Of a stretch of DNA of 24,000 bases, positions 1 to 24,000 are shown piece after piece; positions within the stretch are counted from its first letter, which is position 1; every line of letters begins with the position of its first letter. The stretch lies in assembly GCA_964353755.1 (NCBI GenBank), contig CAYGYC010000015.1, forward strand, positions 1 to 24,000, in the 5' to 3' direction. Made by a program: the position numbers and the translations under genes. Below the pieces are notes generated by a model. That model saw only the letters and a list, made by a program, of their open reading frames with translations, ran no database searches and had not been told where the DNA came from. This DNA is from an uncultured archaeon (lineage in GTDB: Archaea > Asgardarchaeota > Lokiarchaeia > Helarchaeales > HEL-GB-A).

Positions 1-21
1 ATTATAATAAGAACCTCTATT

Positions 22-447
22 TTGAGTGAGTTGGATATGTCAGTACGGAAAAAATACACTTATCGCGGCTATTCACTGGAAGATTTGCAAAATTTGCCGA
101 TGGATGATTTTATCAAGCTACTTCCGTCACGGAAACGGCGGAGTATGCTCCGCGGTCTTCCCCATCGACAAAAAAAGTTATTGGAAAGTTTACGGCGCGC
201 CCGACGCGCCTTGAAAAAAGGGAAGAAAGTGGTCGTTCGTACTCATGCGCGGGATTTTGTAATTACTCCAGAGCTAGTCGGCCTAACTATCGGCGTGCAT
301 AATGGGAAAGAATTTCTCGAGATAGAGGTAACTCCTGAACATATTGGACATTATTTAGGAGAATTTTCCCCCACGAATAAGCGAGTATCACATGGAAATC
401 CAGGCATTGGGGCCACTCGCGGTTCGCAATTCATTCCGTTAAAATAG
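22..447 (+). CDS. rps19: 30S ribosomal protein uS19
   Basis: 141-aa ORF ending GHYLGEFSPTNKRVSHGNPGIGATRGSQFIPLK, the uS19 C-terminal signature. First member of the conserved S19-L22-S3 order. The true start may be ATG at 37 rather than TTG at 22. Confidence 0.9.
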   Translation: MSELDMSVRKKYTYRGYSLEDLQNLPMDDFIKLLPSRKRRSMLRGLPHRQKKLLESLRRARRALKKGKKVVVRTHARDFVITPELVGLTIGVHNGKEFLEIEVTPEHIGHYLGEFSPTNKRVSHGNPGIGATRGSQFIPLK

Positions 448-462
448 GAGGATAAATGAAGA

Positions 463-933
463 ATGTGTCCTAATTTCGGCTATTCCATTACGGGATTGGA
501 TCCTGATAAGACAGCAATTGCCAGTGGGCGTGATATTCGCTGTTCACCCAAGGCTGCGCGAGAAGTGTGTCATACAATTAAAGGGATGATTATCGAAAAA
601 GCGAAGGTATTTCTAGATGGAGTTATTTTACACAAAAATGTAGTTCCCTTTAAACGATTCAATAAAAAGATAGCCCATCATAAGGGATTAGATCGATTTC
701 ACTGGGATTCGGGGCGATATCCCGTAAAAGCAGCCAAGGCAATCTTAGGTGTTATTAAGAATGCGGAGAATAACGCGGAATATAAGGGATTAGACTTAGA
801 TCGGGTGCGAATTGTTCATGCCGCTATCCAACAAGGAAGGAAATTAAAAAAGTATATTTCCCGGGCTTTTGGTCGATCCACCCCATATTATAAACCATTA
901 TCTCATATTGAAATTGTATTAGAGGAAGAATAA
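463..933 (+). CDS. rpl22: 50S ribosomal protein uL22
   Basis: 156-aa ORF with the archaeal L22 N-terminus GYSITGLDPDKTAIASGRDIRCSPKAAREVCHTIKGM. Sits in the conserved position after S19. Confidence 0.9.
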   Translation: MCPNFGYSITGLDPDKTAIASGRDIRCSPKAAREVCHTIKGMIIEKAKVFLDGVILHKNVVPFKRFNKKIAHHKGLDRFHWDSGRYPVKAAKAILGVIKNAENNAEYKGLDLDRVRIVHAAIQQGRKLKKYISRAFGRSTPYYKPLSHIEIVLEEE

Positions 934-958
934 TTAATAATGATGTAGAGGAACTCGT

Positions 959-1558
959 TTGCCAGCAATCGAACATTTTATTACGAAAAAGCTAAAAAAG
1001 AATCAAGTTGATGAGTTTTTTGCTAATGAATTGAAACGAGCAGGCTATGGCGGCGTGGATATCCTAAAAACGCCCTTAGGGACTCGGGTAATTATTTATG
1101 CAGCCCGTCCAGGTATAGTCATTGGACGCCATGGGAAAAATGTGCAGGATTTGACTACCGTTTTAGAAGAAACATATGGAGTTGAAAATCCTCAGATTGA
1201 AGTGTCAGAAATCGAAGTACCGGAACTGAACGCGCGGGTGATGGCCGAACGATTAGCGAGTCGCTTAGAGCGAGGAACTCATTATAGAAGATCGGCATAT
1301 TCCATAATTCGGAGAATTGCAGCGGCAGGTGCGAAAGGGGTGGAAATTCGAATTGCAGGAAAAATCAGCGGGCATCGAGCTCGGTACAAGAAATTTCGCG
1401 AAGGGTTTGTCGCAAAGTGTGGAGAACCCGCTTTTCTATACGTGGAGAAAGCGGTCTCCAAGGCAGTTTTGAAAAAAGGAGTGATCGGTGTTCAAGTTCG
1501 AATCATGCAGCCCACTGCTCTGCTCCCCAATGAAATAGAATTAAAAGTGCAATCATAA
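959..1558 (+). CDS. rps3: 30S ribosomal protein uS3
   Basis: 199-aa ORF with a KH-domain pattern (RPGIVIGRHGKNVQDL) and RLASRLERG. Lies between L22 and L29. TTG start per the ORF track. Confidence 0.9.
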   Translation: MPAIEHFITKKLKKNQVDEFFANELKRAGYGGVDILKTPLGTRVIIYAARPGIVIGRHGKNVQDLTTVLEETYGVENPQIEVSEIEVPELNARVMAERLASRLERGTHYRRSAYSIIRRIAAAGAKGVEIRIAGKISGHRARYKKFREGFVAKCGEPAFLYVEKAVSKAVLKKGVIGVQVRIMQPTALLPNEIELKVQS

Positions 1559-1581
1559 ATTGAATCAAGGAGAATGAAAGA

Positions 1582-1782
1582 ATGGCTCGCCTTAAAAACA
1601 AAGAAATTCGGGAAATGACTGAAGCGGAGCGCGAAAAACGGTTACAAGAACTCCGGACAGAATTAAGTAGCCAGCGTGCTATTCTATCGGCTGGTGGTGC
1701 CGTAGAAAATACGGGAATCGTCAAAATACTTCGCCGCTCAATCGCGCGCATTCTCACGATAATGCGGGAAGAAGTACGATGA
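1582..1782 (+). CDS. rpl29: 50S ribosomal protein uL29
   Basis: 66-aa helical protein (KNKEIREMTEAEREKRLQELRTEL) in the conserved position after S3. Confidence 0.85.
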   Translation: MARLKNKEIREMTEAEREKRLQELRTELSSQRAILSAGGAVENTGIVKILRRSIARILTIMREEVR

Positions 1783-2069
1783 TCATCACGCCAAAAACAC
1801 TTATTTACCATTGTCTTATTGGATTAAAGGTGAAAATTGTCCAAAGTTCTAACTCACAATATCTTAATTTGAGTGGAAAAATAGTTGATGAAACAAAAAA
1901 TACACTTATCATTAAGAATGAGGTAAAAGAAATGCGAATTCCGAAAAAGAATTCGGTTTTTCAATTTTATCTCTCAGAAAATTACGCAGTTGAAGTGAAG
2001 GGTGTCCTCCTGTTAGGTCGCCCGGAAGAAAGAATTAAAAAGAAAATAAGTTATAAATGGAATAATTAA
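1779..2069 (+). CDS. rnp1: RNase P protein component 1 (Rpp29/Pop4 family)
   Basis: 96-aa ORF whose start overlaps the L29 stop (ATGA). The pattern LIGLKVKIVQSSN..GKIVDETKNTLII..GRPEERIKK matches archaeal Rpp29. This is the archaea-specific slot between L29 and S17. Confidence 0.75.
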   Translation: MIITPKTLIYHCLIGLKVKIVQSSNSQYLNLSGKIVDETKNTLIIKNEVKEMRIPKKNSVFQFYLSENYAVEVKGVLLLGRPEERIKKKISYKWNN

Positions 2070-2083
2070 AGAGGTAATTTAAA

Positions 2084-2413
2084 ATGGTTAGAAATATTGG
2101 GCTTGAAGTAGAAGCTCCTCGAAAAGAATGTGAGGACCCAAATTGTCCCTTTCATGGATCGCTCCCAATCCATGGAAGAATTTTTAAGGGAACCATTGTA
2201 AAACGGAAAATGCATGATTCCTGTGTAGTTCGTCGAGATTATCTTCGTTATATCTCTAAATATAACAGGTATGAACGTAAACACAGTAATATTGCATGTC
2301 ATGTTCCACCCTGCATTGAAATTAATGTAGGAGATAATGTGAAACTCGCAGAATGCCGCCCCATAAGTAAAACCATTTCCTTTACGATCATCGAATTAAC
2401 TGAAACAGAATAA
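2084..2413 (+). CDS. rps17: 30S ribosomal protein uS17
   Basis: 109-aa ORF containing CEDPNCPFHGSLPIHGRIFKGTIV..YERKHSNIACHVPPC..GDNVKLAECRPISKT, typical of archaeal S17. Confidence 0.9.
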   Translation: MVRNIGLEVEAPRKECEDPNCPFHGSLPIHGRIFKGTIVKRKMHDSCVVRRDYLRYISKYNRYERKHSNIACHVPPCIEINVGDNVKLAECRPISKTISFTIIELTETE

Positions 2414-2417
2414 AGAA

Positions 2418-2424
2418 TTTTTTT
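2418..2424 (+). terminator. oligo-T tract after rps17 (candidate archaeal terminator)
   Basis: T7 run 5 nt after the S17 stop. Archaeal RNA polymerase terminates at oligo-T tracts. It is followed by a strong TATA-like element (TAAAATATATATAG, 2454-2467). Confidence 0.35.
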
Positions 2425-2524
2425 ATCTAATTCTCCCCTTTAATTGAATCGAGTAAAATATATATAGAGAGAGGCGGTTAAACTGGCTCAGAAGAAAACA
2501 GTTTTTGAACGATTAGAAGATACA

Positions 2525-3277
2525 ATGGGTGAATTGCAAAAAAATCTTGAAACTAAATTAACAAATATCCAAGCGGCGATTACCACTCTCAAAGAGGAAA
2601 TACCTCGATCCATTGGACAAAATCTAATGTCCTTTTCGGATATGATCGGTGCTAAAATTGAGGATATGGAGGAATCTATTAAGAGGATTACCATTTCTTC
2701 TGGAGGAACTGCGGATCCTACTATTGGAACCGTAAAACAAGATTTAGGTGATATAAAAACAAGTATTAAAAATCTTCAAACGGCTATTCAAAGTATTAAA
2801 ATTGAGGCAGCTGCTACATCACCTCATATTACACTCGCTTCACCTATTTCAGCCCCAACTATACCAAAATCGTCTTCATTACCATCGCCGCCCCCAACCG
2901 CCCCTACTACTCCGCACCTCACTCCAATTCCAGTAAGTCCTTCTCAACCCGCTCCAGCTCCTGCACGCGTAAGTAGTGTCAAAACAACTCCTTCATCTTC
3001 TGCCCCAGCAGAAGGACCCGGATCAGATGTTACCAATTTATTAGATACGATTAAGCAAAAAGCAAAAAGTGGTCTCAGTGCCATTGCTTTGGCAAATGAA
3101 ATGGAACAGATACGCGACACCATAGTTAAGGTATATCGCTGGCACCCGGCTTTATATGAATTAGCAACCTTTGCCCGCCGATTGAAAAAATTCCCGGAAG
3201 GAGCCCCACCGGACGCCGAACTTTTTAACTTATTATTAGAGAAAGTTGAGGAATGGAAAAATCGAGTGAGCGGTTAA
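2525..3277 (+). CDS. hypothetical protein: N-terminal coiled-coil, Pro/Ser/Thr-rich linker, C-terminal helical domain
   Basis: 250-aa ORF with no competing ORF. The N-terminus is heptad-like (LETKLTNIQAAITTLKEEI..IKNLQTAIQSIKIE). A low-complexity linker follows (SLPSPPPTAPTTPHLTPIPVSPSQPAPAPA). The C-terminal segment is WHPALYELATFARRLKKFPEG. I recognise no family. Confidence 0.6.
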   Translation: MGELQKNLETKLTNIQAAITTLKEEIPRSIGQNLMSFSDMIGAKIEDMEESIKRITISSGGTADPTIGTVKQDLGDIKTSIKNLQTAIQSIKIEAAATSPHITLASPISAPTIPKSSSLPSPPPTAPTTPHLTPIPVSPSQPAPAPARVSSVKTTPSSSAPAEGPGSDVTNLLDTIKQKAKSGLSAIALANEMEQIRDTIVKVYRWHPALYELATFARRLKKFPEGAPPDAELFNLLLEKVEEWKNRVSG

Positions 3278-3540
3278 AAAAAATTTCCCTTTTTCAACCT
3301 TTTTAAAATTTAGGTGAAAATTGAGAAACAATTAAAAACTACAATTAATTATTTGAATAGAAAGTATTCATCTTAAAATCATAGGTTCTGGTAATTATAG
3401 ACCACAGAACGATTTCTGTACCAAGAACTTATTCACCTCTCCAAAAGATTAGGAAATTATGAAAGATTTATTCATCTTGAATAAAGTAATGATGAATAAA
3501 TAAAAGGTAGTTATGTGTAAATAAAAGATGGCGATGAATA

Positions 3541-3966
3541 ATGGGTAAAAGGCGAGTTAAAAAGAAAGGTGCACATTTATTACCGCGGCTTTCAAAAGGG
3601 ATTCCCACCAATTGCAGATTGCTCTGCGCTGATAATTCAGGTGGCAAACTCTTGAAAGTTATCGCTCTAATTGGATATAAAGGGCGATTGACCCGCTTAC
3701 CAGCGGCAAGTGTCGGATCAATGATCGTCGCGTCCGTCATAAAGGGCACCCCCGAAATGCGACGCCAGATAGTACGAGCTGTAGTAATTCGCCAACGGAA
3801 GCCTTATCATCGCATTGATGGGAGATGGATTCAATTTGAAGATAATGCTGCTGTAATCACCTCGCCTGTGGGTGAGCCAAAAGGATCAGAAATTAGAGGT
3901 GCTATAGCAAAAGAAGCTGCTGAACGATGGCCTCGTTTAGCAAGTGTAGCAAGTATAGTTGTTTAA
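3541..3966 (+). CDS. rpl14: 50S ribosomal protein uL14
   Basis: 141-aa ORF containing LLCADNSGGKLLKVI..ASVGSMIVASVIKGTPEMRRQIVRAVVIRQRKPY..FEDNAAVI, a clear uL14 match. Confidence 0.92.
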   Translation: MGKRRVKKKGAHLLPRLSKGIPTNCRLLCADNSGGKLLKVIALIGYKGRLTRLPAASVGSMIVASVIKGTPEMRRQIVRAVVIRQRKPYHRIDGRWIQFEDNAAVITSPVGEPKGSEIRGAIAKEAAERWPRLASVASIVV

Positions 3967-3988
3967 TTTACGGAATTTGGGAAGAAAA

Positions 3989-4387
3989 ATGCAAGTAGAA
4001 AAGAAAAATAAAACAAAATCTCGAAGAAAGCAACGAAAACAGTTCTACAATCAGCCCCATCACAAGAGAAGCAAATTAATGACTGCCAAACTTCATAATG
4101 ATATCCAATCGGAGCATCAGATAAAGAGACTCCCGATATGTAAGGGAGATACTGTGCTCGTTGTACGGGGCGAATTTAGAGATATGGAAGGCAAAGTTTC
4201 TAAGATTGACCGACACAATGCGCAAATTTTTATGGAGGGCGCTTCAATTGAAAAAAGTAGTGGAACGACTTACGATATTCCGATCTATCCTTCAAATGTG
4301 GTGCTTACAAAGATTGAAGCGAAAAAAGATAAATGGCGGAAAAAAATAATAGAGAGAAAAACAGGAGTAGAGGCAGAAGAGGAATGA
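3989..4387 (+). CDS. rpl24: 50S ribosomal protein uL24
   Basis: KOW motif ICKGDTVLVVRGEFRDMEGKVSKI. I chose ATG at 3989 as the start. The ORF track begins at 3959, which would overlap the L14 end. Confidence 0.85.
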   Translation: MQVEKKNKTKSRRKQRKQFYNQPHHKRSKLMTAKLHNDIQSEHQIKRLPICKGDTVLVVRGEFRDMEGKVSKIDRHNAQIFMEGASIEKSSGTTYDIPIYPSNVVLTKIEAKKDKWRKKIIERKTGVEAEEE

Positions 4388-5130
4388 CACGCAAAGGTGA
4401 AAAGAAGCAGTTAAAAAGGACAGAAGCTCCAATCTTTTGGGATATTAACCGGAAAGCAAATACCTTTACCGTTAAACCTTCTCCTGGGCCCCATGCAATC
4501 AGTAATTGCATCCCGATTCTGACAATTATGCGCGATCTGCTCCATCTTGCAGATACCGCGGGGGAAGCTAAAAAAATCATTTCTGCAGGTAATATTAAAG
4601 TCGATGGGGTAATTAGAAAAAATTACCAACATCCGGTTGGATTAATGGATGTCTTCGAAATTCCAAAAATTAATCTTACTTATAGGGTTATACCCGCCGC
4701 ACGCAAAGGATTGATTCTCCATCCGATTGAGGAAAGTGAGACCCAATTTAAACTCTGTCGAATAGAGAATAAAGTAGTTTTGAAAGGAGGACATATTCAA
4801 TTAAATCTTCATGATGGAAGAAATATTCTGGTACGGGTACGTGATCCAACTAATTCTGATGAAGATAGTTATAACACAAAAGATGTTTTAAAAATTGGAT
4901 TACCGAAACAAGACGTATTGGAACATATCAAATTTGATGAGAATATAATTTCTCTTGTAATTGCAGGGCGGAATGTTGGTCTGACTGGAAAGATTATCAA
5001 AATCAATAAATTGTTTGGTCCCCATGCATCCACTGTTACTTTAGAAAGTGATGGTAAAACCTTCGAAACTGCATTGGAATACGCGTTCCCGATTGGTTTA
5101 GATAATTCGATAATTTCATTGCCCCATTAA
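4384..5130 (+). CDS. rps4e: 30S ribosomal protein eS4
   Basis: The sequence MTRKGEKKQLKRTEAPIFWDINRKANTFTVKPSPGPH is the eS4 N-terminus. ATG at 4384 overlaps the L24 stop (ATGA). The track ORF starts further upstream at 4333. Confidence 0.9.
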   Translation: MTRKGEKKQLKRTEAPIFWDINRKANTFTVKPSPGPHAISNCIPILTIMRDLLHLADTAGEAKKIISAGNIKVDGVIRKNYQHPVGLMDVFEIPKINLTYRVIPAARKGLILHPIEESETQFKLCRIENKVVLKGGHIQLNLHDGRNILVRVRDPTNSDEDSYNTKDVLKIGLPKQDVLEHIKFDENIISLVIAGRNVGLTGKIIKINKLFGPHASTVTLESDGKTFETALEYAFPIGLDNSIISLPH

Positions 5131-5741
5131 TGGAGAGGATCACTATGGATGATGAAGTAGTAAGTTATTTTACTGAGGAAGATAAGGCAAAGGTTCTGGA
5201 AGAATGGAAAACCCAGCCGATGCGCCAGCCTAAAATTGCGAAAGTTTCTGTACATATGGGTGTGGGAGCCAGTGGAGATAAACTCGAAAAAGCAGTGAAC
5301 GTCTTAGAGGGCTTAACTAAACAAAAACCTGTAAGACTGTTGGCCAAAAAAACAATCCGTGATTTTGGGATCAAGAAACGAGAACCCATTACGGTAAAAG
5401 TCACCTTACGCGGAACTAAAGCGATAGAATTTCTGAAACGGGCGCTAACAGTTGTTGACAATAAAATCAAATATTCTAGCCTAGATCAATATGGAAATTT
5501 TGCTTTTGGGATAAAAGAACATATTGAAATGCCTGAAACGGCGTATGACCCAACGTTGGGTATATTTGGTCTGGATGTTTGTGTGAATATGGAACTCCCC
5601 GGTCATTCCATTTCAAGAAGGCGAAAATATAAGCATAAAATTCCGCAAACTCAAAGGTTAAAGAAACTTGATGCTATGGTTTTTCTAAAGACCCAATTAG
5701 GTGTAGATATTGTGAAAGAGTATGTAGTATCCTATTATTAA
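5130..5741 (+). CDS. rpl5: 50S ribosomal protein uL5
   Basis: 203-aa ORF containing PKIAKVSVHMGVG..REPITVKVTLRG..FGIKEHIE..GIFGLDVCV. An alternative start is ATG at 5145. Confidence 0.9.
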   Translation: MERITMDDEVVSYFTEEDKAKVLEEWKTQPMRQPKIAKVSVHMGVGASGDKLEKAVNVLEGLTKQKPVRLLAKKTIRDFGIKKREPITVKVTLRGTKAIEFLKRALTVVDNKIKYSSLDQYGNFAFGIKEHIEMPETAYDPTLGIFGLDVCVNMELPGHSISRRRKYKHKIPQTQRLKKLDAMVFLKTQLGVDIVKEYVVSYY

Positions 5742-5863
5742 TTAAAAATCATAAAATAAGTAAAATAAAACCGAAAAAGTTAATTAAATTCAAGAAAAAA
5801 AGAAAAATAAAAAAATGGTTTCGAATTTAAAACCGAAGAAATCTTCTGAAAACATTAAAATGG

Positions 5864-6019
5864 ATGAAAAAAATGGTTAGAGCAAAATTTGGAAAAGGTA
5901 GTCGCACATGCACTCGATGTGGTACACATCGCGCGATTATCCGGAGATATGGTCTTATGGTTTGCCGTCGATGTTTCCGAGAGATTGCCGTAAAATTAGG
6001 ATTTAAAAAATATTCATAA
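5864..6019 (+). CDS. rps14: 30S ribosomal protein uS14 (zinc-binding type)
   Basis: Not in the ORF track because it is short. My own translation from the sequence: [51 protein letters not shown]. It has the CxxC..CxxC zinc-ribbon pattern and sits in the conserved slot between L5 and S8. Confidence 0.85.
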
Positions 6020-6034
6020 AAAAAGGTTTTAGTT

Positions 6035-6427
6035 ATGGTTTTACTTGATCCACTTGCTGACTGTCTTTCAAATATGGTAAATCACGAACGAATTGGGAAG
6101 ACAGAGGTGATTGTCGAACCCGCCTCAAAATTAATTGCGGAAACTTTACGAATTATGCAAAAAGCCGGCTATATTGGTGAATTTGAATATATTGATGATG
6201 GGCGGGCCGGAAAATTTCGGATCCAATTAATAGGGCGTATTAACGCTACTGGGGTTATTAAACCGCGCTATCCTGTTCGCTATCGGAATTTTGAGAAATT
6301 TGAAAAGCGATTTCTCCCAGCTCGTGATTTTGGTTTATTAATTGTGAGTACAGCACAAGGAATGATGTCTCATAAAGAGGCTTTAAATCTGAATACTGGT
6401 GGTCGATTAATAGCTTATGTGTATTAG
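6035..6427 (+). CDS. rps8: 30S ribosomal protein uS8
   Basis: 130-aa ORF containing [46 protein letters not shown]. Confidence 0.9.
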
Positions 6428-6438
6428 GTGATTTATAA

Positions 6439-7020
6439 ATGTCAGAATTTGGGCTCGTTCAAACTTCACTCGCAATTCCTACGGACCTGAAAGTGTCTAT
6501 TGAAAATAAAGTAGTCACCATTTCGGGATCCAATGGAACTTTAAAGCGCGATTTCAGTTTTGCACGCACTATTTCCCTAGAAAAGCGGGATAATGATATT
6601 ATTATTTCTACAATTCATCCTCGCAAAAAGGAAAAATCCCTATTAAACACTTTAAAGTCTCACATTGCGAATTTAATGAAAGGCGCGCAAAATAATTACA
6701 TTTATAAAATGAAAATAGTGTTTGCACATTTCCCTTTGAATGTCTCCATTTCAAAAGAGGGGGATAAAGTACTTATTGACAATTTTCTTGGAGAACGGAG
6801 CAAACGGGTAGCAAAAATTGAAGGTGAAAAAACAAAGGTTACTGTTGAGGGCGACGATGTCATCATTCAATCTCCTTATATTGAGGATGTTGGCCAAACT
6901 GCTGCTAATATCCGCCATGCCACTAGAATTAAACGGAAAGATCCTAGAGTCTTTCAAGATGGAATTTACGTATTTCAAAAGGCTTATGGAGACGAAGAGT
7001 TCTGGAAATTGAAAGTCTAA
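6439..7020 (+). CDS. rpl6: 50S ribosomal protein uL6
   Basis: 193-aa ORF containing VVTISGSNGTLKRDFS..FAHFPLNVSI..ATRIKRKDPRVFQDGIYV. Lies between S8 and L32e. Confidence 0.9.
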   Translation: MSEFGLVQTSLAIPTDLKVSIENKVVTISGSNGTLKRDFSFARTISLEKRDNDIIISTIHPRKKEKSLLNTLKSHIANLMKGAQNNYIYKMKIVFAHFPLNVSISKEGDKVLIDNFLGERSKRVAKIEGEKTKVTVEGDDVIIQSPYIEDVGQTAANIRHATRIKRKDPRVFQDGIYVFQKAYGDEEFWKLKV

Positions 7021-7040
7021 CTTGATTGGAAGTGAAAATA

Positions 7041-7577
7041 ATGGGTGATTTAACACGTTTATTACGGTTACGGGCAAAATTGAAGAGTCATGCCCCTAAA
7101 TTCATTCGTAATGAAAGTTGGCGGTTAAAAAGAGTAAAACCTTCTTGGCGCAGAGCAAGGGGTCTAGATAATAAGGTCCGAAAGAAAATACGAGGGAGAA
7201 TTGCCAGCCCTAATGTTGGTTATCGGGCTCCTAGACAGGTGCGTTATTTACATGCCTCCGGCTTTCAAGAAGTGGTTGTGCATAACTTGACTGAACTGGA
7301 AAAAGTTAATCCGCGCAAACAAATTATTAAAATTGCTCATGCCATTGGGCGGAAAAAGAGAGTTTCCCTTCAAGATCGTGCAGATGAATTAAACATCCTT
7401 ATTCTTAATCGCACTCGGATTTTACTTCCAGGTGAGGAACTGCTCCTGGAAGAAGGCCGTGGGTTTGAGAGAGAAGAAGGTGCTGCCAAAGAAGAGGATG
7501 AAGAAGAAATGAGTGAGAAAGAAGAATCTTCGGAGGATCTGGATTCATCTGAAACAGATAAAGAATCTGAAGAATAA
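7041..7577 (+). CDS. rpl32e: 50S ribosomal protein eL32 with acidic C-terminal extension
   Basis: Contains PKFIRNESWRLKRVKPSWRRARGLDNKVRKKIRG..VGYRAPRQVRYLHASGF. ATG at 7041 is preferred over TTG at 7026. The last ~50 aa are E/D/S-rich. Confidence 0.85.
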   Translation: MGDLTRLLRLRAKLKSHAPKFIRNESWRLKRVKPSWRRARGLDNKVRKKIRGRIASPNVGYRAPRQVRYLHASGFQEVVVHNLTELEKVNPRKQIIKIAHAIGRKKRVSLQDRADELNILILNRTRILLPGEELLLEEGRGFEREEGAAKEEDEEEMSEKEESSEDLDSSETDKESEE

Positions 7578-7596
7578 GTTAACTGAGAGGATATAA

Positions 7597-8046
7597 ATGA
7601 ATTTACGAGCGCAAAGGCGAATTGCAGCAGAAATTCTTAAAGTCGGGCAAAATTGTGTCAAAATCGATCCTGAACGAGAGGATGATATTTCAATGGCTAT
7701 TACACGTGCAGATATAAAAACCCTTATTCATGAAAAAGCCATAACCGCGCGATATGATCACGGTGTTAGTCGCGCTCGTGCACGGCTTATTCATGAAAAA
7801 AAGAAAAGGGGCAAGAGAAAAGGTCCCGGCTCACGGAAAGGTCCAGCAACAACGCATCATCCGAAGAAAGCAGGATGGATTAACCGAATTCGACCACAAC
7901 GAAGGTTCCTACGACGATTACGCGCTAGACGAGTTATTATTCCGACTAATTACCGAAAACTCTATAGATGGGCTAGTGGTGGCATGTTCCGGACGGTTGC
8001 GCATCTCGACTTTTTTATAAAAGATAAAAAATTAACTAGGCGGTAA
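7597..8046 (+). CDS. rpl19e: 50S ribosomal protein eL19
   Basis: 149-aa ORF containing NLRAQRRIAAEILKVGQNCVKIDPE..KGPGSRKG..WINRIRPQRRFLRRLR. Confidence 0.9.
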   Translation: MNLRAQRRIAAEILKVGQNCVKIDPEREDDISMAITRADIKTLIHEKAITARYDHGVSRARARLIHEKKKRGKRKGPGSRKGPATTHHPKKAGWINRIRPQRRFLRRLRARRVIIPTNYRKLYRWASGGMFRTVAHLDFFIKDKKLTRR

Positions 8047-8050
8047 AAAA

Positions 8051-8644
8051 ATGGCTCGCGGTCCTCGTTATCATGTGTTATTTCGGAGAAGACGCAATGG
8101 AAGAACCAATTATTACAAGCGAAGGCGTCTTATCGTTTCAAATCGTTTGCGGATATGTGTGCGAACTTCTAATAAACACATCAGAATTCAAATGATTAAA
8201 GCTGAACTTATTGGTGATAAAATTCTCAGTTCCACCTATTCTTCGGAACTCACCAGAAACTTCAAGTGGCGCGGTGGAAGTCGGAATTTATCCGCAGCTT
8301 ATCTTACAGGTTTTCTTGCTGGAAAAAAGGCCCTGCAAAACGATATTTCAGAAGGCGTTTTGGATATTGGGGTTTCTAAGGCAGTTCATGGAAATCGCCT
8401 TTTCGCGGTGTTGAAAGGCCTCGTAGACGCGGGTTTAGAAATTTCTCATGACGAATCAGTATTCCCCCCAGAGGAACGTATTCGGGGGGAACATGTAGCC
8501 AATTATGCTAATTATCTTGAAGAGCAGGGAACCCGTAAACCGCCCCAACAATTCAATCTGTATAAAAAACGAGGGCTCAAACCACAGGAGTTACCAGCTC
8601 ACTTTGAAGAAGTAAAAGCAGTCATTATACAAAAATTTGAATAA
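8051..8644 (+). CDS. rpl18: 50S ribosomal protein uL18
   Basis: 197-aa ORF containing PRYHVLFRRRRNGRTNYYKRRRLI..AAYLTGFLAGKKAL, typical of archaeal L18/L5e. Confidence 0.9.
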   Translation: MARGPRYHVLFRRRRNGRTNYYKRRRLIVSNRLRICVRTSNKHIRIQMIKAELIGDKILSSTYSSELTRNFKWRGGSRNLSAAYLTGFLAGKKALQNDISEGVLDIGVSKAVHGNRLFAVLKGLVDAGLEISHDESVFPPEERIRGEHVANYANYLEEQGTRKPPQQFNLYKKRGLKPQELPAHFEEVKAVIIQKFE

Positions 8645-8647
8645 AAA

Positions 8648-9295
8648 GTGATAGATATGACATATGAAAAATCACTGGATGATTGGGTCCCTAGAACAAG
8701 AATCGGAAAGATGGTGAAAGAGGGATATATAACTTCCATCGAAGAAATATTCCAATCATGCTTAACCATTAGAGAACCGGAGATTGTAGATTTACTGCTG
8801 CCTAATTTACAGGAAGAAGTTCTCGCCATTAACCTCGTGCAAAAACAAACTGATGCCGGAGAAAAATCGAGGTTTCGAGCGACCGTTGCTATCGGTAATA
8901 AGGATGGGTATATTGGACTAGGAGAAGGAAAATCTGCGGAGATTGGCCCTGCCATTCGGGTGGCAATTATTCACGCAAAACTAGCAATAATCCCCGTACG
9001 ACGCGGCTGCGGATCATGGGAGTGCACGTGTCATGAACCCCATTCATTACCTTATACCGTAAAAGGAAAAGCTGGTAGCATCCGGATTTCTTTAAAACCG
9101 GCTCCTCGAGGTGCCGGGTTAGTTTCTGCAAAAACGCCGCGGGTTGTCCTAGATCTTGCGGGCATTAAAGATGTCTGGTCCGTGGCAAAGGGGCATACCC
9201 GCTCTACGACTAATTTCGCTAAAGCAACCTATGACGCCTTACGTAATACTTATAAAATGATTTCTCCCCACTTTGATTGGGAACGTACCTCTTAA
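8648..9295 (+). CDS. rps5: 30S ribosomal protein uS5
   Basis: 215-aa ORF containing WVPRTRIGKMVKEG..FRATVAIGNKDGYIGLGEGKS..GAGLVSA..GIKDVW. Start is GTG at 8648 or ATG at 8657. Confidence 0.9.
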   Translation: MIDMTYEKSLDDWVPRTRIGKMVKEGYITSIEEIFQSCLTIREPEIVDLLLPNLQEEVLAINLVQKQTDAGEKSRFRATVAIGNKDGYIGLGEGKSAEIGPAIRVAIIHAKLAIIPVRRGCGSWECTCHEPHSLPYTVKGKAGSIRISLKPAPRGAGLVSAKTPRVVLDLAGIKDVWSVAKGHTRSTTNFAKATYDALRNTYKMISPHFDWERTS

Positions 9296-9533
9296 TTTTC
9301 TTCTTTCCTTTTAAGTTTTATTTGTTAAGTTGCTCATCTTTGTTGTCTACATTTATTGCTCATCTTATAATAACCCGTCCCCTCTTTCATAGGCTCTTCT
9401 TTCTGCTCTTGTTATTTATAACGGTATTTTTACAACCAAAAAGTTCTTTAAGAATAATAATTTTACCATTGGATATCAAACTTAAAAAGGAATAAACTTA
9501 GTGCCAGAAACGTTATTATAGGAGTGTATTTAA

Positions 9534-9941
9534 ATGAGTCTGCGTCCCGGTGGTGTAACTGGAATCGCCGTTCTCTTCTTAATCGCTGCAGCTATTTTTC
9601 TTGTACTCGGCGTTATTTGCGCCTTTGCAACAGCCACGGCAATGCTTTTCTGGTTTAATAATATTCACGGTCTCATTGCAGGATCGTTTATTGGTCCTTT
9701 CTATGTCGATCATCTCATGGACAATCTATTAAACCCTACTACCTGGGTCATTGCAGGGGTTATTTTCATCGGTATCGGCGCTGCTGACATTCTTACTTTC
9801 TTGGGATTGCTGAAATTAAAGAAATGGGGCTATTGGCTGTGCATTATTATCTCTATTCCGCTGATTATAGTGATCGTCGGCATAATCTTTATTTGGTACC
9901 TGCGTAAAGATGAAGTGAAAGCTGCTTTTGATATTAAATAA
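9534..9941 (+). CDS. small integral membrane protein (about 4 predicted TM helices), unknown function
   Basis: 135-aa ORF with four long hydrophobic stretches (IAVLFLIAAAIFLVLGVICAF, WVIAGVIFIGIGAADILTFLGLL, WLCIIISIPLIIVIVGIIFIW). It is GC-richer than its AT-rich flanks. Confidence 0.6.
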   Translation: MSLRPGGVTGIAVLFLIAAAIFLVLGVICAFATATAMLFWFNNIHGLIAGSFIGPFYVDHLMDNLLNPTTWVIAGVIFIGIGAADILTFLGLLKLKKWGYWLCIIISIPLIIVIVGIIFIWYLRKDEVKAAFDIK

Positions 9942-10081
9942 GAGGAGAACGATATAACTTCAACCCTTTTTTTTATTTTTTTTGCATTAACAAATAGCTT
10001 TTTTCCATCTTCAAAGTGTAAAACGAATAGAATAGAAAGAAGAAACGCAAATTAAATAGATATAAAAAGAGAGGAGACTAT

Positions 10082-10606
10082 TCAAACCATTAATTTAATT
10101 AAGGTTTCGATTTCTTTATCTTTTCGAAAGCCTAATTCGCCCTGATCGTGGACTGATCGTTTAATGGTCCGTTTAAATCCTCCCTTAGGAGGGGTAAGGC
10201 GAAAGACGGGTTTAATTTTATCAAAATCAGTCAAGTTCACTTCTAGAGTGGCCAGTGCTTGGGCAAAATCATCAATAGTCTCGTATTTTGTATATTTCTT
10301 CACCAGCGCATCAGTCAATTTAATGTTTCCTCTAAGGCGCCCACGTTTTTTAAGCAGCAAGGCAATGGTTTCAGCCCCCAGTTCGCCCCACGAAATATAA
10401 TCCTTAGCTTTTTGAAGCATACCTCGATAGCTCTCCCGGTCGTCAATGAAAACTAGGTGATTTTTCTTATGAAGTCTCAAAAATTGCATGGTCTCTTTGA
10501 TATTTTTTCGAACTCCTACACTACCTCTTATTCGAATAACGGCTAATCGTTTTGTTGGTGCCTCTGCACGTTTTTCTTCCACGGCTTTTGATGCCATATA
10601 ATCCAC
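10082..10606 (-). CDS. rpl30: 50S ribosomal protein uL30 (L7e type), inverted relative to the operon
   Basis: 174-aa minus-strand ORF containing LAVIRIRGSVGVRKNIKETMQFLRLHKKNHLVFIDD..YISWGE, the uL30 fold signature. Confidence 0.85.
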   Translation of the reverse strand: MDYMASKAVEEKRAEAPTKRLAVIRIRGSVGVRKNIKETMQFLRLHKKNHLVFIDDRESYRGMLQKAKDYISWGELGAETIALLLKKRGRLRGNIKLTDALVKKYTKYETIDDFAQALATLEVNLTDFDKIKPVFRLTPPKGGFKRTIKRSVHDQGELGFRKDKEIETLIKLMV

Positions 10607-10823
10607 TTGCTTTGGTGCTGTTTTGTGTATCGATAGGGAAGGAATAAACCCTCATAAATTTTTCTAATCATGCTTTCGAGCAGATAAATAAATTTAAATG
10701 TTATCTCTCATTTTCAAGATCAACTTTTATTTCCCCTTATAATCATTTCTTAAGATTAAAAGCAACTTTGATATCTAACTTTGAAAATAAAAGCGAAGAT
10801 ATTTAATAAAAAGGATCGATAAT

Positions 10824-11267
10824 ATGCCTACTTCAAAACATAAGTCAAGAAGGTTTAGAGGTTCTCGCACTTGTGGATTCGGCAGAGTGGGTCAACATCG
10901 GAAAGCGGGTAAACATGGTGGTAAAGGAAATGCCGGGTTACACAAATATGGCTGGAGCTATACTCTGAGACATAATCCTACCTATTTTGGAAAACATGGA
11001 TTTAATAGACCTCCACGCATGGTCCTTGAACAGCGACCCCTCAATCTCAATCAGATAGAGAGCATGCTTGATAAACTTTTAGCTAAAAAGGTTGCCACAG
11101 AAGAAGGAAAAAAGATTACGGTCAATCTTACCGAAATTGGAATTACCAAGGTTCTGGGCAGTGGAAAACTTTCTCGTCCACTAACTATTACCGCCCCCAG
11201 TTTCAGTAAAACAGCGATTGAAAAAATCGAAGCAGCCGGCGGTGCTGCCATAGTTCCTAGTGCATAA
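10824..11267 (+). CDS. rpl15: 50S ribosomal protein uL15
   Basis: 147-aa ORF containing RFRGSRTCGFGRVGQHRKAGKHGGKGNAGLHKY. Confidence 0.9.
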   Translation: MPTSKHKSRRFRGSRTCGFGRVGQHRKAGKHGGKGNAGLHKYGWSYTLRHNPTYFGKHGFNRPPRMVLEQRPLNLNQIESMLDKLLAKKVATEEGKKITVNLTEIGITKVLGSGKLSRPLTITAPSFSKTAIEKIEAAGGAAIVPSA

Positions 11268-11284
11268 GAGGCGACGTAAAACTA

Positions 11285-12829
11285 ATGACCAGCCGATTCT
11301 TGCGCGTCTTTTCTCCATTTGTGAAAATCATGCCGGAGGTTAAACCCCCCGAGCGTGAGGTCTCTTTTAAGGAGAAATTTGCCTGGACGGCTATTGTTTT
11401 AATTATTTACTTAATTATGAGCAATATCCCCCTTGCAGGGGTTCCGCGTGGGGAAGGAACCGATTATTTCTTTTGGTGGCGCGTCCTCCTCGCCAGTCAG
11501 CGCGGTACTCTCGCCGAACTGGGCATTGGGCCCATTGTGACTGCAGGACTTATCATGCAACTCCTGGCAGGCTCCCAAATTATTAAAGTGGATTTTTCAG
11601 ACCCCCAAGATCGTAGCCTGTTCACGGGCGTTCAAAAAGTACTGGCTGTAATTATGACTGTTATTCAGATTGTCGCCTACTTAGCCGCTGGTGCCTATGG
11701 AACTCTCGGTTTCGGTCAACAACTGGCCATTTTTGGCCAACTCTTTATTGCAGGAATTGTCATTATTCTCTTAGATGAACTGCTCCAGAAGGGATGGGGA
11801 CTCGGATCCGGGGTAAGCCTCTTTATTGCCTCAGGTGTTGCCATGCAAATCATCTGGCTCTGCTTTTCACCCTTCGGCGCAGAAGATGGCTTAATGATTG
11901 GCATTGTTATTGCGTTTTTCCAAATCATCACCGGATGGGGAAAGACACGGTCCTTTCAAATAACTGTAGGACCAGATCCGGGTGTTGATCGTTATTTTAC
12001 GGGCGTAAATAATTTCGGCTCAATATGGGACCGCCGCCCGGTCGTTCTCGAAACGGGCGGCACTCTGCCTGACATTAACCCGAATCTTCCCACTCTTATC
12101 GGCTTAATGACTACTATTATCATCGTTGTAATTGTCATTTTCTTGGAAACTGTCCGCGTGGAAATTCCCTTACAATATGCCCGCTACCGGGGCTTTAAAG
12201 GGAAGTATCCGATCAAGTTGCTGTACGTCTCAAATATCCCAGTAATTCTGGTACAAGCCCTCTATGCTAATGCCCTCTTTTTTGGGCAATTACTCTATAA
12301 TGCGTTTCCAACTAATCCATTCGTTCTTTTCTTCGCCAAGTTTACACCAATGGACCCTGGGGGAGGCGCAAGTGGGTGGCTCCAGCCGTCCCCTGGTTGT
12401 GTACTGTACTACCTCACGCCTCCTCGATCAATCCAAACCCTCCTTCAGGATCCTCTCCACGCCTTTATTTATATGATTATCCTCGTACTCCTATGTATTT
12501 GGTTCAGTAAGGTTTGGGTCGATGTGTCAGGTATCGCTCCGCGGGATATCTCGCACCAAATCCTCCAAGCGGGTCTAATGGTCCCTGGATTTCGTCCGAC
12601 GCCCCGAGTACTCGAACGCATCCTGGAGCGCTATATCCCGACGGTGACCACTATTGGAGCGATTGCGGTGGGCATCCTTGCCTCATTAGCGGATTTCATG
12701 GGGGCCCTAGGCACCGGGATGGGGATTTTGCTGACTGTAGGCATTATCTACCAATATTATCAGATTATTGCGCAAGAACAGATGGCATCTATGAACCCTG
12801 CTATACGCGGCTTACTTGGACTTGAGTAG
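11285..12829 (+). CDS. secY: preprotein translocase subunit SecY/Sec61alpha
   Basis: 514-aa polytopic membrane protein containing PEVKPPEREVSFKEKFAWT..ASQRGTLAELGIGPIVTAGLIMQLL..GKYPIKLLYVSNIPVIL. It looks longer than I would expect for an archaeal SecY, with an apparent extra loop around residues 217-272. That would need an alignment to confirm. Confidence 0.92.
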   Translation: MTSRFLRVFSPFVKIMPEVKPPEREVSFKEKFAWTAIVLIIYLIMSNIPLAGVPRGEGTDYFFWWRVLLASQRGTLAELGIGPIVTAGLIMQLLAGSQIIKVDFSDPQDRSLFTGVQKVLAVIMTVIQIVAYLAAGAYGTLGFGQQLAIFGQLFIAGIVIILLDELLQKGWGLGSGVSLFIASGVAMQIIWLCFSPFGAEDGLMIGIVIAFFQIITGWGKTRSFQITVGPDPGVDRYFTGVNNFGSIWDRRPVVLETGGTLPDINPNLPTLIGLMTTIIIVVIVIFLETVRVEIPLQYARYRGFKGKYPIKLLYVSNIPVILVQALYANALFFGQLLYNAFPTNPFVLFFAKFTPMDPGGGASGWLQPSPGCVLYYLTPPRSIQTLLQDPLHAFIYMIILVLLCIWFSKVWVDVSGIAPRDISHQILQAGLMVPGFRPTPRVLERILERYIPTVTTIGAIAVGILASLADFMGALGTGMGILLTVGIIYQYYQIIAQEQMASMNPAIRGLLGLE

Positions 12830-13068
12830 CACGGATAAAGGATCAAAAGAAGACCCAGAATTGAGCCCATCCCTATCCCTAATCATACTCCGCAGTATAA
12901 CTAGATTTTTAAAAAAAATGTATTAAAACCCAATTTTTTGTTAAGGGATCAAGCTAGGGATTCTAAGAAAATTTTTTATAGCGAAGAAAGATCGAATAAA
13001 TTAAATTGCCGATAATAAGTGAAAAAATTAGAAAAGAATGCCAGCAAAAAAAAGGATGATGAAGAAAA

Positions 13069-13356
13069 ATGCCAGCGCGACGGTATAGATCACGAAGTAA
13101 AAAGCAGAAGAACATTATAACACCAGGAAAGATTTCAAAAATTCATTATAGTAGCCCTCGAACCAGCCCGAAGATATGTGCAGGTTGTGGTGGTCCTATA
13201 AATTCTATTGCGCGAGTACGTGGCCTTGCCTTTCATAGATTGAGCAAACTGAAGCGGCGCCCCAATCGTATGTATGGAGGCTTCTATTGTCCCTCCTGCT
13301 TAGATAAAAAAATAAAAACAGCGGTTAGAAAATTTTCTGAAGAACCAAAAGAATAG
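13069..13356 (+). CDS. rpl34e: 50S ribosomal protein eL34
   Basis: 95-aa ORF containing RRYRSRSKKQKNIITPGK and two Cys pairs, CAGCGGPI and CPSC. Confidence 0.85.
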   Translation: MPARRYRSRSKKQKNIITPGKISKIHYSSPRTSPKICAGCGGPINSIARVRGLAFHRLSKLKRRPNRMYGGFYCPSCLDKKIKTAVRKFSEEPKE

Positions 13357-13389
13357 GGTTTGCTCAGTTTTTCATAAAAGGTTTGAATC

Positions 13390-13935
13390 ATGATTATCAC
13401 AATTTCAGGATTCCATGGCACGGGTAAGACCAGCGTCGCGAAAGCAATTGCCAAAGAATTTAAACTACGGTACATTTCCGCAGGCACCTTATTTCGTCAA
13501 ATGGCAAAAGATCATGAAATGACATTGACAGAGTTCAGTCAATATGTAACCGAAAATCCAGAAATAGATCGGGAAATTGATGGCAAAAATTTGGAAGAAT
13601 CTAAAAAGGGAAATGTAGTTCTCGAAGGCTTGCTGGTGGCATGGATAACGAAAGAGATTCAGGGCATTAATATTCTGCTCATTGCAGATGAACCAGTTCG
13701 GATTGAGCGTATTTCACGCCGTGAAAATCGCCCGTATGAGGAAGTCAAAATCGAGACTTTAACTCGTGAAAAAATTGAAATTGACAGATTTAAGAATCTA
13801 TATGGCATTGATTTAAATGATTACGCGATATATGATATCGTACTCAACACTAAATTATGGACTGAAAAAGCGGTAATTCGCATTGTCACGATGTTGATAA
13901 ACGAACACCTGAAGTCCATTCAAAAAACGGATTAA
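13390..13935 (+). CDS. cmk: cytidylate (CMP) kinase, archaeal type
   Basis: P-loop [23 protein letters not shown]. Size of 181 aa and the conserved position between eL34 and eL14. Confidence 0.8.
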
Positions 13936-13966
13936 TTCAAAGTTAAATGTTAGGAGATGTGAAAAT

Positions 13967-14245
13967 ATGCCAGCAATGGAAATTGGAAGGATTTGTGTCA
14001 AGACCGCAGGACGCGAAGCGGGTCACAAATGTGTGATTGTTGATATGATAGATAAGAATTTCGTATTAATTACCGGTCCGAAAAGTATTAATAAACTTAA
14101 GCGCAGGCGTGCAAATATTAAGCAGTTGGAACCGACTAACGAAAAGATCGAAATCGAAAAAGGTGCAGATGACAAAAAGGTTGAACAACAAATCGATTCT
14201 GCAGGAAAACGGGAATTTATTCAAGAATCCCTTAAAATTAAATAA
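13967..14245 (+). CDS. rpl14e: 50S ribosomal protein eL14
   Basis: KOW-like N-terminus [34 protein letters not shown]. 92 aa. Confidence 0.8.
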
Positions 14246-14276
14246 TCTTTTTTATTTTTACAGGTAGATTTTTTAA

Positions 14277-15326
14277 ATGGATCAATCCCAAGCTACCCTA
14301 CCATGCGATAAAGTTCGTGAGATTCTTATTAAATCTGAAGACACCACGAATCCGCAATTCGGTCTAAATCCAAATCAACGTCCTATCGAAGAACTTTTCA
14401 ATTATGGTATTGTTAATCTCAATAAACCTGCAGGTCCCACCTCCCATGAAATAACCGCTTGGGTAAAAAAAATATTACATATTGACAAAGCAGGGCATTC
14501 CGGCACCCTAGACCCCGGGGTAACGGGTATTTTACCAGTGGCGTTAGGTCGTGCTACCAAAATCCTGAATTCCCTTCTTACCGCAGGGAAAGAATATGTT
14601 TGCATCATGCATCTTCACAATTCTGCCACGAAAGACCAAGTTCTTACCACTATCAAAGAATTTATTGGACCCATCTACCAGAAGCCGCCTGTCCGCTCTT
14701 CGGTTAAACGCCAATTGCGAATTCGCCATATCTACTATCTAAACGTGCTAGAATACCTTGATAACGACATTTTATTCCAAGTCGGTTGCGAAGCGGGCAC
14801 GTATATCCGAAAACTGTGTTATGATATTGGGGAAGCCGTCGGGTCAGGCGCCCACATGCGAGAACTCCGCCGGACGCGGGTCGCGACTTTTCGCGAGGAT
14901 GAAACCCATGTCAGTCTCCATGATTTGCTCGATGCCTATACTTTCTGGCAAGAGCAAGGAGAACAGAAATATTTACGTAAATGTATTCAACCCATTGAAT
15001 TTGCCATGCGCCAATTCCCCAAAATTTATGTGCGCGATTCAGCCATCGATGCGATCTGCCATGGCGCTAGTTTAACAGCCCCTGGGATCCTGAAAGTGAG
15101 TACGGGCATTCAACCCAAGACGGAAGTCGCCATTCTCTCCTTGAAAGAGGAACTGATTGCTACGGGCGTGTCCCTCTCGACCAGTAACCAAATAATTGAA
15201 GCCGACCACGGGATTATTGTCCGCGTTGATGCCGTCCTCATGAAGCCCGATACCTATCCGCCGTGGTGGAGCTATAAAAAGAATCGCGAAAAAAAACCTG
15301 AACCCTCCGGCGCCAGCCATGACTGA
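14277..15326 (+). CDS. cbf5: H/ACA RNP pseudouridine synthase Cbf5 (TruB family, with PUA domain)
   Basis: Contains GIVNLNKPAGPTSHEITAWVKKIL and the catalytic-Asp motif HSGTLDPGVTGILPV. The C-terminal part is PUA-like (IYVRDSAIDAICHGASLTAPGI). The ORF is uninterrupted, so this cbf5 has no intron. Confidence 0.9.
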   Translation: MDQSQATLPCDKVREILIKSEDTTNPQFGLNPNQRPIEELFNYGIVNLNKPAGPTSHEITAWVKKILHIDKAGHSGTLDPGVTGILPVALGRATKILNSLLTAGKEYVCIMHLHNSATKDQVLTTIKEFIGPIYQKPPVRSSVKRQLRIRHIYYLNVLEYLDNDILFQVGCEAGTYIRKLCYDIGEAVGSGAHMRELRRTRVATFREDETHVSLHDLLDAYTFWQEQGEQKYLRKCIQPIEFAMRQFPKIYVRDSAIDAICHGASLTAPGILKVSTGIQPKTEVAILSLKEELIATGVSLSTSNQIIEADHGIIVRVDAVLMKPDTYPPWWSYKKNREKKPEPSGASHD

Positions 15327-15948
15327 ACATTACTATACGGAACTGCCCTCTTCTGATATTGAAATTTTTACCATTTCCCCGTTCATTCGGACTCGAAAGT
15401 ATCAATTCAAAACTTGTACTGGCGTGTTCTCGTATAAAAAGGTGGATAGAGGCACCAGTCTTCTCTTCAAATATATGCAGATTCCTGATAACGCCGCCCG
15501 GGTCCTTGATATGGGCACCGGATATGGTATTATCGGCATTGTGGTGGCTAGCGAATTCCCTCAGGTGAAGGTAACCATGATTGATATCAACCAACGCGCA
15601 GTGTGGATGGCACGAGAAAACTTAAAGCTCAACCATATTTCAAACGCAAAAGTCTATTGGGGGGATTTCTACGCGCCTATTAAAAAAGAACTCGAACAAT
15701 TCGACATTATTTTGACTAATCCGCCGCTCGCTATAGGACATAAACCCATCTTACATTTTATCGCCGAGACCCTAAACTATCTCACCTTGCAGGGGTTTCT
15801 CTATCTCGTTGTTCGCACCCGACAAGGCGCCCAAAAAATATCTGCCCAGATGAAGGCCATCTTTGACAATGTTGAACTCCTTAGCATTCAGGGCGGCTAT
15901 CGCCTCTTCCGATCGCAAAAAAATTCACCATCAAAAAATATAAAATAG
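15319..15948 (+). CDS. class I SAM-dependent methyltransferase (RsmC/RsmD-like small-domain family)
   Basis: Motif I VLDMGTGYGIIGI and motif IV ILTNPPL. Its start overlaps the cbf5 stop by 8 nt. Confidence 0.7.
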   Translation: MTEHYYTELPSSDIEIFTISPFIRTRKYQFKTCTGVFSYKKVDRGTSLLFKYMQIPDNAARVLDMGTGYGIIGIVVASEFPQVKVTMIDINQRAVWMARENLKLNHISNAKVYWGDFYAPIKKELEQFDIILTNPPLAIGHKPILHFIAETLNYLTLQGFLYLVVRTRQGAQKISAQMKAIFDNVELLSIQGGYRLFRSQKNSPSKNIK

Positions 15949-16001
15949 TATAACTCTTACAATGTTTAAAAAAAAATATTTAGCTCCCAAAAGAAAAGTA
16001 A

Positions 16002-16085
16002 GCCGAGATAGCCAAGTGGTACGGCGCAGGCCTGGAGAGCCTGTGCGAGACTTCTCGCTCGAGGGTTCGAATCCCTCTCTCGGCG
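16002..16085 (+). tRNA. tRNA-Ser (anticodon GGA), class II with long variable arm
   Basis: Hand-folded. Acceptor stem is GCCGAGA/TCTCGGC with discriminator G. D stem is GCC/GGC. Anticodon stem is CAGGC/GCCTG with loop CT-GGA-GA. The variable arm is GCGAG-ACTT-CTCGC. T arm is GAGGG-TTCGAAT-CCCTC. No CCA is encoded. Confidence 0.93.
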
Positions 16086-16306
16086 TGTTATTCATATTCT
16101 TTTTAAAGTATCTTTGGGATTTTTCAGTAAAATCGAGTATGCGTCCCAATTATATCCATTCCTAAATAATTCAACCCAAATTCCCTTTTCCCTACTTAAA
16201 TTTTTCCACAATCTTTATAGGTTTTTTACTTGTATTGATTTCATCAAAAAATTTTAAAGGATAAAAAATTTTTAAGAAGTGAAATCATTTCCTTTCAGGG
16301 ATAATT

Positions 16307-16615
16307 ATGGTGCAAAAAGCGAGAATCCGATTAGCCTCTACAAACCCCACGAAATTACAGGAAATTTGCGATCAAGTCAAGCGAATAGTTGAACGGACGG
16401 GGGTGCATATTTCAGGACCAGTTCCGCTCCCGACGAAACATTTGCGCGTGCCTACCCGCATGTCACCCTGTGGCGAAGGGACTAAAACCTGGGATCATTA
16501 CGAAATGCGCATCCATAAACGGCTCATCGATATCGACGCGGATGAACGGACGATGCGGCAAGTCATGCGCATTCGCGTCCCGGATGACGTGTATATCGAA
16601 ATCGAATTAAAATAG
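16307..16615 (+). CDS. rps10: 30S ribosomal protein uS10
   Basis: 102-aa ORF containing [55 protein letters not shown]. Confidence 0.9.
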
Positions 16616-16653
16616 ACGCAATTCATACTTCTTTTAATTTTCTCTTAATAAAT

Positions 16654-16684
16654 GCTGCTTTAATGCAGCGCATTCGATGTTTTT
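16654..16684 (+). terminator. hairpin plus T5 tract after rps10 (candidate terminator)
   Basis: GCTGC (16654-16658) pairs with GCAGC (16665-16669) around a 6-nt loop. A T5 run lies at 16680-16684, about 40-70 nt after the S10 stop. Confidence 0.3.
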
Positions 16685-16755
16685 CGTTGTAGAATTATTT
16701 ACCTAAATTCCCCACTCTAGCCTGCTTGGTTTGCTGGCTGCATTAGGTTGGGGGC

Positions 16756-17781
16756 TTATAATGCTCCAATAGAAAAATTATTTCTATCTATGATTTCAAT
16801 TTCTTTGAGGTTCGAATTGCAACTAGGACATTTTCCTTTAATTTTTACCCATTCCAGAAGATGTTCTCTATGTGCCATATTATGACATAGGGGGCATGTT
16901 CTTAGTTCTTCAAATTCATTGATTGATAAATGACATACACCACAAATACCCACAATTTTCTTACTATTGATATAAACAAAAGACTGCTCTGCTTGTTCAT
17001 GAGAGGAGTAAGAGGAATGGTCACCTTCAATTGGACTTTTCTCAAGTCCTGATTTGCAAGGTTCATCTAAAGAAAAGCATTGACAATTCCCACATAATTT
17101 TACATTTTTTAGTCCATTTTGCAAAATTGTTCTTTTCAGTTTCTTGTCAATTAAATAATAATCTGAATTTAAATATCCCAGCAAGGTAAATTCAATATCC
17201 TGAATGGTTCGTATTATACAATCCTTATGCCAAAGGCCATTAGAGAAAATATAAGTGGGAATAAAATAGAAAATCATACTATGCAGAATTTCACACGCAA
17301 CCCTGCGTACCTCAGGATTTCGATCTATTAGGCAATATATAATTCTGTGCATATATGAAGTTGCATCAAAATTTTCACCAAATTTAATTTTTTCCCACGA
17401 ATTCAAGATTTCTAATAAACTTTTTTTCCGTATTTTAGCCCGTGGGTCTCGTAATTTCACAAGAATCGGAGGGCCCTTCAAAAGGGGATCAACAAAACCT
17501 AAACAGACATAAAAAAGCCCATATTTTCGAATTTTTAAGAGTAAATAAATGTTTAAAGGAAAAAAAACTATCGTAAATCCCAGTGGAAATGGAAATAAAT
17601 ACCATCTTTGTTGAATTATATACATTATAATCGCCCATAGAAAATAACCAATTAATATTGAACAAATTATTTGATAAGAAACAAAAACTAAAACTGGATG
17701 TTGTACCTTATCCGCATTGCTAGTTATTTTTATCTCATTTCTTTTAATTCCATTAATAATTTGATAGGGCATGCTATTCAC
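16756..17781 (-). CDS. membrane-anchored protein with C-terminal RING-H2-like zinc finger
   Basis: 341-aa ORF. The N-terminus has ~3 hydrophobic helices (LVFVSYQIICSILIGYFLWAIIMYII, LFPFPLGFTIVFFPLNIYLLL). The middle has a HEAT-like segment (DRNPEVRRVACEILHSM). The C-terminus is CGVC-x12-CPLCH-x3-H-x2-H-LLEW-x6-CPSC. This follows RING cross-brace spacing, including the W and CPxC hallmarks. Confidence 0.55.
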   Translation of the reverse strand: MNSMPYQIINGIKRNEIKITSNADKVQHPVLVFVSYQIICSILIGYFLWAIIMYIIQQRWYLFPFPLGFTIVFFPLNIYLLLKIRKYGLFYVCLGFVDPLLKGPPILVKLRDPRAKIRKKSLLEILNSWEKIKFGENFDATSYMHRIIYCLIDRNPEVRRVACEILHSMIFYFIPTYIFSNGLWHKDCIIRTIQDIEFTLLGYLNSDYYLIDKKLKRTILQNGLKNVKLCGNCQCFSLDEPCKSGLEKSPIEGDHSSYSSHEQAEQSFVYINSKKIVGICGVCHLSINEFEELRTCPLCHNMAHREHLLEWVKIKGKCPSCNSNLKEIEIIDRNNFSIGAL

Positions 17782-17926
17782 TCTCGTTCACTAACAAAAT
17801 AGGAGTTGATTCAAAATAAACTCAGTCCATATGTTTCATATGTATTAAAATAAGCAAACCAAAAATAGAGAATTCGGTCCTTTTATTATGAATGAGCATT
17901 AATTACATTTGTATCCAATGATATGT

Positions 17927-18233
17927 TCATAGTTTTCCGCGCATCCAATTGACGATTTCGATAGCATCTTTCATCTCTTTAAAAGTCGGGTGATTAGTCC
18001 ATACACCTTTCGTTTCCTTCATAATTTTTTCCCAATCCATATCCAATTTTTCCGCGACAATTCTTCCATTCTCATATGAAATTTCCAATATATCACCTAC
18101 TGCAAGCTTCGTCTTTTTACGAATATCTTCTGGAATAGTAATTTGGTGCCTTCGGTCGACTTTCGTTTTTTTTCCCCAGTTTGAAAATTCGAAGCGATTT
18201 TTTCGTCGATACTTTTTCTTAAAAGGTCTTCAT
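17927..18233 (-). pseudogene. decayed AbrB/SpoVT-type (antitoxin-like) gene
   Basis: Not in the ORF track. The minus-strand frame reads TKVDRRHQITIPEDIRKKTKLAVGDILEISYENGRIVAEKLDMDWEKIMKETKGVWTNHPTFKEMKDAIEIVNWMRGKL-stop (stop at 17927-17929). It has no in-frame start codon. The only upstream ATG (18233-18231) gives MKTF-TAA, then needs a frameshift in an A8 run (18166-18173) to join. Confidence 0.5.
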
Positions 18234-18375
18234 AAATGTTTTTGCGGATTTTCCTCCTAGGAGAACCGTGAATTTACTATGTAACATTAAATTTACAAAT
18301 TCTCTAGGGTGCTGCGAGAGCATAACAGATTCTGAAACCATAATCCTTAAATATAGGATAGCCTCACTTATATCT

Positions 18376-18591
18376 ATGGCATTTACAGTAGATACAGCCT
18401 AGCTAGATTTACTTCCTAGAAAAGAAATTGTAGATTTTAAAGAAAGACCTACGTGTTCTGCTTGTGAAACGCCCATGATTATTTGTTCCCATAGTACTCC
18501 TTCAAAAGTGATTGGATTTGGAGGGATTTATTATACCGAGTATGTAGAATATACCTGCGGCGCCAGAGATTGCGTCTACTTTTTTTTATAA
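18376..18591 (+). pseudogene. zinc-ribbon ORF interrupted by an in-frame TAG, possible transposase N-terminal remnant
   Basis: My translation: MAFTVDTA-TAG-LDLLPRKEIVDFKERPTCSACETPMIICSHSTPSKVIGFGGIYYTEYVEYTCGARDCVYFFL. The CxxC..H..V.GF.G......Y.C....C..F spacing resembles zinc fingers at the N-termini of ISL3-type transposases. No transposase body follows. Confidence 0.3.
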
Positions 18592-18639
18592 ATTTACACG
18601 CTTTTGAATGAAAATTTTCGCCTAATTTATATATAATCG

Positions 18640-18679
18640 TTCATTAGTAATGAACACTAATTTTCATTAGTAATGAACA
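18640..18679 (+). promoter_or_regulatory. two copies of a 15-bp palindrome (TTCATTAgTAATGAA) next to a TATA-like box: candidate operator pair
   Basis: TTCATTAGTAATGAACA occurs at 18640-18656 and again at 18663-18679, a 23-bp offset. Each copy contains perfect 7-bp inverted arms. TTTAAATA at 18682-18689 lies ~24 nt upstream of the ATG at 18709, which suggests a leaderless or short-leader mRNA. Confidence 0.5.
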
Positions 18680-18708
18680 GATTTAAATAAATTAAATTTT
18701 GATAAAAT

Positions 18709-19926
18709 ATGATATTAAAAGAAACTTTGAGACAAGTAGTCAAATCTCAGAAATCAGAATTGCTTAGGTTTGAATACGGGGTAGAGAGAGAAAATTTAAA
18801 TGAAATAGACTTAAAACTTTCGTTTGCAATAGTGTTATCTGGGATTAGAAGGTGCGGCAAAAGCACTTTATTACACCAATTAATTAAAAAAACAACTAAT
18901 TATTGTTATTTTAATTTTGAAGATACAAGACTTATCAACTTTGAACCTGAAGATTTTGAGAAACTTAACGACATTTTTATGGAAGACAATCAAGAGTGTG
19001 AATACTATTTTTTTGATGAAATACAAAATGCCCCAAAATGGGAAATTTTTGTACGAGCTATGCTTGATAAGCAAAAAAAATTTATAATTACAGGCTCGAA
19101 TGCATCGCTACTTAGTAAAGAATTAGGGACACGCCTTACGGGTAGGCACTTGAGATACGAGCTTTTTCCATTTTCATTCAAAGAAATGTTGGTATTTACT
19201 AATAAGAAACCTTGCATAGAATCATTTGAGGAATATCTGAACAAAGGGGGCTTCCCCGATTATCTTAAATTTAATAAATCTGAAATACTTCAAGAATTAT
19301 TGAATGATATAATTGCACGAGATATTATTGTTAGACATCGGCTTAGAGAAGCAAAAACAGTAAAGGACATGGCATTGTATTTATTGACCAATGTTGGAAA
19401 AGAATTTTCCTATAATGGTTTAAAGACCCTTTTCAATTTAGGGTCAACTAATAGTGCACTATCTTTTGTTTCTTATTTTGAAGACAGCTATCTCTTATTT
19501 ACTATTCCAAAGTTTGATTATTCGCTTAAAAAGCAATTAGTCAATCCAAAAAAAGTTTATGCAATTGATAATGGCCTGTCGAATGTCAATTCAGCCTCAT
19601 TTTCTTTAGATAAAGGCAGAATGCTTGAAAATATTGTATTCTTGCATTTGAGAAGAAAATATAAGGAAATTTTTTACTTTAAAGAAAAAAATGAATGCGA
19701 TTTTCTACTGAAAGAAAAAAACCAGATAATATCTGCCATCCAAGTCTGTTATGAACTGCACGAAGATAATAAGAAGCGAGAAATTGATGGCATAATAGAA
19801 CCTATTACTAAATTTGACTTAAAAGATGGATTAATATTGACTTATAATCAAGAAGATGACTTTAATATCGCCGGCAAAAAAATACTTGTTAAACCTGTAT
19901 GGAAATGGTTGCAGGTTTCCCCTTAA
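18709..19926 (+). CDS. AAA+ ATPase of the COG1373 type (AAA_14 N-domain plus DUF4143-like C-domain)
   Basis: 405-aa ORF with Walker A (SGIRRCGKSTLL) and Walker B-like (YYFFDEIQ). The overall layout is typical of this widespread, often island-borne ATPase family. Confidence 0.8.
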   Translation: MILKETLRQVVKSQKSELLRFEYGVERENLNEIDLKLSFAIVLSGIRRCGKSTLLHQLIKKTTNYCYFNFEDTRLINFEPEDFEKLNDIFMEDNQECEYYFFDEIQNAPKWEIFVRAMLDKQKKFIITGSNASLLSKELGTRLTGRHLRYELFPFSFKEMLVFTNKKPCIESFEEYLNKGGFPDYLKFNKSEILQELLNDIIARDIIVRHRLREAKTVKDMALYLLTNVGKEFSYNGLKTLFNLGSTNSALSFVSYFEDSYLLFTIPKFDYSLKKQLVNPKKVYAIDNGLSNVNSASFSLDKGRMLENIVFLHLRRKYKEIFYFKEKNECDFLLKEKNQIISAIQVCYELHEDNKKREIDGIIEPITKFDLKDGLILTYNQEDDFNIAGKKILVKPVWKWLQVSP

Positions 19927-20038
19927 TCATTGTCTTATTTTACTAGATACCTGAATATAAAATTACAACAACTCGTATTAATCCAAACGAATTTTTAAAA
20001 AGAAATGAATGGGAAAAAGGAAAAACAATAAAAAATGT

Positions 20039-20252
20039 TACAGCGAAGCGACCTAACTGCGGAAATTCGGAGAACAACTCAATGACCATGGGGCGTAATG
20101 GCTTGAAGCGGACCATCCCACCTTCGCCCTGCTTGAGGAAATCGGGCTTCTCTTGAACGACCTGACCTGTTCGCGGATCTGTTTTACTGATGATTTCAGC
20201 GAATTGGCAGGCTACCTGTGCTGTATGCGCATGAATAATGGGGGAATAGCCG
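20039..20252 (-). pseudogene. EF-1alpha domain-III gene fragment (duplicate of 20739-20952)
   Basis: 20046-20252 matches 20746-20952 at an offset of exactly 700 bp, with one mismatch (20239 T vs 20939 C). In minus sense it encodes [71 protein letters not shown]. It has no start codon and no native C-terminus. Confidence 0.85.
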
Positions 20253-20274
20253 CTGGGGGCTCCCGAATGTCACG

Positions 20275-20628
20275 GTGATCTTCCGGGATGGTCCGAACTG
20301 GAGCATCCCGCTCCACTCGGCGGAGCCCCTTTGGATCGACATCACCAGTGACGAGCCGTATATGACGCTGGAGTTGAACTACACCATTGATGGGCAGTGG
20401 AGGGAGTTTACCATCGCTCCCCAAAGTACCCAACATTACTATTACGAGATCGAGTTTGATGTAGAGGGAGAGGTCACCTATCAGGTTAATATTGAATACA
20501 ATGGGGTCGTGGTGTGCGCGGATACGATCACCGTAGCAGGGGTGCCAGGTATTCCCTTCGGGACGTGGTGGCTTCTTGGGTGCTTAATATTAATAATAGG
20601 GTATAAAAAAAAAAGGAGATCTAAATAG
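20275..20628 (+). CDS. probable C-terminal fragment of a surface protein (beta-rich domain plus C-terminal anchor/sorting-signal-like tail)
   Basis: 117-aa ORF with a GTG start and no signal peptide. It begins 23 nt after the repeat edge. It ends VPGIPFG-TWWLLGCLILIIGY-KKKRRSK, which is a short motif, a hydrophobic helix and a basic tail. Confidence 0.4.
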   Translation: MIFRDGPNWSIPLHSAEPLWIDITSDEPYMTLELNYTIDGQWREFTIAPQSTQHYYYEIEFDVEGEVTYQVNIEYNGVVVCADTITVAGVPGIPFGTWWLLGCLILIIGYKKKRRSK

Positions 20629-20632
20629 AAAT

Positions 20633-20641
20633 AAAAAAAAA
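20633..20641 (-). terminator. T9 tract immediately downstream of the restored EF-1alpha stop
   Basis: An A9 run on the plus strand, so T9 in tuf sense. It lies 6 nt after the TAA at 20649-20647 that ends the spliced reading frame. Confidence 0.45.
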
Positions 20642-20646
20642 TTTGA

Positions 20647-22039
20647 TTATTCTTTCTTTTTCACTTCTTTCACGATGCCAACAGCCACCGTGCGGCCCAG
20701 TGCGAAGTACCCTAGGCAGTCTGGGATACTATATCGCGTACCGCAAAGCGACCTAACTGCGGAAATTCGGAGAACAACTCAATGACCATGGGGCGTAATG
20801 GCTTGAAGCGGACCATCCCACCTTCGCCCTGCTTGAGGAAATCGGGCTTCTCTTGAACGACCTGACCTGTTCGCGGATCTGTTTTACTGATGATTTCAGC
20901 GAATTGGCAGGCTACCTGTGCTGTATGCGCATGAATAACGGGGGAATAGCCGACGGCAATGGCGGTTGGGTGGTAGATGACAATGACTTGGCCAACGAAT
21001 TCGTCTACGACAGTCGGGGGATTATCCACCTTCCCGGCAACGTCGCCACGTTTGATATCTTTCACTGAAAGCCCTCGAAGGTTAAAGCCGATGTTATCAC
21101 CAGGCACTGCTTGTGGGATCTGCTCATGGTGCATATATTGTGATACGTACATCATGCACGAATCATCTCAATTGATCGGCATTCGCTCTGGACGCCGCCA
21201 GGCATGAAGATGAGTTTGTCGCCAACCTTCAGTATGCCGGTTTCGACACGACCGACGGGAACGGTGCCGACTCCAGTGATTTTGTAGACATCCTGGACTG
21301 GGATGCGGAGGGGTTTATCGGTGGGCTTGGGAGGGAGTTCAAAGGCATCTAGGGCCTCGATTAAGGTGGGACCCTTATACCAGGGCATTTTGTCGGATTT
21401 AGCCACCAAATTATCCCCTGTCCAGGCAGAGACAGGGACGAAATTGATTTTATCTGCGGGGTAGCCTACGATTTTCAAGAGGTCTTTCATTTCATTTTTG
21501 ACTTCATTGTAGCGCGCTTCTTTCCAGCTGTGGGTGTCCATTTTATTGATAGCCACGACGAGTTGGTTAATACCGAGGGTTCGGGAGAGGAAGGCGTGTT
21601 CACGGGTTTGGCCGCTGGCGGAGATACCACCTTCAAATTCTCCTTCTCGGGAGGAGACAACCAGGATGGCAGCATCAGCTTGTGAACTTCCGGTGATCAT
21701 GTTTTTGACGAAATCCCGATGACCCGGCGCATCGATCAGGGTGTAATAGTACCGTTTCGTATCGAAGCGGCGGAAAGCTAAGTCGATAGTAATTCCACGT
21801 TCTCGTTCTTCCTTGAGGCGGTCGAAGATGAAAGCAAATTTGAAAGAGGCATCTTTCATTTGCTTGGCGGTTTCTTCCATATCCCGCATTTCTCGTTCCG
21901 AGATACCACCCGTTTTAAAGAGGAGATGACCCATCATCGTGCTTTTACCATGATCGACGTGACCGATGATGATCAAGTTCAGATGCGGCTTCTTTTCTTC
22001 TTTGCCCGCTGTGGCTGCTGGCTTCTTTTCTTTGCTCAT
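20647..22039 (-). CDS. tuf: translation elongation factor EF-1alpha, split by two 32-nt BHB-type introns: join(22039..21167, 21134..20732, 20699..20647), 442 aa
   Basis: G1 motif [10 protein letters not shown]3 motif DAPGHRDF, G4 motif NKMD. The frame breaks at SIEM/HHE and at RFAVRD/MGRTVAVG. Removing 21166-21135 and 20731-20700 restores both motifs and the C-terminus [19 protein letters not shown]. Exon lengths are 873 + 403 + 53 nt, giving 443 codons. Confidence 0.85.
20700..20731 (-). other. candidate BHB intron 2 of tuf (32 nt)
   Basis: RNA sequence UAGUAUCCCAGACUGCCUAGGGUACUUCGCAC. The central 4-bp helix is GCGA (20737-20734) with UCGC (20705-20702). The bulges are UA|U and AC|U. The inner helix has 7 bp and the outer helix pairs at 6 of 7 positions. 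Confidence 0.65.
20746..20952. repeat. 207-bp direct repeat, copy inside functional tuf exon 2 (partner at 20046-20252)
   Basis: Read directly by comparing the two 60-nt-per-line blocks, which are offset by exactly 700 bp. There is a single mismatch. Confidence 0.9.
21135..21166 (-). other. candidate BHB intron 1 of tuf (32 nt)
   Basis: RNA sequence AUGAUUCGUGCAUGAUGUACGUAUCACAAUAU. The central 4-bp helix is AUUG (21172-21169) with CAAU (21140-21137). The bulges are AG|A and AU|A. The inner helix has 4+4 bp and the outer helix has 2 bp. Confidence 0.65.
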
Positions 22040-22388
22040 TTTTCAAATCCTCCATATTTTTGTTTGGATACTAACTAGATTTTAAAATAACACTCAATTT
22101 TTAATTTCTTCAATGGTTTTGGTCGGCTATTACGGCAGTTGCCAAATCGAACTTTTTGGGGTAATAACCGGAACCATCCAAGAGATTAGTTAAGTAGTAT
22201 TTAAAATCGTTTTTAGATTTTTTGGATAGGATTAAAACCTTATAGTTGAATCAAGAAAAAGCAATAGTGGTATATAAATTTTCTTTTATTGGGGGTTTTC
22301 ACATCCAAGGCAAGGAGTCTTTAAGGGAGTGAGTTTTAAAAGGAGAGGAAGGGGGAGAATAGGAAAGGAATTGAGGGGAGAAAGATTC

Positions 22389-23012
22389 TTAGCGCGCGGA
22401 GGCAGCGATGCGCTCTTTTTCCTCTTTGCGTCTAACTGCGGCGCTTTTATTATCATTTGCGGCAGCTAAAATTAACTCATTGGAAATGAGTTCCTCAATC
22501 GTTTGGATCTTATTGAAGCTACTTCGCCAACAGGTTTCGACGATATATTTCAGCGAGAGATCTACTCGGCGTTGGGGAGCGATATCGACGCTCTGTTGGT
22601 AAGCGATTCCCCCGTAGCTAATGCGGGTAGTTTCTTCGCGCGGTGCGCAATTTTCAACGGCATTAACGAGCACCTGAATGGGATTCTTATTCATTTTCAA
22701 GAAAATGATTTTAAAGACGTTATTCACCAATTTAATGGTGCGTAATTTTTTACCCGCCAAGCGCCCACTCTGGCGTCCGCCCGCTTTTTTCCGGGTAGTA
22801 CCAGGGGCCATTAAGCGGTTAACAAAGCGCTCAATAATATTCACTTGTGATTTACGGAACCGTCTATGCTCATGCCGCCCATGCGTATGGCAAGTGATAT
22901 TGGGATTGAGGGTAACATAATTTCGTAGCCCGGCATCTTTGACCTTCACTTCGGTGATGTCCCATTCATTGAAGACTTTAATTTCTGCCATGCCATCATT
23001 CGCCTTTTTCAT
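22389..23012 (-). CDS. rps7: 30S ribosomal protein uS7
   Basis: 207-aa ORF containing PIQVLVNAVENCAPREETTRISYGGIAYQQSVDIAPQRRVDLSLKYI..AAVRRKEEKERIAASAR. Confidence 0.9.
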   Translation of the reverse strand: MKKANDGMAEIKVFNEWDITEVKVKDAGLRNYVTLNPNITCHTHGRHEHRRFRKSQVNIIERFVNRLMAPGTTRKKAGGRQSGRLAGKKLRTIKLVNNVFKIIFLKMNKNPIQVLVNAVENCAPREETTRISYGGIAYQQSVDIAPQRRVDLSLKYIVETCWRSSFNKIQTIEELISNELILAAANDNKSAAVRRKEEKERIAASAR

Positions 23013-23186
23013 GATAGAATTCTTATGAGAAAAATTGTATGTTTCTACCTAGATTGGATTAATAAAAATTTTGTGGAATCCCTCCCGTAAATATCCGGAT
23101 ATTATTTTCTTTTAAGAAGCAGGCGGCGATTTTTGTATTAAGATGAACTGATTCACCTAAGTAAGTCTAATGAGGCGAAAAGTCAG

Positions 23187-23588
23187 ATGCAAATGTTAAA
23201 TAAGGGAAAAGTATATGATCGAATTCTGGCAAAAATGATTCAGAAGATGAGTTGCGGAAGCGTGATGCTACTAAATAATGATGGCTTAAAAATTTCAGAG
23301 CAAACATGTGGCTTCACCGATTCAGATGGCATTTGGGGTTCTGCCAACAGCTTATTATCGGCGGGAGAACGGGCGCTCTCCGAATTGTGTCAAAGTAAAA
23401 ATCAATTTATTAATCAAATTTTTGAATCCGAGACCTTTTTTCTCTCGGTAGGGCGAGTTAACGATGATATCAGCTATGCCATTCTCTCCTCCAAAGTGAA
23501 CAAAATTTCCATGGGCATGTTGCGGTTGATTGCGCAGAATCTGAAAGATCAAGTGAAAGTGGTTGATGGCGCTTCAGCATCTCCCTAA
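23187..23588 (+). CDS. Roadblock/LC7 (MglB-like) domain protein, tentative
   Basis: 133-aa ORF with the family layout. It has a beta strand (GSVMLLNNDGLKISEQ), a helix (WGSANSLLSAGERALSEL), then INQIFESETFFLSVGRVNDDISYAILSS and a final helix. This is pattern recognition only. Confidence 0.45.
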   Translation: MQMLNKGKVYDRILAKMIQKMSCGSVMLLNNDGLKISEQTCGFTDSDGIWGSANSLLSAGERALSELCQSKNQFINQIFESETFFLSVGRVNDDISYAILSSKVNKISMGMLRLIAQNLKDQVKVVDGASASP

Positions 23589-23754
23589 GACCTGAAGAAA
23601 GAATTTTTTGAATTCGTGTCCGACATCGCGGACAGGCTAGATCAGCGGGGGCAACCCCAGCCCCACAATTCAGACAGCTGGTCCAAGGCGATAACTCTTT
23701 TAAAATATTTCAGATCAAATGTTTATTATTCTTTGCGAAAATGCACGCCATTTT

Positions 23755-23982
23755 TTATTGAGACCAGTCTTTTCTTATTTCATTTTCAAATGTTACGCCA
23801 TCAATATCCCAATCCCATGTTCCTGAAGCATCTTCAACTAAGGACCCACTAACCTTTTTAATTACAATCTTATCATCTTCATAAGTTATGCTAACCTTAT
23901 CTCCAATGTGTATCCCTTCTTTTTCTCGTATGTCCTGAGGAATTGTGATTTGAAATTTCTTTGTTACAGTAATTACTTTCAT
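23755..23982 (-). CDS. AbrB/SpoVT-domain protein (antitoxin-like DNA-binding fold)
   Basis: 75-aa ORF containing KKFQITIPQDIREKEGIHIGDKVSITYEDDKIVIKKV, the swapped-hairpin AbrB signature. No toxin ORF is visible downstream in this window. Confidence 0.7.
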   Translation of the reverse strand: MKVITVTKKFQITIPQDIREKEGIHIGDKVSITYEDDKIVIKKVSGSLVEDASGTWDWDIDGVTFENEIRKDWSQ

Positions 23983-24000
23983 TTAATCACTATCACTTTT

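Follow-up and report, generated by a model that had tools for sequence, protein, structure and literature searches.

Two putative 32-nt bulge-helix-bulge introns in the EF-1α gene of an Asgard archaeon

Here, we report that the tuf (EF-1α) gene of an Asgard archaeon, located on the minus strand at 22039..20647 of the analysed window (the whole stretch of 24,000 nt), contains two frame-breaking inserts of 32 nt each, and that the boundaries of both lie within bulge-helix-bulge (BHB) motifs. We consider it quite probable that the tuf pre-mRNA is spliced by the splicing endonuclease (EndA) and an RtcB ligase, as is the case for crenarchaeal cbf5. The nearest EF-1α relatives of this gene are labelled Helarchaeota or Promethearchaeota, and its position is canonical, directly downstream of the S7 gene, with S7-tuf synteny shared with the relatives. 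The parts of the gene are as follows, L166 being an insert-free relative that is described below.

21167..22039, minus strand: tuf exon 1, codons 1-291 (MSKEKK...ECRSIE), in ORF 21152..22039
21135..21166, minus strand: putative intron 1, 32 nt, AUGAUUCGUGCAUGAUGUACGUAUCACAAUAU, containing an in-frame UGA; exact indel relative to L166
20732..21134, minus strand: tuf exon 2, codons 292-425 and the first base of codon 426, in ORF 20712..21155
20700..20731, minus strand: putative intron 2, 32 nt, UAGUAUCCCAGACUGCCUAGGGUACUUCGCAC; exact indel relative to L166
20647..20699, minus strand: tuf exon 3, from the UG of the Met codon to VKKKE and the TAA stop (20649-20647)

The initial annotation of this stretch had placed a break of the tuf frame between ORF 21152..22039 and ORF 20712..21155 on the minus strand, and our reading of the ORFs confirms it, as well as the statement that unspliced mRNA would give a 295-aa product. 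The break had been ascribed to one intron; a second 32-nt insert at 20731..20700, with a far better BHB, had been missed. Deletion of 21166..21135 does join SIE to MHHE, with HHEQ continuing, as had been proposed, but the full gene is not restored without the second deletion: splicing of intron 1 alone would yield a product whose C-terminus is wrong (...RDIVSQTA followed by a stop). When both inserts (21166..21135 and 20731..20700) are deleted, a single ORF of 442 aa is obtained, which aligns with the aEF1α of A. pernix (structure 3vmf) without gaps across both junctions (E = 7e-191). Exon 1 aligns with 3vmf from residue 6 onward, and exon 2 (MHHEQ...GRFAVRD plus the A of codon 426, which encodes the Met of RDMGRT) is collinear with the same structure; the second insert thus stands after the first base of this codon (A|UG). 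All of the 18 nearest homologues (77-84% identity) have CRSIEMHHEQ at site 1 and RFAVRDMGRTVAVG at site 2. We found no lesion in tuf other than the two inserts, and no other split gene in the window or in the syntenic relatives; the ribosomal protein genes, secY and cbf5 are intact, the last being uninterrupted at 14277..15326 (349 aa). In exact look-ups of the 295-aa and 147-aa ORFs neither was recorded as a gene position. A T-rich run follows the TAA stop of tuf (20649-20647) on its 3' side.

Both inserts are bounded by BHB motifs, of which the one at site 2 is a strong hBHBh', while that at site 1 is canonical but weak or marginal.

21132..21174, minus strand: BHB motif 1, helices and bulges found by geometry check
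20691..20745, minus strand: BHB motif 2, helices and bulges found by geometry check and by folding

The hBHBh' motif was reportedly described by Marck and Grosjean in 2003. The minimal helix lengths that we used for it come from general background and from PMC5829648. At site 1, all the helices and bulges named in the initial annotation are present by geometry check: an outer helix of just 2 bp (21174-21173 with 21133-21132, CA/UG), a central helix with 4 of 4 pairs (AUUG 21172-21169 with CAAU 21140-21137), the bulges AG|A (21168-21166) and AU|A (21136-21134), and an inner hairpin (21165-21141) in which UGAU/AUCA gives 4 bp and CGUG(CA)/(UG)UACG another 6 past one U-U mismatch. The claim of a canonical hBHBh' is therefore sustained as to geometry, but must be toned down as to strength because of the 2-bp outer helix. 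In a 55-nt context the BHB model (-7.5 kcal/mol) lies 2.3 kcal/mol above the MFE (-9.8 kcal/mol); the central and inner helices as well as the 5' bulge show up in a 51-nt fold. In the folding and the BHB scan of this site, suggested earlier, the geometry is found, but the stability of the local fold does not exceed that of shuffled sequence (z ~0), and as a free-standing motif the BHB does not stand out from chance.

At site 2 the outer helix (20745-20738 with 20698-20691) has 7 of 8 pairs, the central helix is GCGA (20737-20734) with UCGC (20705-20702), the bulges are UA|U (20733-20731) and AC|U (20701-20699), and the inner helix AGUAUCC (20730-20724) with GGGUACU (20712-20706) comprises 7 bp. 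The MFE of -27.8 kcal/mol corresponds to z = -2.47, and all three helices (outer, central and inner) and the 3-nt 5' bulge appear in the MFE structure, in which the 3' bulge spans 5 nt. The 3-4-3 geometry (3-nt bulge, 4-bp helix, 3-nt bulge) is present at both sites, and the bulges contain the exon-intron boundaries; judged by the strict hBHBh' form, site 2 is complete, whereas site 1 is minimal and could be counted as a relaxed form. The rule that the cut falls after the second bulge nucleotide was taken from work on cbf5 (PMC2738675), and the junctions it predicts match 18 of 18 close homologues and the solved aEF1α structures. It removes exactly the 32 nt required, as had been claimed for site 1; the predicted 442-aa splice product is collinear with 3vmf, with the 18 homologues and with the uninterrupted allele of L166, and in all of these homologues and in L166 the insertion is missing at the exact codon.

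We employed a scan for BHB motifs solely to obtain a background rate. As free-standing evidence such a scan is too permissive and was discarded, since it returns 564 loose matches on one strand and 167 strict ones on two strands. These 167 BHBs, found with strict geometry on both strands of the 24-kb window, are at least as good as that of site 1, which gives a rate of 7.4e-5 per (position, length) combination; for a motif of this quality to coincide with the boundaries fixed by homology, allowing 4 equivalent registers, P is ~3e-4. The site 1 motif alone is thus not beyond chance, but its coincidence with the homology-fixed boundaries is. BHBs of site-2 quality number 2 in 2.24 million (position, length) combinations (~9e-7). 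The site 2 motif is presumably one of these 2 itself, as it lies within the scanned range.

The chance level of the site 1 BHB as a free-standing motif is one of the points that would fit a different explanation, namely that two small insertions recently inactivated this copy of tuf, that an intact copy elsewhere in the genome takes over its function and that the BHB-like folds are incidental. The window covers no more than 24 kb of the genome, so that a second intact tuf might exist, and a very close strain (L166) has an intact gene. However, two independent 32-nt BHB insertions whose cut sites restore the frame exactly have a joint chance well below 1e-8, and the gene occupies its canonical, syntenic place next to S7. 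We regard inactivation as unlikely, and the comparison with L166 bears on this further.

L166 (a Logan contig from SRR29366204) carries an intact 442-aa tuf with 97% nucleotide identity to the window gene, and the only indels between the two coding sequences are the two 32-nt segments. The codon differences comprise 29 synonymous and 6 non-synonymous ones, which indicates that tuf is under purifying selection; together with the lack of any further lesion, this speaks against a pseudogene. Moreover, the differences are not evenly spread: 13 out of 39 at the nucleotide level are found no more than 20 nt from a junction, where 6% would be expected (binomial P = 3.4e-7), and all 13 are synonymous. 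At site 2, 11 of the 12 central and outer pairs are formed with the window exons and 6 of 12 with the L166 exons, and the window exons rank in the top 3.5% among 884,736 synonymous variants. The synonymous changes clustered at the junctions build the BHB helices, an indirect sign that the structure may be maintained by selection; instead of such selection, the clustering may in part represent a co-conversion tract from a diverged donor. More distant insert-free relatives could not be used to polarize these changes, as synonymous sites are too saturated.

A closer reference is found immediately 3' of tuf, where the locus is rearranged by an extra segment of 593 nt that includes a tuf fragment.

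20039..20252, minus strand: fossil copy of the 3' part of tuf (codons ~353-423), 211 of 214 nt identical to 20952..20739

The copy is offset from 20952..20739 by exactly 700 nt, and the segment within which it lies (20041..20633) is absent from L166. Both the copy and L166 have TTC GCT (the pre-insert codons) where the active gene has TTT GCG; because these codons are common to both, the fossil copy polarizes two of the synonymous changes. Over the 214 nt, the only derived changes of the active gene are 20745 C>T and 20742 T>G, both synonymous and both in the outer-helix strand of BHB motif 2, in which they create a U-A and a G-C pair. The fragment and its 593-nt segment do show local rearrangement, which would fit an inactivated gene, but a dead gene would not select exon changes that create helix pairs.

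The second explanation to be weighed is that the inserts are an artefact of assembly or sequencing, e.g., a chimeric join or a mixture of strains. The contig is indeed metagenome-assembled, the nearby 214-nt repeat could confuse assembly graphs, and the closest strain is devoid of the inserts. Nevertheless, such an error would not give two unique 32-nt sequences with hairpins that pair over 4 bp with the upstream exon precisely in the cleavage registers, and the flanking exon codons differ coherently from those of the insert-free strain. In addition, an analogous BHB insert exists in the tuf of related Asgard contigs, at the P-loop codon (GHVD|HGKST). It recurs in the separately assembled L081, L082 and L083 (two JGI samples and one ENA assembly) and also in a second lineage, L084 and L085. 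We therefore find an artefact very unlikely. In L081 the P-loop insert has 30 nt, and its MFE structure is an exact hBHBh' (outer helix 5, central 4, inner 10); in L084 it has 32 nt and a different hairpin, with the central G·U pair replaced by A-U, so that the BHB is kept in two lineages with different hairpins. Fragmentary EF-1α calls in other lineages, located on long contigs, were rejected as candidates for additional split tuf genes, L167, L169 and L170 being frameshift-ridden assemblies and L168 having a scaffold gap of Ns.

We found no orthologous copies of either window insert in the other sequences searched, nor do the inserts recur as repeats or mobile elements in the 1.37 Mb of sequence compared. 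A metagenome scan with exon 2 returned 4 close loci (L086-L089), none with the two inserts of the window; tuf is uninterrupted in L087, L088 and L089, and L086 and L081 are one contig, which has the P-loop insert. A scan of genome contigs with the full protein returned only uninterrupted genes of 60-68% identity from Bathyarchaeia and others. As the universal peptide HRDFVKNM saturated this search, it is uninformative on presence or absence.

As far as sequence comparison can tell, all the computational tests agree with the reading of BHB introns: the junctions, L166, the exon changes and the insert of the related contigs. Under this reading, the tuf pre-mRNA would fold locally so that each exon-intron boundary falls in a 3-nt bulge, with the bulges 4 bp apart; EndA would cut after the second nucleotide of each bulge, an RtcB-type ligase would join the exons, and the 32-nt introns would probably be circularized. 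The spliced mRNA would then yield normal 442-aa EF-1α, provided that, as we infer, splicing is efficient in vivo. Since unspliced or half-spliced mRNA would lead to a truncated or mis-terminated protein, EF-1α production would depend on the tRNA-splicing machinery. The EndA and RtcB genes are not located in the 24-kb window.

Could the ribosome instead pass over the inserts, in the way of programmed bypassing in T4 gene 60 or the mitochondrial 'byps' of Magnusiomyces? The inserts are short (32 nt), an in-frame stop comes soon after the take-off point, and at site 1 matching AUG triplets before and after the insert make an AUG-to-AUG hop formally possible. At site 2, on the other hand, the Met codon is interrupted (A|UG), a matching pair of take-off and landing codons is lacking and a hop could not yield RDMGRT; the split Met codon implies removal at the nucleic-acid level, not ribosome hopping. 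Bypassing also leaves the BHB geometry and the 4-bp exon-intron helices unexplained, and we know of no description of it in archaea. We hold it to be extremely improbable. Self-splicing introns were rejected as well: the inserts have 32 nt, whereas a ribozyme core (P3-P9 in group I, domains I-VI in group II) takes hundreds, and an Rfam search of 19900..22200 (E<=1) gave no match except a chance lncRNA at 15.9 bits.

A further alternative retains introns at the RNA level but assigns them to another nuclease or ligase, or to inefficient or conditional splicing by which EF-1α synthesis would be gated, like HAC1/XBP1. The weak BHB at site 1 would be in line with it, and an essential gene that relies on a tRNA-processing enzyme lends itself to regulation. 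Ligation of mRNA by an RtcB-type enzyme is known from XBP1 splicing. HAC1/XBP1 splicing of eukaryotes resembles the tuf case in that a short intron is removed independently of the spliceosome by an endonuclease, whose cuts fall in defined loops, and a tRNA ligase or RtcB, with a change of frame; it differs in that Ire1 cuts stem-loops and not BHBs, and in being stress-regulated. Yet nothing observed points to regulation of tuf, and as both sites have the canonical 3-4-3 geometry recognized by EndA, no other enzyme is required. We consider this alternative quite unlikely and retain splicing by EndA and RtcB.

The cbf5 intron is reportedly also treated in work of Watanabe from 2002 and of Yoshinari from 2006. 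In Crenarchaeota (Desulfurococcales and Sulfolobales; Yokobori 2009, PMC2738675) it is, like the putative ones of tuf, small, located in coding sequence and delimited by BHB boundaries, and cDNA verified its cleavage between the second and third bulge residues. Its removal requires a hetero-oligomeric (αβ)2 EndA, and Asgard EndA is reported to be of the same type, with a broad-specificity L1 loop (PMC5829648). In both genes highly conserved codons are hit (the catalytic Asp in cbf5, SIEMHHE and RDMGRT in tuf), and presence among relatives is sporadic. Compared with cbf5, tuf represents another gene in another phylum; it harbours two putative introns, relatives have an insert at a third position, and presence varies at the strain level (97% nucleotide identity). 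Splicing of cbf5 has been demonstrated by cDNA and in vitro, while that of tuf is deduced from sequence. 

Archaeal tRNA and rRNA introns carry the same signal of 3-nt bulge, 4-bp helix and 3-nt bulge, presumably processed by EndA and RtcB; they are of similar sizes and, as in tuf, several may occur in one gene. Non-canonical tRNA introns are abundant in Thermoproteales and in Atabeyarchaeia/Freyarchaeia, and some Asgard lineages have introns in more than 90% of their tRNA genes (PMC11291895). In contrast to tRNA introns, the host RNA of the tuf introns is an mRNA that must keep its frame, and the exon halves of the helices come from synonymous codons, not from tRNA stems. The BHB intron of Haloferax volcanii HVO_1309 is likewise cut by the splicing endonuclease from an mRNA instead of a tRNA or rRNA, but it lies in the 5' UTR and leaves the ORF uninterrupted, and its host is a euryarchaeon with an α'2-type EndA (PMC7714728). 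In the literature searched, cbf5 of Crenarchaeota is the only case of coding-sequence BHB introns in archaea (PMC2738675; explicitly in PMC7714728, 2020).

If confirmed, tuf would be the second host gene of such introns, far more highly expressed and strictly essential, as well as the first Asgard case and the first gene with two coding-sequence BHB introns. With at least three sites in tuf, polymorphic among strains, and exon codons that would co-evolve with the inserts, endonuclease-type mini-introns might be actively gained and lost in essential genes of the Helarchaeota-like branch, a proposal to which we give an even chance. Once confirmed, the three-site, strain-polymorphic series in tuf would show intron gain or loss caught nearly in the act. 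If the gain and loss reading is true, splicing of protein genes by the tRNA machinery would be ongoing at the population level in the prokaryotes that, as far as is known, are most closely related to eukaryotes, and EF-1α output could be coupled to the capacity of the tRNA-splicing enzymes. The putative tuf introns offer a system for asking how protein-gene introns arise without a spliceosome and how exons adapt their synonymous sites to splice signals; they also raise the question of how an archaeon with coupled transcription and translation avoids translating unspliced mRNA.

Finally, gene callers split or truncate tuf, giving the ORFs of 295 aa and 147 aa here and N-truncated calls of 409 aa in the relatives. 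Since such genes are broken by the callers, marker-gene sets and phylogenies built from Asgard MAGs can be silently corrupted.

The tuf gene, which encodes EF-1α and adjoins the ribosomal protein S7 gene, loses its reading frame twice. The initial annotation had described one break and one 32-nt insert. The ORF read-out confirms this break, between ORF 21152..22039 and ORF 20712..21155, and the insert is real, but it is not the only one. Near the 3' end of the gene ...GRFAVRD runs into IVSQTA and a stop, with the expected continuation in another frame, and the removal of insert 1 alone thus does not restore the gene. The features concerned are as follows.

22389..23012: ribosomal protein S7 gene, directly upstream of tuf
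22039 (start ATG) to 20649..20647 (stop codon), minus strand: tuf (EF-1α), on the downstream side of the S7 gene
21166..21135, minus strand: tuf insert 1, 32 nt, between SIE and MHHE (site 1)
20731..20700, minus strand: tuf insert 2, 32 nt, within the Met codon of RDMGRT (site 2)

When both 32-nt segments are deleted, one tuf ORF of 442 codons is obtained. The protein of this spliced model aligns with the Aeropyrum pernix aEF1α structure 3vmf with E = 7e-191 and free of gaps at both junctions, across which 3vmf reads RSIEMHYQQ (site 1) and RFAMRDMNRTVGIGIV (site 2). The predicted junctions, CRSIEMHHEQ and RFAVRDMGRTVAVG, are matched identically by 18/18 of the closest homologues.

The alignment of tuf from relatives, which had been proposed as a check, places the boundaries to the nucleotide. 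A close relative (L166, Logan assembly SRR29366204), found as the other member of the 90% cluster containing the 147-aa ORF of the window, encodes a 442-aa protein that shares about 98% identity with the predicted spliced product. Nucleotide identity between the two genes is 97% (39 differences/1326 nt), and a global alignment of the coding sequences holds exactly two indels, 21166..21135 and 20731..20700, so that the relative lacks exactly the 32 nt at each site. The differing codons comprise 29 synonymous and 6 non-synonymous ones, evidence that purifying selection has acted on the interrupted gene. In three further contigs (L087, L088, L089; 80-83% protein identity) tuf is likewise uninterrupted, and no orthologues of inserts 1 and 2 were found among metagenome contigs, fragmentary protein calls and the collected loci.

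Both sites pass a strict-geometry test for the bulge-helix-bulge (BHB) motif, one that demands a 4-bp central helix and 3-nt bulges, and in which the third nucleotide of bulge 1 is the first of the intron and the second nucleotide of bulge 2 its last; this cleavage rule is cDNA-confirmed for cbf5 (PMC2738675). Site 1 had been described as a canonical motif with outer and inner flanking helices (hBHBh'). Its central helix (AUUG/CAAU, 4/4) and its inner helix (4 bp, followed after a U-U mismatch by another 6 bp) bear this out, but the outer helix has only 2 bp, and a scan of both strands for lengths 14-60 finds 167 motifs of at least this quality in the window, a rate of 7.4e-5 per (position, length). 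The local fold is as stable as that of shuffled sequences (z about 0), and the BHB conformer lies 2.3 kcal/mol above the minimum-energy fold (MFE; 55-nt context). Taken by itself, the site 1 motif does not stand out. The meaningful figure for it is the chance of such a motif falling on a boundary fixed by homology, which is about 3e-4 (4 equivalent registers). Site 2 is strong on its own: the central helix is GCGA/UCGC (4/4), the inner helix has 7 bp and the outer 7/8 pairs. Motifs of this quality were found in only 2 of 2.24 million (position, length) combinations, one of which should be site 2 itself, as it lies inside the scanned range. Its unconstrained MFE is -27.8 kcal/mol (z = -2.47) and shows the outer, central and inner helices and the 3-nt 5' bulge, the 3' bulge being drawn as 5 nt.

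The codons flanking the inserts differ from those of the insert-free relative in a manner that suggests adaptation of the tuf exons to the inserts. Of the 39 differences 13, all of them synonymous, lie no more than 20 nt from a junction, where 6% would be expected (binomial P = 3.4e-7). At site 2 the window reads TTT GCG GTA CGC GAT A^TG GGC CGC ACG (the caret marks the insert) and the relative TTC GCT GTA AGG GAT ATG GGG AGA ACA; the codons of the window provide the central helix (CGC) and a complementary GCGG...CCGC outer helix. With intron 2 its own exons form 11/12 of the central and outer pairs, those of L166 6/12 and those of five other insert-free relatives 7-10, and the codon combination ranks in the top 3.5% of 884,736 synonymous variants. 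The effect at site 1 is small (6/8 pairs, top 17% of synonymous variants), TCA in place of TCC giving one of the two outer pairs. The clustering at the junctions could also stem from a co-conversion tract of a diverged intron-bearing donor, which would still imply a real, inherited intron.

The direction of change at site 2 can be read from a second, partial copy of the gene.

20252..20039, minus strand: copy of tuf codons about 353-423, 214 nt, 211/214 identical to the original

This copy lies 700 nt downstream of the original (the offset is exact), within a segment of 593 nt (20041..20633) that follows closely on the tuf stop codon and is absent from L166. It carries TTC GCT, as does L166, so the TTT GCG of the active gene is derived. 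Over the 214 nt the active copy shows no derived change other than these two. Each is synonymous and falls in the 8-nt strand of the site 2 outer helix, one creating a U-A pair and the other a G-C pair. A recently dead tuf pseudogene with an intact copy elsewhere, conceivable with 24 kb of genome in view, is disfavoured by the helix-building synonymous changes, by the canonical syntenic position of the gene, by the 29:6 substitution pattern and by the lack of other lesions.

The partial copy and its downstream DNA equal the L166 sequence minus 67 nt, with a TAA microhomology at the join, and flanking identity to L166 is 97.5% on the upstream and 99.2% on the downstream side. These features suggest that the tuf 3' end underwent recombination or duplication, the event ending 8 nt from intron 2. 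The remaining 380 nt or so of the 593-nt segment hold an ORF remnant (20275..20628, plus strand) with a hydrophobic C-terminal tail and no Pfam hit. A further strain-level indel lies in the same neighbourhood: in an extra segment of about 510 nt (4764..5275), L166 has a 174-aa ORF for which no Pfam hit is recorded; the window lacks this segment at about 17756..17762, adjoining the start of the RING-finger gene.

The best explanation for both inserts is that they would be removed by endonuclease-type pre-mRNA splicing. The archaeal splicing endonuclease (EndA) would cleave each bulge after its second nucleotide, with the exons then joined by an RtcB-type ligase. Asgard EndA is reported as a hetero-oligomeric (αβ)2 type, as in the cbf5 case, with a broad-specificity L1 loop (PMC5829648), and introns occur in 92-95% of tRNA genes in some Asgard lineages (PMC11291895). 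Ribosomal bypassing of insert 2 is excluded: the insert splits the Met codon (A^UG), and a matching pair of take-off and landing codons is lacking. With 32 nt the inserts are too small for group I or group II introns, and an Rfam search over the tuf region found nothing. Mechanistically the inserts would be the same kind of element as the crenarchaeal cbf5 intron, for which splicing has been shown; for tuf it is predicted. In agreement with the initial annotation, the searchable literature has cbf5 as the sole archaeal coding sequence known to carry a BHB intron (PMC7714728, PMC2738675), and our searches of it gave no report of EF-1α or Asgard protein genes interrupted in this way; one other mRNA BHB intron lies in a 5' UTR of Haloferax (PMC7714728).

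A third insert site is found in related contigs. Three homologues are called as 409-aa proteins that start MMGHL... and lack the GTP-binding loop, because their contigs carry a stop-containing insert in the P-loop codons of tuf, between GHVD and HGKST.

L081 5956..5985 (identical in L082 and L083): P-loop insert, 30 nt
L086 3182..3211: P-loop insert, 30 nt
L084 1538..1569: P-loop insert, 32 nt
L085 465..496: P-loop insert, 32 nt

L081, L082, L083 and L086 come from two JGI samples and one ENA assembly; L084 and L085 stem from another two JGI samples. The insert of the L081 family folds, in its unconstrained MFE (-18.9 kcal/mol), as an exact hBHBh', with an outer helix of 5 bp (GCCAU/AUGGC), the bulges AU^U and AU^C flanking the central helix GUCG/CGAU, and an inner helix of 10 bp. 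The L084/L085 insert interrupts that codon too and has another hairpin sequence; a Val>Ile exon change there turns the central G·U pair into A-U. Near-identical proteins free of the insert exist in this clade (P0002, P0003, P0006, P0012). The tuf of this Asgard group thus has at least three BHB insert sites, each occupied in some strains and empty in close relatives. That the inserts are an artefact is very unlikely: there are two of them, unique and structured, the exon changes are coherent, and an analogous P-loop insert recurs in separately assembled samples. The interest lies in a host gene among the most highly expressed and essential, with two predicted introns in a single gene and three sites across the clade, strain-level presence and absence, apparent exon co-adaptation and a lineage that matters for eukaryogenesis.

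The gene content of the window fits an Asgard archaeon. The closest EF-1α proteins in a collection of 5.8 billion proteins are labelled Helarchaeota or Promethearchaeota (77-84% identity), and the window also holds an archaeal r-protein/secY/cbf5 cluster, with cbf5 uninterrupted, a RING-finger protein (ORF 16756..17781) and a weak, sub-threshold Roadblock/LC7 match (23187..23588). In L081, genes of the ubiquitin system form a compact cluster upstream of S7-tuf (1..3491), typical of Asgard eukaryotic-signature genes: it comprises ubiquitin itself, two UQ_con E2-like genes, a ThiF E1-like gene and a RING finger.

No further split genes were found in the window or the syntenic loci. A reference-genome scan with the full protein was saturated by a universal peptide and uninformative. 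Candidate split EF-1α/EF-2 genes in other lineages proved to be frameshift fragments (L167, L169 and L170, from ENA ERZ250394xx-5xx 'contig_' assemblies) or a run of N (L168, GCA_038854545.1); such fragments mimic split genes and call for caution in automated searches for protein-gene introns. In L083, cbf5 (8810..9834) is read as two ORFs of 220 and 60 aa, and in the otherwise near-identical L081 (8810..9835) and L082 as one 341-aa ORF; the span being 1 nt shorter, the split is probably a frameshift or sequencing error and not an intron.

Between the S17 and L14 genes lies a 250-aa ORF (2525..3277, plus strand) with a coiled-coil-like N-terminal part, a Pro/Ser/Thr-rich middle and only weak Pfam similarities (Baculo_PEP_C and FlaC_arch, both below threshold). 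Within the otherwise plus-strand ribosomal protein cluster (S5 ... L15, secY) the minus strand carries the L30 gene (10082..10606), and an unrelated ORF for a predicted membrane protein (9534..9941; weak DUF2127 match) stands between S5 and L30, a sign of a local inversion or insertion (9534..10606) in an operon that is normally rigid.

Follow-up and report, generated by a model that had tools for sequence, protein, structure and literature searches.

What interrupts the gene for elongation factor EF-1α (aEF-1α) in this Helarchaeota/Promethearchaeota-like Asgard archaeon, and where does its protein end? In the window, by which we mean the whole stretch of 24,000 nucleotides that was analysed, the gene runs on the minus strand (22039→20647), as do all its parts described here. 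A reading frame at 20712..21155 stops at a TAG (20714-20712), and the conserved C-terminal residues are encoded past this codon in a different frame, with the true stop at 20649-20647 and, on direct reading, a run of nine T (20633..20641) as an archaeal-type terminator signal. The first-pass annotation had ascribed the apparent stop to the UAG of a 32-nt BHB intron and placed the true C terminus downstream in another frame, which both the reading of the ORFs and the alignment of orthologues bear out. We consider it likely that the segment 20731..20700 is an archaeal BHB (tRNA-type) intron in the aEF-1α pre-mRNA, the second of two in this gene, which stands in a single-copy context.

Fold and position of the putative intron 2

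Intron 2 (20731..20700, 32 nt, TAGTATCCCAGACTGCCTAGGGTACTTCGCAC) carries the UAG at 20714-20712 and would fold together with the exon sequences on either side. In the outer helix, which emerged from a helix search and from folding, GCGGUAC of exon 2 (20738..20744) pairs with GGGCCGC of exon 3 (20692..20698) at six of seven positions, and the pairing continues outward, with 20750-20745 and beyond, to about 17 bp. The central helix joins GCGA of exon 2 (20734..20737) to UCGC of the intron (20702..20705) at all four positions, with pair probabilities of 0.975-0.99. It is bordered by the 5' bulge UA|U (20731..20733), which is unpaired in the MFE structure, and, in the canonical register, by the 3' bulge AC|U (20699..20701). 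As BHB motifs are cleaved between bulge residues 2 and 3 (PMC2738675), the predicted cuts are 20732/20731 and 20700/20699. The inner hairpin (20706..20730) consists of AGUAUCC (20730-20724), an 11-nt loop (20723-20713) and GGGUACU (20712-20706), that is, 7 bp including one G-U, and completes the hBHBh' geometry. The coordinates and pairings that the first-pass annotation had given proved correct in every case on re-reading.

Unconstrained MFE folding recovers the central helix (probabilities of at least 0.975), the 5' bulge and the inner helix. In the MFE, the 3' bulge comprises 5 nt rather than 3 nt and the outer helix is shifted; the fully canonical register lies 0.6 kcal/mol higher (-33.7 versus -34.3), and its closing pair has an ensemble probability of 0.345. 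BHB motifs of equal stringency number three in the window against 2.0+/-1.1 per shuffled 24-kb window (both strands), so that the motif by itself is not unusual, only its position. The unusual feature is that a BHB coincides with a coordinate pair whose excision restores the frame, of which there are only one or two; for this we estimate from the shuffles a chance of about 2 per 2.3 million pairs, roughly 1e-6. Complementarity of the outer helix at this site reaches 6/7 (L088), 5/7, 4/7 and 3/7 in relatives that carry no intron there; the outer helix of intron 2 is largely inherent to the A-V-R-D/M-G-R codons.

Predicted product and intron-less relatives

Cutting at 20732|20731 and 20700|20699 yields ...RFAVRD-M-GRTVAVG..., a sequence that needs no gap when aligned to 15 orthologues. 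Excision of both 32-nt segments of the gene (21166..21135 and 20731..20700) produces a 1329-nt ORF of 442 aa, gap-free against the same orthologues through the invariant blocks IEM|HHE and RFAVRD|MGRT (n=16 sequences). Comparison of orthologue C termini, a check suggested by the first-pass annotation, found RFAVRD|MGRT invariant across these 16 sequences, the invariant columns being R420, F421, A422, R424, D425, M426, G427, T429, A431 and G433. Exon 1 (21167..22039), recognized from its ORF, the Pfam domains GTP_EFTU and D2 and the orthologue alignment, extends over 291 codons from Met1 to ...SIE. Exon 2 (20732..21134), delimited by excision and orthologue alignment, reads MHHEQ ... RFAVRD plus the first base of a Met codon. 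Exon 3 (20647..20699), placed by orthologue alignment, completes the Pfam eEF1A C-terminal domain (GTP-eEF1A_C), whose coverage rises from 2-93/101 before excision to 2-101/101 after it.

Intron 1 (21135..21166, 32 nt) folds as a relaxed BHB with a central AUUG/CAAU, bulges AG|A and AU|A and a weak outer helix (3/7). Its placement at 21166..21135 obeys the bulge rule; 21163..21132, 3 nt further downstream, restores the frame equally well, and owing to an ATG repeat both sets of boundaries give the identical product. The first-pass annotation had held that both inserts follow the cleavage rule, which applies to intron 2 as it stood and to intron 1 after this correction by 3 nt.

The closest relative, L081 (Logan SRR29366204, an independent run), has 98.6% aa identity and the same S7-EF-1α-ATPase synteny. 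Its EF-1α gene is uninterrupted, encodes 442 aa and lacks exactly the 32 nt of intron 2 and, just as exactly, those of intron 1. This precise absence, the gap-free alignment and the completed GTP-eEF1A_C domain support the reading that intron 2 hides the conserved C terminus. L088, L090, L082 and L094 are likewise uninterrupted at the intron 2 site, and no other insertion at the site of intron 1 or intron 2 was found among the sampled relatives.

L081 was also the sole match in exact look-ups of window fragments and of the spliced product among contigs and transcript-derived assemblies, and the exact spliced protein had no match in a collection of 15 billion proteins. A full-protein scan of a genome collection returned relatives at 60-68% identity only, swamped by the universal HRDFVKNM motif.

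Inserts in related lineages and in other genes

A third site is found in the P-loop, where an independent putative BHB intron splits the codons GH[VI]D|HGKST of EF-1α in two related lineages with 78% nt identity to each other. This insert is 30 nt long in L082-85/93 and 32 nt long in L091/92, and it is precisely absent from L094 at 92% nt identity. The MFE structure of the L082 context is a textbook hBHBh', and a GCCAU/AUGGC helix between the exons is present in both carriers. Between the two lineages, one U:A pair is replaced by C:G in a compensatory manner and one G-U by A-U, while two pairs are lost. All four inserts (introns 1 and 2 and the two P-loop introns) obey the BHB rule, and no further copy of any of their four sequences was found in the DNA searched.

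Elsewhere in the window, the genes for ribosomal proteins, SecY, Cbf5, a kinase, a methyltransferase and S10 have full Pfam coverage and no interruption, cbf5 (14277-15326) included. The only Rfam match in the window is a tRNA-Ser, which has no intron, and neither EndA nor RtcB is encoded within the 24 kb. Short EF-1α calls on long contigs of other lineages (P0174, P0215) were considered as further introns and rejected; they are 1-nt frameshifts in long-read assemblies.

Rearrangement at the 3' end of the gene

The 3' end of the gene adjoins a rearrangement of about 700 nt, with the order A-R-C'-X-R-D, which duplicates 214 nt of EF-1α as near-exact repeats and starts 8 nt ahead of the 5' splice site of intron 2. 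Repeat comparison locates copy A within the gene (20739..20968, codons ~347-423), where it ends these 8 nt short of the splice site, and copy B at 20039..20268, a displaced EF-1α fragment that has an L081-like tail (TTC GCT GTA A) and lacks the last 67 nt of the gene. Between them, segment X (20253..20646, ~393 nt) has no counterpart in L081 or anywhere searched; neither at the nucleotide level nor by tblastx does it resemble any locus or the remaining window. On its plus strand lies a truncated ORF (20275..20628) with a membrane-anchor-like tail, for which no protein homologues were found. No viral or mobile-element contig with an EF-1α 3' fragment was found either.

Of the differences from L081, nine synonymous ones are clustered around junction 2, within +/-20 nt. 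We had considered compensatory evolution of the exon flanks and withdrew it, as intron-less relatives show similar exon-exon complementarity: with the outer helix largely inherent to the codons, the cluster is not evidence of such evolution. Instead, the cluster shows that one of the two 3' ends has a separate origin, and is no sign of selection for pairing. The codons for Arg424 and Arg428 are AGG/AGA in L081, while the window's gene uses CGN in 24 of 24 cases and the island genes are AGR-rich; these numbers are small, and codon usage hints that the 3' end of L081, rather than that of the window, may be island-derived.

Discussion

Could the two inserts simply be lesions? Next to splicing, the reading that survives best, improbable as it is, sees a disabled allele or pseudogene: both inserts would be unspliced lesions in a dispensable copy, with an intact copy, for example, elsewhere in the genome or on other chromosome copies of a polyploid cell, and the BHB-like folds would be incidental. 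Such a view gains from the fact that both inserts are known from one assembly only, and from the rearranged 3' end with its gene fragment duplicated nearby. However, the gene sits in the conserved S7-EF-1α neighbourhood, and its three exons have no further defects, exon 3 retaining its frame, stop and terminator. Its 39 nt differences from L081 fall 31 in synonymous and 8 in non-synonymous codons, which indicates that the gene is under purifying selection and not decaying. Moreover, the supposed lesions do not differ in length, and in each the cuts set by the rule fall precisely on the coordinates that restore the frame; the first-pass annotation had argued on these grounds that chance or simple pseudogenisation is unlikely, and this reasoning holds. 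Relatives that differ by 22% in nt sequence also keep a comparable P-loop insert, in a gene that is otherwise conserved.

We regard it as very improbable that the insert, the arrangement A-R-C'-X-R-D or both arose as an artefact of assembly or amplification, be it a strain chimera or a product of the library. The sequence does come from a metagenome contig, with no independent assembly of the allele; a 214-nt near-exact repeat adjoins the insert, and the flanks diverge unequally from L081 (96% versus 99.2% identity). Yet the sequence shared at the junctions X|R and R|D is at most 3 nt long, so that k-mer mis-joins cannot produce them, and a canonical BHB that uses exon bases and restores the frame exactly is not expected of an artefact. 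The analogous P-loop intron is identical in sequence in five assemblies (JGI, ENA, Logan), and the true sequencing-error splits in long-read contigs are 1-nt frameshifts.

Translational recoding, in which the ribosome would bypass the 32 nt or shift into a -1 frame that stays open over the insert, is the least credible explanation of all: intron 1 has matching AUG codons on either side as possible take-off and landing sites, intron 2 can be read through in the frame of exon 3 and both inserts contain a hairpin, but intron 2 has only a single T repeated at its ends, with GAU/AUA and CUG/GGC mismatched, and hence no take-off/landing codon pair, no stop codon follows its would-be take-off site, no slippery heptamer occurs in 20750-20715, a -1 shift would put about 11 residues in place of the invariant Met426 within the RDMGRT block, and no single recoding rule fits both an L082 insert that is in frame with a TAA and its 32-nt homologue in L091, while all four inserts fit the BHB rule.

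How, then, might intron 2 be spliced? We infer its cleavage and ligation from what is known of BHB processing and from the published assignment to Asgard archaea of a broad-specificity (αβ)2 EndA with an L1 loop, a type linked to crenarchaeal pre-mRNA splicing (PMC5829648). In the transcript, the sequences of exons 2 and 3 would pair as the outer stem, the exon GCGA would pair with the intron UCGC, and the intron hairpin would provide the inner stem, leaving a 3-nt bulge on each strand, with 4 bp between the two. EndA would cut after the second base of each bulge, at 20732|20731 and 20700|20699, and an RtcB-type ligase would join the exons, assembling the Met codon from A and UG and restoring the conserved C terminus. 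The 32-nt intron would be released, probably as a circle. On unspliced mRNA, translation would halt at the UAG of the intron.

More speculative is a wider reading, to which we give only modest credence, in which protein-coding genes of this Asgard clade actively acquire, lose and relocate mini BHB introns through DNA recombination that takes exon flanks with it, with EF-1α and its three sites as a hotspot. The 700-nt structure would then be a snapshot of this process: either a 3' end that bears an intron was being imported, or recombination between the repeats was about to remove an intron, as in L081. As EF-1α could be made only once the tRNA-splicing machinery had excised both introns, the output of the main elongation factor would be tied to EndA/RtcB activity, an archaeal counterpart, in the lineage nearest to eukaryotes, of unconventional splicing of the HAC1/XBP1 type.

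If intron 2 and its companion are spliced, mRNA splicing by the tRNA machinery extends to the archaea most closely related to eukaryotes, and to an essential gene whose expression is among the highest. It would also occur twice within one protein-coding gene, for which we found no earlier report of more than one such intron. Their presence/absence polymorphism between strains 98.6% identical would attest to recent turnover and be useful for studying intron origin. Gene callers split such genes or cut them short, here into 295 + 147 aa and in the relatives to 409 aa without the P-loop, with consequences for annotation, for estimates of completeness and for phylogenies based on EF-1α as a marker. 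We found no published report of BHB mRNA introns in Asgard archaea or in EF-1α, and papers on the endonuclease dated up to 2025 cite only the crenarchaeal cbf5 case.

Comparison with known systems

Among known systems, the bypassing elements, namely the 50-nt gap of T4 gene 60 and the 27-55-nt byps of Magnusiomyces mitochondria, are likewise short hairpin inserts absent from orthologues and from the protein. Both T4 gene 60 and the yeast mitochondrial byps are passed over by ribosomal bypass, which needs matched take-off and landing codons. Intron 2, in contrast, is without matching codons and fits the BHB cleavage rule instead. The splicing of HAC1/XBP1 mRNA by IRE1 and tRNA ligase or RtcB shares with the process proposed here its independence of the spliceosome, a short intron defined by structure and a changed frame that leads to a new C terminus. 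The XBP1 intron measures 26 nt, and the metazoan ligase is RtcB. However, IRE1 recognizes twin stem-loops and not a BHB, and splicing there is regulated and stress-induced.

Closer are the BHB introns of archaeal tRNA and rRNA (Marck & Grosjean 2003; PMC5829648; PMC11291895), among them those of multi-intron tRNAs and those at non-canonical tRNA positions, which share the hBHBh' geometry, a length of tens of nucleotides and the presumed use of EndA/RtcB. Several may occur in one gene, and in some Asgard tRNA sets they are rampant (PMC11291895). In the present case, the substrate would be an mRNA, the codons limit how the exons can pair, and faulty splicing would leave an essential protein truncated, not a tRNA. 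The precedent for this is the cbf5 pre-mRNA intron of Crenarchaeota (Watanabe 2002; Yoshinari 2006; Yokobori 2009, PMC2738675), likewise short and inside an ORF, often with a relaxed BHB formed partly from exon bases, cut between bulge residues 2 and 3, sporadically distributed among close relatives through gain and loss, and linked to an (αβ)2 endonuclease. Whereas that intron resides in cbf5 of Crenarchaeota, those reported here, read from DNA, lie in aEF-1α of an Asgard archaeon, two in the gene and a third site in relatives; new are thus the host gene, the phylum and the presence of two introns in the gene.

Two 32-nt inserts interrupt the EF-1α gene

The archaeal EF-1α of the window is encoded jointly by two minus-strand ORFs of 295 aa (22039..21152) and 147 aa (21155..20712). 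As the first-pass annotation had read, the second ORF stops short of the true C-terminus, the conserved end continuing past it in another frame up to a stop at 20649-20647, followed by a run of nine T (20641-20633). Without 20731..20700 (32 nt, intron 2) and another 32 nt around 21150 (intron 1), a single ORF of 1329 nt emerges, encoding 442 aa. The spliced protein covers the Pfam profiles GTP-eEF1A_C at 2-101/101 and EFTU_D3 at 2-105/106, against only 2-93/101 and 2-92/106 in the unspliced fragment, which bears out the claim that removal of 20731..20700 restores the conserved C-terminus. The comparison of orthologous C-termini agrees with this: aligned within a set of 16 sequences, the spliced product crosses both junctions without gaps, and IEM|HHE as well as R420, F421, A422, R424, D425, M426, G427, T429, A431 and G433 are invariant; the C-terminal ends of eight further close matches outside this alignment are normal too. 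The best database matches are Promethearchaeota/Helarchaeota EF-1α proteins of 432-437 aa with 77-84% identity, all called intact.

Upstream of EF-1α lies the gene for ribosomal protein S7, and the remaining window is a large ribosomal-protein/SecY/Adk/Cbf5/S10 cluster. As all genes of this cluster show full profile coverage, EF-1α is the only interrupted gene in the window. Elsewhere in the window, the L30 gene (10082-10606, minus) is inverted within a ribosomal-protein operon that otherwise runs on the plus strand, a 250-aa ORF between S17 and L14 (2525-3277, plus) has no credible family, and two ORFs (9534-9941 and 23187-23588, both plus) have no Pfam match.

Predicted bulge-helix-bulge structures

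The pairings proposed for intron 2 all hold on recomputation, with a central helix GCGA/UCGC paired at 4/4 positions, bulges UA|U and AC|U, an inner helix of 7 bp including one G-U, a loop of 11 nt and an outer helix paired at 6/7 positions. Its bulge-helix-bulge (BHB) geometry had been called exact, which is true of these pairings. With 86 nt of context, the canonical 3-nt-bulge structure lies 0.6 kcal/mol above the minimum free energy (MFE) fold, in which the outer helix is slid and the 3' bulge widened to 5 nt. Formation of the central helix is practically constant, and the exon-exon stem reaches ~17 bp. Scanning for motifs with a central helix of 4/4, an inner helix of at least 6, an outer helix of at least 6/7 and a length of 14-60 yielded three of this quality in the window versus 2.0 ± 1.1 in dinucleotide shuffles; such a motif anywhere in 24 kb is uninformative by itself. 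The motif of intron 2, however, coincides with the sole frame-restoring pair of coordinates (or one of two, given a T/T ambiguity), for which the shuffles give a chance of ~1e-6. Another BHB-like motif of the same stringency, at 22288-22330 on the plus strand in the S7/EF-1α spacer and antisense to both genes (inner helix of 10-11 bp including G-U pairs, outer helix 6/7), is probably due to chance, as the shuffles yield about two such motifs per window.

Intron 1 follows the bulge rule only as 21166..21135 (central helix AUUG/CAAU, bulges AG|A and AU|A), and it is with these boundaries that the claim of two equally long insertions obeying the cleavage rule stands; the alternative 21163..21132, 3 nt downstream, also restores the frame. 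With a weak outer helix (3/7) and a fold that is not robustly the MFE, intron 1 is a relaxed motif, which would need a broad-specificity endonuclease.

An intron-less relative and a rearranged gene end

Among the members of the 147-aa fragment's 90% cluster is a protein of 442 aa that stems from an independent run. The contig encoding it, L081 (Logan SRR29366204, 5.8 kb), shares the synteny of the window, S7-EF-1α-AAA_14/DUF4143 ATPase, and carries an uninterrupted EF-1α gene with 98.6% identity to the spliced product, from which both 32-nt segments are precisely absent at the nucleotide level. The two genes differ at 39 of the 1329 spliced positions, 31 of these falling in synonymous codons and 8 in non-synonymous ones, so that purifying selection has acted on the window's gene.

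The locus order is A-R-C'-X-R-D in the window and A-R-C-D in L081, where R is a repeated 3' piece of EF-1α, C' is the C-terminal segment carrying intron 2, and X is a segment (20646..20253) without similarity to anything searched. The two R copies (A, 20968..20739; B, 20268..20039) form a 99% identical direct repeat of 214-230 nt, spaced by 700 nt; since they differ at one base and have all five lineage-specific differences from L081 in common, their duplication is recent. The tail of copy B is L081 sequence (TTC GCT GTA A), skipping the gene's final 67 nt via a TAA microhomology to enter D. With at most 3 nt shared, the rearrangement junctions are not k-mer mis-joins.

Identity to L081 is 96% in the gene region and 99.2% in D, which is part of a low-GC island between S10 and EF-1α (~16700-20040; GC 0.30-0.32 versus 0.40-0.50 around) harboring a RING-finger-like ORF of 341 aa (16756-17781, minus) and the AAA_14/DUF4143 ATPase (18709-19926, plus). 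The island is common to the window and L081 and absent from the related contigs L082 and L093, where S10 directly follows EF-1α. Its genes prefer AGR codons for arginine; the last two arginines of L081 EF-1α are AGG/AGA, and the window's EF-1α has CGN at all its arginines (24/24). An import of the intron-bearing gene end together with X fits these observations, as does a native intron-bearing end with an island-borne, intron-less end in L081. In the latter scenario, the L081 order would be derivable from a window-like ancestor whose R copies recombined, a way for an intron to be lost.

Nine of the 39 differences, all synonymous and in helix-forming bases, fall within 20 nt of either side of junction 2 (TTT GCG GTA CGC / GGC CGC ACG in the window, TTC GCT GTA AGG / GGG AGA ACA in L081). 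Co-adaptation of the exon flanks was rejected as an explanation, because intron-less relatives pair comparably: at the outer-helix positions, L088 scores 6/7, L082 5/7 and L090 4/7, with L081 as an outlier at 3/7. The outer helix is thus for the most part a property of the A-V-R-D/M-G-R codons, which offer a ready-made site, and the synonymous cluster reflects two 3' ends of different ancestry.

A third insert site in related genes

Three related EF-1α records (P0019-21) are 409-aa calls that start with MMGHL and are devoid of the P-loop despite their location inside long contigs; in their DNA, an insert interrupts the codons of the P-loop, GH[VI]D|HGKST, so that gene callers report proteins missing this element. 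The insert measures 30 nt and includes an in-frame TAA in L082 (3956-3985), L083-L086 and L093, identical across JGI, ENA and Logan, and 32 nt in L091 (1538-1569) and L092, whose CDS is only 78% identical in nucleotides to the L082 lineage. An unconstrained fold of the L082 context gives a textbook hBHBh' structure (5+4 bp, 3-nt bulge, 10 bp, 3-nt bulge), and that of L091 a relaxed version. The two inserts are homologous. Their inner helices differ by a double change from U:A to C:G, their central helices by a change from G-U to A-U, and two base pairs of the L082 insert are missing in L091. From L094, 92% identical in nucleotides to L082, the insert is precisely absent (empty site ~590), and a GCCAU/AUGGC exon-exon helix occurs in both carriers and in none of five intron-less alleles. 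Added to the two inserts of the window, these bring the clade's EF-1α genes to three sites of structure-defined inserts, each sporadic; a metagenome scan specific to the clade, together with a search by fragment, gave no further carriers at the intron 1 or intron 2 site. Long 'contig_N' records of other archaeal lineages also yield short EF-1α (and EF-2) calls (L095 ~2402, L096 1-3181); these were rejected as introns, being 1-nt frameshifts typical of long-read assemblies, in contrast to the structured inserts of 30-32 nt.

Discussion

Frame restoration, precise absence from L081, purifying selection and the position of the fold all argue for the proposal of the first-pass annotation that a BHB intron hides the EF-1α C-terminus, and we consider intron 2 very likely to be a genuine intron of the endonuclease type. 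The biochemistry of BHB introns is established. Taken together with the rule described for cleavage in cbf5 (PMC2738675) and the (αβ)2 splicing endonuclease EndA with an L1 loop reported in Asgard archaea (PMC5829648), it suggests that EndA would cut each bulge behind its second residue, the exons then being sealed by the ligase RtcB. In some Asgard genomes, 92-95% of the tRNA genes have introns (PMC11291895).

An assembly artefact is unlikely in view of the junction structure of the rearrangement and the replication of the P-loop introns across assemblies, if less firmly so for this particular allele. An unspliced pseudogene, judged unlikely from the outset, is countered by the selection on the gene, its synteny and intact exons, and the rule-obeying geometry of both inserts. 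Translational bypass lacks a take-off/landing pair here and a -1 frameshift a slippery site, and the frameshift would lose an invariant Met.

To our knowledge, cbf5 of Crenarchaeota is the one protein-coding gene of archaea in which a BHB intron has been confirmed by experiment. That intron has no counterpart here: cbf5 (14277-15326, plus) is uninterrupted in the window, as it is in L082 and L093. Against the open-access PMC and bioRxiv literature, EF-1α as a host, the phylum, a gene with two introns and the strain-level polymorphism all appear to be new.

Follow-up and report, generated by a model that had tools for sequence, protein, structure and literature searches.

Two predicted BHB mini-introns split the EF-1alpha gene of a Helarchaeota-like Asgard archaeon

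INTRODUCTION

In a contig from an uncultured archaeon, the reading frame of tuf, the gene for the translation factor EF-1alpha, is broken in two places by short insertions, each of which carries a stop codon. How could a complete EF-1alpha be made from such a gene? The transcript might be mended by the enzymes that splice tRNA, the ribosome might pass over the gaps, or the gene might be dead and its product supplied from elsewhere; the gaps might even be errors of assembly. These possibilities are considered here for a stretch of DNA of 24,000 nt (the window, by which the whole of this stretch is meant). A preliminary description of the locus had proposed three exons separated by two BHB introns, a dependence of EF-1alpha synthesis on the tRNA-splicing machinery and, beyond this, a possible regulatory checkpoint. 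As a whole this interpretation is partly supported, the checkpoint being a part for which no support was found. The best explanation of all the evidence is very probably a canonical, S7-linked tuf gene with two BHB mini-introns that would be removed by EndA/RtcB-type splicing; with less certainty, they were gained recently by recombination.

LAYOUT OF THE INTERRUPTED GENE

The window contains a ribosomal-protein/SecY/Cbf5/S10 gene cluster typical of archaea. The database proteins closest to the joined EF-1alpha (80-84% identity) are labelled Promethearchaeota or Helarchaeota, and the source organism, known from a MAG, is a Helarchaeota/Promethearchaeota-like Asgard archaeon. The tuf gene is on the minus strand, with its ATG at 22039 and a GGAGG upstream. 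Exon 1 (21167-22039; 873 nt) encodes residues 1-291, the GTPase domain together with a portion of domain II, and is followed by intron 1 (21135-21166, minus strand; 32 nt, ATGATTCGTGCATGATGTACGTATCACAATAT). Exon 2 (20732-21134, minus strand; 403 nt) encodes residues 292-425 and is followed by intron 2 (20700-20731, minus strand; 32 nt, TAGTATCCCAGACTGCCTAGGGTACTTCGCAC), which splits the codon of Met426 (A|UG). Exon 3 (20647-20699, minus strand; 53 nt including the TAA) completes this methionine and encodes 16 further residues. The insertion lengths are not multiples of 3. Read without splicing, the locus gives an ORF of 295 aa (22039-21152), terminated by a TGA within insertion 1 in the frame of exon 1, and another of 147 aa (21155-20712), terminated by a TAG within insertion 2 in the frame of exon 2; the preliminary description had placed a stop codon in each intron, and both are there.

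Joined, the three exons form 1329 nt and encode an EF-1alpha of 442 aa. In an alignment with 11 Asgard EF-1alpha proteins this product is gapless across both junctions, and the residues at the junctions (M292, H293 and H294 at the first; D425, M426 and G427 at the second) are invariant. The joins in the protein are SIEM|HHE and RD|MG. The predicted spliced sequence is ATTGAG|ATGCAC at the exon 1|exon 2 junction (extended, ATTGAG|ATGCACCAT) and GCGATA|TGGGCC at the exon 2|exon 3 junction (extended, CGCGATA|TGGGCCGC). The split of tuf is confirmed to the nucleotide, and the coordinates, the gapless product and the BHB geometry discussed in the next section agree in dividing the gene into exons of 873, 403 and 53 nt and two introns. 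The cbf5 gene in the same window (14277-15326, 349 aa) is uninterrupted, as had been described. No other split gene is apparent within the 24,000 nt, and neither an EndA nor an RtcB gene is present there.

It had also been anticipated that automated annotation would break the locus into pieces, and this is what has happened. The 295-aa ORF is identical to one NCBI-derived product (P0242) and the 147-aa ORF to another (P0121); the two share a single NCBI contig of 26,928 nt and are both annotated as unnamed proteins. The insertions are thus part of the assembly as deposited, since its record has the two fragments.

BHB MOTIFS AT THE TWO JUNCTIONS

Folding with RNAfold gives the two insertions a common topology, in which the nucleotides at the end of the exon pair with the 3' end of the insertion in a 4-bp helix, and this is followed by a 3-nt bulge and a hairpin within the intron. 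To count as a BHB motif, a structure had to have a central helix with 4/4 pairs, 3-nt bulges, an inner helix with 4 bp or more and also an outer helix. At both introns two 3-nt bulges lie on opposite strands with a 4-bp central helix between them. In motif 1 (21132-21174, minus strand) the central helix is AUUG (exon)/CAAU (intron) and the bulges are AG|A and AU|A. Its inner helix has 10 bp with one U.U mismatch, and its outer exon-exon helix has only 2 contiguous bp (CA/UG), as the preliminary description had it, so that the predicted structure is a relaxed, HBh'-like motif. The hairpin of intron 1 is compact, being formed by UGAU/AUCA and CGUGCA/UGUACG and followed by CAAU-AU; an ATG is repeated here, which leaves an ambiguity of as much as 3 nt in the boundary of the intron. 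In motif 2 (20691-20745, minus strand) the central helix is GCGA (exon)/UCGC (intron) and the bulges are UA|U and AC|U. With an outer exon-exon helix paired at 7/8 positions (UGCGGUAC / GGGCCGCA) and an inner helix of 7 bp, this one is predicted to be a canonical hBHBh' motif. Its intron hairpin is AGUAUCC/GGGUACU, followed by UCGC-AC, and the ambiguity of its boundary is 1 nt.

By the established rule for EndA, reportedly set out by Marck and Grosjean in 2003 and by Xue and co-workers in 2006, each bulge is cut behind its second nucleotide. For both introns, the cuts predicted by this rule are the frame-restoring junctions given by the protein alignment. This agreement is what matters, since loosely defined BHB structures are common by chance: shuffled sequence gives on average about 224 matches per 24 kb on both strands, and a loose pattern scan of the window itself has 136 plus-strand matches among those listed. 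The significance of the two motifs therefore lies in their coincidence with junctions that were defined independently. With position, strand and length all fixed, a BHB motif as defined above has a chance of 8.7e-5, and the joint chance for both introns is about 6e-8 when 4 and 2 equivalent junction placements are allowed.

Between intron 1 and intron 2 no similarity is detectable, which is consistent with the earlier characterization of them as non-homologous. Neither has a further copy in the window or among the 93 loci that were searched, and no homologue of either was found. Indirect support for their structures comes from the synonymous exon changes by which the helices are created and from the two doubly compensated pairs of the related third-site intron, both described below. 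Other kinds of insertion were considered and rejected. A self-splicing group I or II intron would need a ribozyme core, for which 32 nt is too short, and Rfam has no relevant match at the locus. An intein or an IS/MITE element is likewise rejected on the length, which is not a multiple of 3, and on the lack of other copies in the window and the 93 loci.

AN INTRON-LESS SISTER STRAIN

The 90% cluster of the 147-aa fragment also contains an intact EF-1alpha of 442 aa (P0241), which comes from a strain in a Logan assembly (L092; SRR29366204). This protein is 98.6% identical in amino acids to the product of the window, the order S7-tuf-DUF4143 ATPase is common to both, and the nucleotide identity of the strain to the window is about 97-99%. 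In alignment the tuf gene of L092 differs in structure from that of the window by exactly two absent blocks, of 32 and 32 nt. The coding sequences have 39 nucleotide differences, and the proteins 6 amino-acid differences. The dN/dS between the two genes is 0.08 and the 1329 nt of the window gene contain no other defect; from the low ratio it follows that the interrupted gene has evolved under purifying selection.

The differences are unevenly spread. Of the 39, nine lie no farther than 20 nt from intron 2, against an expectation of about one, and 4 lie at most 20 nt from intron 1. Those flanking intron 2 are all synonymous: the window reads TTT GCG GTA CGC GAT A|TG GGC CGC ACG GTG GCT and L092 reads TTC GCT GTA AGG GAT A|TG GGG AGA ACA GTG GCA. 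Seven of these nine fall within the helices, at positions that form pairs in the window allele. The folding predictions respond to the flanks in the same way at both sites, motif 1 being the MFE structure in its native exon context and lost with the exon flanks of L092, and motif 2 being the MFE structure only with the flanks of the window and lost with those of L092. The 3' patch of tuf is about 15% diverged from L092, against 2.3% elsewhere in the gene. A strain with the introns and one without them form a natural contrast, from which the demands that such introns make on their exons can be read.

TUF INTRONS IN OTHER LINEAGES

Of some 27 lineages of the clade that were sampled, 4 have an intron in tuf, and three different positions are used among them. 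The two of the window, sites 1 and 2, are occupied nowhere else in this sample. The third site, GHVD|HGKS, carries a BHB intron in three related Asgard lineages, of 30 nt in L081, 32 nt in L084 and 28 nt in L088. Each of these third-site introns forms a canonical BHB motif, and the outer helix between the exons (GGCCA/UGGCC; 5 bp) is conserved in all three; in two pairs of the inner helix both partners have changed and pairing is retained. The nearest intron-less relatives of these lineages have 93-97% protein identity to them. Comparable introns are found in independent JGI and ENA assemblies (L081/L082/L083, L084/L085 and L088). Insertion at GHVD|HGKS also explains three database proteins of 409 aa that begin with MMGHL and lack the P-loop, and it is as such 409-aa EF-1alpha proteins without a P-loop that the relatives with the third-site intron are annotated. 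Gene callers mis-annotate genes of this kind, and this can distort marker-gene phylogenies and estimates of MAG completeness.

Among the relatives sampled as DNA or protein, no fragment points to an intron at site 1 or site 2. Other members are collinear at both intron sites of the window, and a search of metagenome contigs with clade-specific peptides gave 6 loci, none (0/6) with an intron at site 1 or site 2. Searches of a protein database of 5.8 billion clusters with the exon-1 and the exon-2/3 proteins gave no truncated clade member beyond the window's own products. One short protein of 335 aa (P0243) was considered as the product of an intron-split gene and ruled out, since it is shortened by the end of its contig. 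When the full-length EF-1alpha was searched against genome contigs, no close relative was among the matches listed, which were filled up by Bathyarchaeota EF-1alpha through the universal motif HRDFVKNM. The S7-tuf gene order is the same in the window, in L092 and in 8 relatives. Ten genes neighbouring tuf have no short insertions in the loci of up to eight relatives, and tRNA scans of the window and the relatives found only an intron-less tRNA-Ser.

A DOWNSTREAM PATCHWORK AND THE ORIGIN OF THE INTRONS

Contiguous with the diverged 3' patch of tuf, the window has 593 nt that are absent from L092. This extra DNA consists of two pieces. The nearer (20253-20633, plus strand) is a 3' fragment of a gene for a large repeat-domain surface protein, whose ORF (20275-20628) encodes a C-terminal membrane anchor and the sequence KKKRRSK. 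The farther (20039-20252, minus strand) is a relic of tuf, 214 nt long and 99% identical to exon 2 positions 20739-20952; this relic, A', is a non-functional copy. It ends in the intron-free type of flank, TTC GCT GTA A, as found in L092, and then joins the downstream sequence at a TAA microhomology, with 67 nt deleted. At five upstream variable sites the relic matches the functional gene of the window, and at the last two (TTC GCT) it matches L092. The patchwork as a whole has three novel junctions, which share microhomology of only 3-4 nt.

We infer that the surface-protein fragment and the diverged 3' patch of tuf form one foreign block, and that this block brought intron 2. The donor allele would have carried the intron and come from a relative farther removed, and its exon flanks would already have been adapted to the BHB motif. 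A block made up of the intron-2-bearing 3' end of its tuf and the downstream neighbour would then have recombined into the resident tuf gene, displacing the 3' part of the latter, which would survive as relic A'. A further argument, that in the window the codons which build the BHB motif are the derived state, was dropped, since the outgroups have a mixture of codons at site 2; for the direction of change the main evidence is thus the relic. Taken together, the patchy presence of introns at the level of strains, the foreign block with intron 2 and the tuf relic point to recent gain by recombination. The introns would accordingly be recent and probably mobile or horizontally acquired, gain as against loss being the less firm part of this reading. 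The patchwork may also be a chimeric assembly, which would leave the introns themselves unexplained.

A broader proposal, which is tentative and falls somewhat short of probable, is that the protein genes of Helarchaeota-like Asgard archaea are host to actively mobile mini-BHB introns (28-32 nt), which have tuf as a preferred target and spread between alleles by recombination of short tracts that carry exon flanks pre-adapted at synonymous sites. The preference for tuf is suggested by its three sites in four lineages set beside some ten neighbouring genes without introns in eight relatives. If this were true, the gain of enzyme-spliced mRNA introns would be under way in the archaeal group closest to eukaryotes.

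PROBABLE DEPENDENCE ON THE tRNA-SPLICING MACHINERY

The proposed course of events begins with the folding of the transcript, in which each intron would form two 3-nt bulges around a 4-bp helix of exon and intron. EndA, the tRNA-splicing endonuclease, would cut each bulge after its second nucleotide, and an RtcB-type ligase would join the exons and release a 32-nt intron, probably as a circle. Only the doubly spliced mRNA would yield the 442-aa EF-1alpha, and unspliced or half-spliced messages would give truncated products. The preliminary description had held that, with tuf present in a single copy, every functional EF-1alpha would need two splicing events; for a full-length EF-1alpha from this locus the need is supported in silico, as the introns are of BHB type and each blocks translation. 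That EF-1alpha synthesis depends on EndA/RtcB-type splicing is well supported at the same level. With an outer helix of only 2 bp, intron 1 would need an EndA of broad specificity. The Asgard enzyme is reported to belong to the (alpha-beta)2 class, with an L1 loop that gives it broad specificity (PMC5829648), and an enzyme of this kind, which would accommodate the weak outer helix, fits the proposal. In some Asgard lineages, introns are present in 92-95% of tRNA genes (PMC11291895).

ALTERNATIVE EXPLANATIONS

A decaying pseudogene with two insertions, its function taken over by an intact tuf elsewhere in the genome, would make splicing irrelevant. The surroundings lend this some colour, being rearranged, with a relic of tuf and a foreign gene fragment directly downstream, and an intron-less allele does occur in the population or species. 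The locus nevertheless holds the conserved position next to S7 that it has in L092 and the 8 relatives, its low dN/dS and the lack of any further defect speak against decay, chance insertions would not produce BHB motifs with cuts that restore the frame exactly, and the exon flanks are adapted for pairing. Archaea, moreover, usually have a single tuf gene. All this makes a pseudogene very unlikely. It is still harder to believe that the insertions exist in no real genome and arose during assembly or amplification or from a mixture of strains. The contig is metagenome-assembled, the insertions are absent from the L092 assembly, and the adjoining 593-nt patchwork with its novel junctions does resemble the products of chimeric reads. 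Errors of this kind would, however, have had to place two unrelated 32-nt BHB hairpins at frame-restoring positions, for which the joint probability has been given above; the independent JGI and ENA assemblies of relatives contain comparable introns, and the microhomology at the junctions is too short for an error in a k-mer graph.

Programmed translational bypassing, in which the RNA is left uncut and the ribosome skips the gaps, is the least credible of the alternatives. Identical ATG codons lie on either side of insertion 1 and could serve for take-off and landing, and both insertions form hairpins of a size near that of known coding gaps. Insertion 2, on the other hand, splits a codon (A|TG) and has a repeat of 1 nt only, hence no matching pair of take-off and landing codons, and the putative take-off codon of insertion 1 is not directly followed by a stop codon. 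Bypassing also leaves the BHB geometry, the co-adapted flanks and the third-site introns without explanation, all of which follow from splicing by an endonuclease. With splicing as the preferred reading, there is the further possibility that genuine BHB introns have been recruited as a checkpoint that couples the supply of EF-1alpha to EndA/RtcB activity. Two obligatory splicing steps on an essential and highly expressed mRNA should in principle make its output sensitive to splicing capacity, and in Haloferax the removal of a BHB intron from the 5'UTR of HVO_1309 matters for expression (PMC7714728). The checkpoint put forward in the preliminary description nonetheless finds no support here and is very unlikely. 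Both introns are missing from a strain whose EF-1alpha is 98.6% identical, the 5.8-billion-cluster protein database contains no relative with fragments that would imply an intron at either site, lineages differ in the positions of their introns, and the marks of recombination suggest recent acquisition. Presence or absence at the level of strains, sites specific to lineages and the signs of recombination fit selfish or neutral elements better than a point of control.

COMPARISON WITH KNOWN SYSTEMS

The classical protein-gene host is cbf5, in whose crenarchaeal pre-mRNA a BHB intron was reportedly described by Watanabe in 2002. The BHB introns of crenarchaeal cbf5 (Aeropyrum, Sulfolobus, Desulfurococcales) are spliced (Yokobori 2009, PMC2738675), and as of 2009 cbf5 was the sole archaeal protein gene with confirmed splicing (PMC2738675). 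In 2020 it was still cited as having the only mRNA BHB intron besides the 5'UTR case of Haloferax (PMC7714728), and in a literature search with partial journal coverage neither EF-1alpha nor any Asgard protein-coding gene turned up as the host of a BHB intron. The introns of cbf5 and tuf are alike in being short, in interrupting a protein-coding gene and in having BHB motifs at the exon-intron boundaries. For its removal the cbf5 intron relies on the tRNA splicing endonuclease and a ligase, as is presumed for the introns of tuf; both are patchily distributed, with gain and loss, and in annotation both are easily mistaken for a frameshift or for a gene that is split. They differ in that the host is here tuf, with cbf5 intact, that there are two introns per mRNA, and that the organism belongs to the Asgard and not the TACK archaea. 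The tuf introns also vary between strains, occur at a third site in relatives and, in one case, appear to have arrived within a foreign block.

With the BHB introns of archaeal tRNA and rRNA, the introns of tuf share the hBHBh' or relaxed HBh' geometry, the positions of the cuts in the bulges and a similar minimal size. Such tRNA and rRNA introns, reportedly documented by Marck and Grosjean in 2003, include ones at non-canonical positions and multiple ones; they also occur in the Thermoproteales. Within the Asgard group, tRNA BHB introns are present in Atabeyarchaeia and Freyarchaeia (PMC11291895), and relaxed BHB motifs depend on the broad-specificity (alpha-beta)2 EndA (PMC5829648). Unlike tRNA and rRNA, the tuf transcript is translated, and its splicing would have to compete with the ribosomes; its exon helix parts are, in addition, constrained by their codons, which is visible as adaptation at synonymous sites. 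The HVO_1309 5'UTR intron of Haloferax volcanii is another mRNA substrate of the splicing endonuclease, with its removal linked to expression (PMC7714728). It differs from those of tuf in lying in an untranslated leader, where it leaves the frame uninterrupted, and in belonging to a euryarchaeon whose enzyme is of strict specificity.

In eukaryotes, the HAC1/XBP1 mRNAs are spliced without the spliceosome by IRE1 and a tRNA ligase or RtcB, as a switch regulated by stress. The likeness to tuf consists in a short, frame-changing mRNA intron, a structure-specific endonuclease and a ligase of the tRNA type; the differences are that IRE1 is not EndA, that its substrate has twin stem-loops instead of a BHB motif and that regulation has been demonstrated there. 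The bypassing elements of T4 gene 60 and the byp elements of yeast mitochondria need matched take-off and landing codons, and their RNA stays uncut. Like the tuf insertions they are short, form hairpins, contain stop codons, lie within an essential ORF and are absent from the protein; unlike intron 2 of tuf they have the matched codons. The motif and the presumed enzymes are therefore known, and what is new is the gene that acts as host, the lineage, the occurrence of two introns in a single mRNA and a polymorphism that is informative. The locus adds an essential, highly expressed translation factor of an Asgard lineage to the hosts of mRNA BHB introns, raises the question of how a heavily translated mRNA is spliced in an organism without a nucleus, and offers a possible example of the spread of introns by recombination.

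A third intron site in tuf of related archaea

The tuf genes of three related Asgard loci, which encode EF-1alpha, carry a BHB intron at a third site (L081, 4956-4985; L088, 2911-2938; L084, 1538-1569). These introns are 28-32 nt long and lie within the coding run of the P-loop, GHVD|HGKS. EF-1alpha as called in these relatives is a protein of 409 aa that begins at MMGHL and is without the GTP-binding loop, and gene callers arrive at this form because the BHB intron interrupts GHVD|HGKS.

Surroundings of tuf

S10 and tRNA-Ser adjoin tuf in four relatives (L081, L086, L088 and L089). A low-GC island (about 31% GC) lies between S10 and tuf at about 16700-20038 in the window and is shared with the sister-strain locus L092. 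Within it are a minus-strand ORF of 341 aa (16756-17781), which weakly matches a RING finger, and a gene for a DUF4143/AAA_14 ATPase (18709-19926, plus strand). Between the window and L092, the ATPase gene diverges by 0.5% and tuf by 2.9%.

At 20039-20252 (minus strand) lies a relic copy of tuf exon 2, 214 nt in length, with 99% identity to 20739-20952 and 700 nt downstream of this original. The relic retains the flank TTC GCT GTA A, of the intron-free type, and is joined to downstream sequence, with a 67-nt deletion and TAA microhomology at the fusion. A large gene for a repeat-domain surface protein is represented at 20253-20633 (plus strand) by an orphan 3' fragment, which is missing from the sister strain. 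The ORF of this fragment (20275-20628) ends in a membrane anchor and a KKKRRSK tail, and its top database matches are internal repeats in proteins of 750-7600 aa. Mismatches with L092 are densely clustered at 23601-23629, together with a 13-nt indel, immediately 3' of an ORF at 23187-23588 and within a region otherwise 97-99% identical to L092.

Ribosomal-protein genes and their neighbors

The S5-L30-L15-SecY operon of the window is entirely on the plus strand save for L30 (10082-10606, minus strand), which is preceded by a 135-aa ORF without a Pfam match (9534-9941). Between the S17 and L14 genes lies a 250-aa ORF (2525-3277), for which a family search gave no credible match. In the relative L081, a cluster of ubiquitin, E2 (UQ_con), E1 (ThiF) and RING genes (1-2491) lies upstream of S7-tuf; it is the Asgard ubiquitin-like system, adjoining the translation operon.
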